DNA of 64,000 bases. Source: Eledone cirrhosa (lineage: Eukaryota). Location of the stretch: NCBI GenBank assembly GCA_964016885.1, contig OZ024745.1, forward strand, positions 122,264,001-122,328,000, written 5' to 3'. Of this stretch, positions 1-64,000 are shown one piece after another. A program made the position numbers and the translations under genes. Every line of letters starts with the position of its first letter. The stretch's first letter is position 1. The notes beneath the pieces were generated by a model, which had not been told where the DNA came from, made no database searches, and saw nothing but the letters and a program-made list of their open reading frames with translations.

Positions 1-150
1 TAATAAAATGCCCTTAGCAGAGCACAGAAATGTAGGTAAGCAAGCTACATGCCCCCAGCCCATCTGAAAAGTCAGTAGCCATGCTTCAGTATTGGCTCAA
101 TCTTTGAAGTGCTATCCAACCATTGTTTGTAGGAAAAATGGATGTTAAAT

Positions 151-535
151 AATTGTTTCTATTTTAGGCACAAAGCCAGCAATTACCCAGTACATTACTG
201 GTACTTTACTTTATCGACCCCGTAAGGATGAAAGGCAAAGTTAACCTCAGCGGGATTTGAACTCAGATCATAAAGGGACGTAACTCTATGCGTCAAAGCA
301 TGGCGTCCGACCCTCTACCGATACTGCCAATCCACTAAATAATGATGATAATTGTGTGTTTCTACTTTTGGCACAAGGCCAGCAATCACCCAGTACATTA
401 CTGGTACTTTATTTTATCGACCCCATCAGGATGAAAGGCAAAGTTGACCTCAGTGGGATTTGAACTCAAAATGGAAAGTGCCGTAACTCTATGCGTCAAA
501 GCATGACCTTCTACTGATACTGCCAATCCACCGCC
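151..535 (-). mobile_element. Two head-to-tail copies of SINE-like family A (~185 bp each)
   Basis: Reverse complement of the recurrent unit gtggattggcagtatcggtagagggtcggacgcc...gagttcaaatccc...ctttgcctttcatcc...gataaaataaagtaccag...agaaacaatta; B-box-like GAGTTCAAATCC. Confidence 0.85.
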
Positions 536-716
536 CTTTAATAATGATGATAATGATGATGAATATGTTTATTCCAAAGTTGATTCTTTTTCTTATGACT
601 TCCTGAAGGGATCCAAACTATCACGGTTGTGATTTTTATAGTGAATTTGATGATTTCTATCTGTTTTCATATAGTATGTTACTTAATTGGTATAATCTCT
701 TTGAAGGCTCTTCAGG

Positions 717-1044
717 CTAAAGTTTGTGGAATTGAAAAAGGTACTCAGGGTTGTTGTTGGCAAGAGGGTTAATAATGTTGTGGGTGTCTACCAAGTTAGT
801 TGCCAGATATTGGAGCTTCAATGTATCCGTGCCCAGGGAAGCAAGGCATTCAGAGTATGGTAGATGCCTGATGGAGGGTATTTGCTTGGTTGCACGTCTC
901 CAGACTGGCAATGCAAATTCTAAGTGTGGATGCACCATAGCTATATACAGCTTTAAATAGATAGCTGTGTAGGGGCTGACAAAGGTCTGAAGTTATTTGT
1001 CCTGACACATTATCATGCATCATGCTTTTTCTAATATTGTACAC
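717..1044 (-). mobile_element. Decayed CR1-like LINE, C-terminal RT fragment
   Basis: VHPHLEFALPVW..RRATKQIPSIRHLPYSECLASLG resembles the CR1/L2 ORF2 pattern VRPHLEY..W..RRATK..YEERL..LGL. Confidence 0.7.
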
Positions 1045-1147
1045 TATTGCATACTCAGATAAATAGTAGGTAAAAGTAGTTTAATTATTTATAATTAGTC
1101 ACTTGTTTCTGCTAATGAAAATGAATCTAACCTATTTCCCTTTCCAG

Positions 1148-1162
1148 GTAACTCATTAACAG
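1148..1162 (+). CDS. Candidate 15-nt microexon of host gene, (G)NSLT, phase 1-1
   Basis: ctaac branch point, pyrimidine tract and ccag acceptor; ends cag|gtggca; phase matches exon 1266. Confidence 0.4.
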
Positions 1163-1265
1163 GTGGCAGGCACTAAATCATTGATTAACACAATCACATT
1201 TTGCTAATGAATTGTCTCCCAGTTTTGGGAATCAATTAGTTTTTATTTGTTTAATTTGATTACAG

Positions 1266-1333
1266 GCATATCTTCAGTTACTGATTATAAACATCCAAGT
1301 TGGCCTTTAACCGGCATGTTTGACTTTGAAAAG
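1266..1333 (+). CDS. Host gene exon (G)ISSVTDYKHPSWPLTGMFDFEK, phase 1-0
   Basis: ttacag acceptor, aag|gtaatt donor, open frame, joins exon 4419 in frame. Confidence 0.7.
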
Positions 1334-1687
1334 GTAATTCCTTTCAGACATTGATCTAATCTGCAATATTATTTGTCTCTGTCTATTTCTTTATTATTAT
1401 TATTATTTTTTTTTTTTTTTTCCATTTACTATATATATTCAGACTTACCTGTAAGCTAAATAAGCTATAGTTTAGGGCCACACAAATCAGGGGCCTTGTT
1501 TTTAACACTAAATAATAAAAATTATATATATATATACACAGTTCAAGAGTAACCAATCTTAAAGAGAGAGATGGAGATAGTAGGGGAGAGATTGTTAGTT
1601 AGAAGCCAAAGCGTAAAGGCATGTGCTCAATGTGCAATATGCAGTAGAAAGCAGCTAGGTGGCTGGGTTCATGCAGAAGTTAGGTGC

Positions 1688-1721
<34 letters not shown>

Positions 1722-2548
1722 GCATCTACTGAGTTACATACACACACACATCTACTGAGTTACAAACACACACACACACACACATCTACTGATGAATTTT
1801 AGCAGTGTGAAATATTTTTGAAATTAAGAATTTTAGTAGAAAGTTACGACCTGGGTTAAAGATAGGAGTCACTACCTGGGTTCTAAGACTATTTATTATG
1901 TAGAGGTAAAATAAGCTTCCGGGACCCCTGCTAGAGTTGCGTCCCTTCAGGGTTTACTACGACTAAAATAAGCTTTAAAAGCATGTTTGTCTATTTTTCC
2001 GGGACCGGCTACGTAGCCTATTCCAAAATCATTGTGTACAGTGCTCAGGAAGATATTAATACGTGTAAGTGTTGATAATAATCAGTGTGTAAAATAGAAT
2101 TAATGTTGTAAATCTATTAGGACTTGCTGGTACATGTCAGTAATTATGTAAACAATGAGGACAATGTGTTACACAAATTGTTTTGAAGTACAATGTTATG
2201 AAACTCATTATCTAGAGTTAACTCCCTTATTGCTGTGACGTGGGAAAAGTCTTCTTGGCTGAGTAGTTGCTGTAAATGACAAGAAATAATTCATTCAACT
2301 TTGCTTTTCATCCTTCCAGGGATGATAAAATAAAGCAGCAGTCATATACTGGGGTCGAATTAATCGACTTCCTCCACCTCCCCAAATTGCTGGCCTTGTG
2401 CCTAAATTAGAAATCAATGTTAGCTTAAAATCTAATGGCTTTTCCCCACAGCCATGTAAAATTAAGTGTTATCTCAAGCTATAAATACTCATACGAGATA
2501 GTAGTTCAGTACCTTACTCAATCATTTAATTTCTTTTTTATATATCCC

Positions 2549-2779
2549 TTAACCTCTTCAGTGCCATAGACAAGATAACTCATCCTAACATGTTTGAACT
2601 CATTTCCAACAGTTCATAACTTCAAAGCTAGATGGGGTTACTAGTATATTGATGTGACGTTTGTTAATCATTCAGATATGTGTTGTTAATAAATGTTTGT
2701 TTAAAAAAAATAGTCATTTTACTGAAAGAAAACTTGACACAGCAACTGTGTAAAATATACGCGGCAGTCAACAGGTTAA
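2549..2779. mobile_element. TTAA-flanked MITE family 2 (piggyBac-like); second copy at 24831-24997
   Basis: ttaa-cctct...acagg-ttaa ends; internal sequence shared with 24831-24997. Confidence 0.65.
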
Positions 2780-3066
2780 ATATCAACATTATAACTCAAA
2801 CCTTAGTTATTCCTCATCATGTGTATCCCAGGTTTTTGGAGTTGATGTCATGAAAGATATCTAGCCATAAAGCACTGTCTAAAAAAATCGTATCCAACCC
2901 ATGCCATCATGAAAAACTGGAGGTTGAAACAATGATGATAATAATTATTATTTTATTTATTATTATTCTTTTTTCCTTTGTATGTTAACACTAGCTGAAT
3001 AATCTTGTGCTAGGGTCATTATTTGCAATATTCTTTTAGGGAATGTAGTCTAATTTATTTACATCT

Positions 3067-3381
3067 AGAGCATCGGGCTTACAATTTGGAGGTTGTGAGT
3101 TTGATTCTCAGACCAGGCTTTGCGTTGTATTCTTGAGCAAGACACTTTATTTCACGTTGCTCCAGTTCACTCAGCTGTAGAAATGAGTTGCGACATCACT
3201 TGTGCCAAGCTGTACTGGCCTTTCCCTTGGACAGCACCTGTGGTGTGGAGAGGGGAGACTGTTATGCATGGGTGACTGCTGGTCTTCCACAAACAATCTT
3301 GTCTGGACTTGTGCCTCGGAGGTGTACTTTCTAGGTGCAAATCGCATGGGTTTCATGACTGACGGGGGTCTTTACCCTTTA
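3067..3381 (+). mobile_element. tRNA-derived SINE family B
   Basis: tRNA-like head (ggttgtgagtttgattc) followed by the cttgagcaagacactttatttcac domain, also seen near 6645-6930, 10049-10160, 11722 and 59069. Confidence 0.75.
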
Positions 3382-4418
3382 CCCAATGTTAGGCCTACTT
3401 TCTCTCCACCTTCTCTGACCTTCAGTGTGTCTCACATTCCAGATCTCTCATGAAAAACTTTGACCATTCCTTTCCCCCTTCCAATCCACTGGAATTTCCA
3501 TTCATCCATGCTTTATATGTAAATATTGAGTTAGAAATGTTAACACTGAGCATCAACTACTCCAATCTTACCAGTTTGGCAGGATGATGTAGCAAAGGCC
3601 ATGACTATTTATTTTTTTCCTTTTCTTATAAAAAAAAGAAGCAAATAAAACTACCCATTCCTATTTAATATAGAGAGGTTGATATTAAAACAAGTAATAT
3701 GAGATATCTATCATCATCATTGTTTAATGTCCACTTTCCCTGCTAGTAATGGTTGGATGGGTTTACATAGACCAAGTCAGTACTGAAGCAGGGCTACTGA
3801 TCTTCCAGACAGGCCGACTGGTCAACATCTTGCTCACATACTGTTATACATTCTATCGAGTGCACAGAAGGTGCCATGTCTTTTGACACAAACTGAAAGG
3901 TCCTCCCAACCCCTACTGTAATACAAATTATTTGACTAAGAATTCAATGTTAATTGCCTCTTCTGGTCCAATGATATGAATTTGGTGAAGCTTTTCAGTA
4001 AGTTATAGGCCTATGTAAATGAAAATGCTTGTTGAGTCTCAACTAGACAGCATTGAGGGTACTTTTGAATTTTTCCCACTGACCAATCATTGCCCAGGCC
4101 CTAAACACCCCAGAAATCTATGGATCTCATCACAAAGTTTATATTCTGACTAATGTTTCACCTTCAGTTTTTAGTGTATCAAGCAACATCAGAGACTGTG
4201 TTAAATGTTTTAATAAGTTTCATTAGTACCCTCAATGTTATCACGGACTGTAAATTGTTGTTGCCAAAATGCTATGAAGTGTTAAGTGGTTTTTTTAGAA
4301 CGAAACCAAGGGAGAGAAGTAGTTATAAAAGTAATAAGAATGTTTACAGAAAAGTTTTTAAATTATTTTCTGTAGACATTTAAATTAATTCACATGTATT
4401 TACTTTTATGTTTTGTAG

Positions 4419-4578
4419 ATGAATGAAAACAGCTATGCATCTCTGCCTTCCCCTGTTGCAACTGGCTCTCCAGATTCTGTATTTCTATCTGATAACCCTT
4501 TTGTTCCTAAACCCAATGTGCACTTTGCTAAATCCTCTTCTACATCATGTCTTCCTGCTGCCACAGATGGTTCCAAGG
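4419..4578 (+). CDS. Host gene exon MNENSYASLPSPVATGSPDSVFLSDNPFVPKPNVHFAKSSSTSCLPAATDGSK, phase 0-1
   Basis: ttttgtag acceptor, g|gtaact donor, 160 nt open frame with an in-frame stop just past the donor. Confidence 0.7.
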
Positions 4579-4756
4579 GTAACTGGCAATGATTCTATTG
4601 CTTCAATATTTACTTCTTCATAGCATATACCAAATTATTTTGCAGTTTTACAGCTTTATGAATATTTTTGGTTTAAAAATAAGATATTTTCAAACTTTGT
4701 TGCTTTCCAGGTATCACTAAGCTCACCTGACCCAAATGTTCACTGGTTTATAATTA

Positions 4757-5004
4757 CTGAATATACTCGAATATAAGGCGATCAGAATATAAGCCCCCAT
4801 CCCCAATCCCATCCACACCCCATCCCCACCCATTTTATGGCTGAGAAACAAACAAAAATCCAAACCTCATTTATAAGCCGGGGCAGCTAATTAACACATT
4901 ATGTTTAGAAGGCACATATAAGTCTCCCGCCCTCAACCAATTTTACAATTGATTTTTTGGCGGGAGGGTCACATATTCCTTGGCTTATATTCGAGTATAA
5001 ACGG
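4757..5004. mobile_element. pogo/Tc2-like MITE
   Basis: TIRs tatactcgaatataag / cttatattcgagtata, TA flanks. Confidence 0.65.
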
Positions 5005-5218
5005 TAAATCTTACTTCGTATTGAATTTTATAAGTTTTAAAATTGTTTTGTTTTTTTTTGTAATTTCTATTCATACCTCCAATTAATTCATAATACACAC
5101 TTATAATGTCACTATTTTCCATTAAACAAACAAAAGTATATTTATTAACTCTTTTACTTTCCTTTACCTTGAGTGAATCACCAATGTTGATTCACTATCT
5201 GTGTGATAGATGCAGTAT

Positions 5219-5442
5219 TTAACCCTTTAGCATTTAAACCAGCCATATCCGGCCAGAATTCTCTCACCTCTTTCTGTTAAAACTGGCTGTAACTGGCTGC
5301 TCATATTAGTGTTAAGATATTGTTCTCAAGATAAATAACATCAAAATCTCATACATTCGGTATTATGTGAGATAATTATGTAAGATACAGCCTTTACCAT
5401 GAAAATATGATATATAGAGTAATGTAAATGCCAAAGGGTTAA
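5219..5442. mobile_element. TTAA MITE family 1 (piggyBac-like); other copies at 23574-23783, 26704-26941, 56464-56695, partial at 32530-32618 and 52645-52834
   Basis: ttaa-ccctttagcattta...taaatgc(t/c)aaaggg-ttaa TIRs and TTAA flanks, ~220 bp, multiple copies. Confidence 0.85.
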
Positions 5443-5647
5443 AGACCTTGATATTTATTGTACAATAATAATTTATGAGGAAATAATAACTGTTCTGTCA
5501 GTCCTTCTACCAGTCCTATCGTTCTTTAGTACTGTTAATATTCAAGAACATTGCTACATGGGCACTTTGTCTTATCAACTCTACTATATCATTATGTGTT
5601 TTCATTATACCTCCTCAATAAAGATTGTGGATTAACAGTGTTGGTAA

Positions 5648-6032
5648 TTTAGGTGTCATGATAAAAAGCACTCAGCCCACACTGTAAAGTGGTCGTGTAG
5701 GTGTCACGACAAAAACACCCAGCCCACACTGTAAAGTGGTCATGTAGGTGTCACAACAAAAAGCACCCAGCACACATTGTAAAGTGGTTGTGTAGTAGAC
5801 ACGGTAAAACGCACCCAGCCCACACTGTAAAGTTCTCGTGTAGGAGACACGACAAAAAGCACCTAGCACACACTGTAAATGTGGCTGGCGTTAGGACAGT
5901 CATCTAGCTGTAAAAACCTAGCCAGAAACAGTCCTATATGAGCAAGGCATGGTCTCTCGACCCAACTTGCCTCTAATGAGACAAATCCGTCTAACTCATG
6001 CTAGCATGGAAAATAGACGTTAAATGATGATA
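5648..6032 (+). mobile_element. RTE 3'UTR-derived element with ~5 copies of a 47-48 bp internal repeat
   Basis: gtaggtgtcacgacaaaaagcacccagcccacactgtaaagtgg repeats followed by a catgctagcatgga...gacgttaaatgatgat tail shared with the RTE at 52931. Confidence 0.75.
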
Positions 6033-6388
6033 ATTTATATATATTTCACATTTTATCATGGTCAACTTTACCTTTGATTGTAAAGGGATTGATAAAATAA
6101 AGTACCAGTCCTATACTTGGGTGGATGTATGCAACTTTTCCCTCCACATAAACTGTTGACCTTGTGCCTAAATATAGTAAATTTTGTGTCAACACAGACA
6201 GCATAGCTGTTTTGATAAAGTAATCCTATATATTTCCTATTTAGATTAATTCAAGTTTACTGTTATCAATGTTCAGCTCACTGTTTCATGAAACAGTACA
6301 CTACTAACTTATACAGCTTTGTGTGCAAATGAGGTTAATCAGCCCATTTACACAGATGAAAAAACTATATATTTTCACCTGTTTGAAA

Positions 6389-6468
6389 GTCCAGCAGTAG
6401 CGAAGGGGAAGCATTATCCTGATGAGAAACATTAAGTTCGAAATGCATCCCCCTTGTTTCTGCTGGAC
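6389..6468 (+). ncRNA. Hammerhead ribozyme core inside a short fold-back (stem I displaced)
   Basis: CTGATGA(6419-6425)-gaa..ttc-GAAA-tgca-TC; enclosed by gtccagcag...ctgctggac inverted repeat. Confidence 0.45.
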
Positions 6469-7112
6469 ACCGCTTGGCAGCACTGACCACCAGCCTACTA
6501 TCCATAGCTGTGGGTTTCAAAATGTTTATTTATAAACATACCGTATATCTTTAGATACACAAAATTCACATACAACTTTACATTATAATCTGCACATATA
6601 AACACTATTAGTCATTGGTATTATAATAGTCATTAGTATGTGCGTTGTTTAGTGGTTAGGGTGCTGGATTCATGATCATAGGGATGTGAGTTTGATTCTT
6701 GAGCCGAACGATGTGTTGTGTTGTGTCCTTGAGCAAGACACATTATTTCATGTTGATACAGGCCACTCAGCTGGCAAAAGAGAGATGTATCTGTAATTCA
6801 AGGAGCCACAGTGTCATGCTGAATCTTCCTGAGAATTACATTAAGGATGTGGACATCTCAGTCACTTGCATGTTAGTTTCATGAGTTGGTTGTTCCATGA
6901 ATTGAAACAAGTGAAGCACTTGTTGGAAACTACAAAGGTCCAGTGTAGGATACATAAAATCAAGTCAATTTGGAAAAGTAAAATTTAATTATCATTTATA
7001 AAACCTACATAGATATAACTTATGTCAAATATAAAAAGTTGATATCTGCATCTGTAAGTTAAATGAACTGAACTTTTGATATTTTGGTAATCTTTCAATT
7101 GAATGTTTTTAC

Positions 7113-7533
7113 TTAACCCTTTAGCATTTAAACCAGCTGTACCTGGCTACAATTCTCTCACCATTTTCTGTTTAACCCTTTAGCATTTACATTACTCTAT
7201 ATTTACTATTATATTTTCATGGTAAAGACTTTACTTCACATAATTATCTCACATAATTTTGATATTATTTATTTTGAGAACAATACCTTAACATCAGTAT
7301 GAGTGGCTGCTTATGGCTGGTTTGAACAGAAAGAGGTGAGAGAATTCTGGCCAGATATGGCCGGTTTAAATGCTAAAGGGTTAAACCAGCCACTCATACC
7401 GACATTAGGGTATTGTCTTCAAAATAAATATCAAAATCTTGTACATTTGATATTATGTGAGATATAATTATGTGGGATAAAGTCTTTCCTGCGAAAATAC
7501 AATACTAGAATAATCTAAATGCTGAAGGGTTAA
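7113..7533. mobile_element. TTAA MITE family 1 with an inverted copy of the same family nested at 7172-7384
   Basis: Inner copy bounded by duplicated TTAA; the outer halves rejoin into a normal copy. Confidence 0.85.
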
Positions 7534-7878
7534 GCCATTGTCTTTTGCTGTTACAATGGAAATATTTTTGTCTTACTTTTCATCCTCCTTTTACTTGCTT
7601 CATATTTTTCACATTCTAACATGCCACCACTTTTTTTTTTGTTTTGTTTTCAAACCAAATTACAATATGAAAATATTAAAACAAAACTGTCTGTTGGTAG
7701 TAGTAGTAGTGGTGGTGGTTGTAGTGAAAGTAGTAGTGGTTATAGTGAATAATTTAATCTTTGATTTTTGTTAAATGAATGAATGAATATGCCAAGAAAT
7801 AATACTTTTTTTTTCCTTTCATCTATTTTTCATGTTATTTCTAAACATCCAATAACTCTTCATATATTTAACTTTCAG

Positions 7879-7912
7879 GGGTATTATCACAGATGAAAAG
7901 ACCAAACAAACA
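7879..7912 (+). CDS. Host gene exon (G)VLSQMKRPNK, phase 1-2
   Basis: actttcag acceptor, ca|gtatgt donor; phases match exons 4419-4578 and 27450. Confidence 0.65.
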
Positions 7913-8929
7913 GTATGTATTTTTCATTCACTGCATGCATCATTATTTTCTTAATTTATTTATCCATTCATTTGGAAAAAAGTTTGTATGCAAGAACGAA
8001 TATTTGCTTTCTAGAAATGTCCTTCTTTTCTTATTTCTACACTTACATAAGAAGTATTCATGCATATACATCTGGTGGTATGATTTAAAGTAGATATATT
8101 CAAGCAATTTTTCATCTCTGGCCATTATTTTTCTACTTACCTACCCTTGTTTTGCACACACTCTCCCATTAGTTCTTTTTACAAATTCTATCCTCCAGCA
8201 CATTTAATGATGAGATTTTATTTCATCAAGGATAAGATTGTTTGGTTTGCACTAACTTAATTTTTCACTTAGTTTAACTTTACAAACCTTTGGCATGGCT
8301 ATTTCTCTCTACTTCAAAGGAAACACACAAAACAGTAACCTCTCTCACCCCCAAAACAATGCATAATAAACAGATTTTAGTAAATTTGAAAAGCTTTTCT
8401 TCCATTCTATAACCACCAAAATGTTGGTACTATTAGGATCTTTTCCTTAATATATTAAGATAAAAATTTCAAGCAATTTAACTAGAAGGTATTATATTTA
8501 TTGAGGACTGATTTGTCCAATAAATTTATTTGAAGGAAATACAAATTTAAATACGTTCAAATATTTGAAAGCCTTACAATGTATGCGAGATTAAAAGTGC
8601 CAAGGTAATAGGAGTTATAGAGGAAAGAGTGAGGACGATAGAATTTTACCTTAGCAAATTTATTTATCTCAAATATTTTCGAGTTTAAAAACCCATTCTT
8701 AAGAGAGGGTCTGTGTGTAGGTGTTCAAAGAGCAATCGGGGGTGAATTGTTGTTTAGTTGGCAGATTTAATTTGTAGGGTTTTAGGGTGATTGTAATGAG
8801 TGAGAATAGATGCTCAATGCAACTGACATTGCTATAATACATTTCTGAACTGCTAGGACACTTAGCATCATTCAAATTCAATGTTGCATATATAATATAG
8901 GAATCTAATGAAATATAATAGTTCCATGT

Positions 8930-9150
8930 TGTTGGAGGAGACTGAGGTTAGCTGGACATACTCATTGACATTCAGAGTTCACACTGCACTCAGTGGTCCT
9001 GTGGGAGCCTCTACACGGCCACATTAGAAGATTACCTAGGATAACATATATTGATGCCCTAAGAACAGACACTGGTCTCTGGCAGATGCAGGGCATGGTG
9101 GCGATGATGAAGGACTGAGACCACTGGAGAGAACTCGTCCATGGATCTTG
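8930..9150 (+). mobile_element. Old RTE-like LINE 3' fragment
   Basis: Translates VVLWEPLHGHIRRLPRITYIDALRTDTGL, like RTE C-termini. Confidence 0.5.
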
Positions 9151-10275
9151 GGAATTTTACCCACCCTAGATATAGAGATATTGTCAGAGGAATATTAAAT
9201 TTAGATTTCTGAGATGGTGGATTTTTTATTACTTTATCAATTCTTCTCATTGATGTTTGTTTTTTCCTTTCATTAACTTTTTATTATCAAGTTGTGAAGG
9301 AAAGACATTACACCATTCTTATATCACATACAGATACACATAAATGTTTTTATATGAAAATAAATGCAGAAAAATATTTATTTAAGAGTAATCGAGAAGT
9401 ATTTATAGATTTATGTTTGTGGGTGTTCTTATTCTGTAAATTTGTGTATTTAAATACACTAAACATGCATTGAATGAAATTCTCAATACTATTTGCCGAG
9501 TTGAATATTTATTATTACTAATAACTGATTACTCATAAGTTTCATCTACATAGTGTTTAGTGAGATGAACTATTCCTTTTATATATATAATTATATTATA
9601 GAGTAAAATGACAGGAGGTTGGACAGGTGGGATTCCTTCTATTATTTATTTCTGCAAACACTATGCACATTTCAGTGGCCAGGTTATGTATGAACCTGGT
9701 GATATCATCAGGTGTATATTGCATAATAGTTGTATATAAAAGGAATGATGGTAAACATATTCCAAGAGTCTTTAAGGAAAAAAGCAGAGAAGAAAAAGAT
9801 GTTTTTTTTTGTTTTTGACTCAAATGCAATCATGGTAGTCTGTTGTTATCAGTTTGGCTGATACCACCAGCAGGATTTAGCATCAAAGATGGATGAGTTG
9901 CATAACGTTGAGTGATTTCCTACTATTACATCATGGTTAACATTGCAGAATGACCAATTCTATCCAGTGGTGAACCACCAAATTTAAACATGTATATATA
10001 TGCAAGCAGGGAAAAGTGGACGTAACATGATGATGATGATGATGATATAGGCGCCTGGCTGAGTGGTTAGAGAGTTTGATTTGAAATCGTGAGGTTGTGA
10101 GTTTGATTCCCTGACCGGGTGATGCATTATGTCCTTGAACAAGACACTTTTTCATGTTGCTCCTTCTACCAGGAGTTGTGACCAATAGATAGTATTAACA
10201 ATTGGAAAGACCAATGGAAACATTGTTTCCTCGGTCCGATTTGACGAAAGTCGATGCACTATCTATATCTATATA

Positions 10276-10627
10276 TCTTAATCTTAGATTCTTCCGTGCC
10301 GTTCGGCACATCGAGCAGTAGGTACTCGCCAACGGTCACGATCAGGGCCAACTTTTTCGAGACCATGTCAGGTGATGTTGGCTGCCATCAGGTCCTTCCA
10401 GAACGTTCGACGTCAGGTGATCCTTTGGGCAGCTCCGCCTCTGTATACCACCAGATCTTTACACTACGCAACATTCTCGAACAATGCGTTGAGCTACAAC
10501 AGCCTTTGGCGGTCAATTTTATTGATTTCCAGAAGGCATTCGACAGTGTACACCGGGAGTCACTGTGGAATGTTGCGCAACTGTACGGCATTCCTGCAAG
10601 ATTCATCGCCATTTTCAAGGCCCTGTA
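10276..10627. mobile_element. RTE-clade LINE fragment with inversion (3' end on -, RT piece on +)
   Basis: + 10450-10627 encodes QIFTLRNILEQC...FIDFQKAFDSVHRESLW..YGIP; - 10276-10435 encodes RRTFWKDL...DRDRWR C-terminus. Confidence 0.75.
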
Positions 10628-10675
10628 TAGATATAGATATATATATCTATATAGATATATATATATATCTATACT

Positions 10676-10709
<34 letters not shown>

Positions 10710-10769
10710 GTAATTTGGTATCAGTTAAATTCCTGTAACCAGTGCAGCCAGTCTAGATAGCAGTCGCCA

Positions 10770-11040
10770 CTTGTTTCTATCCTGTCATACATAGAAGAGT
10801 TATGGTGTTGTGACCTGTCCCATCCTTGATGTTGTCAGATCAGGACTTTCTTTGTCTGCCTCTACTTCTCCCTCACCCCACAACTGTGCCCCTGGAGGAT
10901 GGTTTTAGATAGAGAGCCATGGTGTGATACTTGTTTGTATGAGGCAAGCTTTTGCCTTTTTACTATCACAATCAGTAGTTCCTGTCTGCCAGCATATTTT
11001 GTATAGGGAAGATGTAATAGGTCGATGTAGTGAACATAGG
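10770..11040 (-). mobile_element. Decayed RTE-like 3' fragment
   Basis: IVKRQKLASYKQVSHHGSLSKTILQG resembles VKRRKLxWYGHVxRxxSLSKTILQG. Confidence 0.6.
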
Positions 11041-11305
11041 CATGAAAGGAGAAGGAAAGAAAGCTTTGGATATAGATAGGAGAAAACAAAAAAGAGGACA
11101 ACCTGTCTAACCCATGCTAGCATAGAAAATAGATGTCAAACGATGATAATGTATGTATATATATCACATAAGAAACGGAGAATCAGTGTTGTGACGAATA
11201 AAATGTATTAGACATATTACATTCATTTCTCTGGCGACCAGCTTGAGATGCGATCGATGTAATGATCGAACCCGACTGCCGCTTACGGACACTTTACGCA
11301 CCAAT

Positions 11306-11337
<32 letters not shown>

Positions 11338-11427
11338 ACACTGGAGGGTTATATCCGTAGTAGTAGAGCACTCGGTCCATGGGACGAGTTTGGTAGAAGT
11401 AGTTCCACAACAGTTAGTTCACCATTT

Positions 11428-11468
11428 CTGAGAACAATTGTTTCACCTTATTCGGATCATCAGCTCGG
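11428..11468 (-). ncRNA. Minimal type I hammerhead motif within a (TA)n-flanked element (11332-11688)
   Basis: Minus strand: ccgag-CTGATGA-tcc.gaataa.ggt-GAAAC-aatt-GTT-ctcag; one mismatch each in stems I and II. Confidence 0.55.
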
Positions 11469-11688
11469 TTTAAATGTGATTGTACGGAAAAGGAAAAACA
11501 ATTGTATGAATATGCAGGTGGGTGGCACGAGTCTTTGTGTATGTAATTTAGTTTTTCATTTAGTTTATGGAAAAGTCTAAAGTGTGTGTGTGTGTGTGAA
11601 GATCTAAATTTATGTCCAATTAATCTACGTTAGTAAGGTTAGTAGCTACTGTTATCCTAAGTCCTAACTCATTAAAAGTAGTAATTAA

Positions 11689-11721
<33 letters not shown>

Positions 11722-11910
11722 CAAGACACTTTATTTCAGATTGCTCCAGTTTATTCTGCTGTAGAAATGAGAGGATAGGACTGGGGTCCCTATCATTCCA
11801 CTGTAAAGTGGACGTGTAGGCGCCACGGAATAGGAAAATGTTTGACCCCGACGGCAGAGCTCAAGCCGTTTCGACAGTCAAACATTTTCCTATATATATA
11901 TATATATACA

Positions 11911-12082
11911 CAGATAAAATTCCATTATAATGAATACCATTATAATGAATTTTTACAGTATAATGAAATTTATTTCAATCCCGGCCACAAACTTGTGTTA
12001 GACTGATCTCGTTATAAAGAATTTTTCATCACAACAAATTTATTTTTATACCCCATGAATTTCGTTATAACAGAATTTCACT
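11911..12082. mobile_element. pogo/Tigger-like MITE; second copy at 33803-33970
   Basis: Imperfect TIRs cag.taaaattccattataatgaa / ttcgttataacagaatttcact in TA-rich context. Confidence 0.6.
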
Positions 12083-12129
12083 AATATATATAGTGCACCC
12101 GAGCACTATACACAATAATTTCATTATTA

Positions 12130-12172
<43 letters not shown>

Positions 12173-14860
12173 GAGGTTAAAGCATAACATTACTGATTCC
12201 ATATTAATGGAATTGCTACAGCCATCATGTTGTCCTCATAGGAAAGGCATGTTTCGATGTAGATACAGGCATTTTATGCTTAAATAGTTTTTACTACAAG
12301 GAGCATTTACCTGTAAAACCTCCTGATATCATGATACAACTTTCACGTTAATAATAACTGAATATGGCCAAATGAACAATTTAAAAACGTCATTCCTCTT
12401 GCTAGTTATCTCCCTTATTCAATGTATTCTTCAAAACATTTTTTTTTTTGGTAGTAGGATTTTGTTATTGCTTACACAGTTAAAAGAAATTAATTTTATA
12501 ATTTATTTATTTTTATGCTGGCTATGTAAATTTCTCACTTTTTTTCTTTAGACTGAATTAGATTTAGCATCAACGTGTGTCTTCCGTGCTTAAAATTCAA
12601 TTTTCCCCTTCTCTTTTTTTTTCTGCTATTTATTTTGTCCTACAGATAGTATAGTAATGCATTGCTAGGAGAAGTAGTTGCAAATATGGTTTTGAATGGC
12701 TTTTCTATCTATTTATTCAAATTGATTTCTTTATTTTTTTCTATTTTGTTTATAATTTCGGGTTTTGAAAAAAAAAAAAAAAATTGAGTGTGGGGGGTGG
12801 GGGTGGATAGTTCCTATTCTAAATATTTTTTATAGTTAGTGTGAGTCAGCTCAATTGATTTGAAATAAGAGAATTCTGTGTGCAGCTGTAACTAGTATTT
12901 TGTATAGTATATCAGCTAATGTTTGTGTGGCCTAATTTTCAAGTAAGTCACATTATCATATAAAAGTATCACTGTCAAGAGCACAAACACTCAGAAACAG
13001 CCTGGTTATAAAATTTTCCTTTAGAAGATTTGCATTGTGTTTGTTTAGATATCAATTGTATATGGGTTTGTAGTTGAATATTTAATCCAACCAACTCAAA
13101 AACCTTGAGGGTTATTTATAACTAATCCAAGCAATTAATGACATAATTCTGATGGTTATAATTTCCTTGTAACTTCTTTATGGTTGTGAATTGGCAGAGT
13201 TGTTAGAACGTTGGATTGAATGCTTTATTATTCGTTCCAGCTCTTTGCTCTCTGAGTTCAAATCCTGCCGAGGTCAACTTTGCCTTTCATCCTTTTGAGG
13301 TTGATGAAAAAAAGTACCAGTCTAATACTGAGGTCGATTCTTCCTCTATATCTCTTTCTCATTTCCTCTCTCTCTCTATATATATATCTTTCTCAGGCCT
13401 AAAATGCCCCCAAAATGCTGTATGTCAATACTACGCCCCTACGATTCCATCAGGAGTTATAGGACCATACATGACTTTACTTGACATACAGATCTCTCAC
13501 TCACTCTTTCTCTCTTTTATGTGTATACATGTGTGTAAGGAATGAGTGTCTGTGCATTCATTTATGTGTAGCTCTATAAAAGGCTCACATGATTCAATAT
13601 TTGGCAGTGACTGAATTCTGTTGTGTGTTAGAGGGCTGTTTTCACTGATCTTCTACATATTCTAATTATATTAACATAGTGAGCAAATATTTATGTTTTC
13701 TTTTCAATTCAATTTATTGAGTACAATAACTGGCCTAGTAAATATACTAACTAATGCATTATTGGTAAATGACAATTTTCTTCAGTTATGACACAGTCAA
13801 TATATTAAAGATCAGTCGTATACTTTTATTTATGGCTGCAAGTATTTCATTACAATCTTACTGTCAAACATTTTCCATGTAGTTAAATTGAAATATGAAG
13901 TTCTCTATTCTTTGTGTGTGATAGATAGAGGCTGTGATATATTCAATGTTATTGAGTTGTTAGGCTTTAAAATCATGTCCACATAGGTTTATAACAAACT
14001 AAAGTATTTTAATTTTGATTCTCTCTATAATATTACACTATCACATCCTTCACTCTTGGTGGCACATTTAAATACTGTTGGGATATGTTTCTAATGCACA
14101 CCTGAACCAGTTTCAATAGATTTTCTGTGGGTCATATTAGTGTAACTTGGTGGGTTGATGACAAATTTCTCTTGTAACCTTTCAGATATTATACCCAAAA
14201 GCTTGAGGATAATGAGTGAGTTTTGCTTCATTTTTTTTTTGTTGTATTTATGTATATATGTACTGCGCTGTACCACATATATACATATTTATATATATAT
14301 ATATAATGTTTATATATCAATTCATTAAACATTCAAAACACTGCATGCTTTTTTTTTAACCTCTGCTTTTGCTGCCTCATCATTTCTTCAACACTTCACA
14401 TTGCATGGTTTCATTTCTTTTTTAATACTTTGATATAAATATGATTGTCAATTATTCAATTGTACATTTGCCTACAGTTTCAGCTATCTATAATATAGAT
14501 TATCTGAAGAAATCTAACCACTTCATCTTCAGTTACAACATACATTGCCACTCCGTTAGAAAGAACCCACAAAAAGGCAGTGATGTTAACTTGTATATAA
14601 ACAAGAAGTGTAAATCAACAGGTTAAGATTAACTTTGTTTATTCATAGTCACTGTTATATATATTTTGGTGATAACCATTATGCAACAGCTATGACCTCA
14701 TCAGACAGCTAGAATTTGAACAGAAGAAACAGAAAAACATAATGATGGAATAAAGCTGACTTCTGTTATTTCGATTTTTTTATATTCTCAGTGCTGGAAT
14801 TTGGTGTTGTTTTCTCAAAACACCAGTCGCAGTGTGTGTGTAATAATAATTATTGTTATC

Positions 14861-15476
14861 AGTAGATTGGCAGTATCGGTAGAGCATCAGATATGCCTTG
14901 CAACATAAAGTTACGTCTCTTTACGCTCTGAGTTTAAATCCCACCAAGGTTAGCGTTGCCTTTCATCCTTATGGGGTTGATAAAATAAAGTACTAGTAAT
15001 GCAATTAATCAACTTTCCCCTCCCCCAAAATTGTTGACCTTGTGCCTATATCAGAAACCATTATTGTTATCATAAGGATGGTGAATTAGTAGAATGATTA
15101 AAGCATCGAGCAGAATACTTTGCAGATAGTTTCCAAGTTCAAACTCTGCCAAAAATTAACTTCACCTTTCATCCTTCAGCTGTTGATAAAATAAAGCACC
15201 AGTAACAATCTGGGGCCAATTTAATCGCCTTTCCCCCTCCTCAAAATTGTTGGCCTTGTACCTAAATCAGAAATCATTATTATTAAGAGCAGTGAATTGG
15301 CAGTATCAGTGGAGGGTTGGACGCCATGCTTTCCAGCATAGTTACGTTCCTTTACAGTCAAATCTTGTCGAGGTTAACTTTGTCTTTCATCCTTAAGGGC
15401 TCGATAAAATAAAGTACCAGTAATGTACTGGGTAATTGCTGGCCTTGTGCCAAATGTAGAAAAAATTATTATTATT
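14861..15476 (+). mobile_element. Three tandem SINE family A copies
   Basis: Three successive ttggcagtatc...tttcatcc...aaataaag.accag...attatta units. Confidence 0.8.
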
Positions 15477-15964
15477 AGATGATACAACAAACTGTTGGTA
15501 TTTGCTGTTTTGTTTAATTTCTTACAGATCAGAAGAAATAATATTTACAATTTATAAAACAATCAATTTATTTAAACTGTAATTGTTAATTGTACATCTT
15601 TCTCTTAATATACAGCTAGATACATAGTAGTATTTTAGTTGTTGCACAAATAGTATAATCACTGCCTACTTTTCTAGGATAGTTACCTCACAAGAAACCT
15701 CACAAGAAATTTGATGTTTACATTTTGCAATATAACCAAGGACATACTGCAATAAATGTAAATCTTTTCTTTTTTTTTTTTTGCATCATTTGCAGATTTA
15801 CTGCACTTTACTTCTGCAAGTTCTCTACTAAATTTGTGCTGAATCTTGTTTATTCCATATTTCTTTGACAGTCAGTTAAACTGGAATTGTGAATGGACTT
15901 TTTTTCCCTCCGATATATTTTAAATTTTTAATGTAAGCATGTTTGTACTCTTTGTTTTATACAG

Positions 15965-15979
15965 TCTTGACAACATGAA
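15965..15979 (+). CDS. Candidate 15-nt symmetric microexon (H)LDNM(K), phase 2-2
   Basis: tctttgttttatacag acceptor, aa|gtatga donor; preserves frame between 7912 and 27450. Confidence 0.4.
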
Positions 15980-16048
15980 GTATGAAAACCAGATTAAAAA
16001 AAGAAACAAAAGAAAAAACCTTTTTGCTGTAATTCTAATTCATATTAT

Positions 16049-16424
16049 TAGTGGAATGGCAGTATCAGTAGAGGATTGGGCGCCATGCTTTGCAGCATAG
16101 AGTTACGGCCCTTTATGATCTGAGCTCAAATCCCGCCGAGGTTAACTTTGCCTTTCATCCATACGGGGTCGATAAAATAAAGTACCAGTAATGTACTGGG
16201 GTAATTGCTGGCTTTGTGCCAAAAGTAGAAACAATTATTAGTGGATTGGCAGTATCTGTAGACTGTCAGACATCATGCTTTGCAGTATAGTTATGGCCCT
16301 TTACGTTCTGAGTTCAAATCCCACCAAGGTTAACTTTACTTTTCATCCTTACAGAGTCAATAAAAAAGCACCAGTAAAGCACTGGGGTAATTGCTGGCCT
16401 TGTGCCAAACGTAGAAACAATTAT
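16049..16424 (+). mobile_element. Head-to-tail dimer of SINE family A; single copies also at 33531-33717 and 59464-59655, partial at 22258-22377 and 47295-47397
   Basis: Junction agaaacaattatt|agtggattggcag. Confidence 0.85.
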
Positions 16425-16459
16425 TTGTGTTACAACCACACAACTCTTCTACTTTCATT

Positions 16460-16470
16460 ACACACACACA

Positions 16471-16525
<55 letters not shown>

Positions 16526-16578
16526 AGACACAGACACAGACACACACACAGACACACACAGACACACACACACACACC
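16460..16578. repeat. (CA)n/(CAGACA) compound microsatellite
   Basis: Direct reading. Confidence 0.95.
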
Positions 16579-16772
16579 TGCATGTGTATTTAAAATTTCA
16601 TGCTCTTAACATTTTTTTGTCCTGGAACCTGATAAGAGGCGAGTTTTTAAACTGCTTCCCCACTATACAGTGGTGGCCATAACTGGACTCCAAAACTTGA
16701 GGTCATGTATCCATGACCTCTCTTGCAATAGATTGAGCATCATTTTTCTTGACCTTTTATCTACAGATATCC

Positions 16773-16815
<43 letters not shown>

Positions 16816-16816
<1 letters not shown>

Positions 16817-17332
16817 ATATGTTGAAAAGGTAACACACTAGAGAGAGATACAGTGCGCTATCAATAAAACAGGGAAAGACCACCAGTGTATGGAATCTAT
16901 AACCTATGAAAGGCAGAGTATACACACGATAATTAAAAATATAAATTAAAGCGTGAATAAATACCTCTATAACTATATAATACACGTACTGCCCTGCCCT
17001 TAAACACGCTGTGACTTCTCTCTCCCACGTGTAGCTGGACGGTCACTTTAAAAATTCTCTTAGTGTTGTCTGAAATGTATAGCCTTACACACGCTGATGA
17101 ACCGGGGTTATTTCATTTCTGTCAACAACTTACTGGTGAAACAGATCACTTTGGATTTGTACGTGTGTTATATAGTTATAGAGATATTTATTTATGCTTT
17201 AATTTATATTTTTAATTATCGTGTATATACTCTGCCTTTCCTAGGTTATAGATTCCATACACTGGTGGTTTTTCCCTGTTTTATTGATAGCGCACTGTAT
17301 CTCTCTCTAGTGTGTTATCTTTTCAACATATT
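16816..17332. repeat. ~174-bp inverted repeat (16816-16989 / 17159-17332) in a (TA)n-flanked Penelope/retrozyme-like element (~16776-17437)
   Basis: Arms are reverse complements with few mismatches; TA arrays on both sides. Confidence 0.9.
17087..17168 (+). ncRNA. Complete type I hammerhead ribozyme
   Basis: Stem I acacacg/cgtgtgt; CTGATGA; stem II accgg/ctggt; GAAA; stem III cagatc/gatttg; GTA triplet, predicted cleavage after 17161. Confidence 0.8.
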
Positions 17333-17564
17333 TATTTTAAAGAGCTCAGGATTTCCTCTCCTTTGAGCACATTATTTACAGGGAATGACGAGAGTCTATG
17401 GCTCCGTTAATTTATCGTGATATATATATATATATATGCAGCGAGACACGGTCACCCAACCTACCTTGCCTCTAGTGGGACAACTCCCGTCTAACCCATG
17501 CTAGCGTGAAAGATGGACATTAAAAGATGATGATGATGATATATATATATATATATCCTCCCCC

Positions 17565-17985
17565 TCATCATCACCGTTTAATGTCCACCTTCCATGCTAG
17601 CATGGGTTAGAGGGGTTGTCCCATTTGGGTCAGGTGATCGTATCCTGCTCATACAGAACTGTTTTTGGCTAGATTTCTATGGCTGGATGCTCTTCCTAAC
17701 GCCAACCACATTTACGGTGTGTTTACTGGGTGCTTTTTACTGTGACACCTACCCGACCATTTAACAGTGTGGACTGTGCTTTTTGCCATGACACCTACAC
17801 GACCACTTTAGAGTGAATCCTGGGTGCTTTTTGTTGTGACACCTACATGATCACTTTACAGTATAAACTGGGTGCTTTTTGTCCTGATTCCTACATGACC
17901 ACTTTACAGTGTCGGCTGGGTGCTTTTCATTGACTCCTACACGACTACCTTACCATGCAGGCTGGATGCCTTTTTGTGATACCAA
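17565..17985 (-). mobile_element. RTE 3'UTR-derived element with ~6 internal 48-bp repeats
   Basis: Reverse of the 5648-6032 type; related copies at 36490-36862 (+) and 50536-50780 (-). Confidence 0.75.
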
Positions 17986-18077
17986 CATAAATTTAGAGTG
18001 GAAGGGTGGTGTGGGTGTGTGGGTGTGTGTGTGTGGGGGGGGGGTGTATTGGAGGGAGTATTCATATATATTCAAAC

Positions 18078-18114
<37 letters not shown>

Positions 18115-18599
18115 TTCATGTGTGTGTATGTATGGATTTGTGTTTGTACATATATTGTATATGTGTGTACATGTATGTATATTTGCATTAGAATTTTGAC
18201 TCGGATTTACATTACTATAAGTTTCAGTGACACATACATCATGTCATTGTTGAGATGTGATAACACTGTGCTGGTGATGTGGCCACAACTTCTAAATAAA
18301 TTATATCGTTATTACTTGATATCAGCCAGTTTGGGCCACTTGGTGGGAAGCACATTGGAAACTCATAGATGCTGTAGCATCTAGTGAGCAGCTTCCATAT
18401 AGTAAGATTTATTGAATTAAATAAGATTGTAAGATTGATGGAAGTGAAACATGGACACTTTCATCCAAGCAACAAAAGTGCCTTGACGGCACCTACACTA
18501 CTACTACCACCTTTATGGCACCTACACTACCACTACTACCTTGATGGCACCTACATTTGTCTACTTCGATGCATTCAAAACATAATCTGGTGACATCTG

Positions 18600-18840
18600 A
18601 CTGAAAGAAATATATGCCGGCTTCCCACATATATCTGATGTTGTATGTAAATGGAAAGGAAGATTTGCTGGCCACTGCCATCATGCCACCTCTGAGGCTG
18701 TGTCCCCATTAGTGCTCTGGAGGCCACAAGCAGTCACTAATAACAGGGGGCACAAGCTCTCCTATCCCAATGTCATCTCCAGAGATTCTGGTATTGAATC
18801 CAGGACTTGGCAATGAGCGACAGATCCATGTGGAGATCAA
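18600..18840 (+). mobile_element. Old RTE-like LINE 3' fragment
   Basis: FAGHCHHATSEAVSPLVLWRPQ...LSYPNVISRDSG. Confidence 0.5.
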
Positions 18841-20224
18841 TTGTTGAGTTGATTTCAGCTGAGGCCACTGCATGAGTGAGCAGCTGCTGGGTGACAGATA
18901 ATTCTAGTACAGTAAATGAAGTAGTCTGCCTTGTTCTCACTAGTGATTCCAGTGAAATTAAAATTTAAAATTTCATTAAAACATATGGAATAGACTTCAC
19001 ATCTCATGGCTAACAGAAACCCCTCTTGTATGAAAGTTTGGTTTTCTTGTTATAAGATACAGTAGGTTTTTGCAGTATGTGCAGCTTCTCATACAGTCAA
19101 GTGCAGTGGGTGAATAAGAAGAGATGTTGTTGACAATGTTCCTGGTTATATTGGACAGGTCATTTTCATAGTATTGAAACTCCTAGATAAAATGGGACAG
19201 GGTGATGCAGTCTTCCCTATCTCTGATTCTAAAGGAGTGTATATGCTCAGTGTATCTTACTTCAGTCATTCGCTGTAAGTGCTGAGTAATTCATTGAGAT
19301 ACCACCAGATAGAGTAAAAGCCACCATTTATGTATGCAATTAGTTTTTGTCTAGTATGTTGATTTTTGCCATAAATGTTTCTACCTGTTGTAGCATGCAA
19401 TCTTTGAAGTACTTCTATACGTGTGTGTGTGTGTGTGTGTGTGTATATATCTATACAGGCATGTCAATGTGGTTAAGAAGTTCAATTCTTAATGGCGTGT
19501 GTGTGTCTATGTATGTTTGTGTTTATGTTGTGTCTCATTGTTTTGTAACTTAGAGGTTTGACAAATAAGGGTTGATAAAATAGTATCAAACCCTGAAATA
19601 AATACTGTGTTCGGGATGATGATCTAAATGTTTGAAAGTGATGCTTCAGCATGGTCACAGTTTAAAATAACTGAAACCAGCAAACATTTTTTTTAAATGA
19701 AAGGAATATACACTAGCAAGACGCAAGGAAATTCCACGGACAAAAGAATGAAGAGGAGCTATTTAAGAGATGTTCGTCTAGTTGTATATTATCTCTTCTC
19801 TCATGTTGGCTTAGTCTACCTTGTTCTTCATTCATTTCCTCACATCTCTGTACACATACACGCACACAAAATACACACATACACTCACACAAACACTCAC
19901 ATACTCTCACACAAGTGTAGCTAATCTTGGAACACTCATCGCTATAGCGTTTCACCAGCCCTTCCTTCCTCAATCATTACATAGATGTATGTGTATGTAA
20001 TAATTATTTTGTATGATGTATCTGTTTATGAATATGTATGAGTAAATGTGTGTATGTTTGTGTGTGTGCTTGTACTTCTGTTGTTTGTATATCTGTTTAT
20101 GTATTTATAATAATAATGAAAATATTGTGTACAGTGCTCAGGTGCACTACAACTCATCATGTGTAGATGTATGTGTGTGTGTCTGTATGTTTGCACTTTT
20201 GTTGTTTACATATATATATATATA

Positions 20225-20714
20225 CTAGCCAAATTACCTGCGCCTTGCTGCATTTCACACATTTTTTTTGTAAGAGAATGATGATTGATTTTAAATCAGT
20301 GATATAATTTATGGAGAAAAACTCTGCATTTCAATATTACTCAATGTAAAATGTAATGCATGAAAAATTGGAAAACATTATTTTTATAATATATCAAATC
20401 AAAATTACATTATTAAATCTTATTCTTATTTTGTTTCTTGTAAATAATTTTTTTCAAAATATCAATTCAAAACTTTTGTGAATAGGCATCACATCTTGTC
20501 ATTTACCTATGGTTTAAATTTCATATAAATCTAAGAGAAAAAATTTTCACCAGGGGTTTGAGCCCCCGGGGAACTCTTTGGTTAAAATGAAATATATGTA
20601 AGAAATCAAATGGGCATGAGCCCCACATGCGTGTCAAGCTTCATCAAGATCGGTTGGGTAGTTTTTGAGTTTTAAGTTCAGAAACAGAAAGAAATTGCCG
20701 TTTATGTATATAGA
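20225..20714 (-). mobile_element. Non-autonomous Helitron
   Basis: On - strand begins a|TC and ends CTAG|t with a GC-rich subterminal segment (gcagcaaggcgcagg); no TSD. Confidence 0.6.
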
Positions 20715-21176
20715 TGTGTGTGTATCTTTGCACCTCTGTTGTCTATGTATCTGTTCATGTATTTATGTGTAGATGTGTGTATATGTAAGTAAAGTGGTAT
20801 GTATGGACAAATGGATTAAACACACCAAGAATTATAAGATTTATCTCCAAAGAAGGTTATTTTCGAATCGGTTTTCATGAACATTTATTTAGTGGTTTCT
20901 TATATTTTCTTTGTATTTATTACCTCCTCATTTATCCCCATTTTGATTTTTCTTGTTGAAATTACATAAATTTGAAACCAAAAATATGTGATGTGCTGTG
21001 AAAATTTAATTTCTAATGGATACTAATGCTTTCAGCTTTAAAATTCCATTTTGGAATTCCATAATAAATTTTACTTGTTTTATATTTAGTAAGAGTATTA
21101 ATAATTAATATGGAACTCTCATAACACTTTTTTCTGCTTATTAGATTTACTTTTCACTAACCTTGTTTTTCTATAG

Positions 21177-21215
21177 ACCATTTTATATGCCTATCTCTCT
21201 TACAGTGAAATGGCC
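21177..21215 (+). CDS. Candidate 39-nt cassette exon
   Basis: actaac branch point, pyrimidine tract and tatag acceptor; gtgtgt donor; open in phase 2 (PFYMPISLTVKW). Confidence 0.3.
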
Positions 21216-21669
21216 GTGTGTTAAAGTACTAACATCTTTGTGAAAATGAAATATTAAATATTTTTCTAGCAAAAATGTTGATGTTTTATTGAAAAATCTG
21301 TTTTAAAGGAAAATGCTGTGCTATCATATTTTTTAAATTAAAATATAGACTTGGATTTTTGTAGCTAAGTAGTGATAGCTTATAAATTATAACTATGTGA
21401 TTACTGACACCAATATCCTTACCCATTAGAGATCAAGTATATAAAAGTATCAATTTCTTTAACTTCATTGTAAAAAGTCAGACAAATGTTGGTGAGATAG
21501 ATCCCTTGACAGAGAAACCAGAATATAATTTTGATAGTCCAAACCTTGTTAGCAGGGAAAGCGGACATTAAACGATGAATATGATGATGATGTTATTGTT
21601 CCCTTTAATATGACAATATCTGAAAATAATTAGCGAGCTGCAATGGATGAAAGATAATAAATGACCTAG

Positions 21670-22130
21670 TCTGTAGAAGCTGTCATAGTGATTCCCAACA
21701 TGGCCATTTAAGTCTCCTGCAATGATTAGAAAGTCATTGTCGTTTGTTAGAGCAGCAGTGTGCATTAGGGACTCGTAAAACTTATCTTTGAGTTTGTCAA
21801 CTCAGATTGGGGTGCGTATGCAGATATAATTGTAGCTATTGTTTTATTCGGGACTATTCTGAGTTTAATGGTTCTCACATTCACTCTGTTCACAGAGATT
21901 ACCTTATCTACCCATCAGCTAATAGGGTACCTACTCCAGCCACCCCATTGTCATATCCCACCCAGAAAAATTTGTTGCATGTTTTTTACCTCAAGGAGTC
22001 TAACTGACACTCCTCTCCAGTCTCTTGCACATAGCATATATTAATTTCCTTTCACTCTAACATCTGTACACATTTCACCTGTTCTTCCTTTCATTGTGCT
22101 CACGTTGATGATGCCAATTCGGAATTTGGG
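21670..22130 (-). mobile_element. RTE LINE AP-endonuclease fragment
   Basis: GIINVSTMKGRTGE near 22070-22120 and FLIIAGDLNGHVG near 21700-21740. Confidence 0.75.
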
Positions 22131-24361
22131 GCATTTATTGTCAGTGGTATGGAGGGTAGGTTTTTGCAGGGTTCGGGGAGGGTGTATGCTCTCTATATCT
22201 ACAATAAGGATTCGCATGGTCGCTTGGGAACACGTGGGTTCATATTATATTCAGGGTTGTTCAAATCCCGCCAAGGTTAACTTTGCCTTTCATCCTTACA
22301 GGGTTGATAAAATAAAGTACCAGTAATGCACTGGGGTAATTGCTGGCCTTGTGCCAAAAGTAGAAACAATTATTATTAAAAAGATACAATGTGATGGGAT
22401 ATTTTGAAACTAATCAATTGATCACATTAAGAGATTGAATAAAACTTTGGAGTGATAAGAATCAATCATACTACTGTATTATCATCTTCATTGATCTTAC
22501 TGGCATCATTCAATCTTTAATTCTTTTATAAATAGTGAGAATAGAAACTGAGTTGACTGTTTTGTGGGGAGATTTTAGACAAACCTTAGTTTGCAAGGAA
22601 AACAGATGTTGAATAATGAAAATGATGATGAAACTTGTATGTAGTGGTGGTGGTGGGGGTATGTATGTAGCAGTTATTGATTGACAAGATGCCAGACCTC
22701 ACTTACTTGCTGAATGGGGTGGAACTTGTCAAATTGGACCCAGGAATTAAAGTTTCCATTGGTCTTTCCATTGCTAATGTTATCTACCAGTTGCAACGCC
22801 AAGCAGAAAGAGCAACATAAAATAAATTGTCATGTTCAAGGACATAATGCATCACCCAGTCTGGGAATTGAACTCACAACAACTATGAATCCATTTCTCT
22901 AACCATGAAGCTACGTGCCTTCAGATTTGTGTATACAGGTGTAAAATAGTGAGTAAAGTTGTCAAAAGGTAGTTTAGCTATTCAACAATTATTGATTGAT
23001 AAGATAATAAAATATGTGTGAGGATTGATATGGTGAGCATGAACTCAATAACAGACTCAGCCCCACCTTTGGCCATACTCTGCCTCCTCTCACTGCATAT
23101 GTGAACACTACTACAGTGGCCTCTGCTCCTTAGAACCGGTTGGTCTTGTGTGCATTCTACTCAGGCACTCTAAACTCACTCTGCTCTCGTTCTTTACCTA
23201 TGCCCACTTTCCCTTAACCGATCAGGGTCTGCTTTAACCATTACACCCAGTCCTTCTTCCCCAAAATGTCAGGACCCCCCCCCCTCCACCCTAGCACACG
23301 TTTTTTTTTTCTTGCATCCATCAACTTGCTACAGTTTAAACAGAATGATGCCAGCATCAATTCCACCAGTAGTAGTTGTGCAAAGATCAGGGGCACATCT
23401 TCCTCCTCCAGAACAGAAAGACTGCTCTTTATTGTTTCCATCATCAGCATCTCATAATAACTAATACTAATATAACTAATGATGGTATTCTGCATAACAT
23501 TGTATGATTTCAAATTTTCTCAAGAACTAACATATTTCTTTTTACTAATTATTCTTTTCTGATTCATGATACTTTAACCCTTTAACATTTACATTACTCT
23601 ATATATACTATTGTATTTTCACATAATTACCTCATATAGTATCGAATCTATGAGATTTTGATATTATCTATTTTGAGAACAATACCTTAACGTCAGTATG
23701 AGCAGCTGGTTACAGCCGGTTTGAACAGAAAGAGGTGAGAGAATCCTGGTCGGATATGGCCAGTTCAAATCTTAAAAGGTTAAGCCATTTTCTTCTGTTC
23801 TTCGGTAACTTTGAAATAATAATGAACTATGTTTATAGTATTAAATTGTACACTAATCAGCTATGATATACCTTAGATTAATATCTGTATATATACAGTA
23901 CAGAGTTTAACTGGAACTCCATAAATGTTTATATAAATATGCATATTATGCCAAATTTGCATATTTCCCAATAAATTGAAAAACAATTATGAATTTTCAT
24001 AATCAATTTCCAACCCCAATTAGGGTTCTCATCAGAGTATATGTACATCAATCAGAAAGAAATATGTAGCTTCTGACCTTATAATGCCTTGTGTATATAG
24101 TAGTAATCATGAAAGGATGTACTAATTTGCATATTTAATTTGCATATTTTTAGTGCCTATATAAATTTAATGTTTTGTAGTATATCATTATTGAGAAAAG
24201 AGAAACCAAATTTCACTTTCTCACTTGTTTTTGTACCATAATCTGTTTCTTTAGTTTTTCTCAATTAACTGAAATTACTGCAAGGTTTTATTTTCCATTT
24301 GTGAATTACAACAAGACTGTCTATTGACAGAGTCATTAGAGTGTCAGATAATGCTTTATGG

Positions 24362-24646
24362 CAGAGACCCCCAACCTCTGGTCTGCAGGCTGGTACCGGT
24401 CCGTGGATTTGCTACTGGGCCGCAAAGAAATAACTTGTTTTAAATTATATAATAGATAAATTGAATATTGGACTTTAATTTAAAATGATTTACATGAGAG
24501 TCAAAAGATTATACACTTTTTCTTCCCTTTAATAAATTGCTTTCTTTATCGAAATGCACTTAAATAACACATGTGCAACTACCGGTCTGCGGAAAGATGG
24601 TCTGGCATGAGGCCAGTCTGTGGTATAAAAAGGTTGGAGACCACTG
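24362..24646. mobile_element. hAT-Charlie (MER1-like) MITE inserted in a family A SINE
   Basis: cagagacccccaacc / ggttggagaccactg TIRs; perfect 8-bp TSD ctttatgg. Confidence 0.85.
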
Positions 24647-25319
24647 CTTTATGGTTTTTGTTCTGGCTTTCTGCACTCTGAGTTCAAATGTCGCCTCGGT
24701 CAACTTCGCTTTTCATCCTTTCAAGATCAATAAAATACCAGTTCAATACTGGAGATTGATTCTTCCTCTATACTCTCTATCTCTATTTTTCTGGAAGAAA
24801 TCAAGTGGAGAGGGATGAGCTCCACCAGATTTAACTTCTCAGTGGTGTAGACGAGATAGTTCATCCTAACATGTATGCATTCTGTGCCGCAGACGAGATA
24901 ACTCGTTTCCAACAGTACATAACTTCATTTTACTGGCAAAAAAACCCGGCACAGCAACTGTAGCTGTGTAAAATATACGTAGCAGTCAACAGGTTAAATT
25001 GCCCAAGATACACTATATGTAATGACTCCACTAAATGTTAAGGGACCATGACATGACATGAAAGTCCCACTGTTGTAATTTTCTTTATGCATATTTGTTG
25101 TTATACCTTCTTAATTATTTCACAATGTAATTACTATTTGTAAAATGGTATTTTAATTTTTTATAAACAAAAAATAATACGTTGTTTGTAAAATGTCATT
25201 TAAAATGTTTTTAATTTCATTTTTTTTTGTTTATTTTTTAACTCACCAAAGATAGTTTTCTTATTCAGACATGTTAAAAGAAACAAAATTTACTTTCTTC
25301 TCTATTATTAATGAAAATC

Positions 25320-25429
<110 letters not shown>

Positions 25430-27369
25430 GCTATTGGATATGACCGAAGAATCTTCGATCGCCTTCCTACTCACTCAATGTTTTAATTAAGCTAGTATCT
25501 TTAAGATACCAAACCAAATGAAAACAGTGCACACTAATACATTAAATAGTGAGAAGGACGATTTTGTGTGGTTAGAGAATCAGAATCCCTCTTCTCGGTC
25601 TAATTAATTAGTTTCCACTGCTCCATCTATTGGCGACAGTCCATATGGAGCTGGCATTCACAGAAACTTACGTAATGCTATTAAGCCTTATGTAATTCTG
25701 GCTATGGGTAGCTTCATCAGCGAGGAGATTTAGCCTCTTCAGAATAGTCGTAATCCTCACTCTGTGTCATATGACAGTAATGCAAGGGTATTAGGCAGCT
25801 CCCTGCTTTGAAGATCACATTGATACATTTTAAAGAGTTTGCTTCACAGCCATGTGGATTTGGGTTCAGTTCCACTATGTGGCACCCTTGGATTCACTAA
25901 TACTTTTTTAGTTAAATTTAGTTGACGGAAACTCTGGAAACTTGTGTGTGCATCTGGCTCATAAATTAGTTTTTCAACAAAAATAAAGAGAAAGAGAAAT
26001 AAATACCAGGATTGACAAAAATTGGTCCATTTCAAGTCCTACTCAAGCCACAGTTTAATCTCTGATTAAGTCAACCTATAATCTAAGCAATCCAGCCCAT
26101 CCTGAAATATAATCATGACTACATTATCAAATGTTTCTAGGTTATAGGGGAATTTAGTTGCTATTTCTAGTAGGTAGAGTGACCACATAGAACATTGTTC
26201 ATTGTTCTGTTGGCATTGTATTTGTTGTTTAGTCCCATATCAGTGATGAATAAGTAAAACTATGATGAAAGTCATAACCATGCTATCTTTTTATGCATTG
26301 AGCCAATGTGTCCTTTGTTTTATAAGACAATAAGGTGTGATTTGAGGGAGATTCGGTCGCTATTTCCAGCAAATTACGCTACTGCCTAGAGGAATCCTTG
26401 CTGGTTCAATATTTTTTTGTTTATATATACTGGCTTTCGATATTGGGCTGCTGCCATACTGGGGCACTGGCTTGACACTGATTATGATTTTAAAATAATT
26501 TTGAAAATACAAGAATTTGGAAATATTTAGTAATATAACTTTAACATTATTATGCTGGTGAGCAGTGGATTGACAGTAAATTGGCAGTATCGGTAGAGGG
26601 TCGCATGCCATGCTTTGCAGCATAGAGTTGTGGCCCTTTGCGGTTTGAGTTCAAATCCTGCTGAGGTTAACTTTGCCTTTCATCAACAAAATCTCCATAT
26701 GGTTTAACCCTTTAGCATTTACATTACTCAATATTTACTATTGTATTTTCATGGTAAATACTTTATTTTATATAATTATCTCACATATCTCGCATACAAT
26801 CGAATCTACAAGATTTTGATATTATGTATTTTGAGAACAATACCTTAAAATAAGTATGAGCTGCTGGTTATGGCCAGTTTAAAGAGAAAGAGGTGAGAAC
26901 ATTCTGGCCGGATATGGCTGGTTTAAATACTAGAGGGTTAAATACACAGCAAGTCAAAAGATACTTTTCCAACAGTAATAGTCTAAATCCATGCTATATC
27001 AAACTATTTTATGAACCAAAGTTTTTATGTAATAGAAAAATTTTATTCAAAGTTTTATGAAATAGAAAATTTTTATTCAAAGTTTTTTATTTCCTAATTT
27101 TCTCGTTTTGCATTCTAGGTTTTTGAAGAATATTCCTGAAATATTTTATTTCTTGCAGGAGTTAAATTTATTCTAAAATAGATTTAATTTTTCACTAATT
27201 TTCCTGCAGCTTTTGTTTGTTAATATCTAACTTAATCTTTGTTTTATAAACCTTTCTTCTTTCCTATCCATGTTTTATAAACTTTTATTTTTCCCTTTTT
27301 TTTGTTATATTCTTCCATATTAGATATTATATTTGTGTGTGTATGTGTGTCTATATGATTTAAACATTC

Positions 27370-27401
<32 letters not shown>

Positions 27402-27449
27402 GCAACAAAAATACTGCCGCAAAAAATGATATTCTCAAAAATTTTCCAG

Positions 27450-27584
27450 AAAATTTCGACGGCAACAGGAGTTTGAAGAAATAGATGAGGTTGCAGAAAT
27501 CAACAAGGAAGCAGCAGAACCCCGAAAGAACCGCGAAAAGAAGCATTTTGGAAATAATTTCCATGATCTGCTAATTTCCAGCAG
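27450..27584 (+). CDS. Host gene exon KFRRQQEFEEIDEVAEINKEAAEPRKNREKKHFGNNFHDLLISS, phase 2-2
   Basis: ttttccag acceptor, cag|gtaaat donor; only this frame is open; 135 nt. Confidence 0.75.
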
Positions 27585-27779
27585 GTAAATAATATTAACC
27601 CTTTCATTATCATATTACTAATGAAAAATAACCCTTTTATTATAATTTTTCATGTATACTGGCTTTAGACATTGGGCTGAGGCCATACTGGTGCACTGCC
27701 TTGACACTGATAATGATTTTTAAATACTTTTGAAAATATTCAAGAATTTAGAGAGATTTAGTAATATAACTTTCACATT

Positions 27780-28600
27780 ATTTATTTATTTATTCAATTT
27801 AAATGTCCGTATAGAGTTAGCAAGCCATGACAGACTCGCAGAAGTATTGAGTACTACTTACAGTTGGTAATCAAAAAAAGCTAGTGAGATAAATAATAAA
27901 AAAGAAAAGAAAAAAAACTAAAATAAAAATTAAAAAAATGAGAAAAAGGGGAAAAAATAAAATTAAAATTAAATTTCAAATATTGAAGGCCACTGGGAGG
28001 AAGATTGTCTGAGAAAACGAAAAAGAAAAAAGGAAACAAGGCAAGTTGTAAAACAGAAGTTTCTGTTGTTGAATCTTTTCATAGCTTTTATAATCTCAAA
28101 GATTTTGTTTATATTTGGTAGACCTGTAATCATATATTGAACTTCCAATCTTGGTAGATTGGTTTCAACATTGCCTCTCTCTCAGACTGATAGTTTCTAC
28201 ATTGGAACAAATAGTGCCAAAGAGTTTCTGGAGAGTCACACCAAGAACATAGAGGTGAATCTCTATGACCAGCACAGTGTTTTTTGTTTTTTTTTTATTT
28301 GCATTACTCAATGATTGATAAGTTTTGAATGTCGTCAAATCTGGTTGAGAAAGTGGGGGGATTGAAATTTGTGAGCTTATCTCTGGATTCTTCCCAAAAT
28401 GTTTTCCACCTTTGACTAATTATTTGTTTGCTAAATGATTTTTTACCTGTGAAAGATTTGAGATGTAGACTATATCTCTTATTTCCCTTTGTGCTCCTTC
28501 TTTTGTTAATTTGTCTGCTTTCCCATTTCCTCTAATAACTGTATGGTCCAGTAAATATGATGCTATATAAGAGCCCCAATTTTTGTTATATATAAAAAAA
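27780..28600 (-). mobile_element. Decayed I/Nimb-like LINE 3' part with RNase H remnant
   Basis: HTVIRGNGKADKLTKEG resembles RNase H HxGIxGNExADxLAKEG; (TAAA)n tail near 27780. Confidence 0.5.
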
Positions 28601-29679
28601 ATCATTCAGATCTCATATGTGAAGTTGAGATACATATTTTAATAACAGTAGATGCTTATCCTTAATTACATAAGCAATATTTTTCTCAATATTCCTTAAT
28701 AAAACGATTGGACTTATATGCTTGTCAGTCACATATGCCACCAAATATGATATGTTTATTTGTATTTAACAGAAATATTACTTCTGTTCCTTTTCTTCTG
28801 CTTTTTTTTTGTTTGGTGGGGAAGGGGTCTTATATTACTGAAAATAATTCATCATCATCATCATCTTTTAATGTTTGTTTTTCATGCTGGCATTCATTAG
28901 ATGGGTCGTCATGGCCTAAGGCAAGACATGGTCAGATAACCATACATTATCCATCCTGCTCATATGTCCCATATTTTAATATGGTTTCTATGGCACTAGA
29001 AAGGTTGTCACATGCTCGCTCTAATTGAAAAGTATTTTTTACCTTATATTGTCTCTGTCTGGTCATCACCCATTTTACAGAGTGTATTGAGAGTGTTTCT
29101 TGTGGCACCAACATTACAGAGATTGTCAAGTCCTTGACAAAACCAGAACATCTGCTGTACTCTATGTTGGCTCGGTCAGTTCATCAGATACTTTACAAAG
29201 TGTACCAAATTATATATTAAAAACAGTGGCATTAAAAGTTTTAGAGTTTCCAAATTTGTCACTTGAGTGATTATTATAAAGAAAATGAATCCTGATAATA
29301 TTTCAGTGACAAATTGTTTCAAGCTGGAGACAACTTCACAACCACATCCCATTACATGTGTCTTCCACTGCTACCTTGGGCTGACTAATGCTTTCTGAGT
29401 GGACAGAAACTCTATGGAAGGCCATCACATGTACATGTGTGTGTGTGTGTGTGTGTGCATGTATGTGTGTGTCTTTGCTTCACATTTGACAAAACTTAGG
29501 TAGCAGGTGACATTTGTAATGTCTTGTATAATCAATATGCTCTGTGATTCAGTGGTTTTACATGCAAAGTAAGGGTTGATATCAGATCCAGCTGTAGAAA
29601 TACTACCTAAAAAAAAAAGTTTTCCCTAATCCTTTTCAGCTTGAAATAGTGGACATAACAATGGTGATGCAGTAATGAT

Positions 29680-30030
29680 GATAATAATAATAATGAAATT
29701 ATTGTGTACAGTGCTCAGGTGCACGACAACTCATCAACAGTGCATGTATAGTACATAGAATAATGTACAAATGTTAGGAAAATGAACAGTGTATGAGTCA
29801 TGATATACATGTGTGCATGTGTATGGAGGGGGGATATCAGAGGTAGTGTTGGCGAATTTCAGGAAGCATGGAGGTTTTAAAGGTTGTAGTGTCTCAGCAG
29901 CTAACAACTGATGTAGGTAGTTTGTTCCATGCTTCAGCAACTCTGAGTGTGAAAAAATGTTTCTGAAAGTCATGGGAGCTGTGCTGTTTTCTGACTTTGT
30001 AGGCCTGCCCATGGGTGTTAGACACATGGA
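29680..30030 (-). mobile_element. CR1-like LINE 3' end
   Basis: RKHFFTLRVAEAWNKLPTSVV; tail tgtgtacagtgctcagg also near 20126 and 2033. Confidence 0.7.
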
Positions 30031-30458
30031 ATTCCAAAAGAGAATATTTCAAGTAATCTGTTAGCTGGTTTGGAATAAAATATTATTTCTACAGTTTCTC
30101 AATTAACTTTCAAATTTGGAACATATTGCCCTTACATGATTTTTTTATAAAATTATATACCTTTCTCAGTGTTATATTTTAGAATACTATGAAATAATTA
30201 AAAAAAGAAATTCCCTCTTCATGTTCTTCTAACTAATCTTGTTAAGTTGCAACACTTCATTGGAAATAGTTGTGTGTGGATCATACTTCGACTTCTCTCC
30301 TTCAGCTCTATTCCTACCTCTTTCCCTAGCACAAACTTTCTCTAACTCTATCGCTCTTCAGCTCTTGTATGTTCTTTACTGCTAAAAACAATGTATTCTC
30401 AGAAGCTTATTCAGAATTCATATATTATTTTATTATTATTAATTTATTTTTACACTAG

Positions 30459-30552
30459 CAGCAAAGATGATAAAGAGAAAAATGAAGAGAAAAAGAAAAA
30501 GTCCTCCAATGTTCTCTCCAAATTTGGAAGTACCCGGAAAAAATTTAAAAAG
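30459..30552 (+). CDS. Host gene exon SKDDKEKNEEKKKKSSNVLSKFGSTRKKFKK, phase 2-0
   Basis: tag/cag tandem acceptor after a T-rich tract; aag|gtaaat donor; in frame with 27450-27584. Confidence 0.75.
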
Positions 30553-30949
30553 GTAAATGATTTTTTATTTACTTATTTTGTTTATGTACGTTTCTCTTAT
30601 CTCACACGTGTGTGTATGTACTCACACACACACACCCATAAATACTTTGAACAGGCTAAAATAGACCGTTCGATATTAGAAATCTTAACAACAACAACAA
30701 CAACATCAAAAGTTGAAAACTGTGTAATATCCAATAATTTAATCAATCTGATGGTGAAATGCGTTTTATGAATGGCTTTGTTGAAAATGTAATTTTAGAA
30801 ATAGCAAAGGATCTAGAATTGCCATTTATCACAGTCTTTAAAATTGGTTACAAAACATGTTCCTACTTTAGAATTCGTTTCTTTATTAAGACTACCTTCA
30901 TTAATTTATATCCAATGAACTAAAAAAAAAACTAGAGACTAACAGTAAT

Positions 30950-31868
30950 AATGATGATGGTAGTGATTATGATGGTGGTGATTATGGTGGTGGTAATGAT
31001 GGTGGTGATTATGGTGGTGGTGATTATGGTGGTGGTGATAATGATGGTGATAATGGTGGTGGTGATAATGATGGTGGTGATTATGGTGGTGGTGATAATG
31101 ATGGTGGTGATAATGGTGGTGGTGATAATGATGGTGGTGATAATGGTGGTGGTGATAATGGTGGTGGTGATAATGGTGGTGGTGATAATGGTGGTGGTGA
31201 TAATGATGGTGGTGATAATGATGGTGGTGATAATGGTGGTGGTGATAATGGTGGTGGTGATAATGGTGGTGGTGATAATGATGGTGGTGATTATGATGGT
31301 GGTGATAATGATGGTGGTGATAATGATGGTGGTAATAATGATGGTGGTGATTATGATGGTGGTGATAATGATGGTGGTGATAATGATGGTGGTAATAATG
31401 ATGGTGGTGATTATGATTGTGGTGATTATGATGGTGGTGATAATGGTGGTGGTGATAATGATGGTGGTGATAATGGTGGTGGTGATAATGGTGGTGGTGA
31501 TAATGGTGGTGGTGATAATGATGGTGGTGATAATGGTGGTGGTGATAATGATGGTGGTGATTATGATGGTGGTGATAATGATGGTGGTGATAATGATGGT
31601 GATAATGGTGGTGGTGATAATGGTGGTGGTGATTATGATGGTGGTGATTATGATGGTGGTGATTATGGTGGTGGTGATTATGGTGGTGGTGATAATGATG
31701 GTGGTGATTATGGTGGTGGTGATAATGGTGGTGGTGATTATGATGGTGGTGATAATGGTGGTGATAATGATGGTGATAATGATGGTGGTGATAATGATGG
31801 TGGTGATAATGATGGTGGTGATTATGATGGTGGTAATAATAATGATGATGATGATTATGATGGTGGTA
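30950..31868. repeat. 15-bp-period (GAT/GGT/AAT/TAT) simple tandem repeat
   Basis: Units such as atgatggtggtgata / atggtggtggtgatt. Confidence 0.95.
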
Positions 31869-32619
31869 AAAACAGCAGCAAGTAATAACTACATCTTTCA
31901 TCACCATTCATTCCGTAATTTGAAAAAAAAAAAATAGAAATCCCCACCAATAATGATGGTGGTGGTGATGATGGTGGTGGTAAAATTACTGAAAATATTC
32001 TTTTTTCATCATCATTCATTCAATACCTCATTCAAAAAAACTAACAAAATATATCAACAACAGTAGTAATGGCGGTGGTAAAAGTAATAACTATATTGTT
32101 TTTTCATCATCATTCACTCATTCATTCAAAAAATCATCATCATCATTATCACCTTCAATGATGATGATGATGATGATAGTGATGATGATGATGATGGTGA
32201 TGGTGATTCTTTTTTTAAATACCACTACACATGGAATTTGTCAGAATGAATTCAGAGTAATGGGGACTGGGCTGGAAAGAAATGAGAACTGTCTTCAGCC
32301 AGTTTCGTTATCCTAAAATATAGAACAGCAGCAGTAATGGCAGCTTTTGCTGTTATTAGAGCTGTAGTAAAGCTGCCATTATTTTTGGGATGCTTAAACA
32401 AATGTGAGTTTATCATAAATTCTGTTTGTAGTGCTATATTGATTTTGATCAGTCTATTCTTTTACTGGTTTCATTGATACTCAACATCATCATCACCATT
32501 TTACGTTCATTCGTCTAACCCATGCTAGCAGTATGAGTGGCTGGTTATGGCTGGTTTGAACAGAAAGATGTGAGAGATCTCTGGCCACATATGACCGGTT
32601 TAAATGCTAAAGGGTTAAA

Positions 32620-32870
32620 ACTACAGTGTCAAAATTGGATTGCTAAATTTAGGTCTGGAGATTTTGACGTTAAAGATGCACAACTCTCTGGAAGGCCAAT
32701 AGAAGCTGGTAATGACAAAATAAAGGCGTAGGTCAATTCCAATTGGCATTTACCTACATGAGAGGTTGCTGAGAACATATCGAAATCAAGTGTTCATGCT
32801 TCTTTATAACAACTTAGATATGTTAGTTAGCTCAATATTTGGGTACCACATGAGCTCAAATAAATGCTTG
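32620..32870 (+). mobile_element. mariner transposase fragment
   Basis: CQNWIAKFRSGDFDVKDAQLSGRP, the mariner HTH-linker motif. Confidence 0.7.
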
Positions 32871-33412
32871 GTATTTGACTTTATGATAGCCACACTAGTC
32901 AAAAAGAGAATTAACCTTCTGGTGGCTCCAGGCGCATTAAGTTGCTGATAGAATAATCTCCCCTTAATACATAATGCAGTGTCAAGGGAGGCAATTCATA
33001 AACATTTCTAGCATGCTGAAGGTAAAAACTCATTGATAATTTGAATATTTAATTAGTTTACACTTCTTGTTTGTTTTGTTTCAACTTAACATATTTTTAG
33101 CATTAAAATTGTGATATTTTGTTTGTTGTATGACTGCAAAATACAGTGAATATTTTAGCTGATTATCATAAAAGATGAACAAAATATATAGTACTGTGTT
33201 TCTGATTTCACTGTTTAATTTGGAAAACTGTGTGTGCATATATATAAATAAATATATATATATATATTTGGCATTAGGAAGGGCATCCAGCTGTAGAAAA
33301 CCATCCAGAAACGCCCCATATGAGCGAGACACGGTCACCCGACCCAACTTATCTCTAAATGGGACACGTCTAATCCATGCAAGCGTGGAAGATAGACGTT
33401 AATTGATGATTA

Positions 33413-33466
<54 letters not shown>

Positions 33467-34157
33467 AGAGAGAAAGAGAGGGGTAAAATCCCAACATAAA
33501 CACACGCATTATATATATATATATATAATGTGGTGGATTGGCAGTGTCGGTAGAGGGTCGGGCGCCATGCTTTGAAGCATAGTTACCGCCCTTTATGATC
33601 TGAGTTCAACTCCTGCCGAGGTTAACTTTGCCTTTCATCCTTACGGGGTCGATAAAATAAAGTACCAGTAATGCACTGGGATAATTGCTGGCCTGGTGCC
33701 AAAAGTAGAAACAATTATATATATATATGTAAAAGGTAAATAGAAATAACAACACAATCGGTACAGTATATGATATAGCAGGAAGAGGGTCATATATGCA
33801 TAGAGTTAAAATTCTTTTATAATGAATACCATTATAACAAAAAATTTTTTCAACCCATGAGGTAATAACAAATGCTTGATTTGTTTCGGTCGATCTAGTT
33901 ACAAAGAATTTTTCGTTACAATGACATTGTTTTTATGCCCCATGAATTTCATTATAACGGAATTTCACCGTATATGCATACATATATGCATATATATATA
34001 TATATATAATAAATCAAGAAAGAAGAGTGACATGGTTTGCTATACAATAAGGGCTTTATTCACATTGCTGACAATTGTTTCTCTGAACTGGTAGGTCTAG
34101 AGATCGCTACCCGCCTGTTTTTGCGTCAATCGATCACCAATACTTTGTTATAACCAG

Positions 34158-35700
34158 TCAATTCATCAGCTCTGCTATAACTCTTTCTGTTACTTTCATG
34201 ACCTGGTCCATCAACTTGATGCCTTTATAGTTTCCTCTATCTAGTGCATCTCCTTTACCCTTGAAGCAGTTGACAATGATGCTGTTGTGCCAATCATTCG
34301 GTATGACACCATTTAGTATTACTTGGTTTACAATATGAGTGGTTAAGGTGTAACCCACCGACCCAGATGCTTTTAGCATCTCGGCAACTATCCTTGATAG
34401 ACCAGCTGCTTTCCTGGTCTTCATATCCTAAACTGCCTTACTTACTACACTGCTGCTGACTTTAGGGTCCACTTGGAGTAAGCTCTTTTTTTCTCATGTA
34501 TTCTCCTCATTCAGTAATCTTTCTTAATGGCTCTTCCATGCAACTTTCTTTTCGTCGCTTGTGAGGGTAAGTGCCCCTTTATCATCCCAGACACACATCT
34601 CCGCTATGACTTCACAATTTTCCCTAACATACTGCCTCACAATCCTGAACATCTACCATTTCTGGTCCATGCTGAAAAACATGCTTGAATTTTTGATCTT
34701 CCGCTTCCTTCCTTGCAAAGTATATTTGCTTCCTTCCTGGTCTCTATGTAATGTACTCTGCTTCCCCCGTTCTTCCATTTCTTTCTATGCCTGTTTCTTG
34801 GCCTTAATTGTCTCATCTACCTTATTGTTCTACCACCATGTTACTCTCTGTAGCCCTACTCCATCCACAGATCTCGTTTGTCGCCTTCAGTAGATTATCT
34901 TTCAGGAACTCCCAATGCTCTTCTATATTAAATGTCTCTGTATAAAAAAGTGCAGGGCGATCAAAATTGATGGTAGTTATGGAATAGGTAGACCCAGAAA
35001 AACCTGGGACGATCTGATAAATTCCGACCTTACACACTTGCACTTCTCTAAGACAATGTCACTGGACCGAGATCTTTGGCGCTACGCAGTAATACAGAAG
35101 ACCCGCCTTGCCTATGTACAAAGCGAAACCTACAGTCAGTAGGCACCTCTTAACCAAATATACACCCCAATCCACTACCCCTACCCTATCCTCCCACTCC
35201 CACCAACACCACCCTCTCTCCCTTTATAAAGTTGGTTCCACAACATCCAGTCCAAATAAATGAGATAATGAGATCAAGATCGAGATTGTGTAGGTGTCAC
35301 GAGAAAAAAACACTGGCCGTGTAGGTAACACGGTAAAAAGTTCCCAATTCCACACTGTAAACGTGGTTGGTGTTAGGAAGGGCATCCAGCCGTAGAAAAC
35401 CTGCCAGATAGTCCTATATGAGCGAGACATGGTCACCCGACCAACCTTGCCTCAAGTGGGACAACTCCCATCTAACCCATGCTAGCGTGGAAAATGGCCG
35501 TTAAACGATGATGATGATGATGATGATCTCTTCTTCTTTACTGTCATAGGTATCAAGCAAAATATCTCTAAATCTGTTACTTGCTGAGGACTCAACTTCC
35601 ATATCCTTCTCCTCCAGGTTGTCCTCTCTCTCCAAGTGTCTAGCTCTGACTACTAGGTTATGTTGAGAGGTGCATTCCTTATTTAACTGTGGTTTCTTTC
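34158..35700 (-). mobile_element. Old RTE ORF2 fragment split by a younger insertion
   Basis: KGKGDALDRGNYKGIKLMDQVMK; DSKEEE(I)|ETFNIEEHW is continuous across 34941-35526. Confidence 0.8.
34941..35526 (+). mobile_element. 5'-truncated younger RTE copy (ORF2 end, 3'UTR, GAT tail)
   Basis: Near-identical reverse complement of 52931-53511. Confidence 0.9.
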
Positions 35701-37304
35701 TGATCTTCATAAAGAAATGATATCACACAAACATATAGACATGTGTGCATATGTGTCTCTATTCCTCTTTCTCATCCAAACCATACCCAGCATGGAAAGC
35801 CAATAATATCCCACCACTGTACCATGGTTGTGCTGGAGCCACAGCAAAAGCACCCAGTAATGTGGTAGTGCTGATACAATGAAAAATGTTTGACTGTAAA
35901 AAAAAAGGCAAAAATAGAACATATGAGCACGATGTGGTCATCTGATCCATCTAGTCTCATTATATGACAACCTGGCTAACCCATATAAGCCTGGACAAAA
36001 CTTGTTCAATGTACTGGTGATAATCATTCAGCAATTATGTCTTTCTTTTTTTTTTACATTAATACTTTTGCGCAAAATATGCTCTCCAGCATACATTTCT
36101 GCTCCTGCTTCTCTTATTTGTATATTTATGCAAAGACATATAACTGTCCCAATAAAGATATATATAGAAATATGTATATAAGGTTTAATTTTTAATGTAC
36201 CAACCTGCTACCTAAAAAAATCAATCATCTTTAGTATGTGCTACATTCAGACATATAGTCATTGCACACATCTGTTACCGATGTGCAGTTTATTTTAGTC
36301 CTCCTTTTAGAAATGGCCAAATTTTTACAAAAACTATCTTTACATTTAAAAGAAAGTAAGGAGATATTAGATAATGTCAAGTTACACAATATTTAACCCC
36401 TTCATTACCATATTTCTAATGAAATCCACTCTATTTTAATTAATTATTTCATTACTAAGAGAATAGCTTAATATAAAGTTCTTATATAAAATCCCAGTCC
36501 ACTCTGTAACGTGGTTATACTGATGCCACAACAAAAAGCGCCCAGTCCATCCTGTAAGGTAGTCGTATCAGTGCTTTGACAAAAAATACCTGGTCCATCC
36601 TGTAAGGTGGTTATATCAAGGCCACAGCAAAAAGCACTCAGTCCACCCTGTAAGGTGATAGTGCTATTGTCATGAAAAAATTTTTCCAGTATACACTGTA
36701 ATGTGGTTTGTATGAGGAAGAGTATCTAGCCATAGAAAACCAAGCTAAAATCAGTCATGTGAGTTAGACATGATCACCTTACCTGTTTGGCCTTATAACA
36801 TGATAATGCATCAAACCCATACTAGCATGGAAAGTTGCTGTTATTAAATGATGAAGATGATGCTGTAATGTTTTTATTTGAATAGGAACCCTTTAAAACA
36901 AATGGTTTTGTTTCATAGAACAAGAACCGGTGACGGATTAAGTCTATCTCTTATCATATATAATACCATCTGTGGGTAGACTAAAATAGTTTTTGCAGAA
37001 ACCCAAATCCAGTTTCTATAGTGAGATATGGTGAATCCATGATTTTTCTGTACTGAGCTTCTTCACCAATTGGTAAACTTTATTATAGCCACTATTATAC
37101 TCTTTAAAAAATAAAGCAATACTTAGGACAGTTATAATACTATAGCTTTTAAAATTCTCCTGGAGCGGGCCCAACTCTACAATTATATTTTAAATGGACA
37201 TTTGTTAGGCTTATTCTTGAAGCCAAGCCAGGCTAGTTGGTTTAGACTTGATTTTGGAGATGTCTACTTGCCTCAAGTTCTAGTTCATCTGTTCTGTTAC
37301 TTAT

Positions 37305-37484
37305 ACATACATCATGTATACTATATGTATATACCTGTCACCCACACATACATCATGTATACTATATGTAACCCACCTGTCACCCACACATACATCATGT
37401 ATACTATATGTATATACCTGTCACCCACACATACATCATGTATACTATATGTAACCCACCTGTCACCCACACATACATCATATG
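37305..37484. repeat. 41/42-bp alternating minisatellite
   Basis: catacatcatgtatactatatgta(tat/accc)acctgtcacccaca, ~4 copies. Confidence 0.9.
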
Positions 37485-37528
37485 TATTTAGCACCAATTC
37501 CTGAAATACTTATTGAGAAGTTAAAAAC

Positions 37529-37885
37529 GGAGGCCTACATTTCACATCTGGCCTGAACCTATAACCATCTTTGGAGGCCTTCATTTCATATCTGGCCTAA
37601 ACCTATTACGATCATTGGTGGTGCCTACTTTCAACATCTGGCCTAAACCTATTACCAGCTTTGGAGGCCTACATTCCACATCTTGCCTGGTTCTACTACC
37701 ATCTTTAGCAGGCCTACATTTCACATCTGGCCTGAACATTTTACCATCTTTGGAGGCTTATATTTCACATCTGGCCTGAACCTATTACCATTTTTAGCAG
37801 GCCTATATTCCACATTTGGCCTGAATCTACTACCATCTTTAGCAGGCCTACATTTCACATCTGGCCTGCATCTATTACCAGCCTT
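37529..37885. repeat. 44-bp minisatellite, ~8 diverged copies
   Basis: ggaggcctacatttcacatctggcctgaacctattaccatcttt. Confidence 0.9.
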
Positions 37886-38138
37886 TATGTGCCTCTTTGA
37901 AAATATGCAACACTCTAAATTTACTAGTAAATTGTGTCAGCAGAGATGACATCCAGGTGTAAAAATGTTGCTCCCCCCCCCTTATACAGTAAATGTTGAA
38001 TTTTCAAATATATTATATCCAAAACAAGAGGAAGATATATGTTAAATAGGTTTTCTGTGTGTATGTACATGCATATAGGTATATATGTGTGTCTGTGTGT
38101 ATGTACATGCATATAGGTATATATGTGTGTGTATGCAT

Positions 38139-38557
38139 GACATGTTCATTCAGTTCACAAAAGTCCAGCACTGGCCTGACCTTCTTCATTGGTTGCACTA
38201 CTGCCATTAACGGCAACACTCCGCTCTTTATCTCTTCCTTCCAAGGGATTAATATGCCCTTCTCCCTCAAACTTGCTTCTAACGTGTCCTTTCAGAATAT
38301 TCTGATAGCAGGTCAATCTGTTCTTCAACATTGGGAGCTATCCTTTCCAGTGCACACTCATGGCGCATGGTGTTCCCGTACTACCAAACATTACCTCATC
38401 CTCACTCCCTGTAACACCTCCTAAGCAACCAATCACATCTATGCACATTACCACATCAATTCCATCCACCACGTTGTTGAATACAATCGCCCGCTGCCTT
38501 GTTTTTATTCCTCGTACTGCCATCTCTACTTCACTGCTACCTCTGTATCTAATCTCT
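38139..38557 (-). mobile_element. Gypsy-type LTR retrotransposon pol fragment (protease C-terminus and RT start)
   Basis: GIDVVMCIDVIG (retropepsin DxxxGxD-like) then GVLPLMAVVQP..KVRPVLDFCELNEHV (P..V...R...DF..LN). Confidence 0.75.
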
Positions 38558-41500
38558 GAGATAACCTATATCTATGGTCAACAGAATCCAGATCCAGTGA
38601 CACTGTAGACAGAGATAACCTATATCCATGGTCAACAGAATCCAGATCCAGTGACACTGTAGACAGAGATAACCTATATCTATGGTCAACAGAATCCAGA
38701 TCCAGTGACACTGTAGACAGAGATAACCTATATCTATGGTCAACAGAATCCAGATCCAGTGACACTGTAGACAGATAACCTATATCTATGGTCAACAGAA
38801 TCCAGATCCAGTGACACTGTAGACAGAGATAACCTATATCTATGGTCAACAGAATCCAGATCCAGTGACACTGTAGACAGATAACCTATATCTATGGTCA
38901 ACAGAATCCAGATCCAGTGACACTGTAGACAGAGATAACCTATATCTATGGTCAACAGAATCCAGATCCAGTGACACTGTAGACAGATAACCTATATCTA
39001 TGGTCAACAGAATCCAGATCCAGTGACACTGTAGACAGAGATAACCTATATCTATGGTCAACAGAATCCAGATCCAGTGACACTGTAGACAGAGATAACC
39101 TATATCTATGGTCAACAGAATCCAGATCCAGTGACACTGTAGACAGAGATAACCTATATCTATGGTCAACAGAATCCAGATCTAGTGACACTGTAGACAG
39201 ATAACCTATATCCATGGTCAACAGAATCCAGATCCAGTGACACTGTAGACAGAGATAACCTATATCTATGGTCAACAGAATCCAGATCCAGTGACACTGT
39301 AGACAGATAACCTATATCCATGGTCAACAGAATCCAGATCTAGTGACACTGTAGACAGATAACCTATATCCATGGTCAACAGAATCCAGATCCAGTGACA
39401 CTGTAGACAGAGATAACCTATATCTATGGTCAACAGAATCCAGATCCAGTGACACTGTAGACAGAGATAACCTATATCTATGGTCAACAGAATCCAGATC
39501 CAGTGACACTGTAGACAGAGATAACCTATATCTATGGTCAACAGAATCCAGATCCAGTGACACTGTAGACAGAGATAACCTATATCTATGGTCAACAGAA
39601 TCCAGATCCAGTGACACTGTAGACAGAGATAACCTATATCTATGGTCAACAGAATCCAGATCCAGTGACACTGTAGACAGAGATAACCTATATCTATGGT
39701 CAACAGAATCCAGATCTAGTGACACTGTAGACAGATAACCTATATCCATGGTCAACAGAATCCAGATCCAGTGACACTGTAGACAGAGATAACCTATATC
39801 TATGGTCAACAGAATCCAGATCCAGTGACACTGTAGACAGAGATAACCTATATCTATGGTCAACAGAATCCAGATCCAGTGACACTGTAGACAGAGATAA
39901 CCTATATCCATGGTCAACAGAATCCAGATCCAGTGACACTGTAGACAGAGATAACCTATATCTATGGTCAACAGAATCCAGATCCAGTGACACTGTAGAC
40001 AGAGATAACCTATATCTATGGTCAACAGAATCCAGATCCAGTGACACTGTAGACAGAGATAACCTATATCCATGGTCAACAGAATCCAGATCCAGTGACA
40101 CTGTAGACAGATAACCTATATCCATGGTCAACAGAATCCAGATCTAGTGACACTGTAGACAGAGATAACCTATATCCATGGTCAACAGAATCCAGATCCA
40201 GTGACACTGTAGACAGAGATAACCTATATCTATGGTCAACAGAATCCAGATCCAGTGACACTGTAGACAGAGATAACCTATATCTATGGTCAACAGAATC
40301 CAGATCCAGTGACACTGTAGACAGAGATAACCTATATCTATGGTCAACAGAATCCAGATCCAGTGACACTGTAGACAGAGATAACCTATATCCATGGTCA
40401 ACAGAATCCAGATCCAGTGACACTGTAGACAGATAACCTATATCCATGGTCAACAGAATCCAGATCTAGTGACACTGTAGACAGAGATAACCTATATCCA
40501 TGGTCAACAGAATCCAGATCTAGTGACACTGTAGACAGATAACCTATATCTATGGTCAACAGAATCCAGATCTAGTGACACTGTAGACAGAGATAACCTA
40601 TATCCATGGTCAACAGAATCCAGATCTAGTGACACTGTAGACAGAGATAACCTATATCTATGGTCAACAGAATCCAGATCCAGTGACACTGTAGACAGAG
40701 ATAACCTATATCTATGGTCAACAGAATCCAGATCCAGTGACACTGTAGACAGAGATAACCTATATCTATGGTCAACAGAATCCAGATCCAGTGACACTGT
40801 AGACAGAGATAACCTATATCTATGGTCAATAGAATCCAGATCTAGTGACACTGTAGACAGAGATAACCTATATCCATGGTCAACAGAATCCAGATCCAGT
40901 GACACTGTAGACAGAGATAACCTATATCTATGGTCAACAGAATCCAGATCTAGTGACACTGTAGACAGATAACCTATATCTATGGTCAACAGAATCCAGA
41001 TCTAGTGACACTGTAGACAGATAACCTATATCTATGGTCAACAGAATCCAGATCCAGTGACACTGTAGACAGAGATAACCTATATCTATGGTCAACAGAA
41101 TCCAGATCCAGTGACACTGTAGACAGAGATAACCTATATCTATGGTCAACAGAATCCAGATCCAGTGACACTGTAGACAGAGATAACCTATATCTATGGT
41201 CAACAGAATCCAGATCTAGTGACACTGTAGACAGATAACCTATATCTATGGTCAACAGAATCCAGATCTAGTGACACTGTAGACAGATAACCTATATCCA
41301 TGGTCAACAGAATCCAGATCTAGTGACACTGTAGACAGAGATAACCTATATCTATGGTCAACAGAATCCAGATCTAGTGACACTGTAGACAGATAACCTA
41401 TATCTATGGTCAACAGAATCCAGATCCAGTGACACTGTAGACAGAGATAACCTATATCTATGGTCAACAGAATCCAGATCTAGTGACACTGTAGACAGAG

Positions 41501-43078
41501 ATAACCTATATCTATGGTCAACAGAATCCAGATCCAGTGACACTGTAGACAGAGATAACCTATATCTATGGTCAACAGAATCCAGATCTAGTGACACTGT
41601 AGACAGATAACCTATATCTATGGTCAACAGAATCCAGATCTAGTGACACTGTAGACAGAGATAACCTATATCTATGGTCAACAGAATCCAGATCTAGTGA
41701 CACTGTAGACAGAGATAACCTATATCTATGGTCAACAGAATCCAGATCTAGTGACACTGTAGACAGAGATAACCTATATCTATGGTCAACAGAATCCAGA
41801 TCTAGTGACACTGTAGACAGAGATAACCTATATCCATGGTCAACAGAATCCAGATCTAGTGACACTGTAGACAGAGATAACCTATATCTATGGTCAACAG
41901 AATCCAGATCTAGTGACACTGTAGACAGAGATAACCTATATCCATGGTCAACAGAATCCAGATCCAGTGACACTGTAGACAGAGATAACCTATATCTATG
42001 GTCAACAGAATCCAGATCCAGTGACACTGTAGACAGATAACCTATATCCATGGTCAACAGAATCCAGATCTAGTGACACTGTAGACAGATAACCTATATC
42101 CATGGTCAACAGAATCCAGATCCAGTGACACTGTAGACAGAGATAACCTATATCTATGGTCAACAGAATCCAGATCCAGTGACACTGTAGACAGAGATAA
42201 CCTATATCCATGGTCAACAGAATCCAGATCCAGTGACACTGTAGACAGATAACCTATATCCATGGTCAACAGAATCCAGATCTAGTGACACTGTAGACAG
42301 AGATAACCTATATCTATGGTCAACAGAATCCAGATCCAGTGACACTGTAGACAGAGATAACCTATATCTATGGTCAACAGAATCCAGATCCAGTGACACT
42401 GTAGACAGAGATAACCTATATCTATGGTCAACAGAATCCAGATCCAGTGACACTGTAGACAGAGATAACCTATATCTATGGTCAACAGAATCCAGATCCA
42501 GTGACACTGTAGACAGAGATAACCTATATCTATGGTCAACAGAATCCAGATCCAGTGACACTGTAGACAGAGATAACCTATATCTATGGTCAACAGAATC
42601 CAGATCTAGTGACACTGTAGACAGAGATAACCTATATCCATGGTCAACAGAATCCAGATCCAGTGACACTGTAGACAGAGATAACCTATATCTATGGTCA
42701 ACAGAATCCAGATCCAGTGACACTGTAGACAGATAACCTATATCCATGGTCAACAGAATCCAGATCTAGTGACACTGTAGACAGAGATAACCTATATCTA
42801 TGGTCAACAGAATCCAGATCCAGTGACACTGTAGACAGAGATAACCTATATCTATGGTCAACAGAATCCAGATCCAGTGACACTGTAGACAGAGATAACC
42901 TATATCTATGGTCAACAGAATCCAGATCTAGTGACACTGTAGACAGATAACCTATATCCATGGTCAACAGAATCCAGATCTAGTGACACTGTAGACAGAT
43001 AACCTATATCTATGGTCAACAGAATCCAGATCTAGTGACACTGTAGACAGAGATAACCTATATCTATGGTCAACAGAA
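38558..43078. repeat. 4.5-kb homogeneous 54/52-bp minisatellite (~84 units, estimated from length)
   Basis: gagataacctatatc(t/c)atggtcaacagaatccagatc(c/t)agtgacactgtagaca with an optional GA deletion. Confidence 0.98.
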
Positions 43079-43249
43079 AATTAGTAGACAGATATTTTAG
43101 CATGATGTAGTTAGTCAACTATGAATTTGAACTTGCGCCCTATTAGTCCTATAAGGCTGCCTCACATATAATTGTCATGGGGTTCTATTATCATCTCATT
43201 CTTCCACCGTTTAACTTATGTTTATATAGATTAATGTATACATTCACTG

Positions 43250-43665
43250 TGATAAAAGCCGACCTTACCCAACTACACCTCTCAAAGTCAATGACACACG
43301 ACCGTGACTTCTGGCGTCACGCAGTAATACAGGGTACCCGACCTCCCATGGGTACATGCTGAAGCATATAAACAATATGCCCCCCCCCCACCGCAAGGTG
43401 GTTGTGGAGGTGCCACGGCAAAAAAGCACCCAGCCCACACTGTAAAGTGGACGTGTAGGCGCCACGAAAAAGCACCCAGCACTCACTGTAAATGAGGTTG
43501 GTGTTAGGAAGGGCATCCAGCTGTAGAAATCAAGCCAGATCAGTTCCTGTATGAGCAAGGCATGGTCAGCCGACCAGACACTGCCCACAACAGGACAACC
43601 CGTCTAACCCATGCTAGCGTGGAAGAACGGACGTAAAACGGTGATGATGATGATGATGATGATTC
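43250..43665 (+). mobile_element. 5'-truncated RTE 3' end
   Basis: IKADLTQLHLSKSMTHDRDFWRHAV, 3'UTR and (GAT)n tail. Confidence 0.8.
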
Positions 43666-43789
43666 ACTACTTAGATGGTATTTCCTATAGCAATCTAAAT
43701 ATGCAACTTGTTTTCTATACCTGGTCAAAGCCATTTTATATCACTTATGCAATACTGACATGGGAAAGCCATGAAAGTCACAATTCTTC

Positions 43790-44275
43790 TTCTAAGCCCA
43801 CTTATTCCTGAGAGGTTTGTGGGGGCAGAGTTCTCAAACACTCCTTCCAGCTGGTCCTGTCAGAAGCAACCGTCTCCAACTGATTCAGCTGGATCCCAAG
43901 CAAAACCATCCAAACTCATGGATGTTATCCAACTATCTTGCTCGGCGTCTACCCCTGGGTCACCTGCCAGTTGATTTTGCCTGTAAAATCTGTCCATTGA
44001 TTCTTTCTTGAAATATTCTAACCACATGCCCGTAGTATCGGAGCTATGATTTCTCAATTCGGAGAAATAGTGGCTCTACATGCAGTGACTCAGACCTCCG
44101 AGCTACGCACTCTATCAAGTAATGTTACTCCAAAGACCCTTCGGAGGAAGCATATTTCGGCCACTTGTATTCGTGATTGTATTCTTTTGGACATTTCCCA
44201 AGATTTATAACCATAGGTAAGGGCTGGCATGAATACCGAATTGAAGATACCGAGCTTGGCTTTTACACCTACCTC
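43790..44275 (-). mobile_element. RTE-clade LINE 3' part (second family); related copies at 61040-61540 (-) and 62440-62655 (+)
   Basis: Related copy encodes LAIFGIYMPTLTYGHESW..MGFLRRVFEVTLLDRV; DNA similarity among the three copies. Confidence 0.75.
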
Positions 44276-45171
44276 CCTTCTTCTGCTTCTTTCTTCTAAA
44301 ATATATGATACTGTCTAAATAAATCACTTTGATGATACTCTTTCATGGTGAAGGGATGAAAACATCACATCTCCATTCCAACTACCTTATATATAATACC
44401 ATGTGTCTTATATAAAATCGGGACATTAGACTTACAGTCTTGCAGAGTAGAGTTAATATATCTGAAAACCGAAAATAAACCTAATTATGTGTAAATTTAA
44501 TAATGTACGAATCACAAAACTTCAGTTTTATCCCGCTTTTGTGTATGCATTATGTCAACACACTCTTCCTATTCTTTTTGTGTATTAATGCATTGGTGCA
44601 CTCGATTTTATTTTACATAATTAAAAAGAAAAAAACATTTTTTTTTCATCTCAAAACGTCTTGCTGAAGTCATTTTAAAATAGATTATTTCCTAACTCCT
44701 CTTTTCACCTCGAAGATGGTTCGATGAATAATATGCCTGTGTGTAATTTATAATTTCTCTGTCGGTGAACTGCGTCTTTTAACAGCTCCTATCACCCCAT
44801 GTCTCCATTAACTTTCTCACCACCCCATTTCTCTTTGAAGTTATGCCACGCCAGTCATACTAAAAATGTATTTGGTTGTTGTTGTAGTAGTAGTAGTAGT
44901 AGTAGCAGCAGAGGTAGTCGTAGTCGTATTTAAAACAGAACATCCTGTCCCGCAAAGATCAATAGTAATAAAATGAATAAAGAAAAGAAAAGAAGAAAAG
45001 ATGCATGACAAGAAGGCAAGTTGTTGGCTGTGGTGATTGTTGCGTGGCGGCTGGTTTAGTTTGTTGTTGTCTTGATATTAGCGACAGCAACTTTTATCGA
45101 TATTAACTGATATATTAATATCATCGAACCAATTTATTGCTTCGTCAATTCCAGGTCCCGATGAATGACTC

Positions 45172-45202
<31 letters not shown>

Positions 45203-46354
45203 GTTCAATAACGATATTTGATAATTTCTTTTATTATTGATACACGAGCAACATACAAAGGGGACGTTATAAGTACAAGTCACAGCAACAAAAAAAAAAG
45301 TGAGGTTTAGACATAATAATAGGCTTCTTTTTTCGGAAGGTTATTTATTGTATTCGATTTTATTGACATCAGTTGTTGACTTTTACCCCAGAAGCATAAA
45401 CGACTATGTTTATTTACGTCGGTGGGTTTTCAAATTCAGAACGTATCTACCTACAAACGGGTATTTCATTTGACTCTTCACCGATTCTGCCATCCATAAT
45501 AATAACAATGAATTCTGACAGAGGCACAAGGCCAGACGTTTTTCGAGTGATTATATTTACACCCACCTCCCCATTATTTGGCTGATACTTCTAGAGTAAA
45601 AAGCAAAGTTGACCCCGCGGGATTTAAACTCAGGACAAAAAGAAACCTAACTAAATACTGCACGGCATTAAGTCCGACGACACACCATCGTTGTTTGACG
45701 TTAGTAGTAGGTTATAATATGAAGTGAATGGAATTAAATAATGTATAGCATAAAAGTTAGTAAAACTAAAGCAAGGGAGATAATGCTGTTGTTTCATCAG
45801 TTTGTTGTGACAAGAAGCTTAAAGTTCTAACTGAACAGTGAAGGGGAAAGAAGAGTAAGGGAGAGTGTATCATTGAGAAAAAGAATATGAGCTGGTGGGA
45901 GTGTAAACGGCCCATATTGAAGGAAACAAAGAGGATAAGAGGAAGTAGAGACAGTGGCACACGTACTACATCTAGTAAGAGAAGCAGTGGCTGCTGCCAA
46001 GCTCTAACTACTTACCATTCACTGGACTATTTTACCTTGGTTAATGTCATGGACACCTGCTAGTAATTATTATTGTTGCTGTCATAGTCGAGACTTGATT
46101 GTTACTCTTATCTTCGCTGTCTGTCGTCCCGATGTTAGGAAAGAGAAATCAAAGTTATAAATAAATAAATAAAGCTAGACCAAATCCGTGTTGTCGCTGC
46201 CACTGCAATTTACTGCTGGATAAGTCTCGCCTGATATTTGCTGCCGTGGATTAAAGGAATAACACGCACTCGACACTTTGGATTTTATATATTTTTCGTT
46301 ACTCAAAACACCGTCAAATATATCTACTTTAACCGGTCTGCATTGTACTGTTAG

Positions 46355-46403
46355 ATGCTTAACTTTTTACTGAAGACTATTATGGAACTACCAGCTGGAG
46401 CAG
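46355..46403 (+). CDS. Candidate exon MLNFLLKTIMELPAGA (internal phase 0-1, or coding end of an alternative first exon)
   Basis: ctgttag|ATG and cag|gtatat donor; lies in a CpG-richer non-repetitive region. Confidence 0.35.
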
Positions 46404-48847
46404 GTATATACGCACATGTCTATCTATCTGTTTGTCTATTTATTCATCTGTCTGTGACGCAGATAGGTGATGATTTTCAAAGCCATTCTAACCATGACCA
46501 TTCCATCTTCATTCCAGATATTTCGTAATTTCCTTTTTTTTTTAAAAGGTAATAGGATGTTATTTGAGGGAGATTTCTACCATTGTACTCTAGCAACGTG
46601 TTAAAAATATATCTATACAGAAACAGCCATACTAAAAGGAATGCAGGAAAAAGTCACACATGCAAAAAAAAAAAAAAAATCACAGAAAACGTTATAACCC
46701 ACATGAATATCTTCAATAAACACTGTTTTGTTGAAGATATTAAATTAAATGTGATATTTTTTTCACATGCTGTAATGCAATTATAGAAATTGTGTTGTCA
46801 TTGTGTACAAGCCTTGTATTGTTAGCTAATAAGCAATTTAACAAATAATATTTGAACTAATATTTATGGTATTTCAATGAATTGTGACATTTTTCCTTAG
46901 CTAAAATTGTGAGTTTGTTTTTCAGTGATGCAATTTCCGTTTGCCAGTGAAACTTGAAATGGGTTTCTTTCCTTTTTATTGTTTTGTCTGTTTAAAATAA
47001 AGTACTGCTTTCCTATCACGCAGAAAGAGACCTTATGTATGTGATATCTTATGTATACATATTTCTTAATACTCCGATCAATTGAGGCTTATTAGAACCC
47101 GGTGTAGTGTAGATATAAATATCCCATCAACGTAATGCTCTTTGAAACGATCATTAAACACTGGTTTAATTAAGAACTAAACCTTGTTTTGTTTTCATTG
47201 TTCAACTTTATCTATCTATAGTAATATTGTATATGGAAGCATTTTCTAACAGACCGGTCCTGTTTATTACTGAAGTTGGAGTACTTTCTCTATCTGAGGT
47301 TAACTTTGCCTTTCATCCTTACGGGGTCGATGAAATAAAGTACCAGTAATGTACTGGGATAATTGCTAGCCTTGTGCCAAAAGTAGAAACAATTATATTA
47401 GTAGTTCATCTAACATTCGTCCCTAATGCCCTTCATACAAGTATTAACTTCACAATCTCCCACTTTTTGTTAAATCATAAAGATTTGCTTTCATTCTTGT
47501 GCAAGAAACAACATATTATGATTACATATTAAATATATTATTAATAGTAGCGATAGAGCAAAATAGTTATTGTGATATTTCTGTTGTTTTGTTACAATAT
47601 ATATATATATATATATCTTAGTGGATAAAAGAATTTATTTTCTAATAAAGAAAATGTAATGTATGATACGTATCAGCTGTGATAAATTTGGTTCGACCAA
47701 TTCTTAATGGATCCATTCTATCCGGTTTTTATAGTCTCAGGTCAGCTGAGCTGGAGTAGACCGATGATTAAAACTATTCTAACCCTCAACACAGTCTTTT
47801 TTTTTTCTAATGGCAAAGTTTATCCCATACTACATTATCAAATGTGTCCCTTTGTGACTTTTTTTAAGACAGTAGAGTGTGATTCGAGAGAAATTTGGCT
47901 GCTATTTCTAGCAGTTGGAACGGTCAGACAGATGCTCTCTCTATCGGTGAAACATACATACCACATAACTAGCTTTTGTTCTTTTCTCCCCATGCAATCT
48001 TATTTTGCTACTGTTTACGGCTAGCTTATCGCTCTTGTTTGGTGTACATTTTAGTTTAAGTTGTCATCATTAACCTAGTGGTTATCTTTGAGAAATTCTG
48101 CTCTCTTTGCCTTGTTCCATACAGACGGCATTTTTTCTGTCTCTTTTGTTTGTTATTACTTGCCAACAACACAAGCGACTACTTTTTATTTTGTTTATTA
48201 ATTCTGAAACGGAAGGCAAGGCCCGAAACGATAGATTCAAACTCCTCACAGCCATTGAACTTATTTAACTAACTTATGTTTTAATGTTCTAGTTCCACTG
48301 AGGTTGACTTTAACTTTATCTGTAGAATCGATGAATAACTATTGTTTCTTATTTATTAATCAACTCTTCTTTGTCTACAAAAACACACACAGTAGTTATA
48401 AATTTGTCACTTTCCTTGTGTCTTGAGTTAGAAACAATTTCCATAATTTTCTCCGAGGCATACAACTCCTTTTTGTAAGAAGGGATATAATCGATTCGAC
48501 CCTAATTTCCTTATCAGCTCCCTGTTCTAAATGTTCCATTTTTAAATAGTCCCCATTATCGAATCTCAGTTTGCAGATTTGGCATTTATCTTTTGTTTTG
48601 AAATCACTTCACAGAGGCTTAACTCCTCATTTGAGGTGACACATACACAGACACACACACACACAGACAGATACACACACACACATTTACGATGGAGAAA
48701 ATAAGACTCTTATCAACAAATTTTATTCCTTACACGATGTTTCATCTGAAAGGGCGACAGTATTCTTATGGAAGGAATTAAATAAGGTTTATATTATCTG
48801 TAGAATTGCACACTTCAGACTCTTCATATATACTGTGTGTGTGTGTG

Positions 48848-48916
<69 letters not shown>

Positions 48917-51207
48917 ATATATATATGTGTGTGTGTATGTGTGATATAAAACCAATGCATTTAAAATGAACTGATATTTTGTTTTAGATTGTCAGATAAA
49001 GATCATTGTAATGTCTTTTAAACTGACATACAATATTTTAGTTGCCTGTGTGGTTTGTGGCATCATTGATATTATTAGCTTTTCAACTTTTCTACTGAGA
49101 TTAATTAATCTTTCCCTACTTTGAATCTGTGCGATCCACTTGTTTCACCATTTGTCTTGTATTCGTTGGTTGTCAATCTAAATAAATATTTGTTAGATCC
49201 AACAGCTGTCCAAAATAAATATTTCTTATCACTGGCTCCAGATAAGATGAAGCTCTCTTTAATAATGAAATCGTAGAAAACTTCCATTACTTGGTGTAAG
49301 ATTGCTTTAAGATTTTAAAAGTTAGTTGTGAAATTATATCACACGTTTAGCTTATTAATTAACACGTCGTTAGTATTACCAATGGTCACCAAGTATAAAT
49401 ACTATAGCAGTTATTGATTTTATTTTTTGTTAGCTTTGCTGGTTGATGTAATTGGATAGGCAGACTTTTGGAAAGTAAAATGAATTCCGTTGTGATAGCT
49501 AAGTTTTTAGTTATTTACTGCTTCCCATATATTACTTCGACAGAGACACTGCTGCTAATTCCTGCCCTTCACTCAACACACCACTAGTAATTTAGGCTTC
49601 GAAAAATAGGAAGTCTGTTTGAATCGGTCTTGTGAAATTACTCATAAACACCAGATTGCTATGAAAATAAAGAGGAGAGATGGGGAGGGAAAGAAAGGTT
49701 ATTTTCTCTTCAAATGTTATGGTTTGATTATTTTTGTAGTGACAGTTACCATGTCTATATTGATTTTTGAATGTTATCTTTCCTTTGTCTCCAGTAACTA
49801 ATGCATTATATTAATTTGACAACTATAGAATCATTGCCACTAGTTAAATATTTTTTATCTTGTCTGTTCGTTATATTTCCTAGGTAACAAGTCTTGTTAT
49901 TCACACCAGTTTACATATACTCTAGAAAATTCACCAAATAAACCACTTTACTGAAATAGTTTTTCGTTCCCTTTCGTTCTGGAATAAACAGCCTACTATA
50001 ACATTTTCTTCTCTTTACTTTCATTTATAATTATGATGGCCTGTTTCAGTTCCTCGATATATCCAACTGCAAAACTAATATAGAAAAAAAAACAATCTGT
50101 GTTAGTGAGTAGCATTCTCTGGTCTGACTATTAAAGAATTTATTTTGGTTGGTTATATTACACATTTGTTTTTTTGGGGAGAAATTTATTCCATTTCTTT
50201 TTATAGTTTAGTTAGTTGAGTGTGAAATGAGCAAGGTGGCTCAATGTTTAGTAATTCTTTCTTTGATGCAGTCAATTTAGTTGTAACCTGCATTTTCAGC
50301 TGTTTCGGTTTATAGACGGAATTGGAACAATGATATTTCGCAATGACAGTTTTTTTCTCATTATAAAACAGCAGAATCCTGAATAATTTAACAATGTTTG
50401 TATCTTTTGTTTGCTCTATGAAACGAAAATAAATAAACAAAAATGTTCTGCCATTTCCATAATATTTATTTGAAGTATTTCTGACACTTTCCTCATACTT
50501 TGCATAAAACAATTTGAAGATAAAAGAATGTGTGTATCATCATCGCCGTTTATCGTCCATCTTCCTCTCTAGCATGGTTAGACGGGTTGTTTTATTTGAG
50601 GCAGGTTGGATCAGGTGACCATGTCTTGCTCATGTAGAACTGTTTCTGGCTAGGTTTCTACAGTTGGATGACCTTCCTAATGCTTTTGTCGTGTCTCCTA
50701 CACCACAACTTTACAGCGTGGCCTGGGTGCCTTTTGTCGTGACTTCTACACGACCACTTTACAGTGTGGACTGGGTGCTACACGTATGTATGTATTTAAA
50801 AATAAGGGTGTGTATATATATATATATATGTATAGTGGGTGTGTGTTAATACACACACACATATATCATATAATAGACATCACACTGCTCGGGCTGTTTC
50901 CCCCCTATTCTCCCTTACCTTTTCTATGTCTCAGTGTCCTCCTTTGCACATTGGACAACAGTCCTTATTCTCTTCTCTTTTACTATTTTTCTCCTATGGC
51001 TAAGCCCTTGTGCAATCTATATTTGTGTAATTTGCCTTAAGGCATAACTTGTCTCTACCTGTCTTGTTATTTCCCAATGTACACTGGAATGCGTGGTAGC
51101 GACCTTAATTAACCGAAACCGTAGTGATTTCCATAGGCTGACTGAGGAGATGGGACTGTCCATCATTCCGTTGTTTTTTCCATTGTCTTTGCCCTGTGCG
51201 CTCCCTA

Positions 51208-51261
<54 letters not shown>

Positions 51262-51300
51262 ATATTAAATAAATAGAAACTATATTTATAAAACCATATT

Positions 51301-51361
51301 TATTCTATTATATATATTTCAAGGGTACCAAAACTTTGGTACGCTCTCATCAGATAAAATA
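51301..51361 (-). ncRNA. Minimal type I hammerhead (left-arm copy)
   Basis: Reverse complement of 51419-51479. Confidence 0.65.
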
Positions 51362-51418
51362 CAAAGTTTGTTTTATAAATATTGACATATCCAGGAAGAA
51401 GATATAAAACAAACTTTG

Positions 51419-51479
51419 TATTTTATCTGATGAGAGCGTACCAAAGTTTTGGTACCCTTGAAATATATATAATAGAATA
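51419..51479 (+). ncRNA. Minimal type I hammerhead (right-arm copy)
   Basis: Stem I tattttat/atagaata; CTGATGA; stem II gag.gtacca/tggtac.ctt; GAAA; palindromic tatata stem III; ATA triplet. Confidence 0.65.
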
Positions 51480-52930
51480 AATATGGTTTTATAAATATAG
51501 TTTCCATTTATTTAATATCATTGAATATTATACTCCAGAAAACTTGTCGAGTGCTTCGAATCAGTTATAAACATATATATATTTGTTGAATTACCAACAA
51601 ATTAAATATCCCTTTTGCTTATATATATCGGTTTTGTTGACAACCAAACGACCGTTTAAAGGTTCTTCAACATGTATCATTTTCAACATTAATCCATTTA
51701 GTTTCTCTTAGCCAATATATTTTTTGTGCGTTTTAACAGGAACATTTTCTGAAGCTTTTCAAACTGGATCAAAATGTTTTCTTTTAGGTTTCCATCTGGC
51801 TCAGAGCTAATCTATATATAAATTTCTGTGGTTCTGTCACAACACGTAAAGAGATAGTTTGACTACCTCATACTATTCCTCTCTCTTTACGTTTGCTACC
51901 TACATGAATTTGTGTGTGTAAAAAGGAAGGGATGGTGAAAAAATGATGCTGTGTGCGAGTGTATGTGTGTGTTTGTGTAAATGTATGTATGTGTTTTTGT
52001 GTAAATGTATGTTTGTGCGTTTGTGTAAATATGTCTGTGTTGCTGTGAATGTATGTCTGTGGGTGTACTTTTCTAAGCATGTCTGCGTTTGCGCGTTTAT
52101 ATTTATATACTCATACATATAAATGTATGTATATGCACACGCATATACACATACACGTCAGCATCTTGAAAAAAATTCTAGTATTTTCATAAAGCCGATA
52201 ATGTAGTCTTTGTTGATTAATAAAACTTTCTTCGTTGTATGTGGGGACAATTATGAATGCTCTATTTTTGTTATCAACTTAATTCAGTACTTTCAACTTA
52301 ATATTTGATATTTATTTCCAAATCTTCATTATCTTTATGTTCATATAAAAGCTATTATTATTGGTTATATAATTAGAAACTTTTTTTCATAATTTTCAAC
52401 TCCTCTACATTTGGAGTTTATAGTGTGTCAAATATACAATGATAATATAGATAGCTGGTGCTTGATGTTTTCACAAAATAAGCTATCTACAGATCATAAG
52501 TGTTAAATCGGTTGATTTAATACTTTTGTTAATATATTTTCCAGGAAAATCACTAAGTATGATTCTCAATTAAATCAAGAATTTGGAGGGATTTAGTAAT
52601 ATAAGTAACTTTCTCATTATTAACTTACTGTTTGGAGTATAACTTTAACCCTTTAGCAGTCACATTATTCTGTATTTACTATTGTATTTTTGTGGTAAAC
52701 ATAATATCAAATCTATGAGATTTTGATATTATTTATTTTGATAATACCTTAATATTGGATGAGCAGCTGATTTCAGCCAGTTTGAACAGAAAGAGGTGAG
52801 AAAATTCTGGCCAGATATGGTCAGTTTAAATGCAAAATAAAATAAAATAAAATAAAAATTGATAGTGTATTCAGTATTTGTGCCTCATGTTTTTACTATT
52901 GCAAATGTTTTAAATTATTCACTATATATA

Positions 52931-55900
52931 TCATCATCATCATCATCTTCGTTTAACGGCCATTTTCCACGCTAGCATGGGTTAGACGGGAGTTGTCCCA
53001 CTTGAGGCAAGGTTGGTCGGGTGACCATGTCTCTCTCATATAGGACTATCTGGCAGGTTTTCTACGGCTGGATGCCCTTCCTAACACCAACCACATTTAC
53101 AGTGTGGAACTGGGAACTTTTTACCGTGTTACCTACACAGCCACATTACAGCGTGGACTGTGTGCTTTTTCTTGTGACACCTACACGCTCTTGATCTCAT
53201 TTATCTCATTTATTTGGACTGGATGTTGTGGTGCCAACTTTATAGAGAGAGGGTGGTGTTGGTGGGAGTGGGAGGGTAGGAGTAGTGGATTGGGGTGTAT
53301 ATTTGGTTAAGAGGTGCCTACTGACTGTAGGTTTCCTTTTGTACATAGGCAAGGCGGGTCTTCTGTATTACTGCGTAGCGCCAAAGATCTCGGTCCAGTG
53401 ACATTGTCTTAGAGAGGTGTAAGGTCGGAATTTATCAGATCGTCCCAGGTTTTTCTGGGTCTACCTACTCCATAACTACCATCAATTTTGATCGCCCTGC
53501 ACTTTTTTATATAGCTGTCGTCTTTCATGCGCATCACATGGCCATACCAACGTAGTCTTCTCTCGAGTAAATAGCATCTGATCCCTCTTATTCCTAATTT
53601 CTCACTTAGTTCATTTATGCTTTGCCGTTCACGTATATTACTATTACACATCCAACGGAGCATGCATGCTTCGTTCCTTTCCAGTCTACGCAGGGCCTCT
53701 GCACGCAATGCCCATGTCTCACTGCCATGTAGCATTGCTGTTTGTATACAAGCATCATACAATCTGCCTTTCATTTTTAGAGAGAAACCTTTTGTAGCCA
53801 ACAGCGGTATAAGCTCTCTGAACTTTTTCCATCCCGTTCTAACTCTGGCCACTGTACTTTCAAAACACCCTCCACCACTGATGATTTCGACACCCAGGTA
53901 ACGGAAAGTGTCTACTATTTCTATAGAACCATCGGGGTAATAGAAGGGGCTAGTATCCTGTGGACACTTGCTACCTATTGCACCTGAGCATCGACCACAT
54001 ATAAAGTCTACCTTCTTAGATAGTTTACCTGTGATCCCACTACATCTTTTATGTACCCATACTTTGCATTTGGGACATAAAATTGAATTTCTGCCTACTC
54101 CTTTCCTACACACTGAGCAAGGCCATTTCCCTGAGGGTTCCTGTGCCTTATTTTCCTTTCTACAAACTAGGACTTTAGTCTTAGACAAGTTAACTTTAAG
54201 GCCTTTTGATTCTAGGCCATGCTTCCATGTTTGGAATTTCTTTTCTAGTTCAGCCATTGATTCAGCTATGAGCGTTAGATCATCTGCGTATAGGAGTTCC
54301 CATGGGCAGCCGGTCTTGAACTCCTTTGTTATAGCCTGAAGGGCAATAATAAATTGGAGGGGGCTAAGGACAGAGCCTTGGTGAACACCAACTTTTACAC
54401 TAAATTCTTCACAATATTCATTGTTAATTCTAACCTTACTGACTGTTTCATTATACATGGCTTGTATAGCTCTCACAAGCCATTCATCTACACCTAGTTT
54501 TCTAAGAGCCCACCAGATAATGGAGCGGGGGACTCTGTCAAAGGCTTTTTCCAGGTGTACAAAAGCTAAGTAGAGGGGTTTACTTTTAGCTAGGTACTTC
54601 TCTTGTAGTTGTCGTACAAGGAAAAGAGCGTCTGTGGTACTTTTACTTGACACAAACCCAAACTGCATTGCATCTAGATCAATTTGCTCTCTGATTAGTT
54701 GCACTATAACTCTTTCTGTGACCTTCATGACCTGGTCAACTAACTTAATGCCTCTATAGTTTCCCCTATCTAGAGCATCCCCTTTACCCTTGTAGCAGTT
54801 AGTGATGATGCTGCTACGCCAGTTTTTTGGTATGACCCCATTCTGTATTACTTGGTTAACTATACGGGTGACCATAGTGTGTCACACCATACCAGATGCC
54901 TTCAACATCTCAGCAACTATCTCCGAAGGCCCAGCTGCCTTGCCTGTCTTCATATCTTTGATTGCCTTACTTATTATACTACCTTTAACTTGCACCGCTG
55001 GTCCTTCTATTGGATCGATTTGGGGTAGACTATCTTTTTCTCACTTATTCTCCTCATTTAATAGTCTCTCGTAGTGACACTTCCAAGCTATCTTCTTATC
55101 AGCATCAGTGAGGGCAAGTACACCGTTATCATTACGGACACACTTCTCCCCGACAATATCACAGTTTTCCTTGACACATTGTCTAGCAATCCTGAACATC
55201 TCACGTTTTTGGTCCTCACGTTGTAGAACATGCTTGAACTTTCTATCCTCTGCTTCTCTTTTTGCAAGGTACACTTGTCTCCTATCTTTTCTCCTGGCCA
55301 CTTGATAGTGCTTTCTACTTCCCCCCATCCTGCCATTCTTTCCAAGCCTGCTTTTTGGCCTTGATTGTCTCTTCTACCTTACTGTTCCACCACTAAGTTA
55401 CTCTCCTCCTGCCAATAGGTCTGCTCCAGCCACAGATTTCATCCGTTGCTTTCAGCAGGTTCACTTTCAAGCATTGCCACTGTTCCTCTATATCGCACGT
55501 CTCTAATTGCTCTTCCTTATTGTCAAAGGCATCAAGTAATAAGCTTTTAAATTTGTCACTGGCTATGGGGTCCTTCAACTTCCATATTCTTCTCCTCAAG
55601 GTAGGCCACCTCTGTCATCGAGTACGTCTATTTCTGACTGTGAGGTCACTTTGGGAGGTGTGTTCTTCATGGGGGAGGGATTTAGTGTTTACAACAGACA
55701 CTTTGTCCCGTCTTCTAGTAAGGATATAATCTATCTGGCTGGCGTGTTCCCCTGATCTATAGGTGATCAAGTGATTTTCACGTTTTTTGAAGTTTGTGTT
55801 ACAGATAGTTAGGTTATTGGCATCACAGAATTCCAGGATTCTGAAGCCTTCCTCATTTCTTATTCCAACCCCATAGCCTCCATGGATTCCATCATAACCA

Positions 55901-55945
55901 TCACTGTTGTCCAACGTGGCCGTTTAGATCGCCAGCAATAATTAG
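52931..55945 (-). mobile_element. RTE-clade LINE, 5'-truncated in the endonuclease, ORF2 interrupted by several stops/frameshifts; RT ORF 53409-54875 open
   Basis: IAGDLNGH, QIDYIL, NYRGIKL, LEKAFD, GVHQGSVLSP, YADD, WYGHVMR, GRPRKTW; 3'UTR and (GAT)n tail. Confidence 0.95.
53988..54119 (-). other. PHD-type C4HC3 zinc finger coding segment within the RTE RT
   Basis: C-x2-C-x10-C-x2-C-x4-H-x2-C-x14-C-x2-C with W two residues before H. Confidence 0.8.
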
Positions 55946-56843
55946 GTAATAATGAGAGAAAGAGTTTCAATTCCTTGTCCTGTCAATTTCAGCTCAGTTA
56001 TTTGATATAGTTTCTTAATTGCTTTTGTATCCATGTTAATTGCTAATATCTACTTAAATTTTATCTCTGTTCCATATTATTCGTAGTATTACTGTTTCTC
56101 TCAGTTTAAAATAGCTATAAAGAGGGATATATATAGAAAGACAGAGTTGATGCACAGTCATTCTCTGATTGACAGCTTATCATAAAAAGAATCTTTTTTT
56201 TCAATATAACTGTCAATAACTATTTGAGATACACATAGGTCACTTTATGTGAATCAGACTTCTTCCAAAAGAGCTTCTTGTTACTGAAGTTATTCCTCTA
56301 TCCTTTGTCTAAACTACCAAGTTTGACATTTATCTCTTACAATGATCATTTGTTTGTGATCTTGACTCATGTTTGTGAAGGAAGAACCTATGTACATGGG
56401 AAGTTCATAAGGGTTTGCTTGAATCTACTTATATTTGCCAATATACAGTAGAAACATTTGCTTTTAACCCTTTAGCATTTACATTACTCTATATATACTA
56501 TTATATTTTTGCAGTAAAGGCTTTATCTTACATAATTATCTCACATAATATCAAATCTATGAAATCTATGAAATTTTGATATCTATTTTAAGAATACTTT
56601 AACATCAGTATGAGTGGCTGATTACAGCCAGTTTGAACAGAAAGAGGTGAGAGAATTCTGTTCGGATATAGCCGGTTTAAATGATTAAGGGTTAAAACAT
56701 TTCTACATTAGTTGACTCAGTAAAGTGACATTTGCTTTAAAAAAAAAAAGAAGGAAAGACATAATTATTTAATAAATGTCATTATTGACTAGGTCCATAT
56801 TTCATGTTTCCTATAATCGGTCACTCTAATTATTGATATAGTG

Positions 56844-58085
56844 CAAGGGTCGGCTGAAAAATTCATAGGCTAGCCAAGATACTCTCATGGAATGTGACCA
56901 AATAAGGTTTATTTTTCAACATAGTCCCCCTTGTGGTCCACACGCTTCTTCCTTCGGTGGTGAAGAAGCTTTCATCCTGTTGGTAAAAAAGTCAACAGCA
57001 GATATGACATCATCACTGTGATACTGGTTCCCAGCCAAGTGTTTTTTCACGATGAGGAACACATGATAGTTAGATCGGGCCAAATGAGGAGAATAGGGAG
57101 GGTTATTAATCAGTGTCAAAGCCATTGAAACTAAGGACTTGTGTGCTGGAGCATTGTCCTGATGAAACAAAACTCCTTTTGTCAGTTTTCCTGGGCGTTT
57201 TGCTTGATAACCTGCCATAACTGCCTCAGCAAGCTGCCATAGTACTCTCCATTGATGGTGTGGCCCCTTTGAAGATAATCAATAAACACAATCTCTTTTG
57301 CATCCTAGAAAATGAGGCCATCATCTTCCCTGCAGATAAAACAACCTTGGCCTTCTTTAGAGCAGGTGAGGAGGTGTGTTTCCACTGTAGATTGTTTCTT
57401 TTGTTTTTGGCTCAAAGTGATGAACCCAACACTCATCCTGGGTTAGGAAACATTCAAGGAAACCAGCTGGATCTGCCTCAAACAATATCAGATTTTCCCA
57501 TGATATGATTAGCCTGGTGTACTTTTCATCAGGTGTCAGAAGATATGGCACCCACTGAGCAGAAACCTTCATTATGCCAAGTTCATTGTGCAGAATATTC
57601 TCAACTCTCTCATGGGATATGCTAATAGCATTGGTTATTTGATTTATAGTCAATAGCATGTCTTCCCTCACCATATGGTGAACACGATCAATGTTTTCCT
57701 TGGTGCTGGCAGTTGCAGGACATCTAGACCTTCAGTCATCTTCCAGACTATCCTTTTCCCTCCTAAATCCAGCTGCCCACTTTTGCACTGTTGATAAAGC
57801 TGGAGTGTCATCCCTTAATTTAGTAACCATGTCAGCATGAATGTCCTTGGGGGCTAAACTTTTTTCCTGCAGGTACTTGATAACACCATAATGCCAAATT
57901 TTGTCCATTTTCAAGAGACATCGCTACCAGTTACTTTTGAGGTCTTTGAACAATCAGATATCAGTTTATCTAGAAAGAAACACTGCAGTTATTAATTAGA
58001 AGAATTGAAATTAATGCATGCAAGATTTCACAGCTCTAGCACCACTCCTTCATAGTTAGCCTATGAACTTTTCAGACCACCCTCG
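56844..58085 (-). mobile_element. Full-length decayed mariner transposon (~1.24 kb)
   Basis: ~30-bp TIRs; frameshifted transposase with WVP, QDECWVHH, HQDNAPAH, PYSPHLA motifs. Confidence 0.9.
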
Positions 58086-58639
58086 TAATACAAAATCTGA
58101 TTTTAGTTGTACTTAATCCATTTGATGCCAAGCTCCCTGAAACTGGACCTTGTTTCGCGGTACAAAACTCTTTGTTTTAAAGTGTTTATGTATATCTAAA
58201 AACCATCCGTCATAATTTTATGTGGGGTACTTTTGTCATGCTCCAATCAGCAGCTTAATAATGAAAAAAATTGGTATATTATTAAATCTTTCTAAATTCT
58301 TGATTATTTTGAAAATCATAGACAGTCTGTTATTATAAATACTAGCAGGAAAACCACCTCTGGGCAGTTTACTGGTAGCATGTGTAGTGTGCATATTGAT
58401 ATTATATGCAATTATATATGCATGTAGATATGATACATTAAATGAAAAGTAAATTGACAATATGCACAGAAATTGAAGAGAGACTGTGTTACACTCTCTT
58501 CTGTAATCAGTAAAGTAATCCATGATGCATTTAAAAAAGACGATATTATGTATAAACTGCATTACAGTGAAATGTTATGAAAATGGAAAATGAGATTAGT
58601 GACTGAAATATAAACATTGATATAATGGTACAAATATGA

Positions 58640-58852
58640 CCGATGGGTAAGTGCCAAGAAATCCCAGTAGAAGGAAGACGTAGTAGAGGAAGACCACAAA
58701 AACCATGGGCGCAGGTGGTGAGAGCTGACCTTAGATCGCTGAATCTCACAGAGGAGATGACGAGAAGAACCTTGACAAGTAGAGAGATGCTGAATAGGAC
58801 CCGCCCCACCCTTGCAAGCAGGGAAAAGCGGACGTATGATGATGATGATGAT
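58640..58852 (+). mobile_element. RTE 3' end
   Basis: EGRRSRGRPQKPWAQVVRADL and (GAT)n tail. Confidence 0.75.
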
Positions 58853-59068
58853 ATATAAGTGACATGATATAGCGATGAAAATATAGCGTACAGTGAAGTG
58901 TTATGATATAACGGACACTAACATAAGTGTTGACATTTGAAAATTTTAAAAGTGAATCTTGAAATAACTAATATATTATATATAAGAATATTTATGTTTA
59001 ATCAAGAGCTAAGAAATTTAGAAGATAAATTACATAATATTCATTTATTATTTATTCAAAGTAATCTT

Positions 59069-59403
59069 GGAGGCACATGGCTTAGTGGTTAGAGCATTGG
59101 CCTTGCAATCGAAAGGTTGTGAGTTCAATTCTCAGACCCTGTGATGTGTTGTTTCCTTGAGCAAGACACTTTATTTCACATTGCTCCAGTTTACTCAGCT
59201 GTATAAATGAGATGATAGGTACTGGGGTTCATATAATTTCACAGCAAAATGGTCGAGGAGGTGCCTCGGCAAAAGAGCACCCAGCCCACACTGTAAATGA
59301 GGTTGGTGTTAGGAAGGGCATCCAGCTGTAGAAATCAAGCCAGAATCAGTTCCTGTCCCATCCTTGCAAGCAGGGAAAAAGCGGACGTAAAATGAAATGA
59401 TAA
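59069..59403 (+). mobile_element. Apparently full-length SINE: tRNA head, central domain, RTE-derived tail
   Basis: A box tggcttagtgg, B box gagttcaattc, cttgagcaagacac domain, then gttaggaagggcatccagc...ggacgtaaaatga tail. Confidence 0.8.
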
Positions 59404-60509
59404 TCCAACTTATTTTAATAACGTGATAAAAAAGTATAGCTGACACAATCTCGCAGTTCTCCAGTCGGTGAATTGGCAGTATCGGTAAAGGGTCGGACGC
59501 CATGCTTTGATGCATAGAGTTACGGCCCTTGCCATTCTGAGTTCAAATCCCGCCGAGGTTAACTTTGCCTTTCATCCTTACGGGGTTCGATAAAATAAAG
59601 TACCAGTAATGTACTGGAATAATTGCTGGCCTTGTGCCAATAGTAGAAACAATTATATATTATAGATAGTTACAAAGTAGTGTCTTAATCTACAATACTC
59701 TTTGGACCAAAGAAAGGATAGATATTCAGGAATTTATAACTGAAAGATCTGAGTAACTGGCACCAAATGTTGACATTCAAAACTATACACTTCATTCAAA
59801 CTGACATCATTGCATTGTTGAAAAGATTCTGCCGTTTTTTGTTTTAAGTCCTTTAAGATATGTTCCAATATCTCAGCACAATGATAAGAAAGTTAATTAT
59901 GTTACTAAGTCTCTCCAAAATCTTGATTATTTTAAAAATTATTAAAAAAATCATAGTCATTGTATTCCATTTGAAATATGGTAGTGAAAGGGTGAATGAA
60001 GCATTTTATTTAGATTTATATGATTCATAAATTTTTCATCACAAGCTCTTAATAATTTGATCCCTGTTATTCCTTTAAACCTTAGTGTCATCTCCCTCCA
60101 CATTTTTTGTTGTTCCCAGTGATTAATGTACTTCTCTGTTTTCATAATTAAATATGGTATCCTACTCTAATTAATCTCTTCATCCTGTCCCTTTTTACAA
60201 GTCAATCTAGTTAATATATTTACTCAACTGTAAACAAATATTGAGATAAAATTTAATACATTTTTTTTTCTTTTTCCTCATTTTTACATTGTTTTTGTTA
60301 GACAACTATTTTGATATTGTGTTGCTGTACAAGTTGTGTCAAATTACGGTTTACTATTTTGCATCATCAGATCTAAGGATGTATCATAGTTGTATGGAAA
60401 ACTAATGCAGTGATTGGCTGCAGTTGTGGAGGTCGGCAGTGGTGATGGGGGCAATATGAAAATGTTACAATGCTTAACTGGGTTTTTTTATTAAATGTGT
60501 GTACGTGTT

Positions 60510-60770
60510 CTTAACTGATAAATTATGTTGTTGACTGTTAAATATGTGTTAACTTGTGAATAGGTATGTGTTAACTGTTAGATGTGTGTGCTGTTAACTG
60601 GTAAATTAGTGTGTTGTTAACTGTTTGTGTTTGTTAACTGTTAAATGTTTGTGTTTAACTGTTAAATGTATATGCATTGTGTTAACTAGTAAATGTGTGT
60701 GCTGTTAACTAGTAAATGTGTGTTGTTAACTAGTAAATGTGTGTGTGTGTGCTGTTAACTAGTAAATGCT
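60510..60770. repeat. ~21-25 bp degenerate minisatellite with GTTAAC core
   Basis: gtgtgttgttaactagtaaat-like units. Confidence 0.8.
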
Positions 60771-63043
60771 TCTTTTCTTGGCTGTTTTATATAAATTTTA
60801 TTTAATTATATAGATTATTTTTTTATGATTAAAAAAAAGAAATAAGTTTACTGAAAGTAAGTGTAGAGAGGGAGGGGGCAATGTACTTGGCCTTTGTTGG
60901 TCCTTTGTTAGCAGGGAGATTGATGTAGCTGGTGCTCAATCTAAATGTTGACCAGGTTTCTGGTCCAATTGCTTACAACAGAGTGAACTCTACTGAAAAT
61001 ATCTAAGGATCATGGGGTTATGCTAAACCAGGTAGTTATTATTCCTTGGAAGGTTGTCCTCAAACAGAGTCCTCAAACACTCCTTCCAGCAGGTCCTATC
61101 AGAAGCAACTGTTTCCAATTGGTCCGACTGGATCCCCAATCCAGACCACCCAAGCTCATGGATGTTATCCAACGATCTTGCTCGGGGTCTACTCATTAGT
61201 CCCCTGCCTGTTGGTTTTGCCCATAAAATCTGTTAGGCGATTCTTTCCTGAGACATTCTAACCACATGTCCATAGTATCGGAGCTGTGATCTCTCATTTC
61301 GGAGAAGTAGTGGCTTTACCTAGAGCGACTCTCTGAGCTACACACTCTATCAAGTAACGTTACTTCAAAGACCCTTCGGAGGAACCCCATTTTGTCCGCT
61401 TGTATTTGCGGTTGTATTATTTCGGTCATTACCCAAGATTCGTGCCCATAGGTAAGGGTTGGCATATAAATACCGAAGATAGCAAGTTTGGATTTTACAG
61501 ATATCTCCATTCTGTTGACCGAATGCTGAAGTTGGTGCAAATATAATATAAAGGATAAAAATCCCATAACTCCTTATGCACTGTCATACGGCTTGTCTAG
61601 GGCCCTTTTTAAACCTGGTTGAGCCCAACTCTCTCCAGGTCTGAACAGAGCTGATTTTTTCTTTCGTGGGTGTTATGTTTCTAGAGCACCCGCAAAGAGT
61701 GAAAAAACACAAATATTGGACATGCTCCATAAAAATGCATATAACTGTCAACATTTTAATGATAAAGGTCCCAGTGCTATTAAGTCCCCATTTTTCTGAA
61801 AACGGGAAGTAAAATTTGAACGCTGAATGACTTGGAAGGGATATCACAAAATTCTTCATCCAATACTTTGGCAATCTCACCCAACCACCCTCCTGGATTA
61901 GCACTTTATTTATCGATTTTGAAAGGTTGAAAGGCAATATTGACCTCAGCATATTTTGAATTTAGACTCAGAAAGAGGGGAAAATACTGTTAGGCCAGTG
62001 GTTCTTAACCTTTTTCTTTTGTGGTATTCTTTAAGATTTTGAAATTCCATCCCACACGCCTAAGCCTAGCACATAAGACAAAAGAACTTGAAATTTCAGG
62101 TCAAATTATCAGCTACTTAGCTACTACTGTTTAATTAATTAACTACTATGATTAATAAATATAGATTTTTGAAAGTAACAGAAAATATTGAATCAAAATA
62201 TTTTAATCTTCAATGTGACTTCTTTTCTTGCATCTTCAACATACATCCATATATATATATAATGTTGGTATAAATCCATAGAGGAAAGATCAAGGAAAAC
62301 GGCTCAATCTGTTGAGAGCTTATTTAGTATAAACAGTTTCGTACACATAACATGTATGTGCTACTATTAGTTTTGAGGTCCAGTCATGGCCACCACTGTA
62401 GAATGAAGGAGGTACTTTTAAACAGGCTCTTCATTCAGGCACGTGGACAACAATTTGCTGGACAGATTTTATGGGCAAAACCAACCAGCAGGAGACACAG
62501 GGGTAGACCCTGGGCAAGATAGTTAGATAACATCCATGAGCTTGGCTGGTCTTGCTTGGGGATCCAGCTGGATCAGTTGGAGACGGTTGCTTCTGTCAGG
62601 ACTCGCTGGAAGGAGTGTTTGATGACTTTGCCCTCACAACCCTCTCGAGAATAATATATAAAATATTTACTCTGAAATGATGTGCAAAAAAACGTTTCCA
62701 TCAAATGCTCAAATTTAAAACTCCTTCATTACTATAATTCTAATGAGTAGACAAACTATCAATGTGTTTCAATTAAGTTTCATTATAAACAAGATTTTTA
62801 GAGGAGTTCACTAAAATATCTATAACTATAAATTTATGGTTATTGTTTAGTTTAGCCCCAAATAAATCTCTGATCAAAATTATTCCAGCTGTGAACATCC
62901 CATCTTTTTAAGGGTGCCTAAGACTAGAACATTCACTGTGTACTACTGTTTTTAAGGTGGTTGAAAGATTTGGCTGCTATTTCTAGCAAGTTAAGCAATT
63001 ACAAAGAGGCTCCTATTTGTTTATATATTGAAATATATATATA

Positions 63044-64000
63044 TTTCTTTATTAGCCACAAGGGCGCACAAGAAAAGGGGACAAAACAAAGAGATGCCAG
63101 GGATTTTACATACAATCGTGTAAAAATATGAAACAAACAAATTTAACAATCAAAATCCCCAATAGCGGGGAGGCGCCACAAATGGGTTGATTAATACCCC
63201 GTAGCTAGAACAACCCTCAACTTCAGGAGCGTGTTGTGCAAGTACTCCTTTCTTCCTTTTGCTCTCTTCTTTAACCTACAGGCTTATAAACAGAGAAGGC
63301 CCAATCACTCGGGCCATTTTCGCTTCATTCACCCACCTTTCAGTAAATTTACTGGGGTGCAATACCTCTCTCTCCACTCTGATTCTCCTCTAAAGTGATA
63401 CTTAAAGAAGGGAATCAATTATCCGGAGAGAAAGGCATCTGTCCTCAGTACTCTCAATCTCGTCCACCATATAACCTCTTTCACCATAGCCACTGTACAG
63501 AGGAAAACTGTGTCTCTTTGGTTTTTGAAAGAGGCTGGCGGTTTGATCCTTACTATGGACTCGGCAGTGAACTGGATTTGTCCCATACGCGACAGCAGTT
63601 CTGCATAGTTCCACAGGTTACTTACACCCGGGCAGTGTACAATTGCGTGCAAGACGGTTTCAAACAGACTGGTGAGCTCGTCGTCTTCGATGCCCAGAGT
63701 CTCCCCGAGCACGTCGTCACCCTTGTGACGTACTAACCCTCGAAAGAATGTCGAAGTGGAGTCACCACTGATTGCTGTGCCCACTTGACAGAGGACTGTG
63801 AGCGCCTGAGCGCATTCAATGTGCCAGGCGCCCATCTTCTTCAGTCTTCGTTTGACCCAGGACTGCAGCTCCGTCAGCGAGACAAGTTGTGGGAAGGCCT
63901 GTCTCACAAACGGTGCCCACACCGGTTGGTCGGTGAGGAATACCTGGAGATGCCGTAGCCTCAGCTCATGTTTGTGCATCATTAGCCACGGCGTGCCAAG
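63044..64000 (-). mobile_element. L1/Tx1-like LINE 3' portion (continues beyond window)
   Basis: LGTPWLMM at the edge (GGLGxP-like), ETVLHAIVHCP zinc-knuckle remnant, AATAAA then (TA)n at the 3' end. Confidence 0.65.

Follow-up and report, generated by a model that had tools for sequence, protein, structure and literature searches.

Introduction

In L1 twin priming, both target strands prime on one RNA, which gives an inverted 5' part. For Penelope-like insertions, the accessible parts of PMC8557442 and PMC3846280 give a qualitative account of tails confined to one end, and the former calls the formation of tandem, inverted and tailed insertions open. In the Poseidon element of anole, two internal reverse transcriptase (RT) start sites flank the tail, and both strands are cut and extended in vitro (PMC11167929). 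The same work predicts a dimer of the protein and describes an AC-rich stem loop. Ribozyme mutants were without effect on insertion of the anole element, showing that cleavage is not needed, and its start sites exhibit no strand preference, which counts against strand-specific priming at two sites such as A and B below (PMC11167929).

As far as the accessible text of PMC7229834 and bioRxiv 10.64898/2026.07.22.740005 extends, retrozymes have already been published as non-autonomous Penelope-like elements, and the partner of animal retrozymes has so far been inferred from co-occurrence and pLTR trees. The main text of the latter (Li, Clavereau and Pollet 2026) contains neither 'tail' nor 'octopus', and 'ribozyme' is absent from the main text of an octopus repeat annotation (PMC13282606).

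Here we describe a locus from a window of 64 kb, the whole stretch of DNA that was analysed. It is a two-armed insertion of a non-coding hammerhead repeat, probably a non-LTR retrozyme, i.e. a non-autonomous Penelope-like element, for which an RT-endonuclease of the Hydra clade would provide mobilisation. Judged from its sequence, the element would be of a known kind, the new parts being a candidate priming signal and a candidate partner.

Results and Discussion

Structure of the insertion and its ribozyme

The layout of the copy and the elements of its predicted ribozyme are as follows (window positions).

16776..16812: target array (AT)n, left side
16814..16989, minus strand: inverted arm; outer end is fixed site A (monomer ~175); 96% identity to the family ruler
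16987..16993: inner head-to-head junction; 2-nt overlap and short duplication of the first bases of the forward arm
16994..17423, plus strand: forward arm; 5' end truncated at monomer 376; passes the ribozyme and ends at fixed site B (~261-265)
17087..17168, plus strand: predicted type I hammerhead ribozyme motif; predicted cut 17161|17162
17087-93/17162-68: hammerhead stem I, 7 bp
17094-100: hammerhead core CUGAUGA
17101-05/17133-37: hammerhead stem II
17138-41: hammerhead core GAAA
17141-47/17154-60: hammerhead stem III
17159-61: hammerhead GUA, predicted cut directly 3'
17333..17419, plus strand: tail from site A to site B, ~88 nt, on the forward arm only
17344..17368, plus strand: hairpin that follows site A, closed by a GCUC/GAGC stem and containing a UU bulge
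17420..17437: target array (AT)n, right side

The segments 16816-16989 and 17159-17332 form an inverted repeat of 174 nt with 95% identity. An initial annotation of this DNA had reported fold-back arms of 174 bp, the right one starting at 17159 and thus at most 3 nt from the cut, within a non-coding unit between (TA)n arrays. Both the arm coordinates and the setting were confirmed, with (AT)n at 16776-16812 and 17420-17437 and no ORF of at least 180 aa overlapping the unit in the 64-kb window. At its inner end the inverted arm contains the GUA and runs 1-3 nt past the predicted cut; its last 2 nt fit the forward segment equally well. Next to the element, at 17486-17615, there is a 69-nt palindrome in which two ends of another repeat lie inverted on either side of a TA array. 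Elsewhere the window holds a 54-bp satellite (38558-43078, 84 copies), a 15-bp repeat (30954-31869, 62 copies) and, at 53409-54881 on the minus strand, a 490-aa open frame resembling by eye a non-LTR reverse transcriptase.

All elements of the full hammerhead annotated previously, three stems and the core, were located at 17087-17168, and this segment displays the complete type I set, i.e. CUGANGA, GAAA and NUH core, stems I-III and an open stem I. A descriptor scan of the 64-kb window returned this segment as its sole match, the same descriptor finding any match in 1 of 200 second-order Markov controls, whereas the Rfam hammerhead models gave no match for the motif at gathering score, nor at E<=10. 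The long loop of stem II may be a reason for the Rfam miss. The hammerhead fold has -18.6 kcal/mol, which is 0.9 kcal/mol short of the free minimum at -19.5 kcal/mol, and the unconstrained fold of the ribozyme region retains stem I alone.

Stem II is weak across the family, with 59% of its cells pairing; its base pair next to the core (10.1-11.1) is A-U in this copy and A-C in 70 of 103 copies. According to the stem pair counts in family alignment A2, covariation is no better than in shuffles, and the core invariance of A2 is circular because its rows were picked by core pattern. Across copies, the 12 core letters vary by 1.2%, compared to 5.4% elsewhere in the monomer (p=0.0009). One subfamily carries a compensatory AU-to-GC pair in stem I.

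Repeat family and fixed ends

In the 3.0-Gb genome 3,284 candidate places for the element were found, 40 of which were scored; the full-length ones are 94-96% identical. Three contig sets of one sample likewise exhibit a high copy number. The repeat unit is a 543-bp monomer (m1 being the first base after the cut) that forms partial tandems of up to ~3 monomers, and the copies are mostly dispersed, 5'-truncated, arranged head-to-head and inserted in (TA)n. A subfamily at 73% identity has kept the ribozyme core and both fixed ends. The previous assignment to a non-autonomous, ribozyme-bearing retroelement related to Penelope is supported, and its copies are numerous.

At the family level the monomer is non-coding, with no conserved ORF and no ORF for RT plus GIY-YIG. 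A short frame after the tail was rejected as a gene for lack of conservation, its length being 22 aa in 21 of 40 copies; its best 150 genome matches are all situated within frames not exceeding 157 aa. An intron-like GT..CAG pair at monomer 23-222 (window ~17184-17383) is kept in all three subfamilies, and a search for the spliced form of this GT..AG stretch gave 0 matches to the spliced junction. A tRNA-like SINE is found repeatedly at monomer ~213-228, inside the tail (L154, L161, L187, L102), and also at window 14893-15432 and 16044-16429.

Two positions of the monomer adjoin (TA)n as fixed ends, namely site A (m~173-177) with 469 and site B (m~261-265) with 645 exact junction matches genome-wide, compared to 0 matches for the reversed-pattern controls of both. 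The distance of ~88 nt between them corresponds to the Penelope-like 'tail', and the letters following A as well as B are able to pair with a TA primer. The signature of a Penelope-like insertion is present, with an inverted 5'-truncated copy at the 5' end and the tail at one end only; any target-site duplication would be masked by the (TA)n sequence.

Candidate hairpin signal and candidate partner

Just 3' of each site, A and B, lies a GCUC/GAGC hairpin, mostly with a UU bulge on its 3' side. The lowest-energy fold of some B hairpins places the bulge differently, and in subfamily C the A hairpin of the copy tested folds differently. For the A hairpin, the definition was derived post hoc on the basis of three families before serving to identify further ones. 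Two unrelated repeats in GIY-YIG loci have tails that start with the GCUC..GAGC hairpin seen in the 543-bp element, and the post hoc motif search uncovered more families that insert into TA, as well as an element whose frame resembles an endonuclease. The B hairpin was first seen in the candidate partner described below and then in three of four other families at a background of 1.2% per site: the 543-bp element, the L286 family and the L235 family, the last with a compensated UCUC/GAGA stem. In the L054 family it was not found at the expected site. The two hairpins are spaced by 83 nt in the 543-bp element and by 92 nt in the candidate partner. Since the B hairpin lies just beyond site B in the monomer, it is absent from the present copy; we infer that the B signal, being uncopied into the B end, is supplied by the next monomer or by a circle.

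At least four more sequence-unrelated TA-inserting repeats share the tail hairpin (L235/L076/L044; L197/L228/L243/L286; L054; L225). Some of these are tandem at 560-690 bp, and a hammerhead was seen in two families. The hairpin-sharing repeats are likely further retrozyme families of the same partner.

Alongside the 543-bp repeat the genome carries many RT plus GIY-YIG families, among them that of the candidate partner.

G000:C1002:8000-17900, minus strand: candidate partner L339, autonomous Penelope-like element with an 844-aa RT-endonuclease frame

In this element the tandem unit measures 5.1 kb, the tail ~90 nt, and the target is (TA)n; a hammerhead and both hairpins are also present. Its family is abundant and young, being 88-100% identical among the 150 copies listed, many of which have the 844-aa frame. 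The frame displays the motifs RWR, DKT, CxCX5C, YRDD, YIG and CxxC/CxH; Pfam gave no match for the whole of it and a weak GIY-YIG match (E 0.011) at the C-terminus. Placed by motifs alone, L339 fits the Hydra clade as a candidate member. Ends of the A+B type occur in 10 of 11 head-to-head pairs of the partner family, and the eleventh, with identical flanks on both sides, is read as a later duplication. Two Hydra-like copies (L341, L342) lie in an inverted duplication with near-identical flanks at G000:C6:49147200-49158500, which represents either a segmental duplication or an assembly artefact.

Based on shared structure without DNA homology, the 844-aa Hydra-like element is the likely partner of the 543-bp repeat. 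Beyond AT-rich noise, no DNA homology of the monomer was found to this candidate or to 50 other GIY-YIG loci, nor was pLTR homology detected in the 50 GIY-YIG loci or the Hydra-like unit. One locus (L199), considered as a partner match, proved to be a short copy of the 543-bp repeat in a TA array. The missing homology to the Hydra-like element would also agree with mobilisation by another Penelope-like family, Neptune-like or a different Hydra family, in which case the hairpins would be incidental. Several RT plus GIY-YIG families, Neptune-like ones among them, indeed insert into (TA)n and bear a tail at one end but not at the other (13 readable cases; a further 10 GIY-YIG loci with inverted repeats had unreadable ends and are not part of the score). 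We nevertheless consider a different partner unlikely: the GCUC/GAGC motif occurs in 0 of 4 Neptune-like tails, which are also shorter, and the second hairpin turned up where it had been predicted. Neptune-like RT plus GIY-YIG families are represented by L228, L229, L234, L240, L225, L230 and L231; one such family has, at its end, a ~50-nt tail together with a minimal hammerhead, and Neptune-like tails share a short CGTGT-type motif in place of the hairpin.

Pairing of the ends and likeness of the arms

A total of 125 head-to-head junctions was collected, 85 of them scorable at both ends and 40 with an unscorable end. The scorable junctions comprise 81 of type A+B, one A+A and three B+B, meaning that the rule of one A and one B end is broken in 4 of 85 insertions. 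Where loci were chosen by an internal motif, so that neither end was selected, all 14 scorable cases (of 28) were A+B, compared to a ceiling of 50% for independent choice (p=6e-5). Within an insertion the arms mismatch by 4.0%, versus 7.0% to other insertions (n=31), and adjacent monomers differ by 5.5% versus 9.9% (n=30, with segments as long as ~1,620 nt). As far as sequence likeness can tell, this would be consistent with one uncleaved tandem or circular RNA as template; alternatively, gene conversion or one source locus could account for it. At the inner junctions (n=81), an overlap of at least 1 nt was observed in 43, a blunt join in 9 and extra bases in 29.

Two independent insertions, or two RNAs per site, followed by gene conversion might be suspected from the single-armed state of about a third of the A-selected loci and from the fact that the own partner arm is not always the closest match. 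Independent choice, however, cannot yield 81 of 85 A+B junctions, and the A+B rule is also found in autonomous families, which makes such a double event very improbable.

Inner breakpoints and the ribozyme cut

The initial annotation had further proposed that the inverted end arose by copying the self-cleaved RNA to its end. In favour of such an arm, i.e. cDNA run off the 5' end of cleaved RNA, this copy's arm ends within 3 nt of the cut, one of 89 other arms (L097) ends exactly there, and four truncations at the cut are found genome-wide. The breakpoints were investigated in 90 of the first 100 of the 469 exact outer-junction matches, all from contigs C1-C2, with one duplicate removed to leave 89 inverted arms. 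Their inner ends are scattered from 19 to 1,130 nt with a median of 229 nt, and 14 arms are longer than one monomer. Among the 56 arms reaching the cut, two stop at most 4 nt from it, compared to 1.74 expected (p=0.52); 54 of these 56 at risk (of 89) cross it and 43 cross the whole ribozyme. Of the forward arms at risk, 0 of 21 stop at the cut. Genome-wide patterns, compared as unnormalised counts, gave 9 matches at the cut with 4 true truncations, and a single control site 4 nt away gave 7 matches, again with 4 true truncations. In two of the four true truncations at the cut, the join runs through the 7-nt stem I repeat. Most of another set of 243 matches were not truncations but members of a subfamily with a stem I differing by 2 bp. 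At L183 and L184 the inner junctions are joined via the 7-nt stem I repeat of the ribozyme.

The inversion breakpoints do not cluster at the cut, and the constant point of the inverted arm is its outer rather than its inner end. With ~2% of arms expected this close to the cut, the match in the present copy is likely due to chance. The proposed copying to a self-cleaved end was not supported, and across the family run-off is hardly a credible origin of the inverted arms, though it may have occurred in this one copy. Because a template cut at both ends gives arms of at most 173 nt, the template appears to have been mostly circular or uncleaved RNA; the read-through of the cut would fit either an uncleaved multimer or a circle. 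Where the DNA copies end is not set by the ribozyme cut. The inverted terminal arms and TA flanks might call to mind a DNA transposon of the MITE or fold-back type, bounded by terminal inverted repeats. Such an origin can practically be dismissed, since the arm length varies from 19 to more than 1,100 nt, the ends differ by a tail and the copies are 5'-truncated tandem monomers with a ribozyme.

Proposed mechanism

For the two-armed insertion we propose that a tandem or circular RNA would be bound by the partner at the two hairpins, probably as a dimer. The partner would nick both strands of a (TA)n array, and a cDNA started at A would be primed on one strand and a cDNA started at B on the opposite one, aided by GUAU/GAUAU pairing to the target. 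Both cDNAs may then stop at random, and end-joining would link them head to head. The role of the ribozyme would be to process multimeric transcripts into monomers, which then circularise, without setting the inversion breakpoint.

More tentatively, and with somewhat less than even expectation, symmetric two-site priming could be a property of the Hydra clade, with a dimer recognising a pair of UU-bulged GCUC/GAGC hairpins ~90 nt apart on a single tandem or circular RNA and starting a cDNA on either target strand. Several hammerhead circles of this genome, unrelated in sequence, could parasitise it by retaining nothing but the hairpin pair. If true, two-site priming would explain why Penelope-like insertions have a tail and inverted ends, and the hairpin pair would be a direct cis-signal link from animal retrozymes to a named partner.

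Comparison with known systems

In the accessible parts of the literature searched, no description of the 543-bp family, of a counted A+B rule or of the hairpin pair was found. The family offers hundreds of scorable junctions and a near-strict rule of one A and one B end, and it brings with it a candidate for a short RNA signal and one for the enzyme, the latter intact; both questions, how the insertions are formed and which partner retrozymes use, thereby become testable in vitro.

Similar to the metazoan non-LTR retrozymes described in the accessible text of PMC7229834 (Cervera and de la Pena 2020) and bioRxiv 10.64898/2026.07.22.740005, the element has a tandem non-coding monomer, a type I hammerhead, low GC and thousands of copies. 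It co-occurs with Penelope-like elements, and, as for those retrozymes, a circular or tandem template is proposed. In contrast, its monomer measures 543 bp compared to the 150-450 bp described in the accessible part of PMC7229834, and, again relative to the available descriptions, the family is mostly dispersed, 5'-truncated and head-to-head, with at most ~3 monomers, (TA)n targets and two fixed ends.

With endonuclease-containing Penelope-like elements, as depicted in the accessible parts of PMC8557442 and PMC3846280, the family shares partial tandems, an inverted truncated copy and a tail often at one end only; an AT-rich target and a hammerhead upstream of the start sites are further common features (PMC8557442, PMC3846280, PMC11167929; accessible text). 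Compared to what these sources give, the 543-bp element differs by having no ORF and by a tail of ~88 nt instead of 30-40, by A+B ends that are here counted as nearly strict and by a bulged hairpin that recurs on the 3' side of both start sites. The candidate partner resembles the Hydra clade, as characterised in the accessible text of PMC8557442, in DKT, CxCX5C and CxxC/CxH around E and N; it also shares the hammerhead, the insertion into (TA)n and a GIY-YIG-like domain at the C-terminus. It departs from that description with RWR in place of RWK and a length of 5.1 kb compared to generally <3 kb.

As in L1 twin priming, both target strands would be primed on one RNA in the insertion proposed here, resulting in an inverted 5' part. 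Unlike in twin priming, the site of second priming is constant, the two arms have sequence in common, and a tandem or circular RNA would act as template.

Follow-up and report, generated by a model that had tools for sequence, protein, structure and literature searches.

What kind of locus carries the same hammerhead motif on both of its strands? The question is posed by a fold-back in a stretch of 64,000 nucleotides of Eledone cirrhosa DNA (assembly GCA_964016885.1, contig OZ024745.1, positions 122,264,001 to 122,328,000; the whole stretch is called the window here). A preliminary description gave its extent as 51213 to 51583; the true element is 364 bp long and occupies 51257-51620, position 51583 falling within a TA run of its tail. 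We conclude that it very probably consists of two head-to-head, 5′-truncated copies of the pLTR and 5′ leader of a high-copy Penelope-like retroelement (PLE), laid down by one insertion into (TA)n. Its parts are as follows.

51213 to 51256, no strand: (TA)22, the left half of the target microsatellite (from sequence)
51257 to 51403, minus strand: inverted 5′-truncated copy with a “short” 3′ end ...ATCATTG, which appears as CAATGAT at 51257-51263 (blastn against a full-length copy)
51403 to 51523, plus strand: direct 5′-truncated copy of 121 nt, reference ~3521-3641 (blastn and sequence)
51524 to 51620, plus strand: one-sided “tail” of 97 nt, ending ...CCCTTTTGCTT (from sequence)
51581 to 51602, plus strand: stem-loop in the tail, ATTTGTTG/AATTAC/CAACAAAT (from sequence)
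51621 to 51628, no strand: (TA)4, the right remnant of the target microsatellite (from sequence)

An inverted-repeat search returns arms of 126 nt (51252-51377 and 51403-51528, 98% identity, spacer 25 nt), five bases too long because (TA)n resembles the start of the tail by chance. The homologous arms proper, 51257-51377 and 51403-51523, are 121 nt long and differ by one mismatch (C at 51505 against 51275), as had been described. The copies themselves are unequal, at 146 and 121 nt: by blastn, the inner 5′ end of the minus-strand copy corresponds to ~3495 of the reference copy, L096, and the 25-nt “loop” is nothing but additional 5′ sequence belonging to this longer copy. T51403 is common to both arms and forms a 1-nt microhomology junction. 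The plus-strand arm is identical to 6 of 91 other sampled arms and lies within two mismatches of 27 of the 91.

The earlier reading of a short tail followed by TA repeats was half right. The tail exists, but the TA run at 51575-51584, which had been taken for the flank, sits inside its 97 nt, and the real flank is the (TA)4 at 51621-51628. The tail corresponds to the opening ~95-100 nt of the tandem unit that follows, its 5′ leader; in L096 the same sequence comes after ATCATTG and continues into the start of an ORF. The outer ends of the element, CAATGAT... and ...CCCTTTTGCTT, do not form an inverted repeat. The element at 51257-51620 has no ORF sequence.

A motif scan places a hammerhead motif in each arm, at the positions given in the preliminary description and with the tiny palindromic stem III noted there. 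Core positions are assigned by the hammerhead numbering scheme.

51301 to 51361, minus strand: mirror predicted minimal type-I hammerhead motif, complement of its core at 51317-51353 (motif scan)
51419 to 51479, plus strand: predicted minimal type-I hammerhead motif (hammerhead numbering, motif scan and fold energies)
51419 to 51426 and 51472 to 51479, plus strand: stem I (from sequence)
51427 to 51433, plus strand: CUGAUGA (from sequence)
reaching 51459, plus strand: long stem II (from sequence)
51460 to 51463, plus strand: GAAA (from sequence)
51463 to 51470, plus strand: palindromic helix III, AUAUAUAU (from sequence)
51471, plus strand: A17 (from sequence)
between 51471 and 51472, plus strand: predicted cleavage site, after ...GAAAUAUAUAUA (hammerhead numbering)

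The core residues C3 U4 G5 A6 N7 G8 A9, G12 A13 A14, the pair A15.1-U16.1 and an H17 that is not G are present on both strands. Helix I has 8 bp (one of them G.U), helix II has 10 pairs and a C.C mismatch, and helix III is AUAUAUAU. The pair 10.1-11.1 is G.U at this locus, not G10.1-C11.1; the 24 intact motifs in 39 older arms, a set in which the loci L065/L096 and L063/L018 overlap, have 12 G.U, 11 A-U and one U/U at this pair. The hammerhead fold of the 61 nt has an energy of -6.8 kcal/mol, and the minimum free energy fold is a different one, at -11.1. No Rfam hammerhead model matches, either at the gathering score over the whole window or at E<=10 in segments of 501 nt and 85 nt, and other Rfam hits are at chance level and far under cut-offs (RAGATH-34 at E 6.3, miRNA-like hairpins). 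The older arms carry 164 changes in 4646 aligned bases, so that the copies are too alike for covariation, and the core mutation rate in dead copies is close to that elsewhere in the arms. From their sequence, the motifs of both arms are predicted to cleave RNA.

Cervera and de la Pena (2014, PMC4209133) described opposite-strand pairs of minimal hammerheads separated by 100-700 bp. In the sections of that paper drawn on here, the metazoan PLE motifs share with ours the type-I topology, the long helix II and the tiny palindromic helix III, which suggests activity as a dimer, as well as thousands of dispersed copies and opposite-strand pairs. They differ in helix I, which has 4-5 bp in the Schistosoma motifs against 8 bp here, and in the pair 10.1-11.1, which is G.U or A-U in Eledone.

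The family is large. With up to three mismatches allowed, the 37-nt hammerhead core has 3087 + 3120 = 6207 matches in the 3.0-Gb genome of the animal, while the reversed-pattern control has 0 + 0 in the same genome; in Logan contigs the read depth of the element exceeds that of its flanks by a factor of 10^2-10^4. We surveyed 87 independent loci with the exact core (89 examined, two duplicates dropped). In at least 45 of the 87 the 5′ end carries an inverted piece, in 66 TA-rich sequence forms the right flank, and inner arm junctions differ between copies. The two-strand layout is not supported as anything out of the ordinary; it is a standard PLE insertion product that recurs at many loci.

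Both outer ends could be typed in 35 two-armed copies, 22 of which have TA-rich sequence on both sides. One end is short and the other tailed in 34 of them; no copy has two short ends and one has two tails. The binomial probability of this distribution under random pairing is 8e-10. The copy with two tails, L139, does not have a true end, since it continues into the next unit. At seven further loci the inverted tail end measures 12-13 nt, and the main arm is short-ended at every one of them. L107, with an 8-nt inverted tail end beside a tailed arm, is a possible exception of the tail-and-tail kind.

Most copies begin at reference ~3466, and 5′ ends cluster sharply ~57-90 nt upstream of the hammerhead. 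A stall of the reverse transcriptase (RT) at an internal hairpin was considered and rejected, the ends lying at the far (5′) side of that hairpin and not at its 3′ base. For the same reason, a putative start site of the RNA is the better reading of the cluster, as judged from these sequence positions. The interval from reference 3570 to 3619, which surrounds the predicted cleavage site at ~3594, contains no arm 5′ end out of 122.

The arms match a PLE family, in agreement with the earlier view of a young fold-back with a Penelope-type minimal hammerhead on either strand. A search for GIY-YIG/RT Penelope ORFs linked to homologous arms, proposed at the same time, finds them ~1.2 kb upstream of the hammerhead. 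In L018/L031, L096 and other loci the GIY-YIG-like ORF shares the strand of the hammerhead, and in a search with its protein 150 of 57162 candidates are scored matches, at 73-100% identity. The open ORFs of L093-L095, which are 506-547 aa long, contain the RT motifs FDITMGSSDSAQ, YRDD and FLDV, a linker CxC...CPLxxxC and an endonuclease (EN) core VIY...YxGxT..FK.R...H, and they align to relatives of 900-970 aa at 29-42% identity. By tblastn, matches to the RT part lie upstream of a Pfam-positive GIY-YIG at 9 of a further 30 loci in the same genome (E 8e-7 to 6e-4). The neighbours of the ORF in an Atlas embedding search carry HTH_animal, DUF8422, GIY-YIG and RVT_1, which we take as a lead only.

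Profile searches are silent on this ORF. Pfam assigns 0 families to the 506-, 531- and 547-aa ORFs, with no RVT_1 or GIY-YIG even at E<=10, and a profile of the ORF alignment reaches only a retron RT in the PDB, at E 0.66; of the four relatives, out of seven, that were compared with Pfam, only P0005 matches GIY-YIG, sub-threshold (E 0.0045). Since Pfam and PDB profiles fail, membership of the ORF is argued from motifs recognised by eye, from transitive similarity and from the embedding search. The four long stretches examined contain no intact full-length family ORF, and Pfam shows no RT in the ORFs near L018 and L004. The best 30 PF01541 (GIY-YIG) loci have neither the arms nor a hammerhead by motif scan and belong to other PLE families. 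An N-terminal endonuclease of the Naiad type, suggested by the GIY-YIG piece that starts the 1.7-kb copy L018, was likewise discarded, because longer ORFs place the RT upstream. A 667-aa ORF in L032 is unrelated.

The order of parts in L096 is a truncated copy that includes a hammerhead, ATCATTG, tail, ATG...RT...EN, a 3′UTR of ~1.1 kb, a second hammerhead, a second ATCATTG, a second tail and (TA)n. The two hammerheads, 3640 nt apart on the same strand, flank the ORF as pseudo-LTRs from a partial tandem. This arrangement can be set beside the EN+ PLEs of Craig et al. (2021, PMC8557442), whose insertions, in the portions of that paper used here, have an inverted 5′-truncated copy, a tail at one end and (TA)n targets. 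Common to both are 5′ truncation with an adjoining inverted truncated copy at the 5′ end, the tail at a single end, the (TA)n target, the hammerhead of the pLTR and the succession of RT, CxxC-type linker and GIY-YIG endonuclease. The tail is longer in Eledone, ~97 nt against 30-40 bp, and the Eledone ORF escapes Pfam. The fold-back pattern, then, is already described for Penelope-like elements.

A biochemical basis for such insertions is offered by Poseidon PAc of Anolis carolinensis, studied in vitro by Frangieh et al. (2024, PMC11167929). In the parts of their account considered here, both strands of the target are cut and extended, the tail is bounded by two adjacent internal RT start sites, the target is AT-rich and uncleaved RNA is the substrate. 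Drawing on that study and on the anatomy of the element, we infer a single event in which reverse transcription would be primed from both cut target strands. One cDNA would begin at ...ATCATTG, the proximal of the two internal start sites, and the other at the tail end, the distal one; both would halt early, at reference ~3495 and ~3521, and their 3′ ends would be joined via the 1-nt microhomology and then filled in. The Eledone tail resembles that of PAc in being the stretch between start sites, at the start of the unit and beside a stem-loop, and the vacant interval around the predicted cleavage site agrees with insertion templates uncut at the hammerhead. On the other hand, tail and hammerhead overlap the start of the ORF in PAc, whereas in L096 they lie upstream, with the tail end ~60 nt and the hammerhead ~220 nt from the ATG.

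Could both arms instead derive from one cDNA that snapped back at an internal hairpin and served as the primer for its second strand? A 9-bp hairpin (CCAGGAA...TTCCTGG, reference ~3466-3506) does lie near many arm junctions, and the arms are almost identical. Such a process predicts copying of the first arm at full length and symmetric ends, while asymmetry is seen in all but one of the typed two-armed copies; the arms in the window differ in length, and their junction lies outside the stem pairing of that hairpin. We regard this origin as highly improbable, and return to priming on two target strands.

The one-of-each pairing of short and tailed ends raises a further point. It hints that a two-armed insertion uses each internal RT start site once, so that priming on the two target strands would be coupled, a proposal we put forward tentatively and consider doubtful at present. 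A possible cause of coupling is that the two RT protomers of one dimeric particle sit at adjacent template sites. In the portions of PMC11167929 considered here, the two PAc strands show the same start-site use in vitro; the Eledone arms nearly always differ in site.

A chimeric or palindromic mis-join in the assembly would give a similar picture, and the Logan contigs, being unitigs of 50-100 nt, include none that bridges the hairpin. Yet the arrangement is found at no fewer than 35 of the 87 loci surveyed, where junctions and flanks are distinct, the arms in the window differ by one base and in length, and the pattern is a published PLE feature, as far as the portions of PMC8557442 used here go. 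The chance of such an artefact is, in our estimate, next to nil.

Equally little weight is given to a non-autonomous TA-target DNA transposon (a MITE or foldback element) or to a tandem hammerhead “retrozyme” that makes circular RNA. Inverted arms with TA flanks are superficially of the Stowaway type, and animals are known to have hammerhead repeats called retrozymes (Li et al. 2026, preprint, 10.64898/2026.07.22.740005); the metazoan non-LTR retrozymes, in the sections of the preprint drawn on here, are also non-coding, hammerhead-bearing and related to PLE pLTRs. Against a MITE stand the mismatched outer ends, one short and one tailed and thus not terminal inverted repeats, and the inner junctions, which vary among copies and leave no fixed internal structure. 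Against either element stands the colinearity of the arms with the 3′UTR/pLTR of an RT-EN element. Retrozymes form short head-to-tail arrays, in those same sections, whereas no same-strand hammerhead pairs less than 1 kb apart, and hence no arrays, occur among the 100 exact matches listed or in the 87 loci.

There remains the reading offered in the preliminary description, that the fold-back is a functional hairpin-RNA locus whose dsRNA, siRNA or ADAR substrate silences the ribozyme or the family. The predicted 121-bp hairpin is very stable, at -185 kcal/mol for 51252-51620, and sequestration of the ribozyme in dsRNA is physically plausible given the -6.8 kcal/mol of the hammerhead fold. Such loci may number thousands, and Rfam miRNA-precursor models score 50-58 bits, below their cut-offs of 83-230, scores that reflect merely a long hairpin. 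However, the form recurs at many loci with differing junctions, which is the pattern of a by-product, and nothing points to selection for a dsRNA role. ADAR-type A-to-G hypermutation is absent from the 39 older arms, where A>G (17) and T>C (21) are not in excess (G>A 37; 164 changes). Both arms also start downstream of reference ~3466, where most copies begin, and should the RNA begin there, the window copy is likely to be without the promoter of the element; it would give a long hairpin RNA only by read-through transcription. A functional hairpin is therefore, in our judgement, very unlikely.

The structure fits the published anatomy and biochemistry of PLEs, which makes the fold-back an ordinary insertion by-product, and since its arms are truncated pLTR copies, the hammerhead motif in each is a passenger. 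Most likely, the copy at 51257-51620 is dead. Taken alone, it matters little, being a truncated retroelement insertion of a known kind. Its relatives present a hazard for annotation, as such hairpins score like miRNA precursors and could pass for hairpin-RNA genes, foldback transposons or assembly errors. At the same time, a large, young and tidy family gives a clean genomic read-out of PLE insertion, with paired one-of-each 3′ ends, a sharp cluster of 5′ ends and no starts at the predicted ribozyme cut, and these features could steer the biochemistry of PLE integration. Coupled priming, if true, would be a constraint absent from the in vitro system as published in the portions considered, in which both strands use both sites alike.

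A second element of the window, 16.8-kb in the earlier account, was said to share the layout but no visible sequence similarity. The best blastn match between the two is 23 nt at 83% (E 0.008), in keeping with that statement, and the layout is indeed the same: arms of 174 nt at 95% identity, a one-sided tail and (TA)n flanks.

The fold-back at 51257-51620 is a real, young and ordinary insertion product of a Penelope-like element (PLE), made of two head-to-head, 5′-truncated copies of the element's end region. Inverted-repeat detection places the arms at 51252-51377 and 51403-51528 (126 nt, 98%, 25-nt spacer), and comparison with the family gives arms of 121 nt with one mismatch, as the preliminary description had them. 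The right end proposed there, 51583, is wrong, since the TA run at that point is internal to a 97-nt tail. The two arms join at T51403, with a 1-nt overlap.

51213-51256, left flank, (TA)22
51257-51377, − arm
51403-51523, + arm
51524-51620, tail, 97 nt
51621-51628, right flank, (TA)4

Of 91 other arms, 6 are identical to the + arm and 27 have at most two mismatches to it. The one base at which the two arms differ is private to the − arm, at a site where 77 of the 91 arms have the family C. On this evidence the insertion is young. In Logan contigs from four sequencing runs, depth over the element is 10^2-10^4 times that of the flanks; none of these unitigs (50-100 nt) bridges the hairpin, and the single locus is neither confirmed nor refuted by them.

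Searching the 3.0-Gb genome of the species for a 37-nt core stretch at ≤3 mismatches gives 3087 forward and 3120 reverse matches, of which the first 100 listed are all exact; the reversed pattern, used as a control, gives none. A whole-arm DNA search of the same genome returned no match, the window itself included, which is an effect of masking. Once oriented, the family copies have about 175 nt in common, running from ATCCAGG via the motif to ATCATTG, after which comes either (TA)n or a tail of about 95 nt and then (TA)n. The full layout is seen in L096, the copy that serves as reference for positions, whose parts all lie on the same strand:

Part 1, truncated upstream copy with motif
Part 2, ATCATTG, after the upstream motif copy
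Part 3, tail, running directly into leader and ATG (MEFFRISSSLKDVPLPKNKEY...)
Part 4, decayed RT-EN (reverse transcriptase-endonuclease) frame
Part 5, 3′UTR, about 1.1 kb
Part 6, second motif, 3640 nt after the first
Part 7, ATCATTG, tail, (TA)n

Since the tail of L096 continues into leader and ATG, the tail is the opening ~95-100 nt of the following tandem unit. The family architecture is pLTR-ORF-pLTR-tail, where pLTR is a pseudo-LTR.

A search for Penelope RT/GIY-YIG ORFs linked to the arms succeeded: longer copies carry, about 1.2 kb upstream of the motif and on the same strand, an ORF with a GIY-YIG-like core (KCNCRIKSNCPLQNxCL, NVIYKC, YIGATSTKFKERWYNHKH). Its protein gives 57162 first-look candidates, and the 150 matches scored have 73-100% identity to it. 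In three loci (L093-L095), open frames of 506-547 aa extend upstream into the RT motifs MDIANYY, FDITMGSSDSAQITD, GGLYRDDMLLL and NFLDVTL, and align full-length with seven relatives of 904-969 aa (29-42% identity to the first alignment row, one near-identical pair excepted). The RT and GIY-YIG motifs were judged by eye, against PLE signatures. Pfam does not recognize the L093-L095 ORFs even at E≤10; a PDB profile search with the ORF alignment gave a retron RT at E 0.66 alone, and a Pfam scan of four relatives gave one sub-threshold GIY-YIG match. At 9 of 30 other loci of this genome, tblastn matches the RT part to sequence lying upstream of a Pfam-positive GIY-YIG domain, and Atlas neighbours, taken as a lead only, carry HTH_animal, DUF8422, GIY-YIG and RVT_1. 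Together, the motifs, the tblastn similarity and the Atlas neighbours support a probable RT-EN membership. A PF01541 search of the genome yielded 10597 first-look GIY-YIG candidates, and every one of the 150 scored passed the Pfam cut-off; the best 30 loci include no member of the family of the fold-back, and therefore the genome holds many PLE families.

For a survey of ends, 89 exact-core loci (28 from the genome core scan, 60 in list order, and the window) were mapped to L096, and 87 were left after removal of L103 (= L030) and L112 (= L111). The members of these two pairs (contig C1) lie 0.3-0.9 Mb apart with equal insertion structure and equal flanks, and are likely segmental duplications containing PLE copies. 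An inverted piece sits at the 5′ end of at least 45 of the 87 loci. For 35 loci it was possible to type the two outer ends, and 34 of these pair one short end, finishing at ATCATTG, with one tailed end; random pairing of the observed ends (65 short, 54 tail) would give this with P = 8e-10. None of the 35 is short + short, and the one scored tail + tail (L139) has, on inspection, a right "tail" that reads through to the leader and ATG of the following unit and so is no true end. Seven more loci show only a 12-13-nt inverted tail end beside an arm ending short; visual inspection also gives tail + short for L023, which the script had overlooked. A possible true exception is L107, in which a tailed arm adjoins 8 nt of inverted tail end.

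The inner (5′) ends of 122 arms are also clustered: 71 fall within reference 3456-3490, a 35-nt interval that opens at ATCCAGG, lies 57-90 nt 5′ of the core (position 3545) and may be where the element's RNA begins. A smaller group (12 of 122) lies at 3530-3549, on the 5′ border of the motif; none falls at 3570-3619, around the predicted cleavage site (~3594). The fold-back arms end at ~3495 and ~3521, both shorter than the common form, and the window equivalent of the ATCCAGG cluster would lie just upstream of both.

This anatomy matches what Craig et al. 2021 (PMC8557442) describe for PLEs: partial tandems and a high degree of 5′ truncation, an inverted 5′-truncated copy adjoining the 5′ end, (TA)n as preferred target, and a tail often at one end only, although that tail is 30-40 bp and ours 97 nt. 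It likewise matches the Anolis PLE as presented in Frangieh et al. 2024 (PMC11167929), whose protein cuts both strands of AT-rich targets, extends them and reverse transcribes from two adjacent internal sites, the stretch between them becoming the tail; its substrate is uncleaved RNA, and its hammerhead is protein-assisted. The structure of the fold-back and its recurrence are shown directly; for its origin, we infer that each end of a break in (TA)n primed one cDNA, one from the proximal start site and the other from the distal, and that both would have stopped early and then been joined head-to-head. Only one feature is mildly new, the near-absolute pairing of one short with one tailed end, which suggests coupling between the two priming events.

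A hammerhead-like motif is present on each arm, as had been noted, at 51419-51479 (+) and in mirror image:

51301-51361, −, mirror hammerhead-like motif
51419-51426, +, stem I 5′ strand, UAUUUUAU
51427-51433, +, core CUGAUGA
Between CUGAUGA and GAAA, +, long stem II, GAGCGUACCAA/AGUU/UUGGUACCCUU
51460-51463, +, GAAA
51463-51470, +, palindromic AUAUAUAU
51471, +, A17
51472-51479, +, stem I 3′ strand, AUAGAAUA

No invariant core position is missing, and the sequence allows helices I-III to be drawn. Rfam hammerhead models gave no match at gathering score in the whole window, nor at E≤10 on 501 nt or 85 nt; miRNA-type models matched the fold-back at 50-58 bits against cut-offs of 83-230, which only reflects the long hairpin. 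The case for a predicted ribozyme is weakened on several counts. The hammerhead fold of the 61-mer (-6.8 kcal/mol) is not its minimum (-11.1), two copies cofold via the palindromic stem II and not helix III, the helix II pair 10.1-11.1 is G.U or A-U in the family, the copies are too alike for covariation (164 changes in 4646 bases), and the predicted cut is not the start of any arm. Between subfamilies, conservation is 92-97% over the last ~170 nt, against 80-86% for the 3′UTR upstream, which fits selection on that final stretch in active lineages and does not single out catalysis. Judged from sequence, the motifs are passengers, and hammerheads by prediction only. Cervera and de la Peña 2014 (PMC4209133) already report minimal hammerheads with long helix II, tiny palindromic helix III and low in vitro activity, and opposite-strand pairs 100-700 bp apart, ascribed to truncated PLEs, as here.

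The proposal that transcripts may be self-silenced as dsRNA has a sound physical basis: a read-through transcript is computed to form a 121-bp perfect hairpin (-185 kcal/mol), which would bury both motifs. Such burial is generic, as any inverted insertion would lead to it. In older arms, A-to-G changes are not in excess. If the 5′-end cluster is the RNA start, the fold-back copy would lack the upstream part, presumably including the promoter.

The same insertion signature is borne by a second PLE-type family, represented by a fold-back at 16.8 kb:

16813-17419, second PLE-type fold-back
16816-16989 and 17159-17332, arms, 174 nt, 95%
17094-17142, hammerhead-like motif, only in the part kept by the longer arm

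The preliminary description rightly gave the two fold-backs a shared layout (arms, one-sided tail, here ~85 nt, and (TA)n flanks) and no sequence similarity; we found no real similarity between them. Its single motif is a canonical-looking type-I hammerhead with a 7-bp helix III. The family has 189 genome matches, against 0 for a control, with core position N7 varying freely (T/C/G/A). The shorter arm has its inner end no more than about 5 nt from where cleavage is predicted (17163|17164).

Elsewhere in the window, a 490-aa open frame at 53409-54881 (−), about 1.8 kb from the fold-back, is a different retroelement: it matches RVT_1 strongly (E 1.7e-29), its RT domain is interrupted by a PHD finger (residues 255-298), and broken frames adjoin it upstream. 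At 40504-42765, paired open frames of ~165-183 aa (40504-41001, 41572-42069 and 42214-42765, both strands) recur at ~1068-nt spacing; their Pfam matches are all weak (H_lectin, TehB), and the arrangement resembles a tandem repeat. About 1 kb at 30905-31937 is open in four reading frames over both strands (318-333 aa each), which suggests a low-complexity or periodic repeat.
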